The translations under genes and the position numbers were made by a program. 64,000 bases of DNA, taken from assembly GCA_964016885.1 (NCBI GenBank), contig OZ024761.1, forward strand, positions 31,062,001 through 31,126,000, given 5' to 3'. This DNA is from Eledone cirrhosa. Lineage: Eukaryota. The notes beneath the pieces were generated by a model that worked only from the letters and a program-made list of their open reading frames with translations, was not told where the DNA came from and searched no databases. This document shows positions 1 to 64,000 of this stretch, piece after piece (the first letter of the stretch is position 1; each line of letters begins with the position of its first letter).

Positions 1-35
1 TGCAGTGATTAATTGGTTCAATAGCTACATAACAA

Positions 36-180
36 GGAAACTACCAACAATCATTTCTGATCAATGGTCGTTATCAAGGCAGTGATCCTCTTACTGTGCC
101 CTTTGCTGGAATTCAGGGCAGGTAAGGGGAGCACTGTCTTGATAATGACCATCAGTCAGAAATGATCGCCAGCAGTTTCC
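36..180. repeat. Imperfect inverted repeat (about 65-bp arms, about 12-nt loop); fold-back/MITE-like
   Basis: ggaaact...atcatttctga...ttatcaaggcagtg...tgccct pairs with agggca...cactgtcttgataa...tcagaaatgat...agtttcc. Confidence 0.8.
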
Positions 181-330
181 CTCTCTATCTTCTGCAGGAA
201 TTCGATAGATGATGCTATGCCATCAGCTTCCAAAATTCATAGCTAAAGGCTTTCAAATATTTATGCATAAACATACTCTATATCATTAGATATACAAAAT
301 ACAAACACACACACACATATATATATGTAA

Positions 331-753
331 GAGGTGATAAAAGCCGACCGTACCCAATTGCACCTCTCGAAGGTGATGACACACAGCCATGACCTCTGGC
401 ATCACACAGTAATACAGAAGACTCGACTTCCCATGGGTACAAGCCGAAGCTGAAGCATATAGACAATAAGCCCCCCCCCCCCCCCACTGCAAAGTGGTCA
501 TGGAGGTGCCACGGCAAAAAGCACCCAGCCCACACTGTAAAGTAGTCGTGTAGGCGCTATGGACAAAAGCACCCAGCACTCACTGTAAATGAGGTTGGTG
601 TTAGGAAGGGCATCCAGCTGAAGAAATCAAGCCAGAATCAGTTCCAGTATGAGCAAGACAAGGTCAGCCAACCAGACACTGCCCACAACGGGACAACCTG
701 TCTAACCCATGCTAGTGTGGAAGAACGGACGTAAAACGGTGATGATGATGATG
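331..753 (+). mobile_element. RTE-clade LINE 3' end (3' UTR and (GAT)n tail)
   Basis: Closely similar to 27172-27593, which directly follows an RTE reverse-transcriptase ORF; ends ggacgtaaaacggt(gat)n. Confidence 0.8.
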
Positions 754-810
754 ATATATATATAGTAATAATAATTACGAAGACCAAAATCTGAAGAAGG
801 CTTGATAAAG

Positions 811-859
<49 letters not shown>

Positions 860-983
860 AAAAGATATATATAAACCCATAGAGTAAATATTTATTATTA
901 GTATGGATTAAGTTTAAGCAAAGAATCGCTGCTTTCACCCTATTACAGGTTCTTCTGAAACTCATACATATATACATACATAT

Positions 984-1016
<33 letters not shown>

Positions 1017-1149
1017 AGCAAAGAGATATTTAATTTGTTGGTTATTCAACAAATTTATTTATAACAGATTCGAAGCACTCTACAGGATTTTTCTGGAATA
1101 TAATATCAATGATATTAATACATGGAAACTATCTTTATAAAACCATATT

Positions 1150-1210
1150 TATTTTATTATATATATTTCAAGGGTACCAAAATTTTGGTACGCCCTCATC
1201 AGATAAAATA
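1150..1210 (-). ncRNA. Type I hammerhead ribozyme (Penelope-like)
   Basis: Minus strand: TATTTTAT-CTGATGA-gggcgtaccaaaattttggtaccctt-GAAA-TATATA-TA-ATAAAATA; 8-bp stem I, paired stem II, palindromic stem III, intact core. Confidence 0.75.
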
Positions 1211-1271
1211 CAAAAATTGTTTTATAAATATTGACATCCCAAAACAAGAACTTACCGTTTTAAGTTCATTT

Positions 1272-1308
<37 letters not shown>

Positions 1309-1492
1309 GCATGTACATATTTGCTAGTAATTTCATCATTTACTACACAGCTCATGCCCTGTTGAAATAGGAATGCGTTTTATAGTGAAACTAATTTCAA
1401 GTTAAATAGAGACTGTGAGAAACAGGAAACATTTTCTGTAAACTAATTTATCAGTGACATGAGAGGCAGTTAATGTTAATAACAGTGTTTAA

Positions 1493-2055
1493 TGGTGATG
1501 ATGTTGGTGGTGGTGGTCATGTTGGTGGTAGTGATGGTGATGTTGGTGGTGGTGGTAGTGATGGTGATGTTGGTTGTGGTCGTGGTAATAATGGTGGTGG
1601 TGGTGGTGATGGTAGTGATGTTGGTTGTGTTCTTGATGATGGTGGTGGTGGTGGTGGTGGTGATGTTGGTTGTGGCGATGATAATGGTGGTGGTTGTGGT
1701 AGTGGTGGTGGTGATGTTGGTTGTGGTGGTGGTGATGATGATGGTAGTGGTGGTAGTGATGGTGATGATGATGATGATGATGGTAGTGGTGGTAGTGATG
1801 GTGATGATGATGATGATGATGATGGTCGTGGTGATAATGATCGTAGTAATGATGATGGTGGTGGTGGTGATGATGGTGGTAGTGGTGATGATGATCATGA
1901 TGGTGGTGGTGATAATGATAATGGTGGTGGTCGTGATAGTGGTGGATGTGATGGTGGTGGTGATGATGACAATGATGATGGTGGTGATGATGATAATGTG
2001 TTGGTGATGGTGTTGAGGATGGTTTGGGTGATAATTGTAATGATAATGATGATAT
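1493..2055. repeat. (GGT/GAT)n degenerate trinucleotide repeat
   Basis: Direct inspection; explains the poly-G/D/V/T ORFs. Confidence 0.95.
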
Positions 2056-2290
2056 TATATCACCATTATAATGATAACAACACTATTTCTAATAAAAGAC
2101 ACTGGCCTATAATTTTGAGACATGCTGTGATAGGTTCGCTGCCTCCAACTTAGTAGCTTTGGCCACAAACCCTGGTACCACAGCCCAGCAATGTAGAGGA
2201 CAGGAAGACTAGCAAATAACGGGGCTTGTCTGGCCATTTGTCTTTGAACCGATTTCTGTTGAAACCTCAGGCGTCCCCAGACCATGTACA

Positions 2291-2633
2291 GGATTTAAGG
2301 ACTTATCTTTGAATACAAATCTTCGAACACATTTCTTCGAAATCAGATACTTCAAAGTGCATTCACTTCGAAGTATTTTACTCAGAAAATTTAAAACATC
2401 TAAAAGTTGGTTTAACACACCTACTTTGGATACAAGATTGGGCAATAATCTGTATAAAAGGGTAATCAAAATCCTAACCGAACCCTAACCCTAATCTTTG
2501 CTTGTTTTCTGAAATAAGTCCAAAATTGATGATTCAAAGTAATTGGTCTGTTGAAGGTATTCTACTACAAAGTTTTTGCTTGTCGAAGAAATGTGTTCGA
2601 AGATCTGTTTTCGAAGAATAGTCCGTAAGCGCC
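2291..2633. mobile_element. Non-autonomous DNA transposon (MITE) with about 45-bp TIRs
   Basis: ggac...aaatcttcgaacacatttcttcga / tcgaagaaatgtgttcgaagatct...gtcc; flanked on both sides by tgtaca (possible TSD); internal cctaaccgaaccctaaccctaa. Confidence 0.65.
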
Positions 2634-2786
2634 GTGTACAGTTGACCTCCTCTGTAAAATTGGAATGACAGTAGCTTGCCTGAGGAAGGAGACCCAGTAA
2701 GGTGGGATGGTTCTAACTGGCCATTACTTGCAGAAATGCCTTTGCCATTTTGTCCATGGAGTGCAGCTGAAACACTGCTCTGACTT

Positions 2787-3010
2787 AGGTGTAGAGTGGT
2801 ATGGTATGGTGTAGTGTAGAGTTGTGTAGTATAGTGTAGTGTGGTATGGTAGAGTGTAGTGTGGTGTAGAGTGGTCTGGTGGGGTGTGGTGTTGTGTAGT
2901 ATAGTGCAGAGTAGTATGGTATAGTGTAGTGTAGTATGGTGTATGGTATAGTGTATAGTGTAGTGTGGTTCACTGTAGAGTGGTATGGTGTACTGTAGTG
3001 TAGAGTGGTG
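2787..3010. repeat. (GTAGT/GTGGT)n pentanucleotide-like repeat
   Basis: Direct inspection. Confidence 0.9.
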
Positions 3011-3085
3011 TGCTAGTTAGATCATGTGTGGGGTTCAAAATGACAGGATGAAATACTGTGACAGAAAGTAGTTATATTTCTTTAG

Positions 3086-3152
3086 GGTTCTCTAGGAACC
3101 AGTTGATGTCAACCCCACACAATATTTTACTATATTCTGCCTGTTGTTACAT
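3086..3152 (+). CDS. Possible short internal exon of an unidentified upstream gene (..FSRNQLMSTPHNILLYSACCY..)
   Basis: tttctttag acceptor and AT|gtaagg donor around a unique 67-nt island with an open frame; protein not recognised. Confidence 0.25.
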
Positions 3153-3199
3153 GTAAGGACAGAGAACTTCATATTGTTGTTGTTGGTGGTGCTGGTGGT

Positions 3200-5630
3200 G
3201 GTGATGGAGGTGGTGATGGTGGTGGATGCAATGGAGAAAGGTGGTGATGGTGGTGGCAGTGGTGGAGACAATGGAGAAAGTGTTAGTGGTGGTGGCAGTG
3301 GTGGAGACAATGGCGAAAGGTTGTGGCTGAGACAACGGAGAAAGTGTTTGGGTGGCAGTGGTGGTAGAGACAATGGAGAAAGTGTTGGTGGTGGTGGTGG
3401 TGGTAGAGACAATGGAGAAAGTGGTGGTGGTGGTGGTGGTGGTAGAGACAATGGAGAAAGTGTTGGTGGTGGTGGTGATGGTAGAGACAATGGAGAAAGT
3501 GGTGGTGGTGGTAGAGACAATGGAGAAAGTGTTGGTGGTGGTGGTGGTGGTAGAGACAATGGAGAAAGTGGTGGTGGTGGTGGTGGTGGTAGAGACAATG
3601 GAGAAAGTGTTGGTGGTGGTGGTGATGGTAGAGACAATGGAGAAAGTGTTGGTGGTGGTGGTGGTGATGGTAGAGACAATGGAGAAAGTGTTGGTGGTGG
3701 TGGTGATGGTAGAGACAATGGAGAAAGTGTTGTTGGTGGTGGTGATGGTAGAGACAACGGAGAAAGTGTTGGTGGTGGTGGTGGTGGTAGAGACAATGGA
3801 GAAAGTGTTGGTGGTGGTGGTGGTGGTAGAGACAATGGAGAAAGTGTTGGGGTGGTGGTGGTGGTAGAGACAATGGAGAAAGTGTTGGTGGTGGTGGTGG
3901 TGGTAGAGACAACGGAGAAAGTGGTGGTGGTGGTGGTGGTGGTAGAGACAATGGAGAAAGTGGTGGTGTTGGTGGTGGTGGTGGTGGTGGTAGAGACAAT
4001 GGAGAAAGTGGTGGTGGTGGCGGTGGTGGTAGAGACAATGGAGAAAGTGTTGGTGGTGGTGGTGGTGGTAGAGACAATGGAGAAAGTGGTGGTGGTGGTG
4101 GTAGAGACAATGGAGAAAGTGGTGGTGGTGGCAGTGGTGGTAGAGACAATGGAGAAAGTGTTGGTGGTGGTGGTGGTGGTGGTAGAGACAATGGAGAAAG
4201 TGGTGGTGGTGGTGGTGATGGTAGAGACAATGGAGAAAGTGTTGGTGGTGGTGGTGGTGGTGGTGGTGGTAGAGACAATGGAGAAAGTGTTGGTGGTGGT
4301 GGTGGTGGTAGAGACAATGGAGAAAGTGGTGGTGGTGGTGGTGGTGGTAGAGACAATGGAGAAAGTGTTGGTGGTGGCGGTGGTGGTAGAGACAATGGAG
4401 AAAGTGTTGGTGGTGGTGGTGGTGGTGGTAGAGACAATGGAGAAAGTGTTGGTGGTGGCGGTGGTGGTAGAGACAATGGAGAAAGTGTTGGTGGTGGTGG
4501 TGGTGGTAGAGACAATGGAGAAAGTGTTGGCGGTGGTGGTGGTGGTAGAGACAATGGAGAAAGTGTTGGTGGTGGTGGTAGAGACAATGGAGAAAGTGTT
4601 GGCGGTGGTGGTGGTGGTAGAGACAATGGAGAAAGTGTTGGCGGTGGTGGTAGAGACAATGGAGAAAGTGTTGGCGGTGGTGGTGGTGGTAGAGACAATG
4701 GAGAAAGTGTTGGTGGTGGTGGTAGAGACAATGGAGAAAGTGTTGGTGGTGGTGGTGGTGGTGGTGGTAGAGACAATGGAGAAAGTGTTGGTGGTGGTGG
4801 TGGTGGTGGTAGAGACAATGGAGAAAGTGTTGGTGGTGGTGGTGGTGGTAGAGACAATGGAGAAAGTGTTGGTGGTGGTGGTGGTGGTGGTGGTGGTGGT
4901 AGAGACAATGGAGAAAGTGTTGGTGGTGGTGGTGGTGGTAGAGACAATGGAGAAAGTGTTGGTGGTGGTGGTGGTGGTGGTGGTAGAGACAATGGAGAAA
5001 GTGTTGGTGGTGGTGGTGGTGGTGGTGGTAGAGACAATGGAGAAAGTGTTGGTGGTGGTGGTGGTGGTGATGGTAGAGACAATGGAGAAAGTGTTGGTGG
5101 TGGTGGTGATGGTAGAGACAATGGAGAAAGTGTTGGTGGTGGCGGTGGTGGTAGAGACAATGGAGAAAGTGTTGGTGGTGGTGGTGGTGGTGGTAGAGAC
5201 AATGGAGAAAGTGTTGGTGGTGGTGGTGGTGGTGGTGGTAGAGACAATGGAGAAAGTGTTGGTGGTGGTGGTGGTGGTGGTGGTAGAGACAATGGAGAAA
5301 GTGTTGGTGGTGGTGGTGGTGGTGGTGGTAGAGACAATGGAGAAAGTGTTGGTGGTGGTGGTGGTGGTGATGGTAGAGACAATGGAGAAAGTGTTGGTGG
5401 TGGCGGTGATGGTAGAGACAATGGAGAAAGTGTTGGTGGTGGCGGTGGTGGTAGAGACAATGGAGAAAGTGGTGGTAGAGACAATGGAGAAAGTGTTGGT
5501 GGTGGTGGTGATGGTAGAGACAATGGAGAAAGTGTTGGTGGTGGCGGTGGTGGTAGAGACAATGGAGAAAGTGTTGGTGGTGGTGGTGTTGGTGGTGGTG
5601 GTGGTGGTGGTGGTAGAGACAATGGAGAAG
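3200..5630. repeat. Composite minisatellite: constant AGAGACAATGGAGAAAGT(GTT) unit separated by variable (GGT)n
   Basis: Dozens of units visible; source of the 779-866 aa artefact ORFs. Confidence 0.95.
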
Positions 5631-5929
5631 ATAATCATGATGGTGTTGTTGTTGTTGTTGTTGTTGTTACTGGTGGTATCGGTGACAATCAAGAAGTTGA
5701 TGATGTTGATGTTGTTGTAGCTGCTGGTAGTAGTAGAAGAAGAAGAAGAAGAAGAAATTATGAATTTTTTGGTACTTTATTTATCAACCCTGGAAGGCTG
5801 AAAGTGAGTTCTACAGCCTCAAGTAAAGGTTGGCATCAGGAAGGGCATCTGGCTATAGAATTCTGCCTCAATGACTCTCATTCAACCCATGCCAACATGG
5901 GAAAACAGATATAAAGCTGATGATGATAG

Positions 5930-6628
5930 CTATGATAGTGACAATGATGATGATGATGGTGATGACAATACTGATGGCAATGATGATGATGATGATGGTG
6001 ATGACAATACTGATGGCAATGGTGATGACAATACTGATGGCAATGATGATGATGATGGTGATGACAATACTGATGGCAATGATGATGATGATGATGATGG
6101 TGATGACAATACTGATGGCAATGATGATGATGATGGTGATGACAATACTGATGGCAATGATGATGATGATGGTGATGACAATACTGATGGCAATGATGAT
6201 GATGATGGTGATGGTGATGACAATACTGATGGCAATGATGATGATGATGATGGTGATGACAATACTGATGGCAATGATGATGATGATGATGATGGTGATG
6301 ACAATACTGATGGCAATGATGATGATGATGGTGATGACAATACTGATGGCAATGATGATGATGATGATGATGGTGATGACAATACTGATGGCAATGATGA
6401 TGATGATGGTGATGGCAATACTGATGGCAATGATGATGATGATGGTGATGACAATACTGATGGCAATGATGATGATGATGGTGATGACAATACTGATGGC
6501 AATGATGATGATGATGGTGATGGCAATACTGATGGCAATGATGATGATGATGGTGATGACAATACTGATGGCAATGATGATGATGATGGTGATGACAATA
6601 CTGATGGCAATGATGATGATGATGATGA
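5930..6628. repeat. Composite minisatellite GACAATACTGATGGCAAT + variable (GAT)n
   Basis: Direct inspection. Confidence 0.95.
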
Positions 6629-6788
6629 TACATTAACATTCCTTTTTAGTGTAAAGGATGTATAAATATATACACACAGTAGGAGTCTACAACATTTGGC
6701 TTACGTGTATGTATACAGTATACATACATACGAATACCTTTATAAAATAATATTTACATTGGGACGGAGGCCTTGAATCACGCAGTAG

Positions 6789-6789
<1 letters not shown>

Positions 6790-6826
<37 letters not shown>

Positions 6827-7384
6827 GTATATATGTATATATATACTCATATATGTATATATATATATACTCATATATGTATATATATATACTCATATAT
6901 GTATATATATATATGTATATATGTATATATATCTACTCATATATGCATATATATATATATATACTCATATATGTATATATATATATACTCGTATATGTAT
7001 ATATATATATACTCATATATGTATATATATATACTCACATATGTATATATATATATATACTCATATATGTATATATATATATCTACTCATATATGTATAT
7101 ATATATATATATACTCATATATGTATATATATATATATATACTCATATATGTATATATATATATATACTCATATATGTATATATATATATATCTACTCAT
7201 ATATGTATATATATATATATACTCATATATGTATATATATATATATCTACTCATATATGTATATATATATATATATATATACTCATATATATATATATAT
7301 ACTCATATATGTATATATATATACTCATATATGTATATATATATATATATACGTATATATATATATATATATACTCATATATGT

Positions 7385-7426
<42 letters not shown>

Positions 7427-7450
7427 CTATATATATATATGTATGTGTGC

Positions 7451-7506
<56 letters not shown>
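6790..7506. repeat. Composite (TA)n minisatellite with recurring CTCATATATG unit
   Basis: Direct inspection. Confidence 0.9.
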
Positions 7507-7511
<5 letters not shown>

Positions 7512-8087
7512 TATAAAATATAAAGAATAGTCAGCCACTAAACAGAAGGCTCTACACTTAATCTATTTTCATTGTCAATATTTATAGGTACTTCTAAACA
7601 TTTGCCATGACTCCGTAATTGTTTATTCTCTCTTATGGATGTGTTAATGGGCCTGGAAACCCTAGACTTACATTTTTAGGGGCCTGCTTTCACATACAAT
7701 TCAATGTTTACTTAACTCAACAGTTTAGTGTTTGGATACATTTCTAGTTTTGTAGGTTAGTTACATTTATACTATGGAGATAAGACAATCAACTTTTAAG
7801 GAATTAATGAGCTGTGAAATGTTAAGCTACCGTTGAACAAATGTTTAAACAATTTGTTACCAAACTCACTGCAACCTCCCTTGATTCAACAATGCAATAG
7901 CAATACTGTATATTTTAACCCTTTAACCCTTCCATGGCCATATTTTTAATGAAAAGACACTGTTGGCTTGACTAAAATTGTGATCTCTATGATCTCACTT
8001 GCTTTTTTTCTAAAAAAGAAAAAAAAAATTCCGTTTCTTCCTCTTCTTATTCTCTATCTTTTTATTTCATCTTTTATTTCTCATTTT

Positions 8088-8126
8088 ATCTTCTGATGAA
8101 GAACTAGTGTCTGAAACGTTAAGGAT
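8088..8126 (+). ncRNA. Minimal type I hammerhead ribozyme
   Basis: atctt-CTGATGA-agaactagtgtct-GAAA-CGT-TA-aggat; palindromic AACGTT stem III typical of minimal metazoan hammerheads. Confidence 0.6.
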
Positions 8127-8249
8127 TTTTTCCTACTATATCAAGGGTTCAACTCATGTATTTTTTTCATTGTACTGTGTTGTTTGCTTTGTTGGTTCTG
8201 TTTACTTTTTACACACACACACACACGAACACATATATATATATATATA

Positions 8250-9690
8250 ATGAATGAATGAAATTATTGTGTACAGTGCTCAGGTGCACTACAACTCGTC
8301 AAAGGTGCATGTATAGTACATAGAATAATATACAAATGTGAGGGAAGTGAATAGTGTATGAGTCATGATATACATGTGTGCGTGTGTATGGAGGGGGAAT
8401 ATTAGGTGTAGTGTTGGCGAATCTCAGGAAGCAAGGAGGTTTTAAAGGATGCAGTGTCTCGACAGCTAACAACTGATGCAGGGAGTTTGTTCCATGGAGG
8501 TTTTAAAGGATGCAGTATCTCGACAGCTAACAACTGATGCAGGGAGTTTGTTCCATGGAGGTTTTAAAGGATGCAGTGTCTCGACAGCTAACAACTGATG
8601 CAGGTAGTTTGTTCCATGGAGGTTTTAAAGGATGCAGTATCTCGACAGCTAACAACTGATGCAGGTAGTTTGTTCCATGCTTCAGCAACTCTGAGTGAAA
8701 AAATATTTCCGAAAGTCATGGGAGCTGTGCTGTTTTCTGACTTTGTGGGCATGCCCACGTGTGTTAGATACATGGAAATCAAAAAGCTGCTCAGGGTTGT
8801 TGTTGGCAAGATGGTTAATAATTTTGTGGGTGGTTACCAAGTCAGTTGCCAGGCGTCGGAGCTTCAATGTATTCATGCCCAGGGAAGCAAGGCGTTCAGA
8901 GTATGGTAGATGCCTGATGGAGGGTATTCGCTTGGTTGCACGTCTCTGAACAGTTTCCAGGTGGTCAATGTTCTGAACAAGATAGGGGTTCCAGACTGGT
9001 GATGCAAATTCTAAGTGTGGCCGCACCATAGCTATATACAGCTTTAAATAGATAGCTAGAGAGTGGCTGACAAAGGTCTTGCTGAGTGATGCTAAGACAC
9101 CTTAGGCCTTCTTGACAATTTTAGAGACGTGCTTCATTCAACTCAAATTGCTGCTGACTGTAATGCCCAGGTCACATTCACAAGAAGACTTCTTGATATT
9201 AGTGTTATGGAGGGAGTATGTGGACGCTGGGTTTTTACTCCCAAAATGCATGGTGGTACACTTGTCCACAGCTAGCTTGAGTTGCCAGTCTGTGATCCAT
9301 TGGTGCATTGTGTCCAAGTCAGATTGCTGGCAAGATTTATAGTGTTCAGGATCTGTCCTTTTTATCTCAAGGTATAGCTTGATGTCATCTGCATATTTCA
9401 GTACTGTGGCATTCTTTAAGTTGGGGGGGGGGGGGGCAAGAACAGATCCCTGTGGTACACCAGATGACATCTCATATGGTGAGGAATGCTGTCCTAGAAC
9501 CGTGACTACCTCTCTTCGACTGAGAATGAAGGGCTTCAACCAGTTAAAAAGATCATCCTTCACACCCATTGCAGAGAGTTTTGCCATAAGTCTTTTGTGT
9601 GGCACAGAATTGAAAGCTTTAGTAAAGTCAAGGTAAACAACATCCACCCATGAGTCGCCATCAGTGATCCGGGTGATGTCTTCAAGAAAC
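8250..9690 (-). mobile_element. 5'-truncated CR1/L2-group LINE (RT C-terminal half, frameshifted) with (ATTC)n tail
   Basis: ORFs 9138-9647 (YLDFTKAFNSVPH, GVPQGSVL, KYADD) and 8682-9029 (VRPHLEFAS.VWNP, VQRRATK, NTRGH); a 61-bp unit occurs about 4 times in tandem at 8437-8680. Confidence 0.9.
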
Positions 9691-10359
9691 TCGATAAGTT
9701 GATCACAGCAGCTGGAGTTATATATAGTTCCACACTGTAAATGTGGTTGGTGTTAGAAAGGGCATCCGGCGGTAAAAAAAAAAACAGTTCCGTTTGAACA
9801 AGGTACAGCATGGTTAACTGGCTTGGCTTGCCTCATAACATGGATGACCCATCTCACCCATGTAAGCAACAGAAAATATGATGCTAAAAACGGCGATGAT
9901 GACACACGCACATATATATATATAAAGGTTTCTACAAGACTAGAACTGTCTCATTTGTATGAAATCATCTCTGGCCTTCTGTGGTTGTTTTTTTTTAATG
10001 AATACTTTACTCCGTCCCTGCACCAACCACTGGATACATCTACGATGGATAACTTACATAATGTTGAGTGCTTTAATTAATTTGTTGCATCATTGTTTAC
10101 CAACTAGAACCACCAGTTCTACTCATTGGTAATCAAACTAACTTAAGTGATATATACATATATGAAGCGAAGTCTATTTATTGTGGTAAATTTAAAGAAA
10201 AAATACACATAATAAATACCAAAATTCTAGTTTAATAAATAGCTTTACTTCTCTATTCAAAAGATACAATTGATAATGTTGAATAAGATAAAATTGTTCA
10301 ATCTCTCTCAGTGTACATGGAGCGGTCCCTTCTTTCTTGTTGGGATAAAATCTCATTAA

Positions 10360-10558
10360 CCCTTTAGCATTTACATTACTCTATATTAACTATTGTATTT
10401 TTGTGGTAAAGGCTTTATCAAACATAATTATCCTACATAATATCAAATCCATGAGATTTTAGTATTATTTATTTTGAGAACAATACCTTTACGGCCAGTT
10501 TGAACAGAAAAAGGTGAGAGAATTCTGGCTGGATACAGCTGGTTTAAATGCTAGAGGG
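10360..10558. mobile_element. piggyBac-like MITE with TTAA target duplication
   Basis: ttaa|ccctttagcattt ... aaatgctagaggg|ttaa; same family at 55489-55709 and partially at 28470-28678. Confidence 0.75.
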
Positions 10559-10836
10559 TTAAGGCTTAGTCAAAACTGTGTGACTGCAAAATCTAGCAGC
10601 AGCAGAATTTTTGTATGCCATGAGATAACAGGTTAACTTGTTGTAGAAGTGTAGGTCAGAACAACAGCTAATCTTTATCGCGATGATTCATTACTTAGAA
10701 GTGTCTAATCAACGGAATTTGGCGCCGTGATACTTCTGTAGGCGAAAGTTATCTACATTGATGTCTCCGAGGTCCTGGTGGCTGCAGTTTTTGGAAAATC
10801 AACTGTGGGAAACTTTCCATAGCTACACACATACAT

Positions 10837-10881
<45 letters not shown>

Positions 10882-10883
10882 GT

Positions 10884-11224
10884 GGAGGCACATGGCTTAG
10901 TGGTTAGAGCATTGGCCTTGCAATCGAAAGGTTGTGAGTTCAATTCTCAGACCGGGTGATGTGTTGTTTCCTTGAGCAAGACACTTTATTTCACATTGCT
11001 CCAGTTTACTCAGCTGTAGAAATGAGATGATAGGGACTGGGGTCCCTATCATTCCACTGTAAAGTGGTCGTGGAGGTGCCACGGCATAAAAGCACCCAGC
11101 ACTCACTGTAAATGAGGTTGGTGTTAGGAAGGGCATCCAGCTGTAGAAATCAAGCCAGCATCAGTTCCCGTCCCACCCTTGCAAGCAGGGAAAAGCGGAC
11201 GTAAAATGAAATGATGATGATGAT
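10884..11224 (+). mobile_element. tRNA-derived SINE with RTE-derived 3' tail
   Basis: A box TGGCTTAGTGG and B box GTTCAATTC; tail ggttggtgttaggaagggcatccagctgtagaaa...ggacgtaaaa..(gat)n shared with RTE LINE ends. Confidence 0.85.
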
Positions 11225-11451
11225 GTGTAATTAAATGTTTAATCGGTAGTTGGGATTGCATTTGCAGCAATACAGATAATAAAGAATGGTGTAAGCAGGT
11301 TCAAGTACTCAACGTCGTATGCATCTTTCCAGTGGTGATGGACCACCTGGGTAATACATGGAGTATATATATATATAATAAATAAGAGAGACAGTTTTAT
11401 TTGTACATCTTTATTTTATTATCTGAAGTGCTTCACATCTTTCTTCAACTG

Positions 11452-11489
<38 letters not shown>

Positions 11490-11525
11490 GTTCTTCAACT
11501 GAAAAATATATACATATATACACAC

Positions 11526-11564
<39 letters not shown>

Positions 11565-11569
11565 TTTTA

Positions 11570-12298
11570 TATGTGGCCGGTGCTTTGGTGCAATAAGTAG
11601 CAGCAAGTGCCCACCGAATACTAGCTCATTCCATTGCACAGATGGTTCTATAGAAATAGTGGACACCTTCCGTTACTTGGGTGACAAAATCAGCAGTGGT
11701 GGAGGGTGCTCTGAAAGTACAGTAGCTAGAGTCAGAACTGGATGGAAAAAGTTCAGAGAGCTTATACCACTATTAGCCGCTAAAGGGTTCTCTCCAAAAA
11801 TGAAAGGCAGGCTGTATGATGCCTGCATACGAACAGCAATGTTACATGGCAGTGAGACCTGGGCATTGTGTGCAGAGGATATACGCAGACTGGAGAGGAA
11901 CGAAGCTTGCATGCTCCGCTGGATGTGTAATAGTAATATACGTGAACGGCAAAGCATAAACGAACTAAGGGAAAAATTAGAAATAAGAGGGATCAGATGT
12001 TGTTTACTCGAGAGAAGACTACGTTGGTATGGTCACGTGATGCGCATGAAAGACAACAGCTGTATAAAAAAGTGCAGGGCAATAAAAATAGACGGTAGCC
12101 ACGGAGTAGGCAGACCCAGAAAAACCTGGGACGACTTGATAAATTCCGACCTCACATGGTTGGTGTCAGGAAGGGCATCCAGCCGTAGAAAACCTGCCAG
12201 ACAGTCCTATACGAGCAGGACAACCAATCTTGCCTCAAATGGGAAAACTCCCGTCCAAACCCATGCAAGCGTGGAAGATGGACGTTAAACGATGATGA
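11570..12298 (+). mobile_element. RTE-clade LINE, C-terminal fragment and tail
   Basis: ORF 11659-12288: FRYLG, MLHGSETW, RRLRWYGHVMRM, GRPRKTW; (gat)n tail. Confidence 0.9.
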
Positions 12299-12409
12299 TA
12301 TATATATATATATATATATATATCCAGGGGGTGTAACTAGGAGTTACTGCAGGTTCACCCAGGAGAGCACTTGATGTTTAGGTTCACTTCTGTGATGAGG
12401 TGTAGAGCT

Positions 12410-14207
12410 ATACAGAGTATATAGCTCTCACAAGCCATTCATCAACACCTAGTTTTCTAAGAGCCCACCAGATAATGGAGCGGGGGACTCTGTCAAAGGC
12501 TTTCTCCAAGTCAACAAAGGCTAAGTATAGGCGTTTACTTTTAGCTAGGTACTTCTCCTGTAGTTGTCGTACAATGAAAAGAGCGTCTGTGGTACTTTTA
12601 CCTGACAAACCCGAACTGCATTTCATCTAGATCAATTCGCTCTCTGATTAGTTGCGCTATTACTTTTTCTGTGACCTTCATGACCTGGTCGATTAATTTA
12701 ATGCCTCTATAGTTTCCCCTATCTAGGGCATCTCCTTTACCCTTGTAGCAGTTAATGATGATGCTGCTACGCCAGTCCTTCGGAACGGCCCCATTCTGTA
12801 TGACTTGGTTTACTATCCGGGTGACCATAGTGTCTCCCACCTTTCCAGATGCTTTCAGCATTTCAGCAACTATTTCCGAAGGCCCAGCCGCCTTACCTGT
12901 CTTCATATCTTTGATTGCCTTACTTATTATACTACCTTCAACTAGCACTGCTGGTCCCTCTATGGGATCGATGTGGGGGAGACTGTCTTTCTCCCATTTA
13001 TTCTCCTCATTTAGTAGCCTTTCGTAGTGACACTTCCAAGCTACCTTCTTATCAGCGTCAGTGATGGCAAGTACACCATCATCATTAAGGACACACTTCT
13101 CCCCGACAATATCACGGTTTTCCTTGACACATTGCCTAGCAATCCTGAACACCTCACGTTGTAGAACATGCTTGAACTTTCTTTCCTCTGCTTCCCTTCT
13201 TGCGAAGTACACTTGTCTCCTAGCTTCCCTCCTGGCCACTTGATAGTTTTCTCTACTTCCCCCATCCCGCCATACTTTCCAAGCCTGCTTTTTGGCCTTA
13301 ATTGACTCCTCCACCTTAATTGACTGTTCCACCACCACGTTACTCTCCTCCTGCCTATAGTCCTGCTCCAGCCACAGACTTCATCTGCCGCCTTCAGCAG
13401 GTTAGCTTTCAGGAATTCCCACTGTTCCTCTATATTGTACGACTCTAATTGCTCTTCCTTACTGTCGAAAGCATCAAGTAATATGCTTTTAAATTTATTA
13501 CTGGCTGTGGGGTCCTTTAGCTTCCATATTTTTCTCCTGAGGATAGTCCTCCTCTGTTGTCGAGTACGTCTTGTCCTGAGACTATGAGGTCGCTGACTAT
13601 GAGTCTATGTTGGGAGGTGCATTCTTCATGGGGGAGGGATTTAGTGTTTAGAACAGACACTCTATCACGTCTTCTGGTAAGGATATAATCTATCTGACTG
13701 GCGTGTTCCCCTGATCTATAGGTGATCAAGTGATTGTCTCGTTTTTTGAAGTTAGTGTTACAGTTAGTTAGGTTATTTGCGTCACAGAATTCCAGGATTC
13801 TGGAGCCTTCCTCATTTCTAGTACCAAACCCATAGCCTCCATGGATTCCATCATAGCCGTCACAACGTGACCATTTAGGTCGGCAGCAATAATTATGTAG
13901 TCACTCTCGGTTATTTGGGAGGTAGTGAGCATCAATGTCTCATAGAATCTGTCTTTTATAGCGCCAGGCAGTCCGGATTGGGGTGCATACGCAGATATTA
14001 CTGTCACAGTAGTTCTATTTAGGACAAGTCTTATTTTAATTATTCTGTCGTTCACTCTATTTACGTCTATTATCTTATCTACACATTTTTCTGCTAACAT
14101 GATTCCTACCCCACCCAGCCCATTGTCATTTCCCACCCAGAAAAGCTTATAGCATCGTTTTTTACCCACAATGAATCTAGCAGACCCACCCCTCCACCTG
14201 GTCTCTT
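12410..14207 (-). mobile_element. RTE-clade LINE, AP-endonuclease and RT N-terminal part (disrupted)
   Basis: QETRW, SAYAPQSG, ADLNGHV, QIDYIL, SQHRL, NYRGIKL, FVDLEKAFDRVPR spread over frameshifted ORFs. Confidence 0.9.
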
Positions 14208-14501
14208 GAATATATATATATATATATGTATATATGTGTGTGTGTGTATGTATGTGTGTGTGAGTGAGAATATGCTCTGAAATCATTAGACGTGTCCGTC
14301 GAACTTGCGGGTCCAGAATCAGACAGATCCACACAATGATCGCGTCTCGGGCTGTCCGCCGGGGAAACAATTGTAACACACAATAAATTGAGTTCAGATG
14401 CATCACTGATTTTTCGTTTTCTATTATATCATATTCTGCTCTGTAAGAGCATAGAGTGCTCAACCGGCATACCGCCTATGGAAGCATCTTAGCTACCATC
14501 A

Positions 14502-14576
<75 letters not shown>

Positions 14577-14577
<1 letters not shown>

Positions 14578-14905
14578 GAGGCACATGGCTTAGTGGTTAG
14601 AGCATTGGCTTTGCAATCGAAAGGTTGTGAGTTCAATTCTCAGACCGTGTGATGTGTTGTTTCCTTGAGCAAGTCACTTTATTTCACGTTGCTCCAGTTT
14701 ACTCAGCTATAGAAATGAGATTATAGGGACTGGGATCCCTATCATTCGTGGAGGTGCCACGGCAAAAAAAAGCACCCAGCACTCACTGTAAATGAGGTTG
14801 GTGTTAGGAAGGGCATCCAGCTGTAGAAATCAAGCCAGAATCAGTTCCCGTCCCACCCTTGCAAGCAGGGAAAAGTGGACGTAAAATGAAATGATGAAAT
14901 GATGA
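14577..14905 (+). mobile_element. tRNA-derived SINE, same family as 10884-11224
   Basis: Near-identical sequence with a small internal deletion. Confidence 0.85.
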
Positions 14906-15270
14906 TAGAGAGAGAGAGAGTAAGTAAAATCGAAGTTAGTGTTGCAGCATATGTACAAACTTTAATGACATATTATAATTGCTTTGATATCGATCAGCAG
15001 AATGTACAATCAAAGCTGATATGTGCAAAGACACTGACTTCGATTCTACTGATTCTGTTTACACTCTGTACACTACAGCCGCCTTCACTCTGGAATACAA
15101 CCCAACACGAGACGAACCTCGTAACAGCATTGAGTGCTTCGAACAGCGTGCCGTCTGTAACTGTAGTTACACACACAACTAACATATATATGTGTGTGTG
15201 CTGGAACAATGAAAACAAAACAGAAGTCAGCGATAGGTAATTAATAACTACCTATCTCTGAATTCTGTTT

Positions 15271-15320
<50 letters not shown>

Positions 15321-15439
15321 ACCCTCCACTCTCAAGCGTGAAACTAATATTAACATTTGTACTGCATCTTCGCTTCTACGTTGTTTTTTTGTTTGTTTTC
15401 TGTTTACTGTCTCAACTATAAAATATATATATATTATAA

Positions 15440-17850
15440 TTATAATAATAATGATTTCATTTATTAGCCACAAGGGTCGACATGTAGAGGACAATACAAA
15501 GACAGAGACAGTGGGGGGTTTACAATAAGGTCAAGTAAAAGTGCACAATGGCAAGACTAATTTAACAATGAAGATATAAAAATATAAAATAAACTATGCA
15601 TAAATATAACAAAATAAATTCCCTGATAGGGGTGGGCAGGTCCGTCTGACAGCACTTCCGTGCCTGTAGAGTTTATCCCGAACCGGCAGTGCCCTCCGGT
15701 AGCACTGCCAAGCGAGGGATTTCTGGAAATTGTCCATCGTCCCCGGCTCGAAAGTCCTCCGGTATAGACTGGTCAGTTTGACTTCGTCGAGGCCCAAAGC
15801 TTCTCCGAGTGCGTCATCGCACTTTCCCACCACTAATCCTCTATATAACTCGAGAGTGGAAGTTCTACTGGTCGCATTGCCTGCTTGGTAGAGGGCAGTG
15901 AGTGCCTGGAAACATTCCAGGTGCCAGTCACCCAGTCTCGGTCTCTTCTTGACCCAGGACTGCAGCTCAGTCAAAGAAATGAGCTGTGGAAAGGCCAGTC
16001 TGATAAACGGCGACCACACCTGTTCACTGTTTAGGCAGAATATCTGGAGATGTCACAGCCTCAACGCATGTCTGCTCATCATTAGCCATGGCATGCCCAG
16101 CCCTCCGCATAGAGGGTGCTGGCAGCAGATGGACCGCCTCACCAACGAAACTTGTCCCCTCCACAAGAATTTGAAGAGGAGCTGTTCCAACTTGACGAGG
16201 CGCGAACGGGGGCAAGGCACGACGGTCAGGCGGTAGTAGATGACGGACGTGATGTACGCATTTGCCACCTCCGCACGACCTTTCAGTGATAGCTTCCTCC
16301 CAGCTCATTTTTGGGTGAGACTGGCTACTATGCTCATTACCTCGTCCCAATTCTTTTCCACCTGGAGGTCTGGTCCGAACCAAACCCCGAGCAACTTTAC
16401 CGGTCTGTCCGTCCAGCGCCCCATGACGCTGTTGGACGCCATGGGCTTGCCTCTCCAGGTTCCAAGCTGCAAGCCCACCGACTTTTCCGGGTTAAGTTTG
16501 GCTCTTGTCAACCTTTCATATTCCTTCAATAAGGTGCCGACCACTTCGATTTCTAAGGTGGTCGACACCATCACGGTCATGTCGTCCGCATAAGCTGACA
16601 CCGCCTTTCCACGTCCCGGTTCGAGCGAGATGCCCTGCAACAGCTCCAGCTTCCACAGTAAAGGCTCGAGAGTCAATACGTACAGAAGGGAAGAAAGAGG
16701 GCACCCTTGATGGACCGATCAGGAGAGTCGGAATGGTTCCGAGAGATGGCCATTAACCTTGACCACCGAGCGTGTGCCGCTGTGCATTGCAGCGATCCAG
16801 CTTCTGAAGACAGGGCCGAAGCCAGCTGCTTTGAGGACACACTCCAGATACCGATGGTCGACCCTATCGAATGCTTTCGATTGATCTAAATTGATCAGTA
16901 CCCCACCAAAGCCAGGTTTACACCCTACCCTCTCTATGATGTATCGCATGAGGTGGAGATTGTCATGTATGGACCTGGCTGGGATTGCGCAAGTTTGCTT
17001 CTCCCCAACCAAATCCTCAATGACAAGCGCCAATCTCTTTGCTAACACCTTGGCCAAAATCTTAAACTCTGTGTTGAGCAGAGTTATGGGCCTGAAGTTG
17101 TCTAATGTATCCCTCTTGTTCTCGTCTTTCCTTATCAGGGTCACCACTCCTCTGCTCACAGAACTGGGAATACTCCCATTCTGCTGCCAGTTGCAGTAAA
17201 GTGCTTTGAGGAGATTGGAGAACAAGTCTGGCATATTTATGTAAAGCTCGTAGGGCAGGCCATCCAAACCGGGTGACTTGCGCCTCATGCAGCCGACAAG
17301 GGCGTCCTGAATTTCGGCTGAAGTAATCGGCCTTTCGCAGCGCTCAGCGTCGACCGTCGAGATGCGCGGCAAGCCGTCAAGGTAGGGACTGAAATCCGCT
17401 ACTCTCTCTGACTCGCCACTCTCCTCGAACAACCGAGCAAAGTGCTGGCGAAAGGCCTCACACATCCGCTTGGAATCGCTTATCTCGTGTCCGTCTCGGT
17501 CCGCCAAAGACCGAATTGTGGTTTTATTACCACGTTGCGCCTCCGCCACGCGGGCCCATCGAACAGCTTTTGGTTCCCTCGTTTCTCAGAATGACGGCAA
17601 AAATAATAAAAAGGGGAAACAAAGAATAGGGAAATATAGAGAAAAAAGAGAGAAAGAAAGAAGAACGGGAAGGGGAGAGGATGACAAGAGCTCTGGTGTC
17701 GCAGAAGAGAGGGGAGGGATGGAGGGGAATGATGAGTGGGCTTTGGGCCTAGGGCAAGAGAGCAGAAGTGCTGCGCCCCGTGGACAAGACGGCAACAGCA
17801 TTGACGCGGACGATGGCCCGTGACACCCGCTGCAACAGCCGACTGTTTCA
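15440..17850 (-). mobile_element. L1/Tx1-clade LINE, RT domain to 3' end, frameshifted, endonuclease region missing
   Basis: KSPGLDGLPYELY, FRPITLLNTEFKILAK, LDQSKAFDRVDH, QGCP (plus strand gggcacccttg), AYADD, GGLG; (TAA)-rich tail near 15440. Confidence 0.9.
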
Positions 17851-20593
17851 AAGAGTATCTTATCCTATTTTCTAACGCTATTTCTTAAAATAAATGTACA
17901 TAATATGAAAAATATATCTCCGAATTGAGAGCTCACAGCTCCGATATTACGGGCATGCCGTTAGAATGTCTCGGGAGAGAAAAGCTGGATAGGTTTTACG
18001 GGTAAAACCAACCGGCATGAGACTCAGGAGTAAGACTATAACGACGACTATATTTTTGGATCATCGGAGCTTCGATACATACTAGGAATTGTTTACAATT
18101 TATATTTAAAAACGAGAGAGAGAAAGAGAGAGGAAGAAAGAAGTCACGTACACTCAATCATAACAAAGGCGAGTGGCTGTGAACTAAATAAAAGTTTACA
18201 CCGTTTTTGTTACAGCTAACAATCTAAGTTTGTGAAACCTAGAAATAAAACACACTGCCATTAATAAATAACGGTTCGCACGATAATCAAAGAAAACTCA
18301 CCAACGTTGCCATTATTGAAAGGAACTAGGACGGTTGATTATCAGAATGGCCAGGGTAGCAGATTAACAGAACAACTAGGTCAGCGGTTTAGCATCACGT
18401 GTCATTTATTCTGTTTGTTTGCTAGTTTTACATTTTGAGGATAATTCTGTTTATCACCCCTTCGAAATCGATAAAATAAAATAAAAAACAGTAAATTACT
18501 GAGGGTCAATATAATCGACTTTCTCATCACCCACCAAATTGCTGGTCTTGTACCTATATTAGAAATCATTGTTGAAAGGAGCTTAAAGAAGGAAAACATA
18601 AAAAAAAATAATAATAATTACGAACTTAATTATCTCCCTTGCGCCGTTATCTTTCTGCTCTTTAACCCGCTTTCTAACAAACCATCTTATGATACGAGAC
18701 TCTTCCCCCACTTGAGCCATATCTCATGTCTGAAGATCAATTGTCCCCCACCCCCATACACCTATTTTAACTGACTAAGTACTAATCACGTACTGGGGTC
18801 GATTTAATCAACCAAATTGTTGGTCTTGTCTTATGCCTAAATCAGAAACCATTATTTAAAAAGAATTATCACGGCTGCATCATTTACAAAATAATTTTTG
18901 TAACTAGAATAGGTATTTAAAAAGGGTAAAGAGTGAGAGAAGATCCATCTACACACACAATCACACACCACAACAAAGGGTGCTGAAGTATCCATTTAAT
19001 AGATTTTGATGCAAGCCAACCCAATATATCAGGCATGCCAAACATGCGGCCCTTTACAAGCACACCTGCGGCCCGCACAAAGGTTTTTACAGCGCGAGCA
19101 ATTTTTTTTATCTTTGTAATATAAAATAAAAATAAATGTGTTGTAATGTGAGCAATTTGTTGCCGTGTGTGGGCCTCAGACAACACATATGTAACCCTCG
19201 AGGGACCCTCAGTTTGACACGCCTATCAATTTGTTGTCGACAGCTGATAATTATGAAAGAATTCATTAGTAAGATGTTATAATCATGATGTTTCACATAA
19301 AAATAGAATTCATGGAACTTTATAGATATGTATGCATGGTTCCGTAACTCCTGGAGGAGCCGTAGGAGTGCTGTATTGACACACGGCGTTTTTAGGGCAT
19401 TTATTAAGACCTGGTGAAGTTTGAATACAGAAGATTACTCCCAGAAAAGGATATAAAGGAATAATCGATCCCAGTATTAGACTGGAACTTTTTATCGACC
19501 CTGAATTGAACTCAGAAAGTAGAGAGCTGAAACGAATACCGCAAAGCATTCTACCTGAAGTTCTAACGGCTCTGCCAATTCGCCGCTTTTTATGAATACA
19601 GCACACAAAAATATACAATCAAAGCAGAAAAGAAAAAAAATATCACTAAGTATGTCGGAACCTGCCGCTAATATTTTTTTAGGCAAGCCATCACGTTTGC
19701 AGCATTATCGAGGGTGGTGGCAACTCTAAGACGCTGAAACAACCAAGCACCATCACGGGCATCATCTGACACCTTGGTAAGTTTAACAAAACAGTGATGG
19801 CAGGAATTCTTCGTTATTAATATATTATTATTGTCTGCAGCATAAAGTTAAGGCCCTTTATGATCTGAGTTCAAATCCCGCCGAGGTTAACTTTGCCTTT
19901 CATCCTTACACTGTCGATAAAATAAAGTACCAGTAATGCACTCTGGCCTTGTGCCAAAAGTAGAAACAATTATTATTGTCTGGCAACATGCCGTGCGCAT
20001 AAAGAGAGAAAAAAGTTAGGAGTGTGAGAGAGAACGAAAGGAATAGGGCGTATAGCATATGATAAGAGAGAGAGAAGAAAAATGAATAATAAAGTAAAGT
20101 GGAGGCGCATTGCGTAGTGGTATGGGTGTTGGACTTATGATCATAATGTCGTGGGTTCGATTACTGGGCTGGATTGTGTGTTGTGTTCTTAAGCAAAACA
20201 CTTCATTTCACATTGCTCCAGTATACTCAGTTGAAAATGAGTACCAGTAATAGCTGGGGGTTTAACCCTGGGATGAACAGGCGTTCTGTCCAGGGGGGAG
20301 TCTTGTACTCTCAGTCGCATCACGCCACGAAACCTAGATAAGAGCCTGCCTTCCGGCCTAAGACAGATTTTAGACTAGACCTTTAGAAATGAATCTACAC
20401 TATTTAAAGAATTGTTTTTTTTTTCTCGTACATGAGCACTTAACACAATGATTTTCAGTATTATTATATTTTTGAAAGTAGAAACAATTATTATATTTTT
20501 GTGTTATAAGGTTTCATGAATTCTATCTTATGTGAAACATGATTGTAATATGTTTCTATGTGAAATATGAAATATTTATGAAATTAACTATTG

Positions 20594-20791
20594 TACGAAT
20601 GGGTGCTGAAAAATTCTTGGCTTTGGGTAAAAGAAAATACAGGAGAACCAGTTAGTTATGATTTTATTCAACTTATTCCCCTCTTGGATTCACACACTTA
20701 CTGCAGTGGTCCTACCTCCCCTATAAAGGTAACAGTTCTATCCTTTCACGATACCCTTAAAGCCAGGAGGAACTTTTCTGCACCCGCTCGT
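20594..20791. mobile_element. Tc1/mariner-derived MITE
   Basis: TIRs tacgaatgggtgctgaaaaattcttggcttt / aaagccaggaggaacttttctgcacccgctcg. Confidence 0.6.
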
Positions 20792-21249
20792 GTGTATGAT
20801 ATTAAAAATTAAAAAAAATTGAAGAAAGATAATCTAGGGAAGAAACGAGAGTTACCTCCCCTAGCAATATTACGCCATTTGCTTAAATTTTGATGTTTTT
20901 TTCTTTCTATTTACTGAGATTTCAGTTAATTATGAATAACACATAGGAGATGAAATACTTTGATATATATCGTGACTTTTTTTTTGTATAAACAAAATAA
21001 TTAAAGTAATTCTAATCTAGAATTGAAAATACGTCATGGAATATATTGTTTAGAATTTACTGCCAGAAAATGTTTAATTTTAATAAGTTTTATAAGAAAT
21101 ACGACCCCTTTTTAATCTCTTTTGATTTATAAAAATACGGACATATTAATTTTCTCAAATGTGATATATAACGTTCTGTTTCTTTAAAATTTGTTGATGT
21201 ATTAATTATTAATTAATTGCGGGATTATAACTCATGTTTTTCATTCATA

Positions 21250-21366
21250 GCCAATGCCTTATCTATCAACAGTCTTCTCTCACGTGTAAGTTGACCGTGA
21301 CATTATTTTATAATTAAAGTTTTAATTATTCTACATTAATTCACTAGTAATACGGTTGGAACTCAG
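21250..21366 (+). promoter_or_regulatory. Candidate PDX2 promoter and non-coding first exon
   Basis: CCAAT (21251) and CACGTG (21281) in unique sequence followed by donor CAG|gttagt at 21366; matching acceptor tcatttag at 23570, 23 nt before the PDX2 ATG. Confidence 0.3.
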
Positions 21367-22752
21367 GTTAGTGTAAAGTATCTATCTATGTATCTATTTA
21401 TTTATTTATCTCTGTATGTATGTATATATTTTGGGTCATGAAAAGCGAGATGACAGTTTCTATACATTACATAACCCTTCGGGTACTCAACTAGCGGTTT
21501 CGGCTTGTGTCAGCAGACTAAAATCCGAAGAGGGCTCGATAAGGATTATATATATATCAAATATATATAAACCCGTAGAGCAAATATTTATTATAAGAAC
21601 AGATTAAAGTTTAAGCAAATAATCACTGCTTTCACCCTTAACGGGATATATATACATTTAAAAATCGAATTTTGTGGCAATACATTTATTTTCGAATGTG
21701 TTGATGAAATCTAAAAGAAAAGTTTTTTTTTTGTTTATTGTAGTTAATTTTGGTTTTTATTTTTCGCAATTCATAATTGTAGAAATGGGATTACGTTCCT
21801 TAAATTAGGAGGCATGGTGGAAAAAAAATTCCTAGTTTACGTTTAGCTTACTACTGTAAGGGTGTTTGCTTATTCCAGCGTCTTAGTATCGCTATCACTT
21901 TGTCATAACGTATTATCAAGCATTTCTGAATTGGAGTGGGGATGGGATAAATTTGGTCAATTTAGCTGTAGTCATTAGTTTAGCTGTTATTATCAAATAT
22001 CAACCAAGATATAAAAAACTTCGATATGCGATAAACACGACATACATAAATTGTAGCGCACACACATAGATGTGTGTTTTGTCAGCTGTCCGCGAGAATG
22101 CTTGGTTATTCCAGTACCTTTATATATATATATATATATATATCAGTCCAGTACGGGGTCAATTCTTCCTCTATATATCTTTCTCGCTTCTTCTCAGGAA
22201 GAAATCAGCTGTGTATAGACCTGGAAGGGTTAAAAGCTCCACCAGGTTTTTAAAAACATCCTAAGACATTCCATATTGTCACTACAGCTGTGTATAGACC
22301 TGGAAAGGGTTAAGGGCTCCACCAGGTTTTTAAAAACTTCGTAAGACATTCCATATTGTCACTACAGCGTCCCTACAACTCCACCTGTAATGTAACCTTC
22401 TAAAAGACATGTTATGTGAAAAGATTTATTACAAATAACCTAGAACCGTCTGTCAAGACGATATACTAAAATATTATAACGCTTTCACTCGTGGTAGTGC
22501 TGCCAGGGTTTTGGCTTACCTAAAACATTATTAGAGGAAGGCTCCAGCACCCCTTGTTGTGGTGTGCTGCTCTTTTTTCTTCTTTCGTGTTCCCCTCATT
22601 CACCACCTCCTTTTTAAAAATATAAATGTTTAACGGATTAAGTCTAAAATCATTGAATGCTTGTAATATACACACACACACACACACACATATATACACA
22701 CACACACATATATATATATACACACACACACATATAGACACACACACACATA

Positions 22753-23096
22753 TCATCATTTTTCATCATTTCATTTTACGTCCACTTTTCCCTGCTTGCA
22801 AGGGTGGGACGGGAACTGATTCTGGCTTGATTTCTACAGCTGGATGCCCTTCCTAACACCAACCTCATTTACAGTGAGTGCTGGGTGCTTTTTTGCCGTG
22901 GCACCTCCACGACCACTTTGCAGTGGAATGATATGGACCCCAGTCCCTATCATCTCATTTCTACAGCTGAGTAAACTGGAGCAATGTGAAATAAAGTGTC
23001 TTGCTCAAGGAAACAACACATCACCCAGTCTGAGAATTGAACTCACAACCTTTCGATTGCAAGGTCAATGCTCTAACCACTAAGCCATGTGCCTCC
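22753..23096 (-). mobile_element. tRNA-derived SINE, same family as 10884-11224
   Basis: Near-identical reverse complement. Confidence 0.85.
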
Positions 23097-23127
23097 ATAT
23101 AATATATATATATATATATATATATTA

Positions 23128-23313
23128 TAATTGTTTCTACTTTTGGCACAAGGCCAGCAATTATCCCAGTGCATTACTGGTACTTTATTTTATCGACCCC
23201 GTAAGGATGAAAGGCAAAGTTAACCTCGGCGGGATTTGAACTCGGAATGGCAAGGGCCGTAACTCTATGCGTCAAAGCATGGCATCCGACCCTCTACCGA
23301 TACTGCCAACCCA
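23128..23313 (-). mobile_element. Second tRNA-derived SINE family (octopus-type)
   Basis: atcgaccccgtaaggatgaaaggcaaagttaacctcggcgggatttgaactc motif; further copies near 19845, 24760, 25130, 40000, 40570, 46960, 59810. Confidence 0.75.
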
Positions 23314-23593
23314 CCTTTTATAATAAGCATGGACGAAGTGTCAAATTTTTATTGCGTGATGAAATTTTGACACTGCATCGAGTGCTCACTTTGGTGAACC
23401 AACAGTAACTTGATGTTACAATAAGTATACTGGAACAACGTGAAATGAAGTGTTTTGCTCAAGAACACACCATGCCCAGGAATCGAACCTATGACATTAT
23501 GATCGTAAGTCCAACGCTCTTACCACGTGCATCCACCCTCTTTATATAATTATATTTATCTATCATTTAGAGAACCAAACAAAAAACAAGAAA

Positions 23594-23941
23594 ATGGATG
23601 GAGAACATGGAAATCAAATATATATTGGAATTTTAGAAATTCAAGGTGGTTTTTCTGAACATAAAGCTGCTCTGATGAAAGCTGCAAAAGATATGGGAAT
23701 TGAGGCTATGTTAGAAATTTATTCTGTACGTAAAGCTGAAGATCTGCATTCTAAACTGTGTGGTTTGGTAATCCCTGGAGGTGAAAGTACAACAATGGGT
23801 CTCTTTATAACACGTAACCAAATGGTTGATGCTCTACAAGACTGGGTCAAAGATGAAAAACATATCGTTTGGGGAACCTGTGCTGGCCTTATCATGTTGG
23901 CAAATCAATCTGAGAAGCAGAAAATTGGTGGCCAGTCTTTG
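23594..23941 (+). CDS. PDX2: Pyridoxal 5'-phosphate synthase glutaminase subunit PDX2/SNO, coding exon 1 (116 codons)
   Basis: IGILEIQGGFSEH, LVIPGGESTT, WGTCAGLIMLA (catalytic Cys); donor TTG|gtaagt, phase 0. Confidence 0.93.
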
Positions 23942-24074
23942 GTAAGTTCTTGAAATTTAGCTTTTTCTTATTATAAGCAGGGTAGCAGTAACTCTTGTAA
24001 AGTGGTTGAGACAACTTAGGGTAGAGAGGATCCTTTGGTTCTGTCAAGGACTTAGTCTCTTTATTGGGGCCCAC

Positions 24075-24600
24075 AATAAAATGTACCAAGTATATTCTGT
24101 AATGTAGTTGGAGATTGAATTGAGATAGTATGGAGTAGAACAAACTCTTTAATCTTTCTAGTGTTGGTGCCACTTTAAATTGCACCTAGTACACTCTGTA
24201 ATGTGGCTGGAGATCGAATGGAGGCAATATTGAAGAGATAAGACTCTTCAGTCTTGTTGAATACATAACAATCTCCTTAGTGCTGGTGTTATGATAAAAT
24301 GCACCCAGTGCACTCTGTAAAGTGGTTGGTGATCTAGCAAAATAGGGTAGAAAAGACTCTTTAGTTTGGCTGAATGCATGACCACCTCTTTAGTGAGGGT
24401 GCCATGATAAAATGCACTCAGTACTCTCTGTAAAATGGTTGATGATCAAACAAACAATATAGTGTGGAGCAGACTCTTCAGTCATGTTGAGTGCATGACA
24501 ACCTCTCCAGTGCTGGTGTTATGATAAAATGCACCCAGTACACCCTGTAAAGTGGTTGGCATTGGAAAAGACATCCAGCCACAGAAACCATGGCAAAATG
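24075..24600 (+). repeat. About 5 diverged tandem copies of a 110-120 bp unit in the PDX2 intron
   Basis: Recurring ataaaatgcacccagtacactctgtaaagtggttgg...agactcttcagtc; resembles the RTE/SINE tail. Confidence 0.7.
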
Positions 24601-24918
24601 TTTTCTGACCTGTCTAGTCTCAGACTGTGATTTATTAAAATGCTAGATTATGTTGTAAAAATACAGATTTATACATTATTGATATTACTTTGACCATAGT
24701 AATAATGCTTTTTAATCTAGGAAGAAGGTCAACAGTTTGTGGGAAGTGAAAGTCAATTAAATCGACCCCAGTGCATTACTGGTGCTTTATTTTATCAACC
24801 CTGTAAGGATGAAAGGCAAAGTAACCTCAGCGGGATTTGAACTCAGAATGTAAAGGGATGTAGCTATAAGCTGCAAAGCATGTTGTCTGAAGTTCTACCA
24901 ATACTGCCAATCCACAGC

Positions 24919-25078
24919 CATTTTTATTATTATTGGGGTCGATTTAACTGACTTTCCCCTCCCCCCAAAATTGTTGACCTTATGCCTAAATACTGATTTC
25001 TGATTTAGGCATAAGGTCAACAATTTTGGGGGGAGGGGAAAGTCAGTTAAATCGACCCCAATAATAATAAAAATGGTT
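24919..25078. repeat. Near-perfect palindrome (about 73-bp arms) of SINE-tail sequence
   Basis: ccatttttattattattggggtcgatttaac...gcctaaat / atttaggc...gttaaatcgaccccaataataataaaaatgg. Confidence 0.9.
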
Positions 25079-25314
25079 TCTGATTTAAGCACCAGGACAG
25101 CAATTTTAGGGGAGGGGAAAGTCGATTAAATTGACCACAGTGCATGACTCGTACTTTATTTTATCGAAGGATGAAAGGCAAAGCTAACCTCGACAGGATT
25201 TGAACTCAGAATGTAAAGTGACATAACTATATGTCGCAAAGCATGTTGTCTGACACTCTACCGATACTGCCAATCGACGGCCCTAAATAATAATAATAAT
25301 TCAGGGTACATTAC

Positions 25315-27593
25315 ATAGAGACCAAGAGGGAAGCTAGGCGACAAGTATACTTAGCTAGGAGGGAAGCAGAGGATAGAAAATTCAAGCATGTTTTGCAACG
25401 TGAGGACCAGAAACAGGAGGTGTTCAAGATTGCGAGGCAGTGTGTAGGAGAGAATTGTGATGTCATTGGAGAGAAGTGTATCCGGAATGATAAAGGTGAG
25501 CTTGCCCTCACAAGTGCTGAGAAGAAAGATGCATGGAAGAGCCATTATGATAGATTACTAAATGAGAAGAATGCATGGGAAGAAGAGACCCTACCCCAAG
25601 TAGACCCTATAGAGGGGCCAGCAGTACAAGTCAGCAGCAGCTTAGTAAGTAAGGCAATCAGAGATATGAAGATGGGGAAGGCAACCGGTCCATTGGGTAT
25701 AGCTGCCGAGATGCTGAAGGCATCTGGGTCTGTAGGTCACACTATAACCACACGTATTGTTAACCAGGTAATACTAGAAGGTGTCATACCAAAAGATTGG
25801 TGCAGTAGCATGATTGTCAACTGCTACAAAGGTAAAGGTGATGCACTAGATAGAGGAAACTATAGAGGTATAAAGCTGATGGACCAGGTCATGAAAGTAA
25901 CAGAAAGAGTTATAGCACAGTTGATTAGGGACCGGGTGAAACTAGATGAGATGCAATTTGGGTTTGTACCAGGAAGAGGCACCACTGATGCCCTCTTCCT
26001 TGTGAGGCAGTTACAGGAAAAGTACCTAGCTAAAAGTAAGTCACTCTACCTGGCATTCGTCGATCTCAAGAAAGCTTTTGACAGAGTTCCACGTGCTATA
26101 ATCTGGTGGGCTCTTAGAAAACTAGGAGTAGATGAATGGCTTGTAAAAGCTGTACAAGCCATGTATAGGGGAGCAGTCAGCAAAGTTAGGATTAGCAATG
26201 AGTATAGCGAGGAATTTAGCGTACAGGTTGGTGTCCACCAGGACTCTGTTCTTAGCCCTCTCCTGTTCATCATAGTCCTGCAGGCAATAACAGAGGAGTT
26301 TAAGACCGGATGCCCATGGGAACTCCTATATGCAGATGACCTCGCACTTATAGCTGAATCTATGGTAGAACTAGAGAAGAAATTCCAAACTTGGAAGCAG
26401 GGACTAGAAAGAAAGGGTCTCAAAGTCAACATGACAAAGACTAATGTCATTGTAAGTAGACGAGAAAACAGAACCCAGATCCCCTCAGGGAAATGGCCTT
26501 GCTCAGTATGTAGGAAAGGTGTAGGTAGGAACTCCATTCTCTGCCCCAAATGCAAACAATGGGTACACAAGAGATGTAGCGGGATCTCAGGAAGCTTAAT
26601 TAAGAATGTAGGCTTCACATGTAGCAGCTGTGCTGGGGCAGCAAACAGCCACATGAAACAAGTACCACCATTCTCTGGGAGGGCTCTGTAGAAACAGTAG
26701 ACAGCTTCTGCTACCTAGGTGACCGAATTAGCAGCGGAGGTGGGTGTTCAGAAAGTACAATAACTAGGGTAAGAACGGGATGGAAGAAGTTCAGGGAACT
26801 ACTGCCACTGCTAGCTGCAAAAGGCTTCTCCCTCAAAATGAAAGGCAGACTGTATGATGCGTGTATCCGAACAGCAATGTTACATGGTAGTGAGACCTGG
26901 GCGCTGAAGATGGAAGACTTACGTAGATTAGAGAGAAACGAAGCCTGTATGCTCTGATGGATGTGTAATAGTAATATATGCGAACGGCAAAGCATAAATG
27001 AATTGAGAGAGAGACTGAGCATAAGAGGAATCAAGTGCTGTGTGCAGGAGAGGCAGTTGTGTTGGTATGGACATGTGATGCGTATGAAGGATGACAGCTG
27101 CATAAAAAGGTGCAGAGCACTAGAAGTCAATGGAAACCGCGGAGTGGGGAGATCCAAGAAGACCTAGGATGAGGTGATAAAAGCTGACCTTACCCAATTA
27201 CACCTCTCAAAGGTGATGACACAGGACCGAGACCTCTGGCGTCACGCAGTAATACAGAGTACCCGACCTCCCATGGGTACAAGCTGAAGCATATAGACAA
27301 TATGCCGCCAAACCCTCCCACTGCAAAGTGGTCGTGGAGGTGCCACGGCAAAAAAGCACCCAGCCCACACTGTAAAGTGGACGTGGAGGCGCCACGGAAA
27401 AAAAGCACCCAGCACTCACTGTAAATGAGGTTGGTGTTAGGAAGGGCATCCAGCTGTAGAAATCAAGCCAGAATCAGTTCCTGTATGAGCAAGGCATGGT
27501 CAGCCGACCAGACACTGCTCACAACAGGACAACCCGTCTAACCCATGCTAGCATGGAAGAACGGACGTAAAACGGTGATGATGATGATGATGA
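25315..27593 (+). mobile_element. 5'-truncated RTE-clade LINE inside the PDX2 intron
   Basis: ORF 25393-26691 with RT motifs (NYRGIKL, FVDLKKAFDRVPR, VHQDSVLSP, LLYADD) and a Cys-rich region; frameshifted C-terminus; (GAT)n tail. Confidence 0.95.
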
Positions 27594-27644
27594 ATTCCTG
27601 TGATATAGAGCTAGCAAATATAATCCTAGTTTATATGATTTCAG

Positions 27645-27983
27645 ATTGGTGGACTTGATGTTGTGGTTTCCCGAAACTATTTTGGTCGACAAGTGAACAG
27701 TTTCCAAGGAAAGGTAAAAATTGTGGAGAAGGACCTTTTCAAAGAAAACACACCTAGTTATTGCGAAGGTGTCTTTATCCGTGCCCCTGCAGTTATTAAA
27801 GTAAATAGCCCTGAGGTTTCCACTCTTGCTGTCCTGCCACATTCTTTGAAAGAAAAGTCTGACACCATCGTAGCTGTGAAACAGAAAAACATTATAGGTA
27901 CAGCTTTCCACCCGGAGCTAACCGAAGATCTGCGGTGGCATGAATATTTCCTGAAGGTTGTCCTCTCGGCACAGAATCACTGA
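27645..27983 (+). CDS. PDX2: PDX2/SNO coding exon 2 (112 aa + stop)
   Basis: Acceptor gatttcag|ATT; IGGLDVVVSRNYFGRQVNSF, GVFIRAP, GTAFHPELTED (catalytic His and Glu); in phase with exon 1. Confidence 0.93.
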   Translation: MGGLDVVVSRNYFGRQVNSFQGKVKIVEKDLFKENTPSYCEGVFIRAPAVIKVNSPEVSTLAVLPHSLKEKSDTIVAVKQKNIIGTAFHPELTEDLRWHEYFLKVVLSAQNH

Positions 27984-28329
27984 TACTTGTTTCATTACAA
28001 CGTTGATTGTGATATTTTCAATGTGTGCTGATTGATATCAAAATTTACAACACTATCAACATCAACAAGAGTTTTAAGGCCATTTTTTCCCTGCTGAAGC
28101 AAGGGTTAGTTTTGTGGACCCTTTAACAAGGAGGTAAATATTTTACGGCTGGATGCCCTTCTTGGCACCAACCTTTTTATTTGCCTCATGATACACAGGA
28201 ATAGAGTGTACCTATTATATACCGTATACACACTCAATACAACAACAAAATATATATTAATATAAACAGACATTGTTTATATAAAGCTGATCTGTCGAAC
28301 TTTTACGAAACGCTGAGGACATAAAGTTA

Positions 28330-28942
28330 ATATAAAGAGTGGTGTGCTCATGCACAGAGATGTTATAAAATAGCTGATAAAAGAGGGTGAAGATCCTTAA
28401 AGATGGAAAAAGAAGTTATTGGCTGCTACAAGGAATCGAACCTCATATCTCCCTAATATCGGGTATAAAATTACTCTATATGTACTATTATATTTTGACG
28501 GTAAAGGCTTTGTTTCACATAATTATCTCACATAATATAGAATCTATGAGATTTTGATGTTATTTATTTTGAGAACAATACCTTAACATCAATACGAGTG
28601 GCTAGTTACAGCCGGTTTGAACAGAAAGAGGTGAAAGAATTCTGGCTGGATATGGCCGGTTTAAATGCTAAAGGGTTAAGGTGAAGACCCTTAAAGATAG
28701 AAAAAGAAGTTGCCATTGGCTGTTATAAAGACTCAAACCTCATCTCCCAGATATCGGGTCAGCAGTTGAACCATTAATCTAAATGATTCAAAGCACCAAG
28801 CTGGTATGTGGAAGATATGAGGTTTGGTTTCTCAGAAGCTGATGGCAACTTCTTTTTCCATCTTTGAGGGTTTTCACCCAATTTTATAAGCTATTTCACA
28901 GCATCTTCGTGCATGAGTAATGAGTGCACCATACTTTATATT
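28330..28942. mobile_element. Fold-back element (about 120-bp imperfect arms) with nested piggyBac-like MITE fragment
   Basis: ataaagagtggtg..ctcatgcac...aagatggaaaaagaagtt versus aacttctttttccatct...gtgcatgag...caccatactttat. Confidence 0.65.
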
Positions 28943-30287
28943 AAATGTATTAATATATATTTTATAATATTTATACCAGAGTTTTAATTTCTATTTGCGT
29001 AAATTTTGAAGGTGTGATATGAAAATTCCAACAACAACAAAAATTACATATATTAAAATATATTTTTTTATATTTATACCAGAGTTTAAGTTTTTATTCT
29101 TGTGAATTTTCATTGTTTTTTATCATCATCATTATCGTTTTTATGTCTGTTTTCCCATGCTTACAAGAGATGTATGTATGTATGTTTTTTGGTGGGGAGC
29201 AAAAGATTCTCAGTCTTCATTAAAACATCTTTCTAGGAGAAGGTCACTCTGATATATAAAACCTGCGACTTTGTTTGCATCCAATGATACGGACCAGTTC
29301 TTTTTGGATAAATATTCAGAGAGAGGGATTGGTCCTGTGCAAAGCCTTTCCTCACTTAAAAAAGCCTCAAGCATAGACATTGCTTGTATGGCATTGCTGG
29401 CCATGGGCAAGTCCCTAGTACGATTAAAAAGGCATGTCTGTGATGCTCATGCTAAAGTATCAAGCGATGGCATTACTCGAAATTGAGTTGCCACCATCAT
29501 GTATGTATATACATATGTATACAAAGAAGAGCTAGCAGAAAACGACAAGCCAAGACCTATATCAACCAGATTTGTGACAACATAAGCTGCAACCCTTCTG
29601 ACCTGCCGAATATGATGAACAATAGAGTTAGATGGCAACTGAGAGTCAAGGGAATCTGTGCAAGCAGTGTGGCCTATTGATTAATATATATAGATGTAAA
29701 CATTATGAACAAGTGTGGAACAGTGGACGTAAAACGATGATGAATGACGAATGATGATTTAGTATTTGGTGAAAGGATAATTGTAAACTGACTTATGATT
29801 TTAAACGACTGACCCACATTTCTAGCCAAACAATGGCATCATAAGAATTGGGTGGGAATGATGGTAAAGTCCATACTTTATAGAGAACTATAAAGTATGG
29901 ACTTAGAGAATTTCTATACCATAGACAGATATTTATTGCTATATGATGATGATGATGGTGGTGGTGCTTGTGGCAGTGGTGATGATGGTGGTGGTGGTAG
30001 TGATGGTGGTGATGATAATGATTGCTAATCCATTACTAATGTAGGGTACATACAGTAAACCAGTGGTGAAATAACATGCACCCAGTCCATGCTGTAAAGG
30101 AATTAGGAGGGCCATGTAACCATAATAAGAACCATGCCCACCAAAAAAAAGGGGGAATGTTGAGGAAGGAAGCAGGTATGTGAAGCCCCATAGCAGGCAA
30201 CCCTTCTATAAATATGAAGTTAGAGGGTATCTAACACTTGCCACAGCCATCTTCAGCATCATTTTAGGTCCGTTGTTCCAGGCTTGA

Positions 30288-30600
30288 AGGCGCATGGTTT
30301 AGTGGTTAGAGCGGCGGGCTTACAATCCTGAGGTTGTGAGTTCGATTCTCCGACTGGGTGATGTGTTATGTCCTAGAGCAAGACACTTTATTTCACGTTG
30401 CTCTAGTTTACTCAGCTGTAGAAATGAGTTGATACGTCACCTGTGCCAAGCTGTATCGGCCATTGCCTTTCCCTTGGACATCATCGGTGGCGTGGAGAGG
30501 GGAGGCTGGTATGTATGGGCGACTGCTGGTCTTCCACAAACAACCTTGCCCGGACTTGTGCCTTGGAGGGGAAATTTCTAGGTACAAATCCCATGGTTAT
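30288..30600 (+). mobile_element. tRNA-derived SINE (related head, different 3' body)
   Basis: ggcgcatggtttagtggttagagc...gagttcgattctc...agcaagacactttatttcacgttgctc. Confidence 0.7.
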
Positions 30601-31185
30601 TTGCGACCAAAGCTTGTCTTTACCCTGTTCCATGCTTGCAAGGAATTTTGCTAGCCTTGTGCCTAAATTTTAAAAAAATCAATATTTGAAATTCGTGAAA
30701 CATTAAAGAAAAAATGTATTTATAAAAAAAATTAAAATCATTGACTAGTTAACATCGGGTGATGAAGAAAGATAACTGTGAGTGATTAAACAGATTTATT
30801 TCCCTTGCATATCGTTTCCTCTTTATCAATAAAGATGTCTGCCAGATGTGGAAAGAAGTGAAAGAAAAATGAGACGGGAATCATCTCAAGAAATCCTAAA
30901 CGTAGGAGGTACGGCGTTCGATCTTTCCTTATAATTTTAGATATAACGGGAGGTGTTTATAAACATAAGTAAATCTTCCTAGTTGACTTTAATCATAAAC
31001 TATATCCAAGAAACAATTGTTTGAAATAAACGCAAGCCTTAAGTTTTATCTACAAAACATTAAAAAGGGGGGCGGCGAGGAGTGAGGAAGAAAATTGTAC
31101 TTTACGGTTAGTGTTTATGTGTCTGTTAAAAATGCTTTTGCTGCTGTTTTTAGTAAAGGTAAAATGTCGAAATGTTGTATTAGTC

Positions 31186-31468
31186 ATTTTTTTCACGCTC
31201 AGGGTTGCTGAAGCATGGAACAAACTCCCTGCATCAGTTGTTAACTGTCGAAACACTGCATCCTTTAAAACCTCCATGCTTCCTGAGATTCGCCAAACAC
31301 TACACCTAATATTCCCCTTCCATACACACGCACACATGTATACCATGACTGATACACTATTCACTTCCCTGACATTTGTATATTATTCTATGTACTATAC
31401 ATACACCTTTGATGAGTTGTAGTGCACCTGAGCACTGTACACAATAATTTCATTATTATTATTATTAT
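31186..31468 (+). mobile_element. 3' end of the CR1-like LINE seen at 8250-9690
   Basis: FFTLRVAEAWNKLP and gtagtgcacctgagcactgtacacaataattt(cat/tat)n. Confidence 0.8.
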
Positions 31469-31649
31469 TGACTTTCCGTAGACCACTAAAATTGACATGC
31501 TTATTATATTAATCCTTTCAACGTCTAGCTGCTTCTGATTCTTAAAAAAAAAACCCCCAGTTGTTTTCAAGTGCGTATGTTTAAATGAAAATCCTCCATC
31601 ATCCTGCCAGTAAAAAAACACACCTTCAGTTTTATCACAAACAAATACC

Positions 31650-32015
31650 GGGGATCGTCAGGCCGCCTTCTCTTCACACCGGTCTCCGTCGAGACCTCAG
31701 ACGTCATCGGACTCAGTACTGCTGAGCTCCTCGGCAAGATCGGGACGTCGACAGCCCGTGTAAGGAAGGAACCTCGCCCCACGAGATGGGTTGGCTGTTG
31801 CAGCGGGTATCGCTGGGCAATGTCCGCGGGGCATAGCCCAAACATCGCCGCGCCCTAGACCCAGAGCCCACCACCCTCTCCCTTTCCATTTCTCCCTTCT
31901 TTTTTCTGTGGCCCTAGAGTTCTTACTTTTCCTCTCATTTATGGCTTTTATAGTCCTTTCCCCAATACCCATACAGCCAGATCTGCCCTTCTTTACCCCT
32001 TCCCCATTTTCTCAT
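31650..32015 (+). mobile_element. GC-rich fragment related to the 5' part of the L1/Tx1 element
   Basis: gccctagacccagagcccaccaccctctcccttt resembles the reverse complement of 17720-17800. Confidence 0.45.
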
Positions 32016-32183
32016 TAGATACATGGGATTTAATATTTTTTTCCTTGGCTTTAAGCTATTTTGTAAAACAACCCCGTTTGTCTATGTTAAGTAACCAATT
32101 CATTCCTTAATTTAGTAACAGGGTGGTTACTTAATCGTCATTCCCTCTCAAGGTCTGAATACAGTTGATTTCTTCCAGAGTTC

Positions 32184-32214
<31 letters not shown>

Positions 32215-32770
32215 ACGTGAGAGAGTTCAAGAGAGATAGATAGAGGGAGAGTTATAGAGAATTTAAGAGAGAGAGAGAGATGAGTTCAAGAGAGAGGGAG
32301 AGAATTCAAGAGAGAGAAAGTGAGAGAGTTCAAGAGAGATAGATAGATAGAGAGAGAGTTATAGAGAATTCAAGAGAGAGAGAGAGAGTGAGAGAATTCA
32401 AGAGAGAGGGGGAGAGTTCAAGAGAGAGAAAGTGAGAGAGTTCAAGAGAGATAGATAGAGAGAGAGAGAGTTATAGAGAATTCAAGAGAGAGAGATCAGT
32501 TCAAGAGAGAATGAGAGAATTCAAGAGAGAGTGAGAGAGAGAGAGAAGGAGAGTTCAAGAGAGAGAGAGAGAGAGAGAGAGAGTTATAGAGAGGAAGAAT
32601 AGATCCACAGTTCTGGACTGATGTTTTTTTTTTTATCGACCCCCAAAATGATGAAAGACAAAGTGGGCACCAGCGAGATTTGAACTCAGAACACAGAGAC
32701 CCAGAATAAATATCTATCACTCTAATAACTCAGCTAAATCTACCCCCTCGGAGGGACATACAAACACATA

Positions 32771-32970
32771 TATGAGGGGCGATTAAAAAGTTCATAGGCT
32801 GACCAAGATACTCTCATGGAATGACCAAATGAGGTTTATTTTTCAACATAGTCCCTGGAAAGAAACAATGCAATTATTAATAAGAAGAGCTGAAATTAAT
32901 GAATGCAAGATTTCACAGCTCTAGGATCACTCCTTCATAGTCAGCCTATGAAGATTTCAACCGACCGTAT
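32771..32970. mobile_element. Mariner-like MITE (second, shorter copy at 33214-33384)
   Basis: tatgaggggcgattaaaaagttcataggctgac ... gtcagcctatgaagatttcaaccgaccgta; internal sequence shared with 33214-33384. Confidence 0.6.
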
Positions 32971-33172
32971 ACATATATATCTGTGTGTGTGTATATATAT
33001 ATAAAAAGATTCAGGACCCCGACGGCTGAGCTCCGGCCGTTTCGACATCTAGATTCGATAGTATATATATATAATTTTTCGGCTCTGTTTGACTACATTG
33101 AGCTATACCTTTTACTGTCATTTCTATAATACGAAGAGGGTGTTTAACTCTAACACACTCCAGTATTTTAAC

Positions 33173-33216
<44 letters not shown>

Positions 33217-34336
33217 GAGGGTCGGCTGACCAAGATACTCTCATGGAATGACCAAATGAGGTTTATTTTTTCAATATAATCTCCGGAAAGAAACAATGCA
33301 GTTATTAATAAGAAGAGTTGAAATGAATGCATGCAAGATTTCACAGCTTTAGCATCACTCATTCATAGTCAGCCCACCTTCGTATAAATACAAACATATG
33401 CACATATTCCTTCACACGCAAACATGTACACAATTACTAAGTTTATCCAATAAAAGTGGTGATATATGGTTTGTTAGAGACTAAAGGCCGTTGTTTAGTA
33501 TATTTCTTGTATTGTTTGAGATGAAAGACCAACGTAAAGATTGGCCCGAGTCACTTGAAATGAGGAGATATTCTTTAAATTTATTTAGAGACGCCACAAA
33601 GAAAAAAAAAAAAAGAAAATGGATCGATCCAGAGAAACACGAATATATATATATATATATATATATATAATAAAAGGCCTCGGGCGCACCCGAACTACAC
33701 CGATGTCCTGTAATTCAGCACCGAAACATCGGCCCGGGAAACATTTACAGCTGACGATGGAAACTCCTTTCTTCCTTTCTCCTCCTGTTCTGTCCTAACC
33801 ACCATCCTAAACCTATGTTTTTAGTAACCACACAGCTCCTTTCGTTTCATAACTTTATATATATATATATATATATATACACAAAAAAACACACACACAT
33901 ACATATATATATATACATACACAATCCACCCCTAGCCCTTAAATCTCATACTTGTACCCCCCCCCCCCCCAATTAATCTCTTATTGCTTTTTCTTTTATC
34001 TGTCACTACATCAGACCCTCTACACGTATCTATGTGTATTTCGAATTTGACTTTTCATGTTAGCACTAAACCCACCAAAGAATCCTTATAAGAACACTTA
34101 CTCACCACCACCACAAACATACTCTGTACTTACATGCTCTCACTTATCCTTATTTATTTCTTTATATTTTCCATTTTCTTATTCTTTTTTAATGTATCTT
34201 ACCTTATCTTTTACTTTTTACACCTGTAACTTCTCTACCTATTTACCATATATATTATATTATTGATGTTATTGTTTTGATTATACGCTACTCTTCTATA
34301 TATATCTTGCCTCGAGTGAATTATTTTTATATCTAC

Positions 34337-34447
34337 GTACTCTGATGTGTTGATCAGAGGTAAATAATGTATTGGAGATCGATTGACGCAACTTCAGGCG
34401 ATTAGCGACCTCTAGACTCACCTGATCAATGAAACAATTGTCAGTAC
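34337..34447 (+). ncRNA. Hammerhead-like motif with greatly extended stem II and one core substitution
   Basis: gtact-CTGATGT-gttgatcag...(about 65 nt)...ctgatcaat-GAAA-CAATTG-TC-agtac. Confidence 0.55.
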
Positions 34448-34861
34448 TTGAAAGAAAGCCCCTTATTGTACAGACAACCATGTTACTCTTCATTATTTCA
34501 CTACATATATATATATATATACATACACACACATATATATACATACATATATACATACACACACACATATATATATATACATACACACACACACATATAT
34601 ATATATACATACATATATACATACACACATATATATATATACATACACACACACACACATATATATATATATACATACATATATATATACATACACACAC
34701 ACACATATATATATATACATACACACACACACATATATATATATATACATACACACACACACACACACATATATATATACATACAAGGGCGGTGCCCCAG
34801 CATGGCCTCAGCCGGATGGCTGAAACAGGTAAAAGAGTAAAAGAGTAATACATATATACAT

Positions 34862-34894
<33 letters not shown>

Positions 34895-36057
34895 CATACA
34901 TACACACAGGTAAATATATATATATATATATATATATTAGACATATATATATATACACACACACACATATATATATATTGCATCGTCAAGTATGAAATTT
35001 GTAGAAATTAGTTTTTTTTTTCTACTAATTTCATTCTTGATGACCCAATATATATATATATATATATATGCATGTATGTATATATATACATATATACAGA
35101 CGTGTGTGTGTGTGTGAAGTGAAAATAAGTGGGCGTGATGGGAAGAATATACCAAATAAATCTTGGCAGATCGTTAAACGAAACAATCAGAGAGGAGAAA
35201 GATAAGATAAGAAGACCAAAGAATAATATATCATCTAATAATTTCAGTTAGTTAGATGACCTTGTATGTATAATGATGGACCTTGCCGTGAATGGATATC
35301 CTTACAACAATAGAATATTAAAATTGAAAGAATTGCCAGTGGAAAAGCAAAAGAAAAAAAGATGTTTATTATTTTCACTCACTCTTAAAAAAAAAAACAC
35401 AACAAAAAAACGAATCAAAACAAAACAAACAGAAAAGGGTAAAAAAAAAACGAAGAAAAAAAAACAAACTAAAAACTAAAAAAAAAAGAAGAAAAAAAAA
35501 GCTCTCTAAAACGCCCAGGTGTGTAATGAGAGCCAAAAAAGAGTCAATTAACTTGATGATGGTAAAGGGATTCTGATTGTGCGGTAATTGATCGAAGGAG
35601 CATTTATCTAAACAATATTACAAGTAATTACTGGAAAAAATCTAAAAAAAATGTTCTGGAGATTTTTGCCAATATGGAAGCCGTCGGTGGATTTTCTGGC
35701 TATCTTGCCGGTTTTATTTGGAGGTGTAAACATTCTAGTCTCAGTTGAGTCGGTGCAGTTATTTTCCGCAAGGTTTTCAATTGAAACATATCGTAAACTT
35801 TTTTTGTCTTTCGATGCAGCCAAACAGAACAGCTTATTTTCTAACCAATTGTAAAGATGTGTGTGTGTCCCTCTTACTCTGTTTTCTCTCTCTCTCTCTC
35901 TGTTCCCTCCCCTCCTCTCTCTCTCTCTTTTTCTCTCTATACCTTGTGTTTTCTCTTTCTCTCTATCTGTGAGTTTTTGTTTCTCTCCCTCCCTGTGTTT
36001 CTCTCTCGCTCCGCCAGTGTTATCTCTCTCTCTCTCTCTCTCCGCCTGTGTTATTTC

Positions 36058-36101
<44 letters not shown>

Positions 36102-36631
36102 TCTGTCTGTCTCTCTCTAAACCTCTCTGTTTCTTTCTCTCCTCCTCTCTGTATAATTCTCCCCCTCTCTCTGTACGTGTGTGTGTTTCTCACTCCCCCT
36201 CTATGAGGAGAAGAGGCGAGGGACATCAAAGACAACGAAAGCGAAGGTGAAAACAACAAAGAAGGAAACCCAGTATTGTGTACTACGTACCTAGGTCTTT
36301 CAAATTCATGTTTTATCTATGTTTTCTTTTTTAAATTTGTTTTGAACAAAACCGTCTAAAATTGTTCATATTTATTTAACGGGTGTTTGAGGATATACCC
36401 TCTAGTGAGGAAGTAAATATCAGACCCGTCACCCCTACCAGTTAACTAAATAGCAAAAAATAAATAAATAATTAAATAAATACCAACATGTCTAGATTCG
36501 TTCAAAACTCACACACAAAACCCCCGTAAATTTCACCTCTAAAAAAGGAAATGGGTGTAATTGTAAAAAGAATACCTCATGTATATATATATATCTTGAT
36601 GTATATATATATATATATGTATATATATATG

Positions 36632-36686
<55 letters not shown>

Positions 36687-36770
36687 ATATATATATATAT
36701 ATTATAGTTAAAACAGAAAACAAAAACAAAGCGAAGAGTGCAGTACAAAGTGTTAGTATTAGGTTCACAC

Positions 36771-36803
<33 letters not shown>

Positions 36804-37072
36804 GGTGGGGTGTGATCGACTTTTGTCAAATCAGACCGAGGAAACAATGTTTCCGTTGGTCTTTCCAATTGCTAATACTATCTATCGGTCGCGACTCCAG
36901 GTAGAAGGAGCAACGTGAAATAAAGTGTCTTGCTCAAGGACATAACGCATCGCCTGGCCCAGGAATCGAACTGACAACCTCATAATTACGAATCCAGTTC
37001 TCTAACCAATCAGCCACGCGCCTTCGCTATATAGATGTATGTGTGTGTATATATATACATACACACTCACAC

Positions 37073-37286
<214 letters not shown>

Positions 37287-38500
37287 CATACTTCTAAGGC
37301 ATACAGTTGATCCCTGATTCGAATGAGCCAACTTACAGCAAATACGATACTTTGCGCATGCGTATTGCGAGTGTTGTTTTTTTCACCATTTTGATTCAGT
37401 ATTATTCCCAACTGCCTCACATCGCAGATCTTTTTATCTTACACCTTTATTTTATTAACCCCCTAAAATATGAAAGGCAAAGTTAGCAACCATTATAATT
37501 GACAATCCACCATAAGGAAGGATTTTTACCTAGATGAATTGAATTTGAGGAAAATAATTGTATGTATGTATCTTAGAATACTTCTAATATTACCATTTCT
37601 GTTGGGAATTTTGCTTAAATGAGCATCAAATATGATGCAATTTCATGTATTTTATTTTAATAGTGAATTATCGTATGTCTAAGTACCAGTCTATCTGTAT
37701 AATTTGCTTCGCAAATATGTGTTTTCGTATTCGCACTGACTGTATAGCTCCTTGGGCAAATGTCTTCTACGATAGGCCTGGGTCGACCAAACAGCATTGC
37801 GAGTGAAATATGGTAGACGGAAATTGCATGAGGAGGGGAGGGGGGGGGATCAGAGGGACCGTTACTGTTTTCGTGGGGGAGACTTAAATCATTGAATAAT
37901 TTAAGAGGTTTCGATTATTCACAAACAGATTATCCAGATAGTTATGTTAAACCATCTGGTTTAACATAATTATCTGTCCCTTGGTTATTTGTAGAAAAGT
38001 ACTCCTTTTTCTACAAGCATTCGTACTAGGTGCCTGATATGAAGACAATTCCATCTCTTCGTTCTTCTAGTCTGAGAGGCCCCTAAAAAGGGCCATTAAC
38101 GTTGCAGTCCCTTTATTGACGAAGCAGTATAAAAAAATGTGGTAAAAAATAAAGAATTGAACAGATATTTTTGTCAACAATTTTATAAACATTCTTTAAA
38201 ATAAAAAAGTTTGTGTTAGATTGTCTAACAGACATAGTATTTTAGAAAATACAAATATAATTAAATATTTCAGAATACTAAAAAAAAAAAAAAATACAAC
38301 GATTTAATAAACATAAAAATGAACGCCACCACATGAATTTCATCCTTTTATCTAAACTTCACAGCTTCAAAAAGTCATTTTTGTTTTGTGCATACTTTAG
38401 TTTTCTCTTAAATCAAGGAGGTGCCCCAGAATGGCCTCAGCCAATCGGCTGGAACAGATAAACAGTAAGAAATGAAGATCTCTCATAGAAGACTCCCCGT

Positions 38501-38521
38501 CTACAATTTAGTATGTTGGTT
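38501..38521 (-). CDS. HVCN1: Hv proton channel, terminal coding exon (NQHTKL-stop)
   Basis: Strong acceptor tttttcttcgttgcag, phase 0 matching the upstream donor; minus-strand AATAAA at 38112-38117. Confidence 0.6.
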   Translation of the reverse strand, partial: NQHTKL

Positions 38522-38789
38522 CTGCAACGAAGAAAAATATAATCTGTATTAGGAAATAGTATTTTACTAGAAGGCTACAACAATGCAAAATGGGACTATC
38601 AATTCGACATTGGGTTGGCACAATTGCTTGAATTAGTGAAGAAATCTATAAGTATGCATGTGTGGCGAACCCCTTAAATTCTAGCCATTAGAAAAAGCAA
38701 AACAAATGCTTCATCTTCGACGGAGGGAGGACTCACGAAGAAGAGAAGATCTTGATATTAAAAGTTAATTTAGAATTTTCTTTTTTTGT

Positions 38790-38940
38790 AATATTATTTA
38801 TACAATAATAAGGTAGAATAATATTATTTATACAATAATAAGGTAGAATAATATTATTTATACAATAATAAGGTAGAATAATATTATTTATACAATAATA
38901 AGGTAGAATAATATTATTTATACAATAATAAGGTAGAATA
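38790..38940. repeat. 30-bp tandem repeat x5
   Basis: (atattatttatacaataataaggtagaata)5. Confidence 0.95.
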
Positions 38941-39074
38941 CGAATCGATTTTTGCCGTTAACAGAGAACCTAAATGAAAAATGACAATTTCAAACATTTG
39001 TCACACACAGAGGTTCACCAGGTCCGAACATAGTGAAACAAAACTCCCACTGTCACCGCCTCTATCTCTTCCCA

Positions 39075-39412
39075 TCTCTTGCCTGCTTAAACGCATTCAG
39101 AACATAAGCTGGCGACATCTGACTTTGAGAGAGATATATGCCGGCCTCCTATGCATATCTGTCGTTGTACGTAAAAGGAGAGTAAGATTTGCTGGCCCCT
39201 GCCATCGTGCCACCTATGAGGCTGTGTCCCCATTAGTGATTTGGAAACCACAAGCAGTCACTAATAACAGGGGATGCAAGCTCTCCTATCCCGATGTGAT
39301 CCCCAGAGATTCTGGTATTGAAATCCAGGACTTGGCAACAGCAATGAACGACAGAGTCACGTGAAGATCAATTGTTGAGTCCATTTCGGCTGCGGCCACC
39401 GAATGATGATGA
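39075..39412 (+). mobile_element. Old RTE-like LINE 3' remnant in the last Hv intron
   Basis: LLKRIQNISWR, RRVRFAG.CHR, AMNDR followed by (tga)n. Confidence 0.6.
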
Positions 39413-39444
39413 TTAAAAAAAAAAAAAATGAAACAGCAACATAC

Positions 39445-39821
39445 CTTTGACTGGATATCATCTGATTTATACACCGATGTCATAGCATCTTCATAAGTTG
39501 GTAAGGAAGAAGAATCTCCCAGAGTTTGGTGAGAAGAGTAGCTTAAGTTGTTCTTGATATTACTATTTGGTTTGTCGGCTGATTGATATGAAACCGTAGA
39601 GAAAAGACTATCAGTCTGGGAAAAAGCACTATCGGTGGAAACACTGCGATCGATTCCTTTGTGCTGGTCGCTGGAATCATCATCGTCATCGGACGAAGAA
39701 GAATCGGACGAAAATTCAGATTTTGAGGCCAAATTTGGTAAACTTCCAACGGTGCTAACCATCGCTAACGATGCAAACTCACTGAGAGCTTTTAACGCCA
39801 GACTGCTTCGTTTTCGTTTTT
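39445..39821 (-). CDS. HVCN1: Hv proton channel, Ser/Asp-rich C-terminal exon (377 nt)
   Basis: Acceptor atattttag, phase 1 start (G+AA=E KRKRSS...), ends DDIQSK|gtatgt; contains SLPTYEDA. Confidence 0.75.
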
Positions 39822-40420
39822 CTAAAATATCCAGAGTAGAGCAAGTAACATCAGAGTAATAGAAATTATTTACAAACTGAATCACGTTCCATTATGCCTC
39901 CTTTCCCTTGTAAGCTAAACCTCTTAAATTATTCATTGATTATTTTTGGGAAACTCATAAATTTTTTATTATTACATAAGGTCATCACTAGCGCGGTGGA
40001 TTAGCAGTATCGGTAGAGGGTCGGACGCCATGCTTTGCAGCAAAGAGTTACGGCCCTTGCCATTCTGAGTTCAAATCCCGCCGAGGTTAACTTTGCCTTT
40101 CATCCTTACGGGGTCGATAAAATAAAGTACCAGTAATACACTGGGTAATTGCTGGCCTTGTGCCAAAAGTAGAAACAATTATTACATAAGGTCATGAATC
40201 TTAGGTAATGATCGAAAGAATACGATCGCGAATACACTGAGCCAAAATGGGATTCCTCCAAAGGGTCTATGGAGTAACGTTACTCGATAGAGTGCATAGA
40301 TCAAAGAGTCATTCCAGGTAGAGCCGCTTCTTTTTCGGATTGAGAGATCACAGCTGCGATACTATAGGCATGTGGTTAGAATGTCTCAGGAAAGAATCAC
40401 TGGACAGATTTTACGGGAAA

Positions 40421-40730
40421 AATATCCAGAGTAGAGCAAGTAACATCAGAGTAATAGAAATTATTTACAAACTGAATCACGTTCCATTATGCCTCCTTAA
40501 ATTATTCATTGATTATTTTGGGGAAACTCATACATTTTTTATTATTACATAAGGTCATCACTAGGGCGGTGGATTAGCAGTATCGGTAGAGGGTCGGACG
40601 CCATGCTTTGCAGCAAAGAGTTACGGCCCTTGCCATTCTGAGTTCAAATCCCGCCGAGGTCAACTTTTCCTTTCATCCTTACGGGGTCGATAAAATAAAG
40701 TACCAGTAATACACTGGGTAATTGCTGGCC
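40421..40730. repeat. Local duplication of 39825-40157 (intron 3' end and SINE)
   Basis: aaatatccagagtagagcaagtaacatcagag...aattgctggcc present twice. Confidence 0.9.
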
Positions 40731-41002
40731 AGCAGGAGACCCAGTGATAGACCCCGACCAAGATGGTTGGATAACACCCATGAGCTTGGCTGGTCACGCT
40801 TAGAGATCCACCCGGATCAGTTGGAGACAGATGCTTCTGACAGGACCCACTGGAAGGAGTGTTTGAGGACTCTGCCCCCACGACCGACTCAGGAATAAGT
40901 GGGCAAAGAAGAGGAAGAAGGAGGAGGGTTTTTAAGAGTTGTTATATGTGAACTGCAGTACTAGCACCGTTTCTAAAATAATGAATTAATAGGAATACTC
41001 AC

Positions 41003-41081
41003 CAGCAGGCATACAAGCTGTTATCTGATACTCAGGGACGCCAAACTTCCGACAGACACCTTGAAGCGATTTTGTCTGCAC
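41003..41081 (-). CDS. HVCN1: Hv proton channel exon (VQTKSLQGVCRKFGVPEYQITACMPA)
   Basis: Acceptor tttgtgtttaaaaag, donor G|gtgagt; phase 0 in, phase 1 out; resembles the end of the Hv coiled coil (human L..LLRQHG). Confidence 0.75.
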
Positions 41082-41349
41082 CTTTTTAAACACAAAGAAA
41101 TATTTCAATGGTGTGACATGACGAGATATCATGAAGCTTTGCTTTAAAAAAAAAATGCAGTCGGTCACGCGGAGTTGAATATAAAGCGACCAGAACGCAC
41201 ACACACAGAACGACATTAACGCGTTTCTATACAAGGGAAAAAATCCTGTCCTATAGAGGTAGTACGAATAACTCTAGAGTGTTCTATAATATTGTTTTCC
41301 AAATAAATCTGTGTGTACATATACATATGCATATATTTGTGCACATATA

Positions 41350-41464
<115 letters not shown>

Positions 41465-41562
41465 ATATACACACACATATATATGCGCGTGTGTGTATAT
41501 ATATATATATATAAAATAAAGTTAAATAAAAGTCAAATGATTAAAATTTAGCTTCGTTTATT

Positions 41563-41617
41563 ACTGCTATATATATTTCAGTGACAGCCATCTTTGGCTG
41601 TGACCTCTTCAGGCAGT
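41563..41617 (-). ncRNA. Type I hammerhead ribozyme (sense to Hv pre-mRNA)
   Basis: actgc-CTGAAGA-ggtcacagccaaagatggctgtcact-GAAA-TATATA-TA-gcagt. Confidence 0.75.
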
Positions 41618-41837
41618 TTGAATTAGTATGGTATAGACAAGTACATATGTTGTTTAGGTGTATAATATTGTCAATAATCTGATATGCCCAGTTCCTTGTT
41701 GGGTTGTTAATTCACTGGGGAACTGGAGTCATATGAGGTATGAATTAACAACCCAACAAGGAACTGGGCATATCAGAGTATTGACAATATTATACACCTA
41801 AACAACATATGTACTTGTCTATACCATACTAATTCAA

Positions 41838-41892
41838 ACTGCCTGAAGAGGTCACAGCCAAAGATGGCTGTCACTGAAATATATATAGCAGT
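41838..41892 (+). ncRNA. Type I hammerhead ribozyme (mirror arm)
   Basis: Same motif on the plus strand, followed by AATAAA. Confidence 0.75.
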
Positions 41893-42085
41893 AATAAACG
41901 AAGCTAAATTTTAATCATTTGACTTTTATTTAACTTTATTTTACACTACTCCGGAGTAACCAAACCAACCTGCGCACTTCGTCGAGTGCTCCAGCCTGCA
42001 TACTGAGGTGTTGGTATACAACCAACATAAACTCAAAATCTCTCTCTCTATATATATATATATACACACATATATATATGCGCGC

Positions 42086-42129
<44 letters not shown>

Positions 42130-42639
42130 GAAGTAACAGGAGGCTGGACTGGTGTAAATCCTTGAAAGGTTTATTATACTATGATCATTCAATGACCGGG
42201 TTCCATATGAATCCGGTGATATCATCAGGTATTGGAATATAACAAAGGAATATGTAAAAAGCCATGGGTGAGAAAAACCACTGACCCTCCATCTCAACTC
42301 ACCTTTTGAAAAGCAGAAGAACTGCGAAACCGGTAAAGGAACCAAATAAATATATATATTTAAAAAAAAAATAAGACTCCAGTTGCATTTTCGATTTCAT
42401 CTCTTTTTCTTTATATATATATATATATATATATATACATACACAGACACACCATCACCATCACAGTGCTAACATATCTTACACCATCAACTCAGCCCAA
42501 TAGTATTTTATGTTCCACTCTTACGAATATTAAAGATTAATAATAAGATGTGTGCATACAAATAATTCCCACCAACCTACAACCGCCAGTCACTTAGATT
42601 TTACTGTGGTATCTGTGTCTGTATGTAGAACTAGTGGGA

Positions 42640-44735
<2,096 letters not shown>

Positions 44736-44859
44736 CAATCAAACCTGCCAGCGAGACATACAGCCGGTGATTGAACTGATATCGAATGACAGATTGTCAG
44801 AAGTAAAATTATAGAAAGGGAAGTGAAATAAAATTACAGATTACAGTATATTTACTGAA

Positions 44860-45800
44860 AGTGGCGGTGGCGTGGAGGTGGTTATAGTGGTTATGGTGGT
44901 TGTAGTTGTTGTGGTGGTAGTAGTGGTGGTTGTAGTTGTTGTGGTGGTAGTGGTGGTGGTAGTTGTTGTGGTGGTGGTGGTAGTTGTTGTGGTGATAGTA
45001 GTGGTGGTTGTAGTTGTTGTGGTGGTAGTGGTGGTGGTAGTTGTTGTGGTGGTGGTGGTAGTTGTTGTTGTGGTGGTAGTAGTGGTGGTAGTTGTTGTGG
45101 TGGTGGTTGTAGTTGTTGTGGTGGTTGTAGTTGTTGTGGTGGTAGTGGTGGTTATAGTGCTAGTGGTGGTGGTAGTTGTTGTGGTGGTGGTGGTAGTTGT
45201 TGTGGTGGTGGTGGTAGTTGTTGTGGTGGTAGTAGTGGTGGTGGTTATAGTGGTGGTTGTAGTTGTTGTGGTGGTAGTGGTGGTTATGGTGGTAGTGGTG
45301 GTGGTAGTTGTTGTTGTGGTGGTGGTGGTAGTTGTTGTGGTGGTAGTAGTGGTGGTGGTTATAGTAGTGGTTGTAGTTGTTGTGATGGTAGTGGTGGTTA
45401 TGGCGGTGCTATGGAGGTGGTTATGGTGGTGGTGGTGGTGGTGGTGGTAGTTGTTATGGTGGTGGTGGTAGTTGTTATGGTGGTAGTAGTGGTGGTTATA
45501 GTGGTGGTTGTAGTTGTGGTGGTAGTGGTGGTTATAGTGGTGGTTGTAGTTGTGGTGGTAGTGGTGGTTATGGCGGTGGTGTGGGGGTGGTTATGGTGGT
45601 GATGGTGGTGGTGGTGGTGGTGGTAGTTGTTGTGGTGGTAGTAGTGGTGGTTATAGTGGTGGTTGTAGTTGTTGTGGTGGTAGTGGTGGTTATGGCGCTG
45701 TTGTGGAGGTGGTTATGGTGGTGGTGGTAGTTGTTGTGGTGGTAGTGGTGGTTATGGTGGTGGTGGTGGTTGTAGTTGTTGTGGTGGTAGTGGTGGTTAT
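44860..45800. repeat. (GTG/GTA/GTT)n repeat
   Basis: Direct inspection. Confidence 0.95.
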
Positions 45801-46189
45801 AAATCAACTACAAACACTAGTCCTTCCTTCATCGATGTTGTCCAAAGGAAAGGCAATGGATGTTGCATGTTTGCCGTGGGGGCCTTCTTAGCTCTTGGGT
45901 TCCGGAACAAAGTACTGGCTGGACGCCCCTGTCTCATAGGCCCTGGCAGTCGCCCATGCGTACTAGTCTCTCCTCCATCGATGTTGTCCAAGGGAAAAGC
46001 AATGGCCGATGCAGCTTAGCACCAGTGATGTCGCAACATATTTCTACAGCTGTGTATATATATATATAACGAAGGAAATTGAGCTCAGCCGTCGGGGTCT
46101 TACTTGTTCCTATTACCCACTCTACTACCCTAAGTATTGAGTACTTTGGTGCGTTATGGTCCACCTGGTTCCTTACCACATTTCCTTCG

Positions 46190-46241
<52 letters not shown>

Positions 46242-47789
46242 TTATAGAAATTAAAATAAGATCTTAAAGAGAAAATAAATTATATATATTATAAAAGAAT
46301 ATCGCCCGGTTCATGATTCGAACTCTCGACCTTACGCGAGTTAGATATACATTTGTGTGTGTGTGTCTGTGTGTGTATGGGTGTGTGTGCATGTGTGTTT
46401 GTGCGTGTATGTATGTATGTATGTATGTATGTATGTATGTATGTATGTATGTATGTATGTATGTATGTATGTATGTATATCGAGTCACTCTTGAGTGCTA
46501 CTGGTAACATGAAACCCAGTACAACTTGTCGCATGGTCGGGTCGTCGGCGACTAAACCGGCAACCCCACCATATTTACTTGGTGAGGAGGGTGATTTTGG
46601 ACACACTGCAGGACAAAAAACAAAACCTGACAAAGGGCGGAAGAACTCATAAAAGTCAACGGCCATCCAAAAGTGTGTAAATATGTATATACACATGTAC
46701 CACGCGGTTAAACCACTGGGAGTGAAGGACCCCTAGCCTTTGTCAGGGCATTCTTCTAGGAGAAGGCAACTCAGGAAACTGGGATAACTCCGATATAAAA
46801 CCTGCGGCTCAGTAGTTACCGATGATGTTGATCTTTTCTTCTTTTCGGGTTATAGCTACTGTCGCTCAGAGAGTGGGATTGGCTCAGTGCACAGTCTTTC
46901 CTCACTTTAAAAAATATCTTCATGCACAGGCATTGCACGATAGACTTAATTAATTGTTTCTACTTTTTGGCACAAGGCCAGCAATTACCCATTGCATTAC
47001 TGGTACTTTATTTTATCGACCCCGTAAGGATGAAAGGCAAAGTTAATCTCGGCTTAATTAATAATTATTAATAATGGTATATCGTGCAATGGCCATACTC
47101 GATAACGAGGGGGCAGCCATCATATATGCATATATGTGTGTGTGTGTGTGTTTGTGTATGTGCGTATGTAATGTATTATGTGTATGTGCGTATGTAATGT
47201 ATGTATGTGTATATGTGTGTGTTTGTGTATGTATGTTATGTATGTGTGTGTGTATATATATATGGATGTGTGTATGTGTGTGTATATGCGTGTATGCATG
47301 TGTGTGTTTGTGTGTGTGTGTGTATCTATGTGTGTATATGTATGCATGTATATATATGTTTGTATGTGGATTTGTATGTATGTATGTATGCATGTGTGTG
47401 TGTGTGTGTGTGCATTTGTGTGTTTGTGTTTGTGTATGTATGTATGTGCGTGTATGTATGTATGTATGTATGTATGTATGTATGTATGTATGTATGTATG
47501 TATGTATGTATGTATGTGTTCTATTAAGAAGCTGCAGTAATGTGCCAGCCTGCAAAGTCACGAAATGATATTCAACTCCTCTGGAATTAGATAAGACATT
47601 CCTCGCTGCCATTATGGTCTCAAATTCTTCGATAATTTTAACAACGTTCTTGTAGCTTTGGTAAGATCCAGCACTGAACGGCAGATGGTTGTTGTTGTTG
47701 TTAGGTAGGAGACATTTCTTATCTTTGGCATGACAATGCGCACACACACACACGTGTGTGTGTGTGTGGTATATATATATATATATATA

Positions 47790-47985
47790 TAGGAACCAGT
47801 AAGACCCCGACGGCTGAGCTCAAGCCGTTTCGACGGCTAATTCTGGACTAGAATTAGCCGTCGAAACGGCTTGAGCTCAGCCGTCGGGGTTTTACTGGTT
47901 CCTATTACCCACTCTACTACCCCAAGTATTGAGTACTTTGGTGCGTTATGGTCCACCTGGTTCCTTACCACATTTCCTTCGTTAT
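47790..47985. mobile_element. Fold-back repeat carrying the 3' half of a hammerhead (GAAAcggct..agccgTCgggg); family also at 46080, 60988, 62166
   Basis: Palindrome gaccccgacggctgagctcaagccgtttcgacggctaattct-ggact-agaattagccgtcgaaacggcttgagctcagccgtcggggt in (TA)n. Confidence 0.7.
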
Positions 47986-48759
47986 ATATATATATATAGT
48001 ATATACACTATGTTAAGGTATCGATACATATTAAATGTGTAACGATCATGTTTCTCAATAAAAAAGCTCAATGAACCTTAAGCGTATATGTAAGTAAATA
48101 TATATATATATATATATAAACATTTACGCACACCTGTATGATACCCTGTGCGTGCACAGGTGAAACTCCAGCGTAACAAGAACCATATCTCAGTCATAAT
48201 AAAGAACGAACCGTTTGTCTTCACGTCTAGTAATGAAATGTTTTTCTATCTTCTGTCTTTTCAGCCAATAGTTATAGAGTCTTTTATCGTCTGCCTTCAC
48301 ATCTAATATATTTATAGAATATTCTATCGTCTTCTATCGTCTGTTTTCACATCCAATAGTTATCAAATATTCTTCTACCATCTGTATTAACAGCCAATAC
48401 TATAGAATATTCTATCTTCATATCTAATAGTTATAGAGTCTTTTATCGTCTGCCTTCACATCTAATAGATTTATAGAATATTCTATCGTCTTCGAGCTTC
48501 TGTCTTCACATCCAATAGTCATCAAATGTTCTTCTATCTTCTGTCTTTTCAGCGAATAGTTATCGATATATAATCCTACCTTCTTCTGTCTTCATAAGCC
48601 ACAGTTATCGAATGTTCAGCTAAAGTGTGGAATGAACCTATATATCTATTGAGTCAATCGATTGATTGTATGTGTGTTTTGGAATAATTCGGAGCTATCT
48701 CAGGATTTGTTCAACTGGAGGAAATAGCCGCAGTTGCAGCTGTGTATTTGCGACTCCCC

Positions 48760-51136
48760 TTCTTCTTTCTTCTTCTTCTTCTTCTTCTTCTTCTTCTTCT
48801 TCTTCTTCTTCTTCTTCTTCTTCTTCTTCTTCTTCTTCTTCTTCTTCTTCTTCTTTTTCTTCTTCTTCTTCTCTCTTTCTTCTTCTTCTTCTTCTTCTTC
48901 TTCTTCTTCTTCTTCTTCTTCTTCTTCTTCTTCTTCTTCTTCTTCTTCTTCTTCTCGCACCATATTCAGTAGCGTTACTCCCAAACCCACTGAAATACTC
49001 CCGTTTTGGCCGCTTGTGTTCGCGATCATATTCTTTCAGTCATTGCTCAAGATTCACCACACTACACCACCACACTACACCACCACACTGTCCTACCACA
49101 CTACACCACCACACTGTCCTACCACACTACACCACCACACTGTCCCACCACACTACACCACCACACTGTCACACCACACTGTCCCACCACACTACACCAC
49201 CACACTGTCCCACCACACTACACCACCACACTACACCACCACACTGTCCCACCACCACATTGTCCCACCACACGACACCACCACACTGTCCCACCACACT
49301 ACACCACCACACTGTCCACACTGTCCCACCACACTACACCACCACACTACACCACCACACTACACCACCACACTGTCCCACCACACTACACCACCACACT
49401 GTCCCACCACACTGTCCCACCACACTACACCACTACACTGTCCCACCACACTACACCACCACACTGTCCCATCACACTGTCCCACCACACTACACCACCA
49501 CACTGTCCCACCACACTGCCCCACCACACTGCCCCACCACACTACACCACCACACTGTCCCACCACACTGTCCCACCACACTGTCCCACCACACTGTCCC
49601 ACCACACTACACCACCACACTGTCCCACCACACTGTCCCACCACACTACACCACCACACTGTCCCATCACACTGTCCCACCACACTACACCACCACACTG
49701 TCCCACCACACTGTCCCACCACACTACACCACCACACTGTCCCATCACACTGTCTCACCACACTACACCACCACACTGTCCCACCACACTGTCCCACCAC
49801 ACTACACCACCACACTGTCCCACCACACTACACCACCACACTGTCCCACCACACTACACCACCACACTGTCCCACAACACCACCACAACCACACGACCAC
49901 CACCACACCACAACCACCACACCACAACAACCACACCACACCACCACAACAACAACCACACGACCACCACAACCACATCACAACACCACCACAACCACAC
50001 CACCACCACAACCACACCACCACCACAACCACACCACCACAACAACCACACCACCACAACCACAACCACACCACCACCACAACCACACCACCACCACAAC
50101 CACACCACAACAACCACACCACCACAACAACCACACGACGACCATCACCACCACCACCACCACCACCACAATAACCACATCACAACACCACCAACAACAA
50201 CCACAACCACACCACCACCACCACCACCACCACACCACAACAACCACACCACCACAACAACAACCACACGACGACCACCATCACCACAACAACCACATCA
50301 CAACACCACCACAACAACAACCACACCACCACCACAACCACCACCACCACCACCACCACCACCACACCAACCACATCACAACACCACCACAACAACAACC
50401 ACACCACCACCACCACACCACAACAACCACATCACAACACCACCACAACAACAACCACACCACCACCACCACCACCACCACCACCACCACACCAACCACA
50501 TCACAACACCACCACAACAACAACCACACCACCATCACCACACCACAACAACCACATCACAACACCACCACAACAACAACCACACCACCACCACCACCAC
50601 CACCACCACCACCACCACCACCACCACCACCACCACACCAACCACATCACAACACCACCACAACAACAACCACACCACCACCACCACACCACAACAACCA
50701 CATCCCAACACCACCACAACAACAACCACAACCACACCACCACCACCACCACACCACAACAACCACATCACAACACCACCACAACAACAACCACAACCAC
50801 ACCACCACCACCACCACACCACAACAACCACATCACAACACCACCACAACAACAACCACAACCACACCACCACCACAATCACACCACAACAACCACACCA
50901 CCACCACTACCACACCACACCACCACCACTACCACATCACAACACCACCACAACAACAACCACACCACCACCACTACCACATCACAACACCACCACAACA
51001 ACAACCACACCACCACCACCACAACACCACCACAACAACAACCACACCACCACTACCACACCACAACACCACCACAACAACAACCACACCACCACCACCA
51101 CCACCACTACCACACCACAACACCACCACCACCACC
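48760..51136. repeat. (TTC)n followed by CAC-rich composite minisatellite (CCACACTGTC/CACTACAC, then CAC/CAA)
   Basis: Direct inspection; source of the 502-820 aa artefact ORFs. Confidence 0.95.
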
Positions 51137-51148
51137 GTTACTACTTAC

Positions 51149-51264
51149 TCTATATTTGTTAAGTTTTTCCTTGTATTCCCTGGTCCGCCTCTCTGAACTC
51201 CTGAATCGCTGTTTAATCAGTTTTAACCTCACGTGGTCTTTCTCTTGGATAACCAACACGAAAC
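51149..51264 (-). CDS. HVCN1: Hv proton channel exon: end of S4 and coiled coil (SFVLVIQEKDHVRLKLIKQRFRSSERRTREYKEKLNKYR)
   Basis: Acceptor cccttcgttgcag, donor AGA|gtaagt; phase 1 in (A+GT=S), phase 0 out. Confidence 0.85.
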
Positions 51265-51437
51265 CTGCAACGAAGGGAGATAACTGAGTAAATAGGCATC
51301 GGGAGAAGAACATGGGTCTTTCGAACCGATTAAGGTCCAACACACACCCGCACACACACAAATATATATACATATATATTAATATATAAAATAAAGTTAA
51401 ATAAAAGTCAAATGATTAAAATTTAGCTTCGTTTATT

Positions 51438-51492
51438 ACTGCTATATATATTTCAGTGACAGCCATCTTTGGCTGTGACCTCTTCAGGCAGT
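51438..51492 (-). ncRNA. Type I hammerhead ribozyme (sense to Hv pre-mRNA), same family as 41563
   Basis: Identical motif within the pseudo-LTR arm copy at 51386-51590. Confidence 0.75.
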
Positions 51493-51865
51493 TTGAATTA
51501 GTATGGTATAGACAAGTACATATGTTGTTTAGGTGTATAATATTGTCAATACTCTGATATGCCCAGTTCCTTGTTAATTCACTGGGGCACTGGGGAACTG
51601 TAATCTACATATATATTAATATATATGTAGATTACAGATACACAGATACATTTGCCCTAAATTATATATTTACGCAGACTTTTTCACTATACGTATACAT
51701 ATGTGCATACACATATATGCACATCTGTGAGCGTATATACATACATATACACACACCTAACTATATTTCTTGAAAGATTTTTATATATTTCATATTCTAA
51801 TTCATTTGTCTATATTTTTTTTGCTTTTCTTGATGAGACTTTCCAAGTATTTACCCATGTTTTAT

Positions 51866-51943
51866 ATTGCCTCGTCTGACGAACGAATGAAGACGTTTCT
51901 TTCGTATTCGCCTCATTCGGGAAACCTCTGGTAATGAGGTAAT
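51866..51943 (+). ncRNA. Type I hammerhead ribozyme with long stems I and II
   Basis: attgcctcgt-CTGACGA-acgaatgaag...cctcattcgg-GAAA-CCTCTGG-TA-atgaggtaat. Confidence 0.75.
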
Positions 51944-52031
51944 TATATTGTATTGATTTTTATACATTAAATTTTGCTCTGGTACTTACATAGAGCACTT
52001 CTATGACCTTTTCTGTTTTCAACGGAAATTT

Positions 52032-52093
<62 letters not shown>

Positions 52094-52121
52094 ATAATCA
52101 GAAATCATCAGGAAGCACAGC

Positions 52122-52170
52122 GCTTCCTGATGTTTTCTCCCGAATGAAACAGTTCTAGTCCTGTAGAAGC
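52122..52170 (+). ncRNA. Hammerhead-like motif with one core substitution
   Basis: gcttc-CTGATGT-tttctcccgaat-GAAA-cag..ctg-TA-gaagc; the adjacent inverted fragment (tcatcaggaagc) retains CTGATGA. Confidence 0.5.
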
Positions 52171-52253
52171 CATTTCTTTATCAAATATTTATACTCTGCT
52201 CTGTATTGAGTACCCTATTTACTGTGGTTACCCCCAATTGAACCCGGGATAAA

Positions 52254-52355
<102 letters not shown>

Positions 52356-52456
52356 TATATGTATATATATGTATATGAATATATATCTAAAAGTATATGT
52401 ATGTATATATAAATATAAAAGTATATGTATGTATATATATATACATATATATAAAA

Positions 52457-52514
<58 letters not shown>

Positions 52515-52572
52515 ATATATATATATATATATAAAAGTATATGTATGTATATATATATACATATATATAAAA

Positions 52573-52630
<58 letters not shown>

Positions 52631-52758
52631 ATATATATATATATATATAAAAGAATATATATATATATATATATATAAAAGTATGTGTTTATATATATAT
52701 ATAAAAGAATATATATATATATATATAAAAGTATGTGTTTATATATATATAAAAGTAT

Positions 52759-52789
<31 letters not shown>

Positions 52790-52880
52790 AGTATATGTAT
52801 ATATATATATATATATATAAAAGTATATGTTTATCTATATATAAAAGTATATATATATATATATAAATATATATATATAA

Positions 52881-52933
<53 letters not shown>

Positions 52934-53307
52934 AAATTTAGAAACTATAAAATTATGGGAGTAAAAAAAAACAAAAAACAAAAAAAAAAACAATAATTAA
53001 AAAAACACCGAAATGATTAGCCTCGAATATCAATATTTATAATTAAGAAAATAATTATGATTATTAAAAAGTATTTGGCTAATTTAGTCGACGGTAATGT
53101 ATCATTTTGAAATTATCGCTGATCACAAGATTAATTATAATGCACCATGATGATGTTTATTGATAACTCAGTTTTAATCGTCTCCCCGTTGACAGATACC
53201 GGCGTTGGATTGGAAATACCCCCCCCCCCCCACCACACACACACTCTCCGTCATAGTATAGACACCATATATACAGTATCTAGATAAAGGAAGACCTTTA
53301 GGTTTAT

Positions 53308-53529
<222 letters not shown>

Positions 53530-54331
53530 AATAATGGAGCTGCGGCGTTGCAAATGGGTTACATATGAAAAAGTTTGTCCTTCATGGGACTTGTCTCTTT
53601 CTTCTCACTTTCTGTTGCTTAAACCATTTTGTTTGTTTACCCTAGCGTCCCCTTTATTTACGTGTCCCAACGACTTTTTTTAGCCGTTGCTCGCACCAAC
53701 CTGAGGTATATGGCCTTTAAAGCGATGAAATGCCTACGACGGTTGGAAGGCCACTGATGAGGGACAAACTTTTTCATATATATATATATATATGGTGGCT
53801 GCCAACTCGTTTTCGAGTACGGCCACTACTTTATATCCATGTAGGAGAACCCCTACCGACGCGCTAAACAAGTGCGGCTTTTTAGTCCAGCCAGAGACTT
53901 GAAAACTCTGGTACAAACACTACACTTGTGACAATTATTGACACATAGTGCTGGGCCCATGGTACCATGTGACGACAAGTGCAGAGAGATCTCCAGATAT
54001 AAAGCAATGCTTGTGCCGTGAAGCTTTTATAGTGAACAAAGGCACTGCACAAAGCCAGTCCCACTCTCTTAACCAAGATGATATTTACCAAAAAGAAGAA
54101 CAAGTCAACATCATTGGATACCATCAGGGTTGCAGGTGTTATATCAGAGTTTTCCTTCTCCTAGAATTCTGCCTTGACAAAGGCTAAGGGGTCATCTCTC
54201 CCGGTGATTTTGGATGGCCATTGACTCTTACGAGCTCCTTTGCCCTTTGACAGGTTTTGTTTTTAGTCCAAAGTCACCCTCCTCACTAAGAAACCTTGGT
54301 GAGGTTGCCAGTTTAGTCGCCAACGGCCCGA

Positions 54332-54375
<44 letters not shown>

Positions 54376-54509
54376 GTAAATATTAAAATATAAATATTAA
54401 TAAAATATTAATATATATATACATATATATATATATACATATATATATTAATATTATAAATTCATTTATTTAAAGAAGATGATGGCGTGTTTTTTTTATA
54501 TGTATATGC

Positions 54510-54569
<60 letters not shown>

Positions 54570-54587
54570 CAAGAAGAGAGAGGACGT

Positions 54588-54637
<50 letters not shown>

Positions 54638-54749
54638 GCAGGCACACACATACATGTACATTATTTATACATATATATATATGCACACATATAGACATAT
54701 ATATAAACACACATAGTCATATATAGACATATATACATACACACTTATA

Positions 54750-54874
<125 letters not shown>

Positions 54875-54907
54875 ATATATATATATATATATGTATGTAT
54901 ATGTATG

Positions 54908-54938
<31 letters not shown>

Positions 54939-54969
54939 ATATATATATATATGTATATATATATGTATG

Positions 54970-55028
<59 letters not shown>

Positions 55029-55488
55029 GTATATATACACACACACTTCATGTATCTAATCTTGTTAAACAAAATGATTAATGATTTTCATTCAGCTTCT
55101 TGGCTTAGTTATTCAGACACCAAATCCCAAGACACTCTTAAATGAAACAACACCGCTGTTGCTGTTTTTGTTACTGTCGTCGTCGTTGTTGTTTGTGTTG
55201 TTGTCTATAAATCCCATTTATTATTTCATCTTTGAGATTTCAATCTCACATTAAATTTGAAATGCCTAAAATGTTTTTAGTTGCTTTCCTCTAAATTTGT
55301 TTTGAAATGACGACTAAATGAAAAGGTTTACTCTGTGGAATTTTTCTAATGAATCATTAATTAATGCAAACTGTTATATTATATTCGGTTAAACAGACTT
55401 GTCAGATAATTTCATACGCTTGATTTACTTATTAACCCGTTCATTAATATATTTCTAATAAAAGACGCTTTATTTAGATATATTTTAA

Positions 55489-55709
55489 CCCTTTAGCATT
55501 CACATTACTCTATATATACTATTGTATTTTCACAGTAAAGGCTTTACCTCACATAATTATTTCACATAATATTGAATCTATGAGACTTTGATGTCATTTA
55601 TTTTGAGAACAATACCTTAACATAAGTATGAGGGGCTGCTTATGGCCAGTTTGAACACAAAGAGATGAGAGAATTCTGGCCGGATACGGCCGGTTTAAAG
55701 GCTTAAGGG
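55489..55709. mobile_element. piggyBac-like MITE with TTAA TSD
   Basis: ttaa|ccctttagcatt...gcttaaggg|ttaa; homologous to 10360-10558. Confidence 0.75.
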
Positions 55710-56069
55710 TTAAAGTGTTTATTTATCTATTTATATAATACTAAAAGTCTGTGATGGCTTGCTTGCTTGTCTGTAATATAATACAGTTTAAAATGCGCAT
55801 AATGGGAAAATACGTTGAAAGGAAGTTGAACCTGAAATGGGAATACAAATGAAATAAAACAAGTTTCGCGTAAATCGAAGCTTGGGTTCCCGAGATATAG
55901 GGTTTTTTCGGGTACCTTCATAAACAGAGAGAGAGAGAAAGATAGAAGGGAAGAGATAGTGGTTGTGAGAGAGTAGATTGAAAGAGAGACATAGAGAGAG
56001 GGAGAGGAGACAGAGAAGGAAAATGGAAGAGAAAGGGAGCAGGTGTTGTTGTGTATATAAATATAGGTG

Positions 56070-56130
<61 letters not shown>

Positions 56131-56336
56131 CTATGACCAGTGTATATAGATCACAGACACCCATATATATACACACACATATATATAAATATATATATAT
56201 ACATACACACACGTATATATATATATATATAGGCCTTCCAGTTTCATTTCACATTATATACATGTCTGTGGATATTTTAATTATTTAAGAATTATCTTTT
56301 AAGTGAACATGATTTTAAAAAATATTTTTAAGTGAA

Positions 56337-56365
56337 CGTGACCCAACGGGTCACGGGTGATCTAG
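56337..56365 (+). mobile_element. Helitron-like 3' terminus
   Basis: Hairpin cgtgaccc-aac-gggtcacg followed 6 nt later by CTAG. Confidence 0.45.
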
Positions 56366-57148
56366 CATTTATATAAAACCCTTCTCATCATACTTTTTGT
56401 AATAACCGTTGTGTTAAATTATGTTCTAAACACCAGCTTAATAATAAATCCCCACAAATTCTTGATTATTTAAAAAAAAGAATGTTTGAAAATCATAGGC
56501 TGTGAGTTTCATTAGAAATATAGTAATGAGAGGAGGTTTAAAATTTACGAACACAAATTGACTCTAGCAGTTTGCTGATATAGTAATGTGGATTAAAATG
56601 TGTTTAGTAGTGTGATGAATAAATACTATTTACTTCCTTTCCACTGCTTGCTACGTACGACAAAATGGCAGCGAAAAACCAGTGTTTATTGAAAAGCAGA
56701 CGACGACGACTATTTCTGGGTGTAGCGTGTGAGGCAAGTGAAGCCAAAATAGAATATAGATTTCGTCTAAGGGAACAAGATAAGAGAATAGTCAATAAAC
56801 GGATTGTATATAAGATATATTCGGTCGCCTGACTAACAAACAATTCTGCACTGAACTAAATAGAAACAACACTCGGTCTAGTAAGGATGTGTGATAGCAA
56901 TGGATGAAGAATTTCTTTTAGTTTATTTATTTATTTATTGTTATAATTTTTTTTTTTATGTATTAAAGATGAGATTAAGTCTTTTGTCCTTTATTCTTTT
57001 ACTGGTGTCAGCTCTTAGACCGTGGCCATGCTGTGGCACCTCATTTATTCAGTCAATCATATCGATCCCAGTACTCATTTTTTTTTCAAGTCTGGTACTT
57101 AGTTTACCAATTTATTATTCTTTTTTTGTCGAACCGCTAAGTTACAGG

Positions 57149-57344
<196 letters not shown>

Positions 57345-57559
57345 AGAAAGTGAACAACACAATATATAACTGTCATCAGACAGAGATGTTATAACATCTC
57401 TCTCTGATGAACGATCCAGACGTATATTAATATTGTCTACGATCCAGAAACCTAAATAAACATAAACTCAATATTAAGATAGTAGAAAGACCAGGTACCT
57501 CCGTAAAAACACTTATTAGCAAGACATACCCTTTTCAAAGACCCTCATGTATAGATAAG

Positions 57560-58200
57560 AAATGCATAACCTGTAAAATAAGCCCCCATATTAACTGTAA
57601 AACTAGAAATGTAGTCTATAGCATAAGATGTACTGAAGGACAATGTAGAGACAAAAATATAGTGTACATAGGTGAGACAGCTCGTAGTGTAGGGGAACGG
57701 ATAAATGAACACTGGCGAGACCTTCAAGATAATAAAGAATCATCTGTACTCTACCAACATGCTAAAATAGAACACAAGGGTAAATTAGAGAACATAGAAA
57801 TAAAAATAGAATCTACACAGAGAAAAGACGCAATGTTTAGACAAATTACAGAGGCAATAAACATAAAAGAATTACAACCAAAATTAAATAGAAAATATGA
57901 GTGGAACAGCAACATCACAACTTACAATTAAGGACAAAATGAAAACACACACACACATAGAACAAACAACCAACCAGTAACATGTAAATAAACAAATAAA
58001 TAAATGAACATAAACACACACAGACACCCGGATGTGGCGCATGCGCAGACTGAGCACACAACACACACACACAAACAAAATGGCGTAGGACAGAACAAAG
58101 GAGAGGCACAGAAACAAAGAAAGGAATCCCCAGTCACCGAAGAGGTCACAGAGTGTGTGACGAAAGAACTATGACTATATATAAACAACTATCTGGTTGT
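57560..58200 (+). mobile_element. Penelope-like element 3' part: GIY-YIG endonuclease and hammerhead-bearing pseudo-LTR
   Basis: CKTRNVVYSIRC...YIGETARSVGERINEH...EAINIKELQPKLN (57662-57931 and upstream), followed by a hammerhead motif at 58132-58176. Confidence 0.85.
58132..58176 (+). ncRNA. Hammerhead-like motif (CCGAAGA core variant) downstream of the GIY-YIG ORF
   Basis: agtca-CCGAAGA-ggtcacagagtgtgtgac-GAAA-GAAC-TA-tgact. Confidence 0.6.
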
Positions 58201-58324
58201 GGAACCAACCAACCAACCAGAAATTTATAAATTTATAAATTTATTATAAATTTATTATAATAAATTGAAGTGAAAGCAACTGGTGCGTGTGTTTCTTATT
58301 GGCAACATGACCCTCCCAAAGTAT

Positions 58325-58470
<146 letters not shown>

Positions 58471-58857
58471 GTGTGTGTGTGTGTGATAAAAGAGGACACA
58501 ATTGTCTTTAGTGACACGCTGTGGCAACGAACCTGTAAGCAGGAGGCTGGCGAGCGAACCCCCTTAACCACACAGCCATTCCTGGTTCCATGCAAAAATT
58601 AATCAAGCTTAAATTATGAAACTGTATCTACCACAAAAAATATCGCTTAGCAGAGAATTGGTTTAAAAACAAACAATCAAAAACAGTGATGTAAGCACAA
58701 TAAATTGACCCCTCCCCAAAGAGACACGTTAAACCCCACGTGACATCCAACCCACGTGACACCGAGCCCACGTGAAACCAGAATCGATTACATATCGATC
58801 GAGAGATATCTAATTTTAGGCTCTTTGTAACAAAAAGATACATAATAGTACATATTC

Positions 58858-58929
<72 letters not shown>

Positions 58930-58999
58930 ACATATATATATATAGTACACATATAGTATATATTTATACATGTGTGTGTATGTATACAATAGTACACAT

Positions 59000-59036
<37 letters not shown>

Positions 59037-59234
59037 GTATATATATGTATATATATGTATATATATATGTATATATATGTATGTATATATGTATATATAT
59101 ATGATTGCATATATGTATATATATATATGTATATATGTGTATATATGTATATATATGTATATATTTGTATATATATATATATATGTATGTATATATTTGT
59201 ATATATATATATATGTATGCATATATATGTGTAT

Positions 59235-59287
<53 letters not shown>

Positions 59288-59539
59288 TATATATGTATAT
59301 ATATATGTGTATATATATATGTATATATGAAAATATATATATATGTATGTATATGTGTATATATATATATATATGTATATATGTATATATATGTATGTAT
59401 ATATGTATATATATGTATGTATATATGTATATATATGTATGTATATATGTGTATATATGTATGTATATATGTATATATATATATTTATATATATATGTGT
59501 GTATATACAATAGTACACATATATATAGCATGTATTATA

Positions 59540-59596
<57 letters not shown>

Positions 59597-60158
59597 GTAT
59601 ATATATGCGTATAATACATGCTTTATATATATATATGTGCATGTAATACATGCTTTATATATATATATACACACATATATATCCACGAGTACGGAATGTC
59701 GGGTATGACTGATTTACCCCGAGTTGATTTTCTTTGTTCTTTCTTCCTTTATTAATTTCTTCTATTCGATACTTTTGATATATTCACGTTTTAATAATAA
59801 TTGTTTCTACTTCTGGCACAAGGCCACCAATTACCCCAGTACATTACTGGTACTTTATTTTATCGACCCCGTAAGGATGAAAGGCAAAGATAACCTCGGC
59901 GGGATTTGAACTCTGATGCAAAGCATGGCGTCCGACCCTCTACCAATACTGGCAATAATAATGATTTTTAGTATAGGCACAAGACCAGTAATTCTTTTTT
60001 GGGGTTGGGGTTGGGGGGGGGGGGGGGGGCGAAGTCGATTAAATCGACCCCAGTGCGTAACTGGTACTTTACTTTATCGGCCCCCGTATAATAATAAAAA
60101 TTTATATTATTGGCACAAGCCAGCAATTTTGGGAGAGGGTAAGCAGGTCAAATACACA

Positions 60159-60269
<111 letters not shown>

Positions 60270-60311
60270 GCGCACACACACAAATACAATAGAAAACAAC
60301 GATGTACTTAC

Positions 60312-60450
60312 TGTTTACAATGCGAATCACTCTCCATGGTAGCAGTATGATCAATATGGTAGCCGCGTTAGAACCCGGATGATCCCAAATGCCGTCTTTA
60401 AATGCAACATCCAGTGACCAGGATATAACAATGACTGCTGCATCAAAAAC
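60312..60450 (-). CDS. HVCN1: Voltage-gated proton channel (Hv family, Hv3-type), S3-S4 exon
   Basis: VFDAAVIVISWSLDVAFKDGIWDHPGSNAATILIILLPWRVIRIVN; aligns to Hv1 ILDAVVVVVSFILD...LLILLRLWRVARIIN; acceptor ttcttctctaatag, donor A|gtaagt. Confidence 0.9.
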
Positions 60451-60860
60451 CTATTAGAGAAGAAAACTGTTTTATTATATTGCTACTACGTTCTTCATAA
60501 TTATCGTATTGGCTGTCGATATTGGAATATATCTTCAAGTGGGGAAACCGGCTTTTTGCTACTTATATATATAGGAAAAGAGTCAGGACCCCGACGGCTG
60601 AGCTCCGGTCGTTTCAACAGCTAGAACTCTTTTCCTATTACCCAATCTACTACCCTAAGTATCGCGTATTCTGGTTCGTTATGGCCCACTTGGTTTCTTA
60701 CCACAGTTTCTTTGCTACACACACACACACACACACACACAAAACTTTAATCTGTTATTTTAATAAATATTTGCTCTACGGTTTTATATATTTTATATAT
60801 ATATATATATATTATCCGTATCGATCCTTCTTCGGATTTTAGTCTTCACTTTACTATTAT

Positions 60861-61192
<332 letters not shown>

Positions 61193-61195
61193 TCC

Positions 61196-61255
<60 letters not shown>

Positions 61256-61373
61256 CAATATAATTATTTCATTAACCAAGGTTTCACGAAGTTAGACGAT
61301 TCTAACAGAAATGTCTAGTTCGTTAACCAGATAAAATCTCCCCCCTTTCTTTCTTTCTCTCTCTCCACACATA

Positions 61374-61425
<52 letters not shown>

Positions 61426-61868
61426 AAAGAGTGGGGTCCTGACGGCTGAGCTCTTGCCGTTTCAACAGCTAGTTCCAGACCCAGATGAAAAGGCAAGGAC
61501 CCGGCTCTTTCTAATATAGTCATACTCTACTAACACAAATATCGAGTAGTCTGTTGAATAATGGTCTAACTAGTTTAACACTGATTTAATCCTGATTTAT
61601 CTATCTATTTATCTAGGGAGGGTAAAATTCCCGTGATCCATGGACAAGTTCTCTCCAGCGATCTCTGTCCCTCATTATCGCTGCCATATCCTGCGTCTCC
61701 AAGAGATCAGTGTCTGTCCTTAGGGCGTCAACATATCACCATGTCAACCTCGGTCTCCCTCTTCTAGTGTGTCCTTGTAGGGGCTCATCGACATTGAGAG
61801 GTGATTTATATATATACATATATAACTAAATAGCTCTGTATATATATATATATATATAACCAAATAGC

Positions 61869-61948
<80 letters not shown>

Positions 61949-61970
61949 TATACATATATAACCAAATAGC

Positions 61971-62002
<32 letters not shown>

Positions 62003-62121
62003 ACTAAATAGCTCTGTATATATATATATATATATATATATAACTAAATAGCTCTGTATATATATATATATATATATATAACTAAATAGCTCTGTAGCCT
62101 TTACCTTTCCTACGGAAGCAC

Positions 62122-62165
<44 letters not shown>

Positions 62166-62168
<3 letters not shown>

Positions 62169-62353
62169 CGAAGGAGTTGTGGTAAGAAACCAGAGGGACC
62201 ATAACGCATCAGAGTACTCAATACTTAGGGTAGTAGAGTGGGTAATAGGAAAATGTTTAAACCCGACGGCAGAGCTCAAGCCGTTTCGACGGCTAGTCCA
62301 GAAATAGCCGTCGAAACGGCTTGAGCTCTGCCGTCGGGGTTAAACATTTTCCT
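62166..62353. mobile_element. Fold-back half-hammerhead repeat (family of 47790, diverged)
   Basis: cccgacggcagagctcaagccgtttcgacggcta-gtccagaaa-tagccgtcgaaacggcttgagctctgccgtcgggg. Confidence 0.7.
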
Positions 62354-63007
62354 ATATATATATATATATATATATATATAGATATATAGTGTGTGTGTGT
62401 ATTCGCTAAACGTACCTGAAAACTACCTGAAAGGTGTACAGACATTTACACTTAATTTTACGAGCAGGCTCTTCCGTTGATTGAGCACTCGTCGTAGGCA
62501 AAAAACATGCCTTATCAATTTGATCTCAGAATGTAAAGGGCCGTAACTCTGCTGCAAAGCATGGTGTCAGGACGCTCTACCGATTCTGCCAAACGTTAAT
62601 TCGCTGGGCGGCCTTGAAAACTGACAATTTAGTCTAACGACCCGTTCTCACAGATAGGAAACAAATCAAGCCTCCTCTCTGTGTGAAGATTAGACCTTGT
62701 AATAACTGTTATGGCGGTATTTGACCTATTGTCGTCTGACCCTGTAGAAATCTGACATGAGACTTGGATGGAAATCCTAAAAATAAGCAGCCGCCGAATG
62801 CAGGTCATTCCCTCCTCACCGCCATAGTACCACCCATATACTAACTGTTGTGTTTAAGGTAGACAGAGAAAGAAAGAGAGAGGGAGGAGGAGGGAGGGAG
62901 GAGGAGAGAGAAAAAGAGATAGAGAGGGGGAGAAAGAAAGGGGGGAGAGAGAAAAAGAGATAGAGGTGGAGAAAGAAAGGAGGGAGAAAGAGAGATTAGC
63001 TTATAGT

Positions 63008-63039
<32 letters not shown>

Positions 63040-63593
63040 GTGAAGAGCTAGCTAGATAGATAGATAGATAGAGAGAGATAGAGAGAGAGGTGAAGAGCTA
63101 GCTAGATAGATAGAGAGAGAGAGATATTAGGTTATGGCGGTGACAGGTTGTCAGGTTGGACATTAAGAAGACAGACAGGTCTCTCGCTGTTTAGCTAGTT
63201 TAGTTAGTTTAACTATCGTCATATCTAGGGTACTGTGGGGGGACGAGAGTGGGGGTGGGGGTATAGAAGTAAGGGGTGGGAGTGGGGTGGTGGTGTGGGG
63301 TGGGTGGGAGAAAGGATTCGCAACAAAGCACCTGACGTCACAACAAACAGTTTTTGGGGTATTTTTTTTGTTTGTTTCTGTAAAGAAGTGTTAACAAAAC
63401 AGAGCTGAGAGGTGAAGTCTACATAATAGGGAGGAGGAGGGGGAGGAAGAGGAGGAGGTTGAGGATGGGGAGGAGGTTGAGGATGGGGAGGAGGAGAAAC
63501 TAGGCCGAGAAGTGATTATGTCGTCCTATTATGGAGTATTTGTTCTTGCAGAGAAAATAACTCACACCAAACAGCAGTAACACTAGAGTAGTC

Positions 63594-64000
63594 ACCACCA
63601 TCATCACCACCATCATCACCATCATCATCACCATCATCATCACCACCATCACCACCATCATCACCATCATCATCACCACCATCACCATCATCACCACCAT
63701 CATCACCACCATCATCACTACCACCATCACCACCATCATCACCATCATCACCACTACCATCATCACCACCATCATCACCACCATCATCACCACCATCATC
63801 ACCACCATCACCACCATCATCACCATCATCACCACCATCATCACCATCATCACCACCATCATCACTACCATCATCACCACCATCATCACCACCATCATCA
63901 CCATCACCACCATCACCACCATCATCATCACCATCATCACCACCATCACCACCATCATCACCACCATCATCACCACCATCATCACCATCATCATTATCAC
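63594..64000. repeat. (CAT/CAC)n repeat
   Basis: Direct inspection. Confidence 0.95.

Follow-up and report, generated by a model that had tools for sequence, protein, structure and literature searches.

The PDX2 gene and its intron

The window analysed here, a 64-kb stretch of DNA from the octopod Eledone cirrhosa, contains an intact, chromosomal and spliced PDX2 gene. Its coding sequence lies in two parts (23594–23941 and 27645–27983; 348 and 339 nt) that together encode 228 amino acids without internal stops, from an ATG at 23594 to a stop codon ending at 27983. The intron between them is a phase-0 GT-AG intron of 3,703 bp, with the donor TTG/GTAAGT at 23941/23942 and the acceptor TTTCAG/ATT at 27644/27645. 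The features of the locus are as follows (window positions; strand where one applies).

20900–22100: CpG-undepleted stretch, a speculative candidate promoter and candidate 5′ exon site (CpG observed/expected 1.23, window 0.55)
23569–23570, plus strand: acceptor AG of the first located PDX2 exon (alternative AG at 23571–23572)
23571–23941, plus strand: PDX2 exon with codons 1–116 (Q17, E22, E64 and the nucleophile C96), from profile matches, alignment and the spliced contig in run X4
23942–27644, plus strand: PDX2 intron, phase-0 GT-AG, 3,703 bp, absent from the spliced contig of run X4
24071–24558: degenerate tandem copies of a high-copy repeat of about 100–120 bp (self-matches 72–78%; summed depth 4e4–7e4 in runs X1–X3)
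24696–24919, minus strand: tRNA-type SINE-like copy (A-box-like sequence at 24909, B box at 24842)
24918–25076: near-perfect palindrome of 159 bp between two SINE-like copies (96% self reverse-complement)
25064–25282, minus strand: second SINE-like copy (A-box-like sequence at 25272, B box at 25205)
25300–27193, plus strand: 5′-truncated LINE, with a reverse transcriptase domain with YADD (PF00078, E 1e-30) followed by a PHD-type finger (PF00628, E 8e-7)
27171–27594, plus strand: repeat 3′ tail with a terminal (GAT)n run, common to many copies in the window
27645–27983, plus strand: last PDX2 coding exon, codons 117–228 and stop (R126, R131, R162 and the catalytic H205 and E207)
27984–28556, plus strand: PDX2 3′ untranslated region, extending at least to 28556

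The exactly spliced form was present, without mismatches, in one of four public runs (X4, record 25), which comes from the same study as X1–X3 and is not on record as RNA. One X4 piece (23569–23940) covers the first located exon and another (27644–28556) runs through the last exon into the 3′ untranslated region, again with no mismatches; neither AATAAA nor ATTAAA occurs in 27984–28700. A processed retrocopy is an unlikely source of the spliced contig, given the perfect exon match and the X1–X3 pieces listed, which cross the exon–intron boundary at single-copy depth (contig depth of about 8–14 over the PDX2 exons versus about 1e4–1e6 over repeats).

The earlier note had modelled PDX2 with two exons; both coding exons and the GT-AG intron stand, but a further 5′ exon was missed. 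The X4 contig carries 101 extra 5′ letters that lie off 22800–28800 and are joined at the AG at 23569–23570, which brings the exon count to three or more. Because the reading frame is open from this acceptor to the ATG, and because the PDX2 models of Octopus sinensis and O. vulgaris have an N-terminus 21 residues longer than the window protein, the true start codon may lie upstream of 23594. No match to the N-termini of orthologs was found upstream when this exon was sought. Within the CpG-undepleted stretch, a candidate donor for this exon (AG/GTTAGT at 21366/21367) is one of 77 upstream AG/GT sites and shares fifth place on a simple donor score; a strong donor at 19777 was ruled out, as the join requires an exon ending in AG. 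The CpG observed/expected ratio falls to 0.04 in unique intron sequence and 0.24 in the first coding exon.

The description of the intron as filled with SINEs and a LINE was accurate: matches to other parts of the window cover 2,826 of its 3,703 bases. Further SINE-like copies occur at 23165–23314, 39993–40145 and 40565–40718, among others, and ARAGORN found no tRNA genes in the window. The LINE, which we take to be of the RTE class, shifts reading frame near 26625–26691 and has copies of 75–77% identity at 11641–13235. The repeat 3′ tail matches 331–755 at 89%, with short matches of 91–100% at 11054, 14746 and 22809. These elements are probably passive host insertions.

The PDX2 protein and its relatives

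The claim that the locus encodes an intact PDX2 with all the family hallmarks is borne out by the protein itself, which possesses six family motifs (QGGFSEH at residue 17, PGGEST at 61, GTCAG at 94, RNYFGRQ at 126, FIRAP at 160 and FHPE at 204) and the catalytic triad Cys96-His205-Glu207, aligned with C79, H170 and E172 of Bacillus subtilis PdxT. The ammonia-gate residues E64 (PGGEST) and R162 (FIRAP) are also present and align with E48 and R135 of the same protein; the accessible text of one study describes the gate role and reports the Plasmodium equivalents, E53 and R154, to be essential (PMC2266796). The two exons match complementary halves of the Pfam SNO profile PF01174 (1–90 and 96–186; E 5e-22 and 3e-22) at 79 bits each, against a cut-off of 27. 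With TIGR03800, whose cut-off of 105.55 is set for whole proteins, single exons scored 76 and 87 bits and three full-length orthologs 161–173 (170 for that of O. bimaculoides). Other class I amidotransferase families (HisH, CobQ, GuaA) reached 16–31 bits, far under their own cut-offs, and PDX2 is the better fit. All 12 solved-structure matches were Pdx2/PdxT/YaaE or an amidotransferase, and the protein retains each of the 53 columns that do not vary across 13 animal orthologs (12 named, 1 unnamed).

The Pdx1-Pdx2 (PdxS-PdxT) PLP synthases of B. subtilis, Thermotoga, Plasmodium and Staphylococcus (PDB 2NV2, 2ISS, 4ADS, 8U7J) provide the structural reference. Like their PdxT, the window protein is a class I glutamine amidotransferase with ammonia-gate residues and a Cys-His-Glu triad, and it agrees with B. 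subtilis PdxT at 75 of 196 positions; unlike these proteins, it is encoded by an animal gene with an intron and unlinked to a synthase gene, and loop insertions add about 30 residues to its length. Of six Staphylococcus aureus Pdx2 interface residues, taken from the accessible part of PMC11237949, four align with the same residue in the window protein (E14, E47, R106 and E125, the E125 column being variable). Y58 is replaced by N at a position that varies across animals, and E112 by Q in all seven cephalopod rows, in contrast to the Glu of bivalves, cnidarians and bacteria.

PDX2 is named in NCBI for three Octopus species, Argonauta, a cuttlefish, bivalves (scallops among them) and sea anemones, with the labels PDX2/PdxT or glutaminase in Octopus and PDX2/PdxT in Argonauta, the cuttlefish, scallops and anemones. 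The window gene is a new ortholog of this already known animal gene, which is real and under-appreciated. One-to-one cephalopod orthologs are XP_014787260.1 (O. bimaculoides, a model equal in length to the window protein), XP_029657998.1 (O. sinensis), CAI9740693.1 (O. vulgaris), GAB1608193.1 (Argonauta hians) and CAE1238243.1 (Acanthosepion pharaonis); identity is 88% with O. sinensis and O. vulgaris, 76% with Argonauta and 69% with Acanthosepion. The LINE and SINE insertions in the intron appear specific to the window locus, the relatives having been compared as proteins, and no assays of cephalopod orthologs were found in the literature searched. Bivalve and cnidarian PDX2/PdxT-like proteins (Ylistrum, Argopecten, Tegillarca, Nematostella, Actinia, Dendronephthya, Xenia) share the triad at 45–53% identity.

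The phylogeny proposed in the earlier note to separate vertical retention from horizontal transfer came out towards the former. In a 45-row tree, the window protein is sister to the three Octopus proteins (97/95), within cephalopods (100/99) and molluscs (95/91), and a branch with 100/96 support sets off every named animal together with nine unnamed rows; deep branches are poorly resolved and Monosiga falls outside the animal group. Among 32 short matches, 21 were inspected at the exon junction, and in 18 of these similarity drops there with Val as the next residue, as expected from read-through of a phase-0 GT donor. Among the nearest relatives of the read-through fragments are proteins of cephalopods, bivalves and octocorals and hexacoral-like ones, suggesting that the intron position is common to cephalopods, bivalves and anthozoans. 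The animal-like tree and the apparently shared intron site argue for vertical retention rather than transfer or contamination, and PDX2 was likely inherited vertically from an early-animal origin.

The search for PDX1

As the earlier note had stated, and unlike the linked SNZ/SNO pairs of yeast and pdxST pairs of bacteria, no PDX1 exon was detected in the window. The best E was 3.1, over 2,803 six-frame segments, with a profile built from 52 PdxS sequences, and 3.2 with a second profile built from nine eukaryote-type PDX1 sequences, while a control PdxT profile recovered both PDX2 exons at E < 1e-28. PDX2 has no PDX1 neighbour in the 23.5 kb upstream of it or in the 36 kb downstream. SNZ and SNO of the sponge Suberites domuncula are said to be linked head to head, whereas no PDX1 stands beside the octopod PDX2 in the window. 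The sponge genes are likewise animal genes for DXP-independent B6 synthesis, to judge from a title (Seack et al. 2001, cited in PMC7954711).

Protein database searches seeded with non-animal sequences (B. subtilis PdxS, metagenome loci and giant-virus contigs), a weak test, returned no named animal PDX1 among the matches listed. The named records among the 120 matches listed in the first search were bacteria, oomycetes and protist transcriptomes, with no animals; all 150 listed in the second were without names; and the named records among the best 120 of 233 in the third were mostly fungi, along with Monosiga, an amoeba, a dinoflagellate and a single barley-labelled record, and again no animals. 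B. subtilis PdxS matched 66 of 80 metagenome loci, none recognised as animal. Cluster look-ups, one of which covered 10 clusters, named no animal, and atlas searches gave clusters that were bacterial or without recorded source. Four PDX1 sequences from short contigs form an unnamed, well-supported clade (100/99), which may be animal PDX1. Terms for PDX1/SNZ had no matches in the supplements of PMC13402157 and PMC6635378, nor in the readable parts of those of PMC9712504, PMC4199593 and PMC9115989.

Function, alternatives and meaning

We consider it quite probable that this intact, spliced, single-copy PDX2, likely passed down vertically since the cnidarian-bilaterian ancestor, encodes the predicted glutaminase subunit of PLP synthase, with PDX1 likely located elsewhere. 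The protein would act with that PDX1, and the octopod would make at least part of its own vitamin B6. According to the accessible text of PMC2266796, Plasmodium Pdx2 has no glutaminase activity when Pdx1 is missing. This dependence, together with the strong conservation of PDX2, makes a PDX1 partner in the octopod genome likely. The same dependence weighs against the very unlikely reading that octopods lost PDX1 and kept PDX2 for another job, as a stand-alone glutaminase or the partner of another synthase. That reading draws on the lack of PDX1 in the window and of a named animal PDX1 among the matches listed, and on the replacement of one interface Glu by Gln throughout the cephalopods; against it, interface and gate residues are mostly retained, the four-member PDX1 clade may be animal, and sponges are reported to have the pathway in the accessible part of a review (PMC7954711). 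There is likewise only a slim chance that cephalopod PDX2 was uncoupled from B6 synthesis through loss of PDX1, with its PDX1-contact surface altered lineage-wide and the protein strongly selected to serve a new partner or as a free glutaminase; if true, this would be a role new to the PDX2 family.

Both proteins might instead be present as a minor B6 supply, confined to embryos or serving as a stress or antioxidant supplement, so that diet is still needed. Octopods are carnivores whose food contains B6, and contig depth gives no expression level; nevertheless, this reading is unlikely in view of the strong conservation of PDX2 and its gene-body CpG depletion, which would fit a broadly expressed, body-methylated gene, such genes being CpG-depleted in invertebrates. 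In its favor, passages of two reviews give diet as the B6 source for most animals (PMC6071262, PMC6253932). That the gene is a contaminant or was acquired horizontally from a microbe is highly improbable. Transfer of B6 genes into an animal is reported for SNZ/SNO of the nematode Heterodera glycines (Craig et al. 2008, a title cited in PMC5664098), another animal with de novo B6 genes, and a placozoan endosymbiont has pdxS/pdxT according to part of PMC6879607. However, the octopod PDX2 looks vertical: its tree matches mollusc phylogeny, its intron position is apparently common to anthozoans, and its identity is at most 50% to the non-animal or unnamed matches listed versus 69–88% to cephalopods. 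The spliceosomal intron full of host repeats and the single-copy depth in three runs agree with the earlier note that the gene is chromosomal and not a contaminant. Transfer after the cnidarian-bilaterian split is largely refuted, while PDX2 may have entered the animal stem by an ancient transfer.

Passages of two reviews state that animals in general, or the majority of them, are unable to make B6 (PMC6253932, PMC6071262), and a third names sponges as having the pathway (PMC7954711); in the parts of the reviews consulted, sponges are the sole animal exception. No literature on B6 synthesis in cephalopods was found in a search that covered few subscription journals. An intact spliced PDX2 in a predatory cephalopod, with an intron apparently common to corals and anemones, supports the proposal that early animals made B6 and that the well-studied lineages each lost the ability separately. 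Our analysis suggests that octopuses likely make their own vitamin B6. If PDX1 is confirmed, they would be without a strict dietary need for B6, which would bear on aquaculture feeds and on the supply of PLP to a large nervous system.

An intact, spliced PDX2 gene

The PDX2 gene in the window stands far beyond chance. It runs from the ATG at 23594 to a stop codon ending at 27983, with an intron bounded by a TTG/GTAAGT donor (23941/23942) and a TTTCAG/ATT acceptor (27644/27645), and its exons of 348 and 339 nt encode 228 aa without internal stops. The two exons match complementary halves of the Pfam SNO profile (E 5e-22 and 3e-22), as they do of TIGR03800, while other amidotransferase families score far below these profiles; all 12 matches of the Octopus sinensis ortholog among solved structures were Pdx2/PdxT/YaaE or an amidotransferase. 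The earlier note had described a 228-aa spliced ORF with the hallmarks of the family, and indeed all six motifs that it named are found in an unbroken frame. The gene is a real, intact, spliced PDX2, and its product, placed by sequence in the PDX2/PdxT family, is predicted to work alike.

Features of the gene and of the spliced contig
23594–23941: first coding exon
23942–27644: intron, 3,703 bp
27645–27983: last coding exon
23569–23940: letters 102–473 of X4 record 25, no mismatch
27644–28556: letters 474–1386 of X4 record 25, no mismatch
20900–22100: candidate upstream exon site only, a CpG-undepleted stretch with a fitting donor at 21366

In X4, one of four public sequencing runs from one study, a single 1,386-nt contig (record 25) spans both exons with zero mismatches, and its junction is the predicted splice, offset by one shared G. 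X4 is a different sample from X1–X3, of a kind not on record, and is most likely RNA; neither transcript strand nor expression level can be read from its contigs. Letters 1–101 of record 25 fall off the compared stretch and join it at AG 23569–23570 (junction 23569–23571), and therefore at least one further PDX2 exon lies upstream. The span 23594–27983 proposed earlier was thus correct for both coding exons and missed this additional one. Because the frame stays open from the acceptor at 23569–23570 through to the ATG and two Octopus PDX2 models carry 21 extra N-terminal residues, the full protein may be slightly longer than 228 aa.

Matches elsewhere in the window account for 2,826 of the 3,703 intron bases. 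The intron contains two SINE-like copies, each with A- and B-box-like motifs, and a 5′-truncated LINE with RT and PHD domains and a terminal (GAT)n tail, presumably of the RTE class. RTE LINEs of octopus are described in PMC9115989. In X1–X3 the exons lie at a depth of about 8–14, versus 1e4–1e6 for the intron repeats, and contigs continue from exon into intron without mismatch. Together with the window-wide repeat matches, these contigs bear out the claim that the gene is chromosomal, its intron filled with host repeats.

Other features of the window
24918–25076: 159-bp palindrome, 96% self-complementary, between the intronic SINE-like copies
8685–9752, 11500–13900, 15600–17600: further broken LINE copies, mostly minus strand, with RT domains at 9141–9752 and 16308–17585
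11641–13235: relative of the intronic LINE, 75–77%
39440–39800, minus: exon-like frame rich in Ser and Asp, without a Pfam match, that stops at a GT following ...DDIQSK; it may belong, as an exon, to a convergent neighbour gene
57431–57928, plus: GIY-YIG endonuclease fragment (PF01541, E 6e-5), presumably from a Penelope-like element

Catalytic and interface residues

The window protein retains every one of the 53 columns that do not vary across 13 animal orthologs; structure, splicing and residues of the gene are matters of direct observation. Cys96, His205 and Glu207 align with C79, H170 and E172 of B. subtilis, and Glu64 and Arg162 with E48 and R135. According to PMC2266796, the Plasmodium counterparts of the latter two, E53 and R154, are required for glutaminase activity, and this activity of Pdx2 depends on Pdx1. 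Of the six residues that PMC11237949 places at the Pdx2 interface of S. aureus, four are identical here. Asn stands in place of Y58, at a column that varies. E112, a Pdx1 contact in S. aureus, corresponds to residue 137, in the last coding exon: each of the seven cephalopod rows has Gln there, as against Glu in bivalves, cnidarians, Monosiga and bacteria.

Orthologs and origin

The closest match is PDX2 of O. sinensis (88% over 228 aa), whose protein cluster includes O. bimaculoides (228 aa) and O. vulgaris, followed by Argonauta (76%), Acanthosepion (69%), a scallop (51%) and Nematostella (49%). By these matches the host is an octopod distinct from the three Octopus species. New for this species, the gene has orthologs that already carry annotations in octopuses, bivalves and anthozoans.

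Between vertical retention and horizontal transfer, a choice the earlier note left to phylogeny, a maximum-likelihood tree of 45 PDX2 proteins (root arbitrary, deep branches weak) favours the former. The window protein is sister to three Octopus proteins (97/95), inside cephalopods (100/99) and molluscs (95/91), and a 100/96 branch has every named animal plus nine unnamed rows on one side and bacteria, fungi, Diplonema, Monosiga and giant-virus copies on the other. Indirect support for vertical origin, independent of the tree, comes from apparent read-through fragments. Among 32 matches shorter than 175 aa, 11 ending or beginning elsewhere were left out; 18 of the 21 examined lose similarity at the window's exon junction and continue with Val, which likewise follows the junction in the window itself, from the phase-0 GT donor. 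These 18 look like genomic read-through into a phase-0 intron; two of the other three are closest to Caldilinea-type bacteria, and the third gave no clear assignment. Relatives nearest to the 18 include cuttlefish (81%), a Tegillarca cluster, Actinia (46–66%) and octocorals (71–99% to the octocoral clade). The pattern indicates an intron that would predate the cnidarian–bilaterian split, and such an age would in turn imply vertical retention of PDX2.

A probable PDX1 partner and predicted vitamin B6 synthesis

As the earlier note had stated, the 64-kb window holds no PDX1 exon detectable with a 52-PdxS profile (best E 3.1; the PdxT control profile worked) or a profile of nine eukaryote-type proteins (best E 3.2). 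Neither database searches from non-animal seeds nor cluster look-ups gave a PDX1 from a named animal among the matches listed. Four unnamed PDX1 proteins from short contigs (P0437, P0443, P0453, P0529) form one clade (100/99), two of them exceeding both PdxS cut-offs. This clade appears to resemble the sponge protein and is possibly the animal PDX1 family.

Other arrangements were seen in related sequences. On two giant-virus contigs, L085 (2324–3807) and L086 (2355–3807), PDX2 adjoins PDX1 with a sugar-aminotransferase-like frame alongside; this PDX1 ends at ~275 aa, and ~60 similar proteins occur in metagenomes. An unnamed 525-aa protein (P0311) is an apparent single-chain fusion, PDX2 N-terminal and PDX1 C-terminal, and on a Prevotella-like contig (L083, 1860–2828) a ThiD-like kinase domain, to which an AraC-like tail is fused, lies directly upstream of pdxS-pdxT.

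Tanaka et al. reportedly found B6 genes in Ciona and several losses among animals. Their 2005 paper on gain and loss of B6 genes is cited in PMC7954711, which lists the DXP-independent pathway for 'some sponges', with Seack et al. 2001 as the source. The pathway is called absent from most animals in PMC6071262 and PMC6253932, the wording in PMC11237949 is 'archaea to metazoans', and a transferred B6 pathway in Heterodera is cited in PMC5664098. A literature search whose coverage excluded most subscription journals returned no paper on cephalopod B6 synthesis.

A PDX1 partner is very probably present in this animal, because an enzyme inactive alone would hardly stay so conserved; that PDX2 is an orphan serving a new role appears quite improbable. 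Partner, activity and physiological weight are what we infer from the gene, and the animal is likely to have a full PLP synthase.
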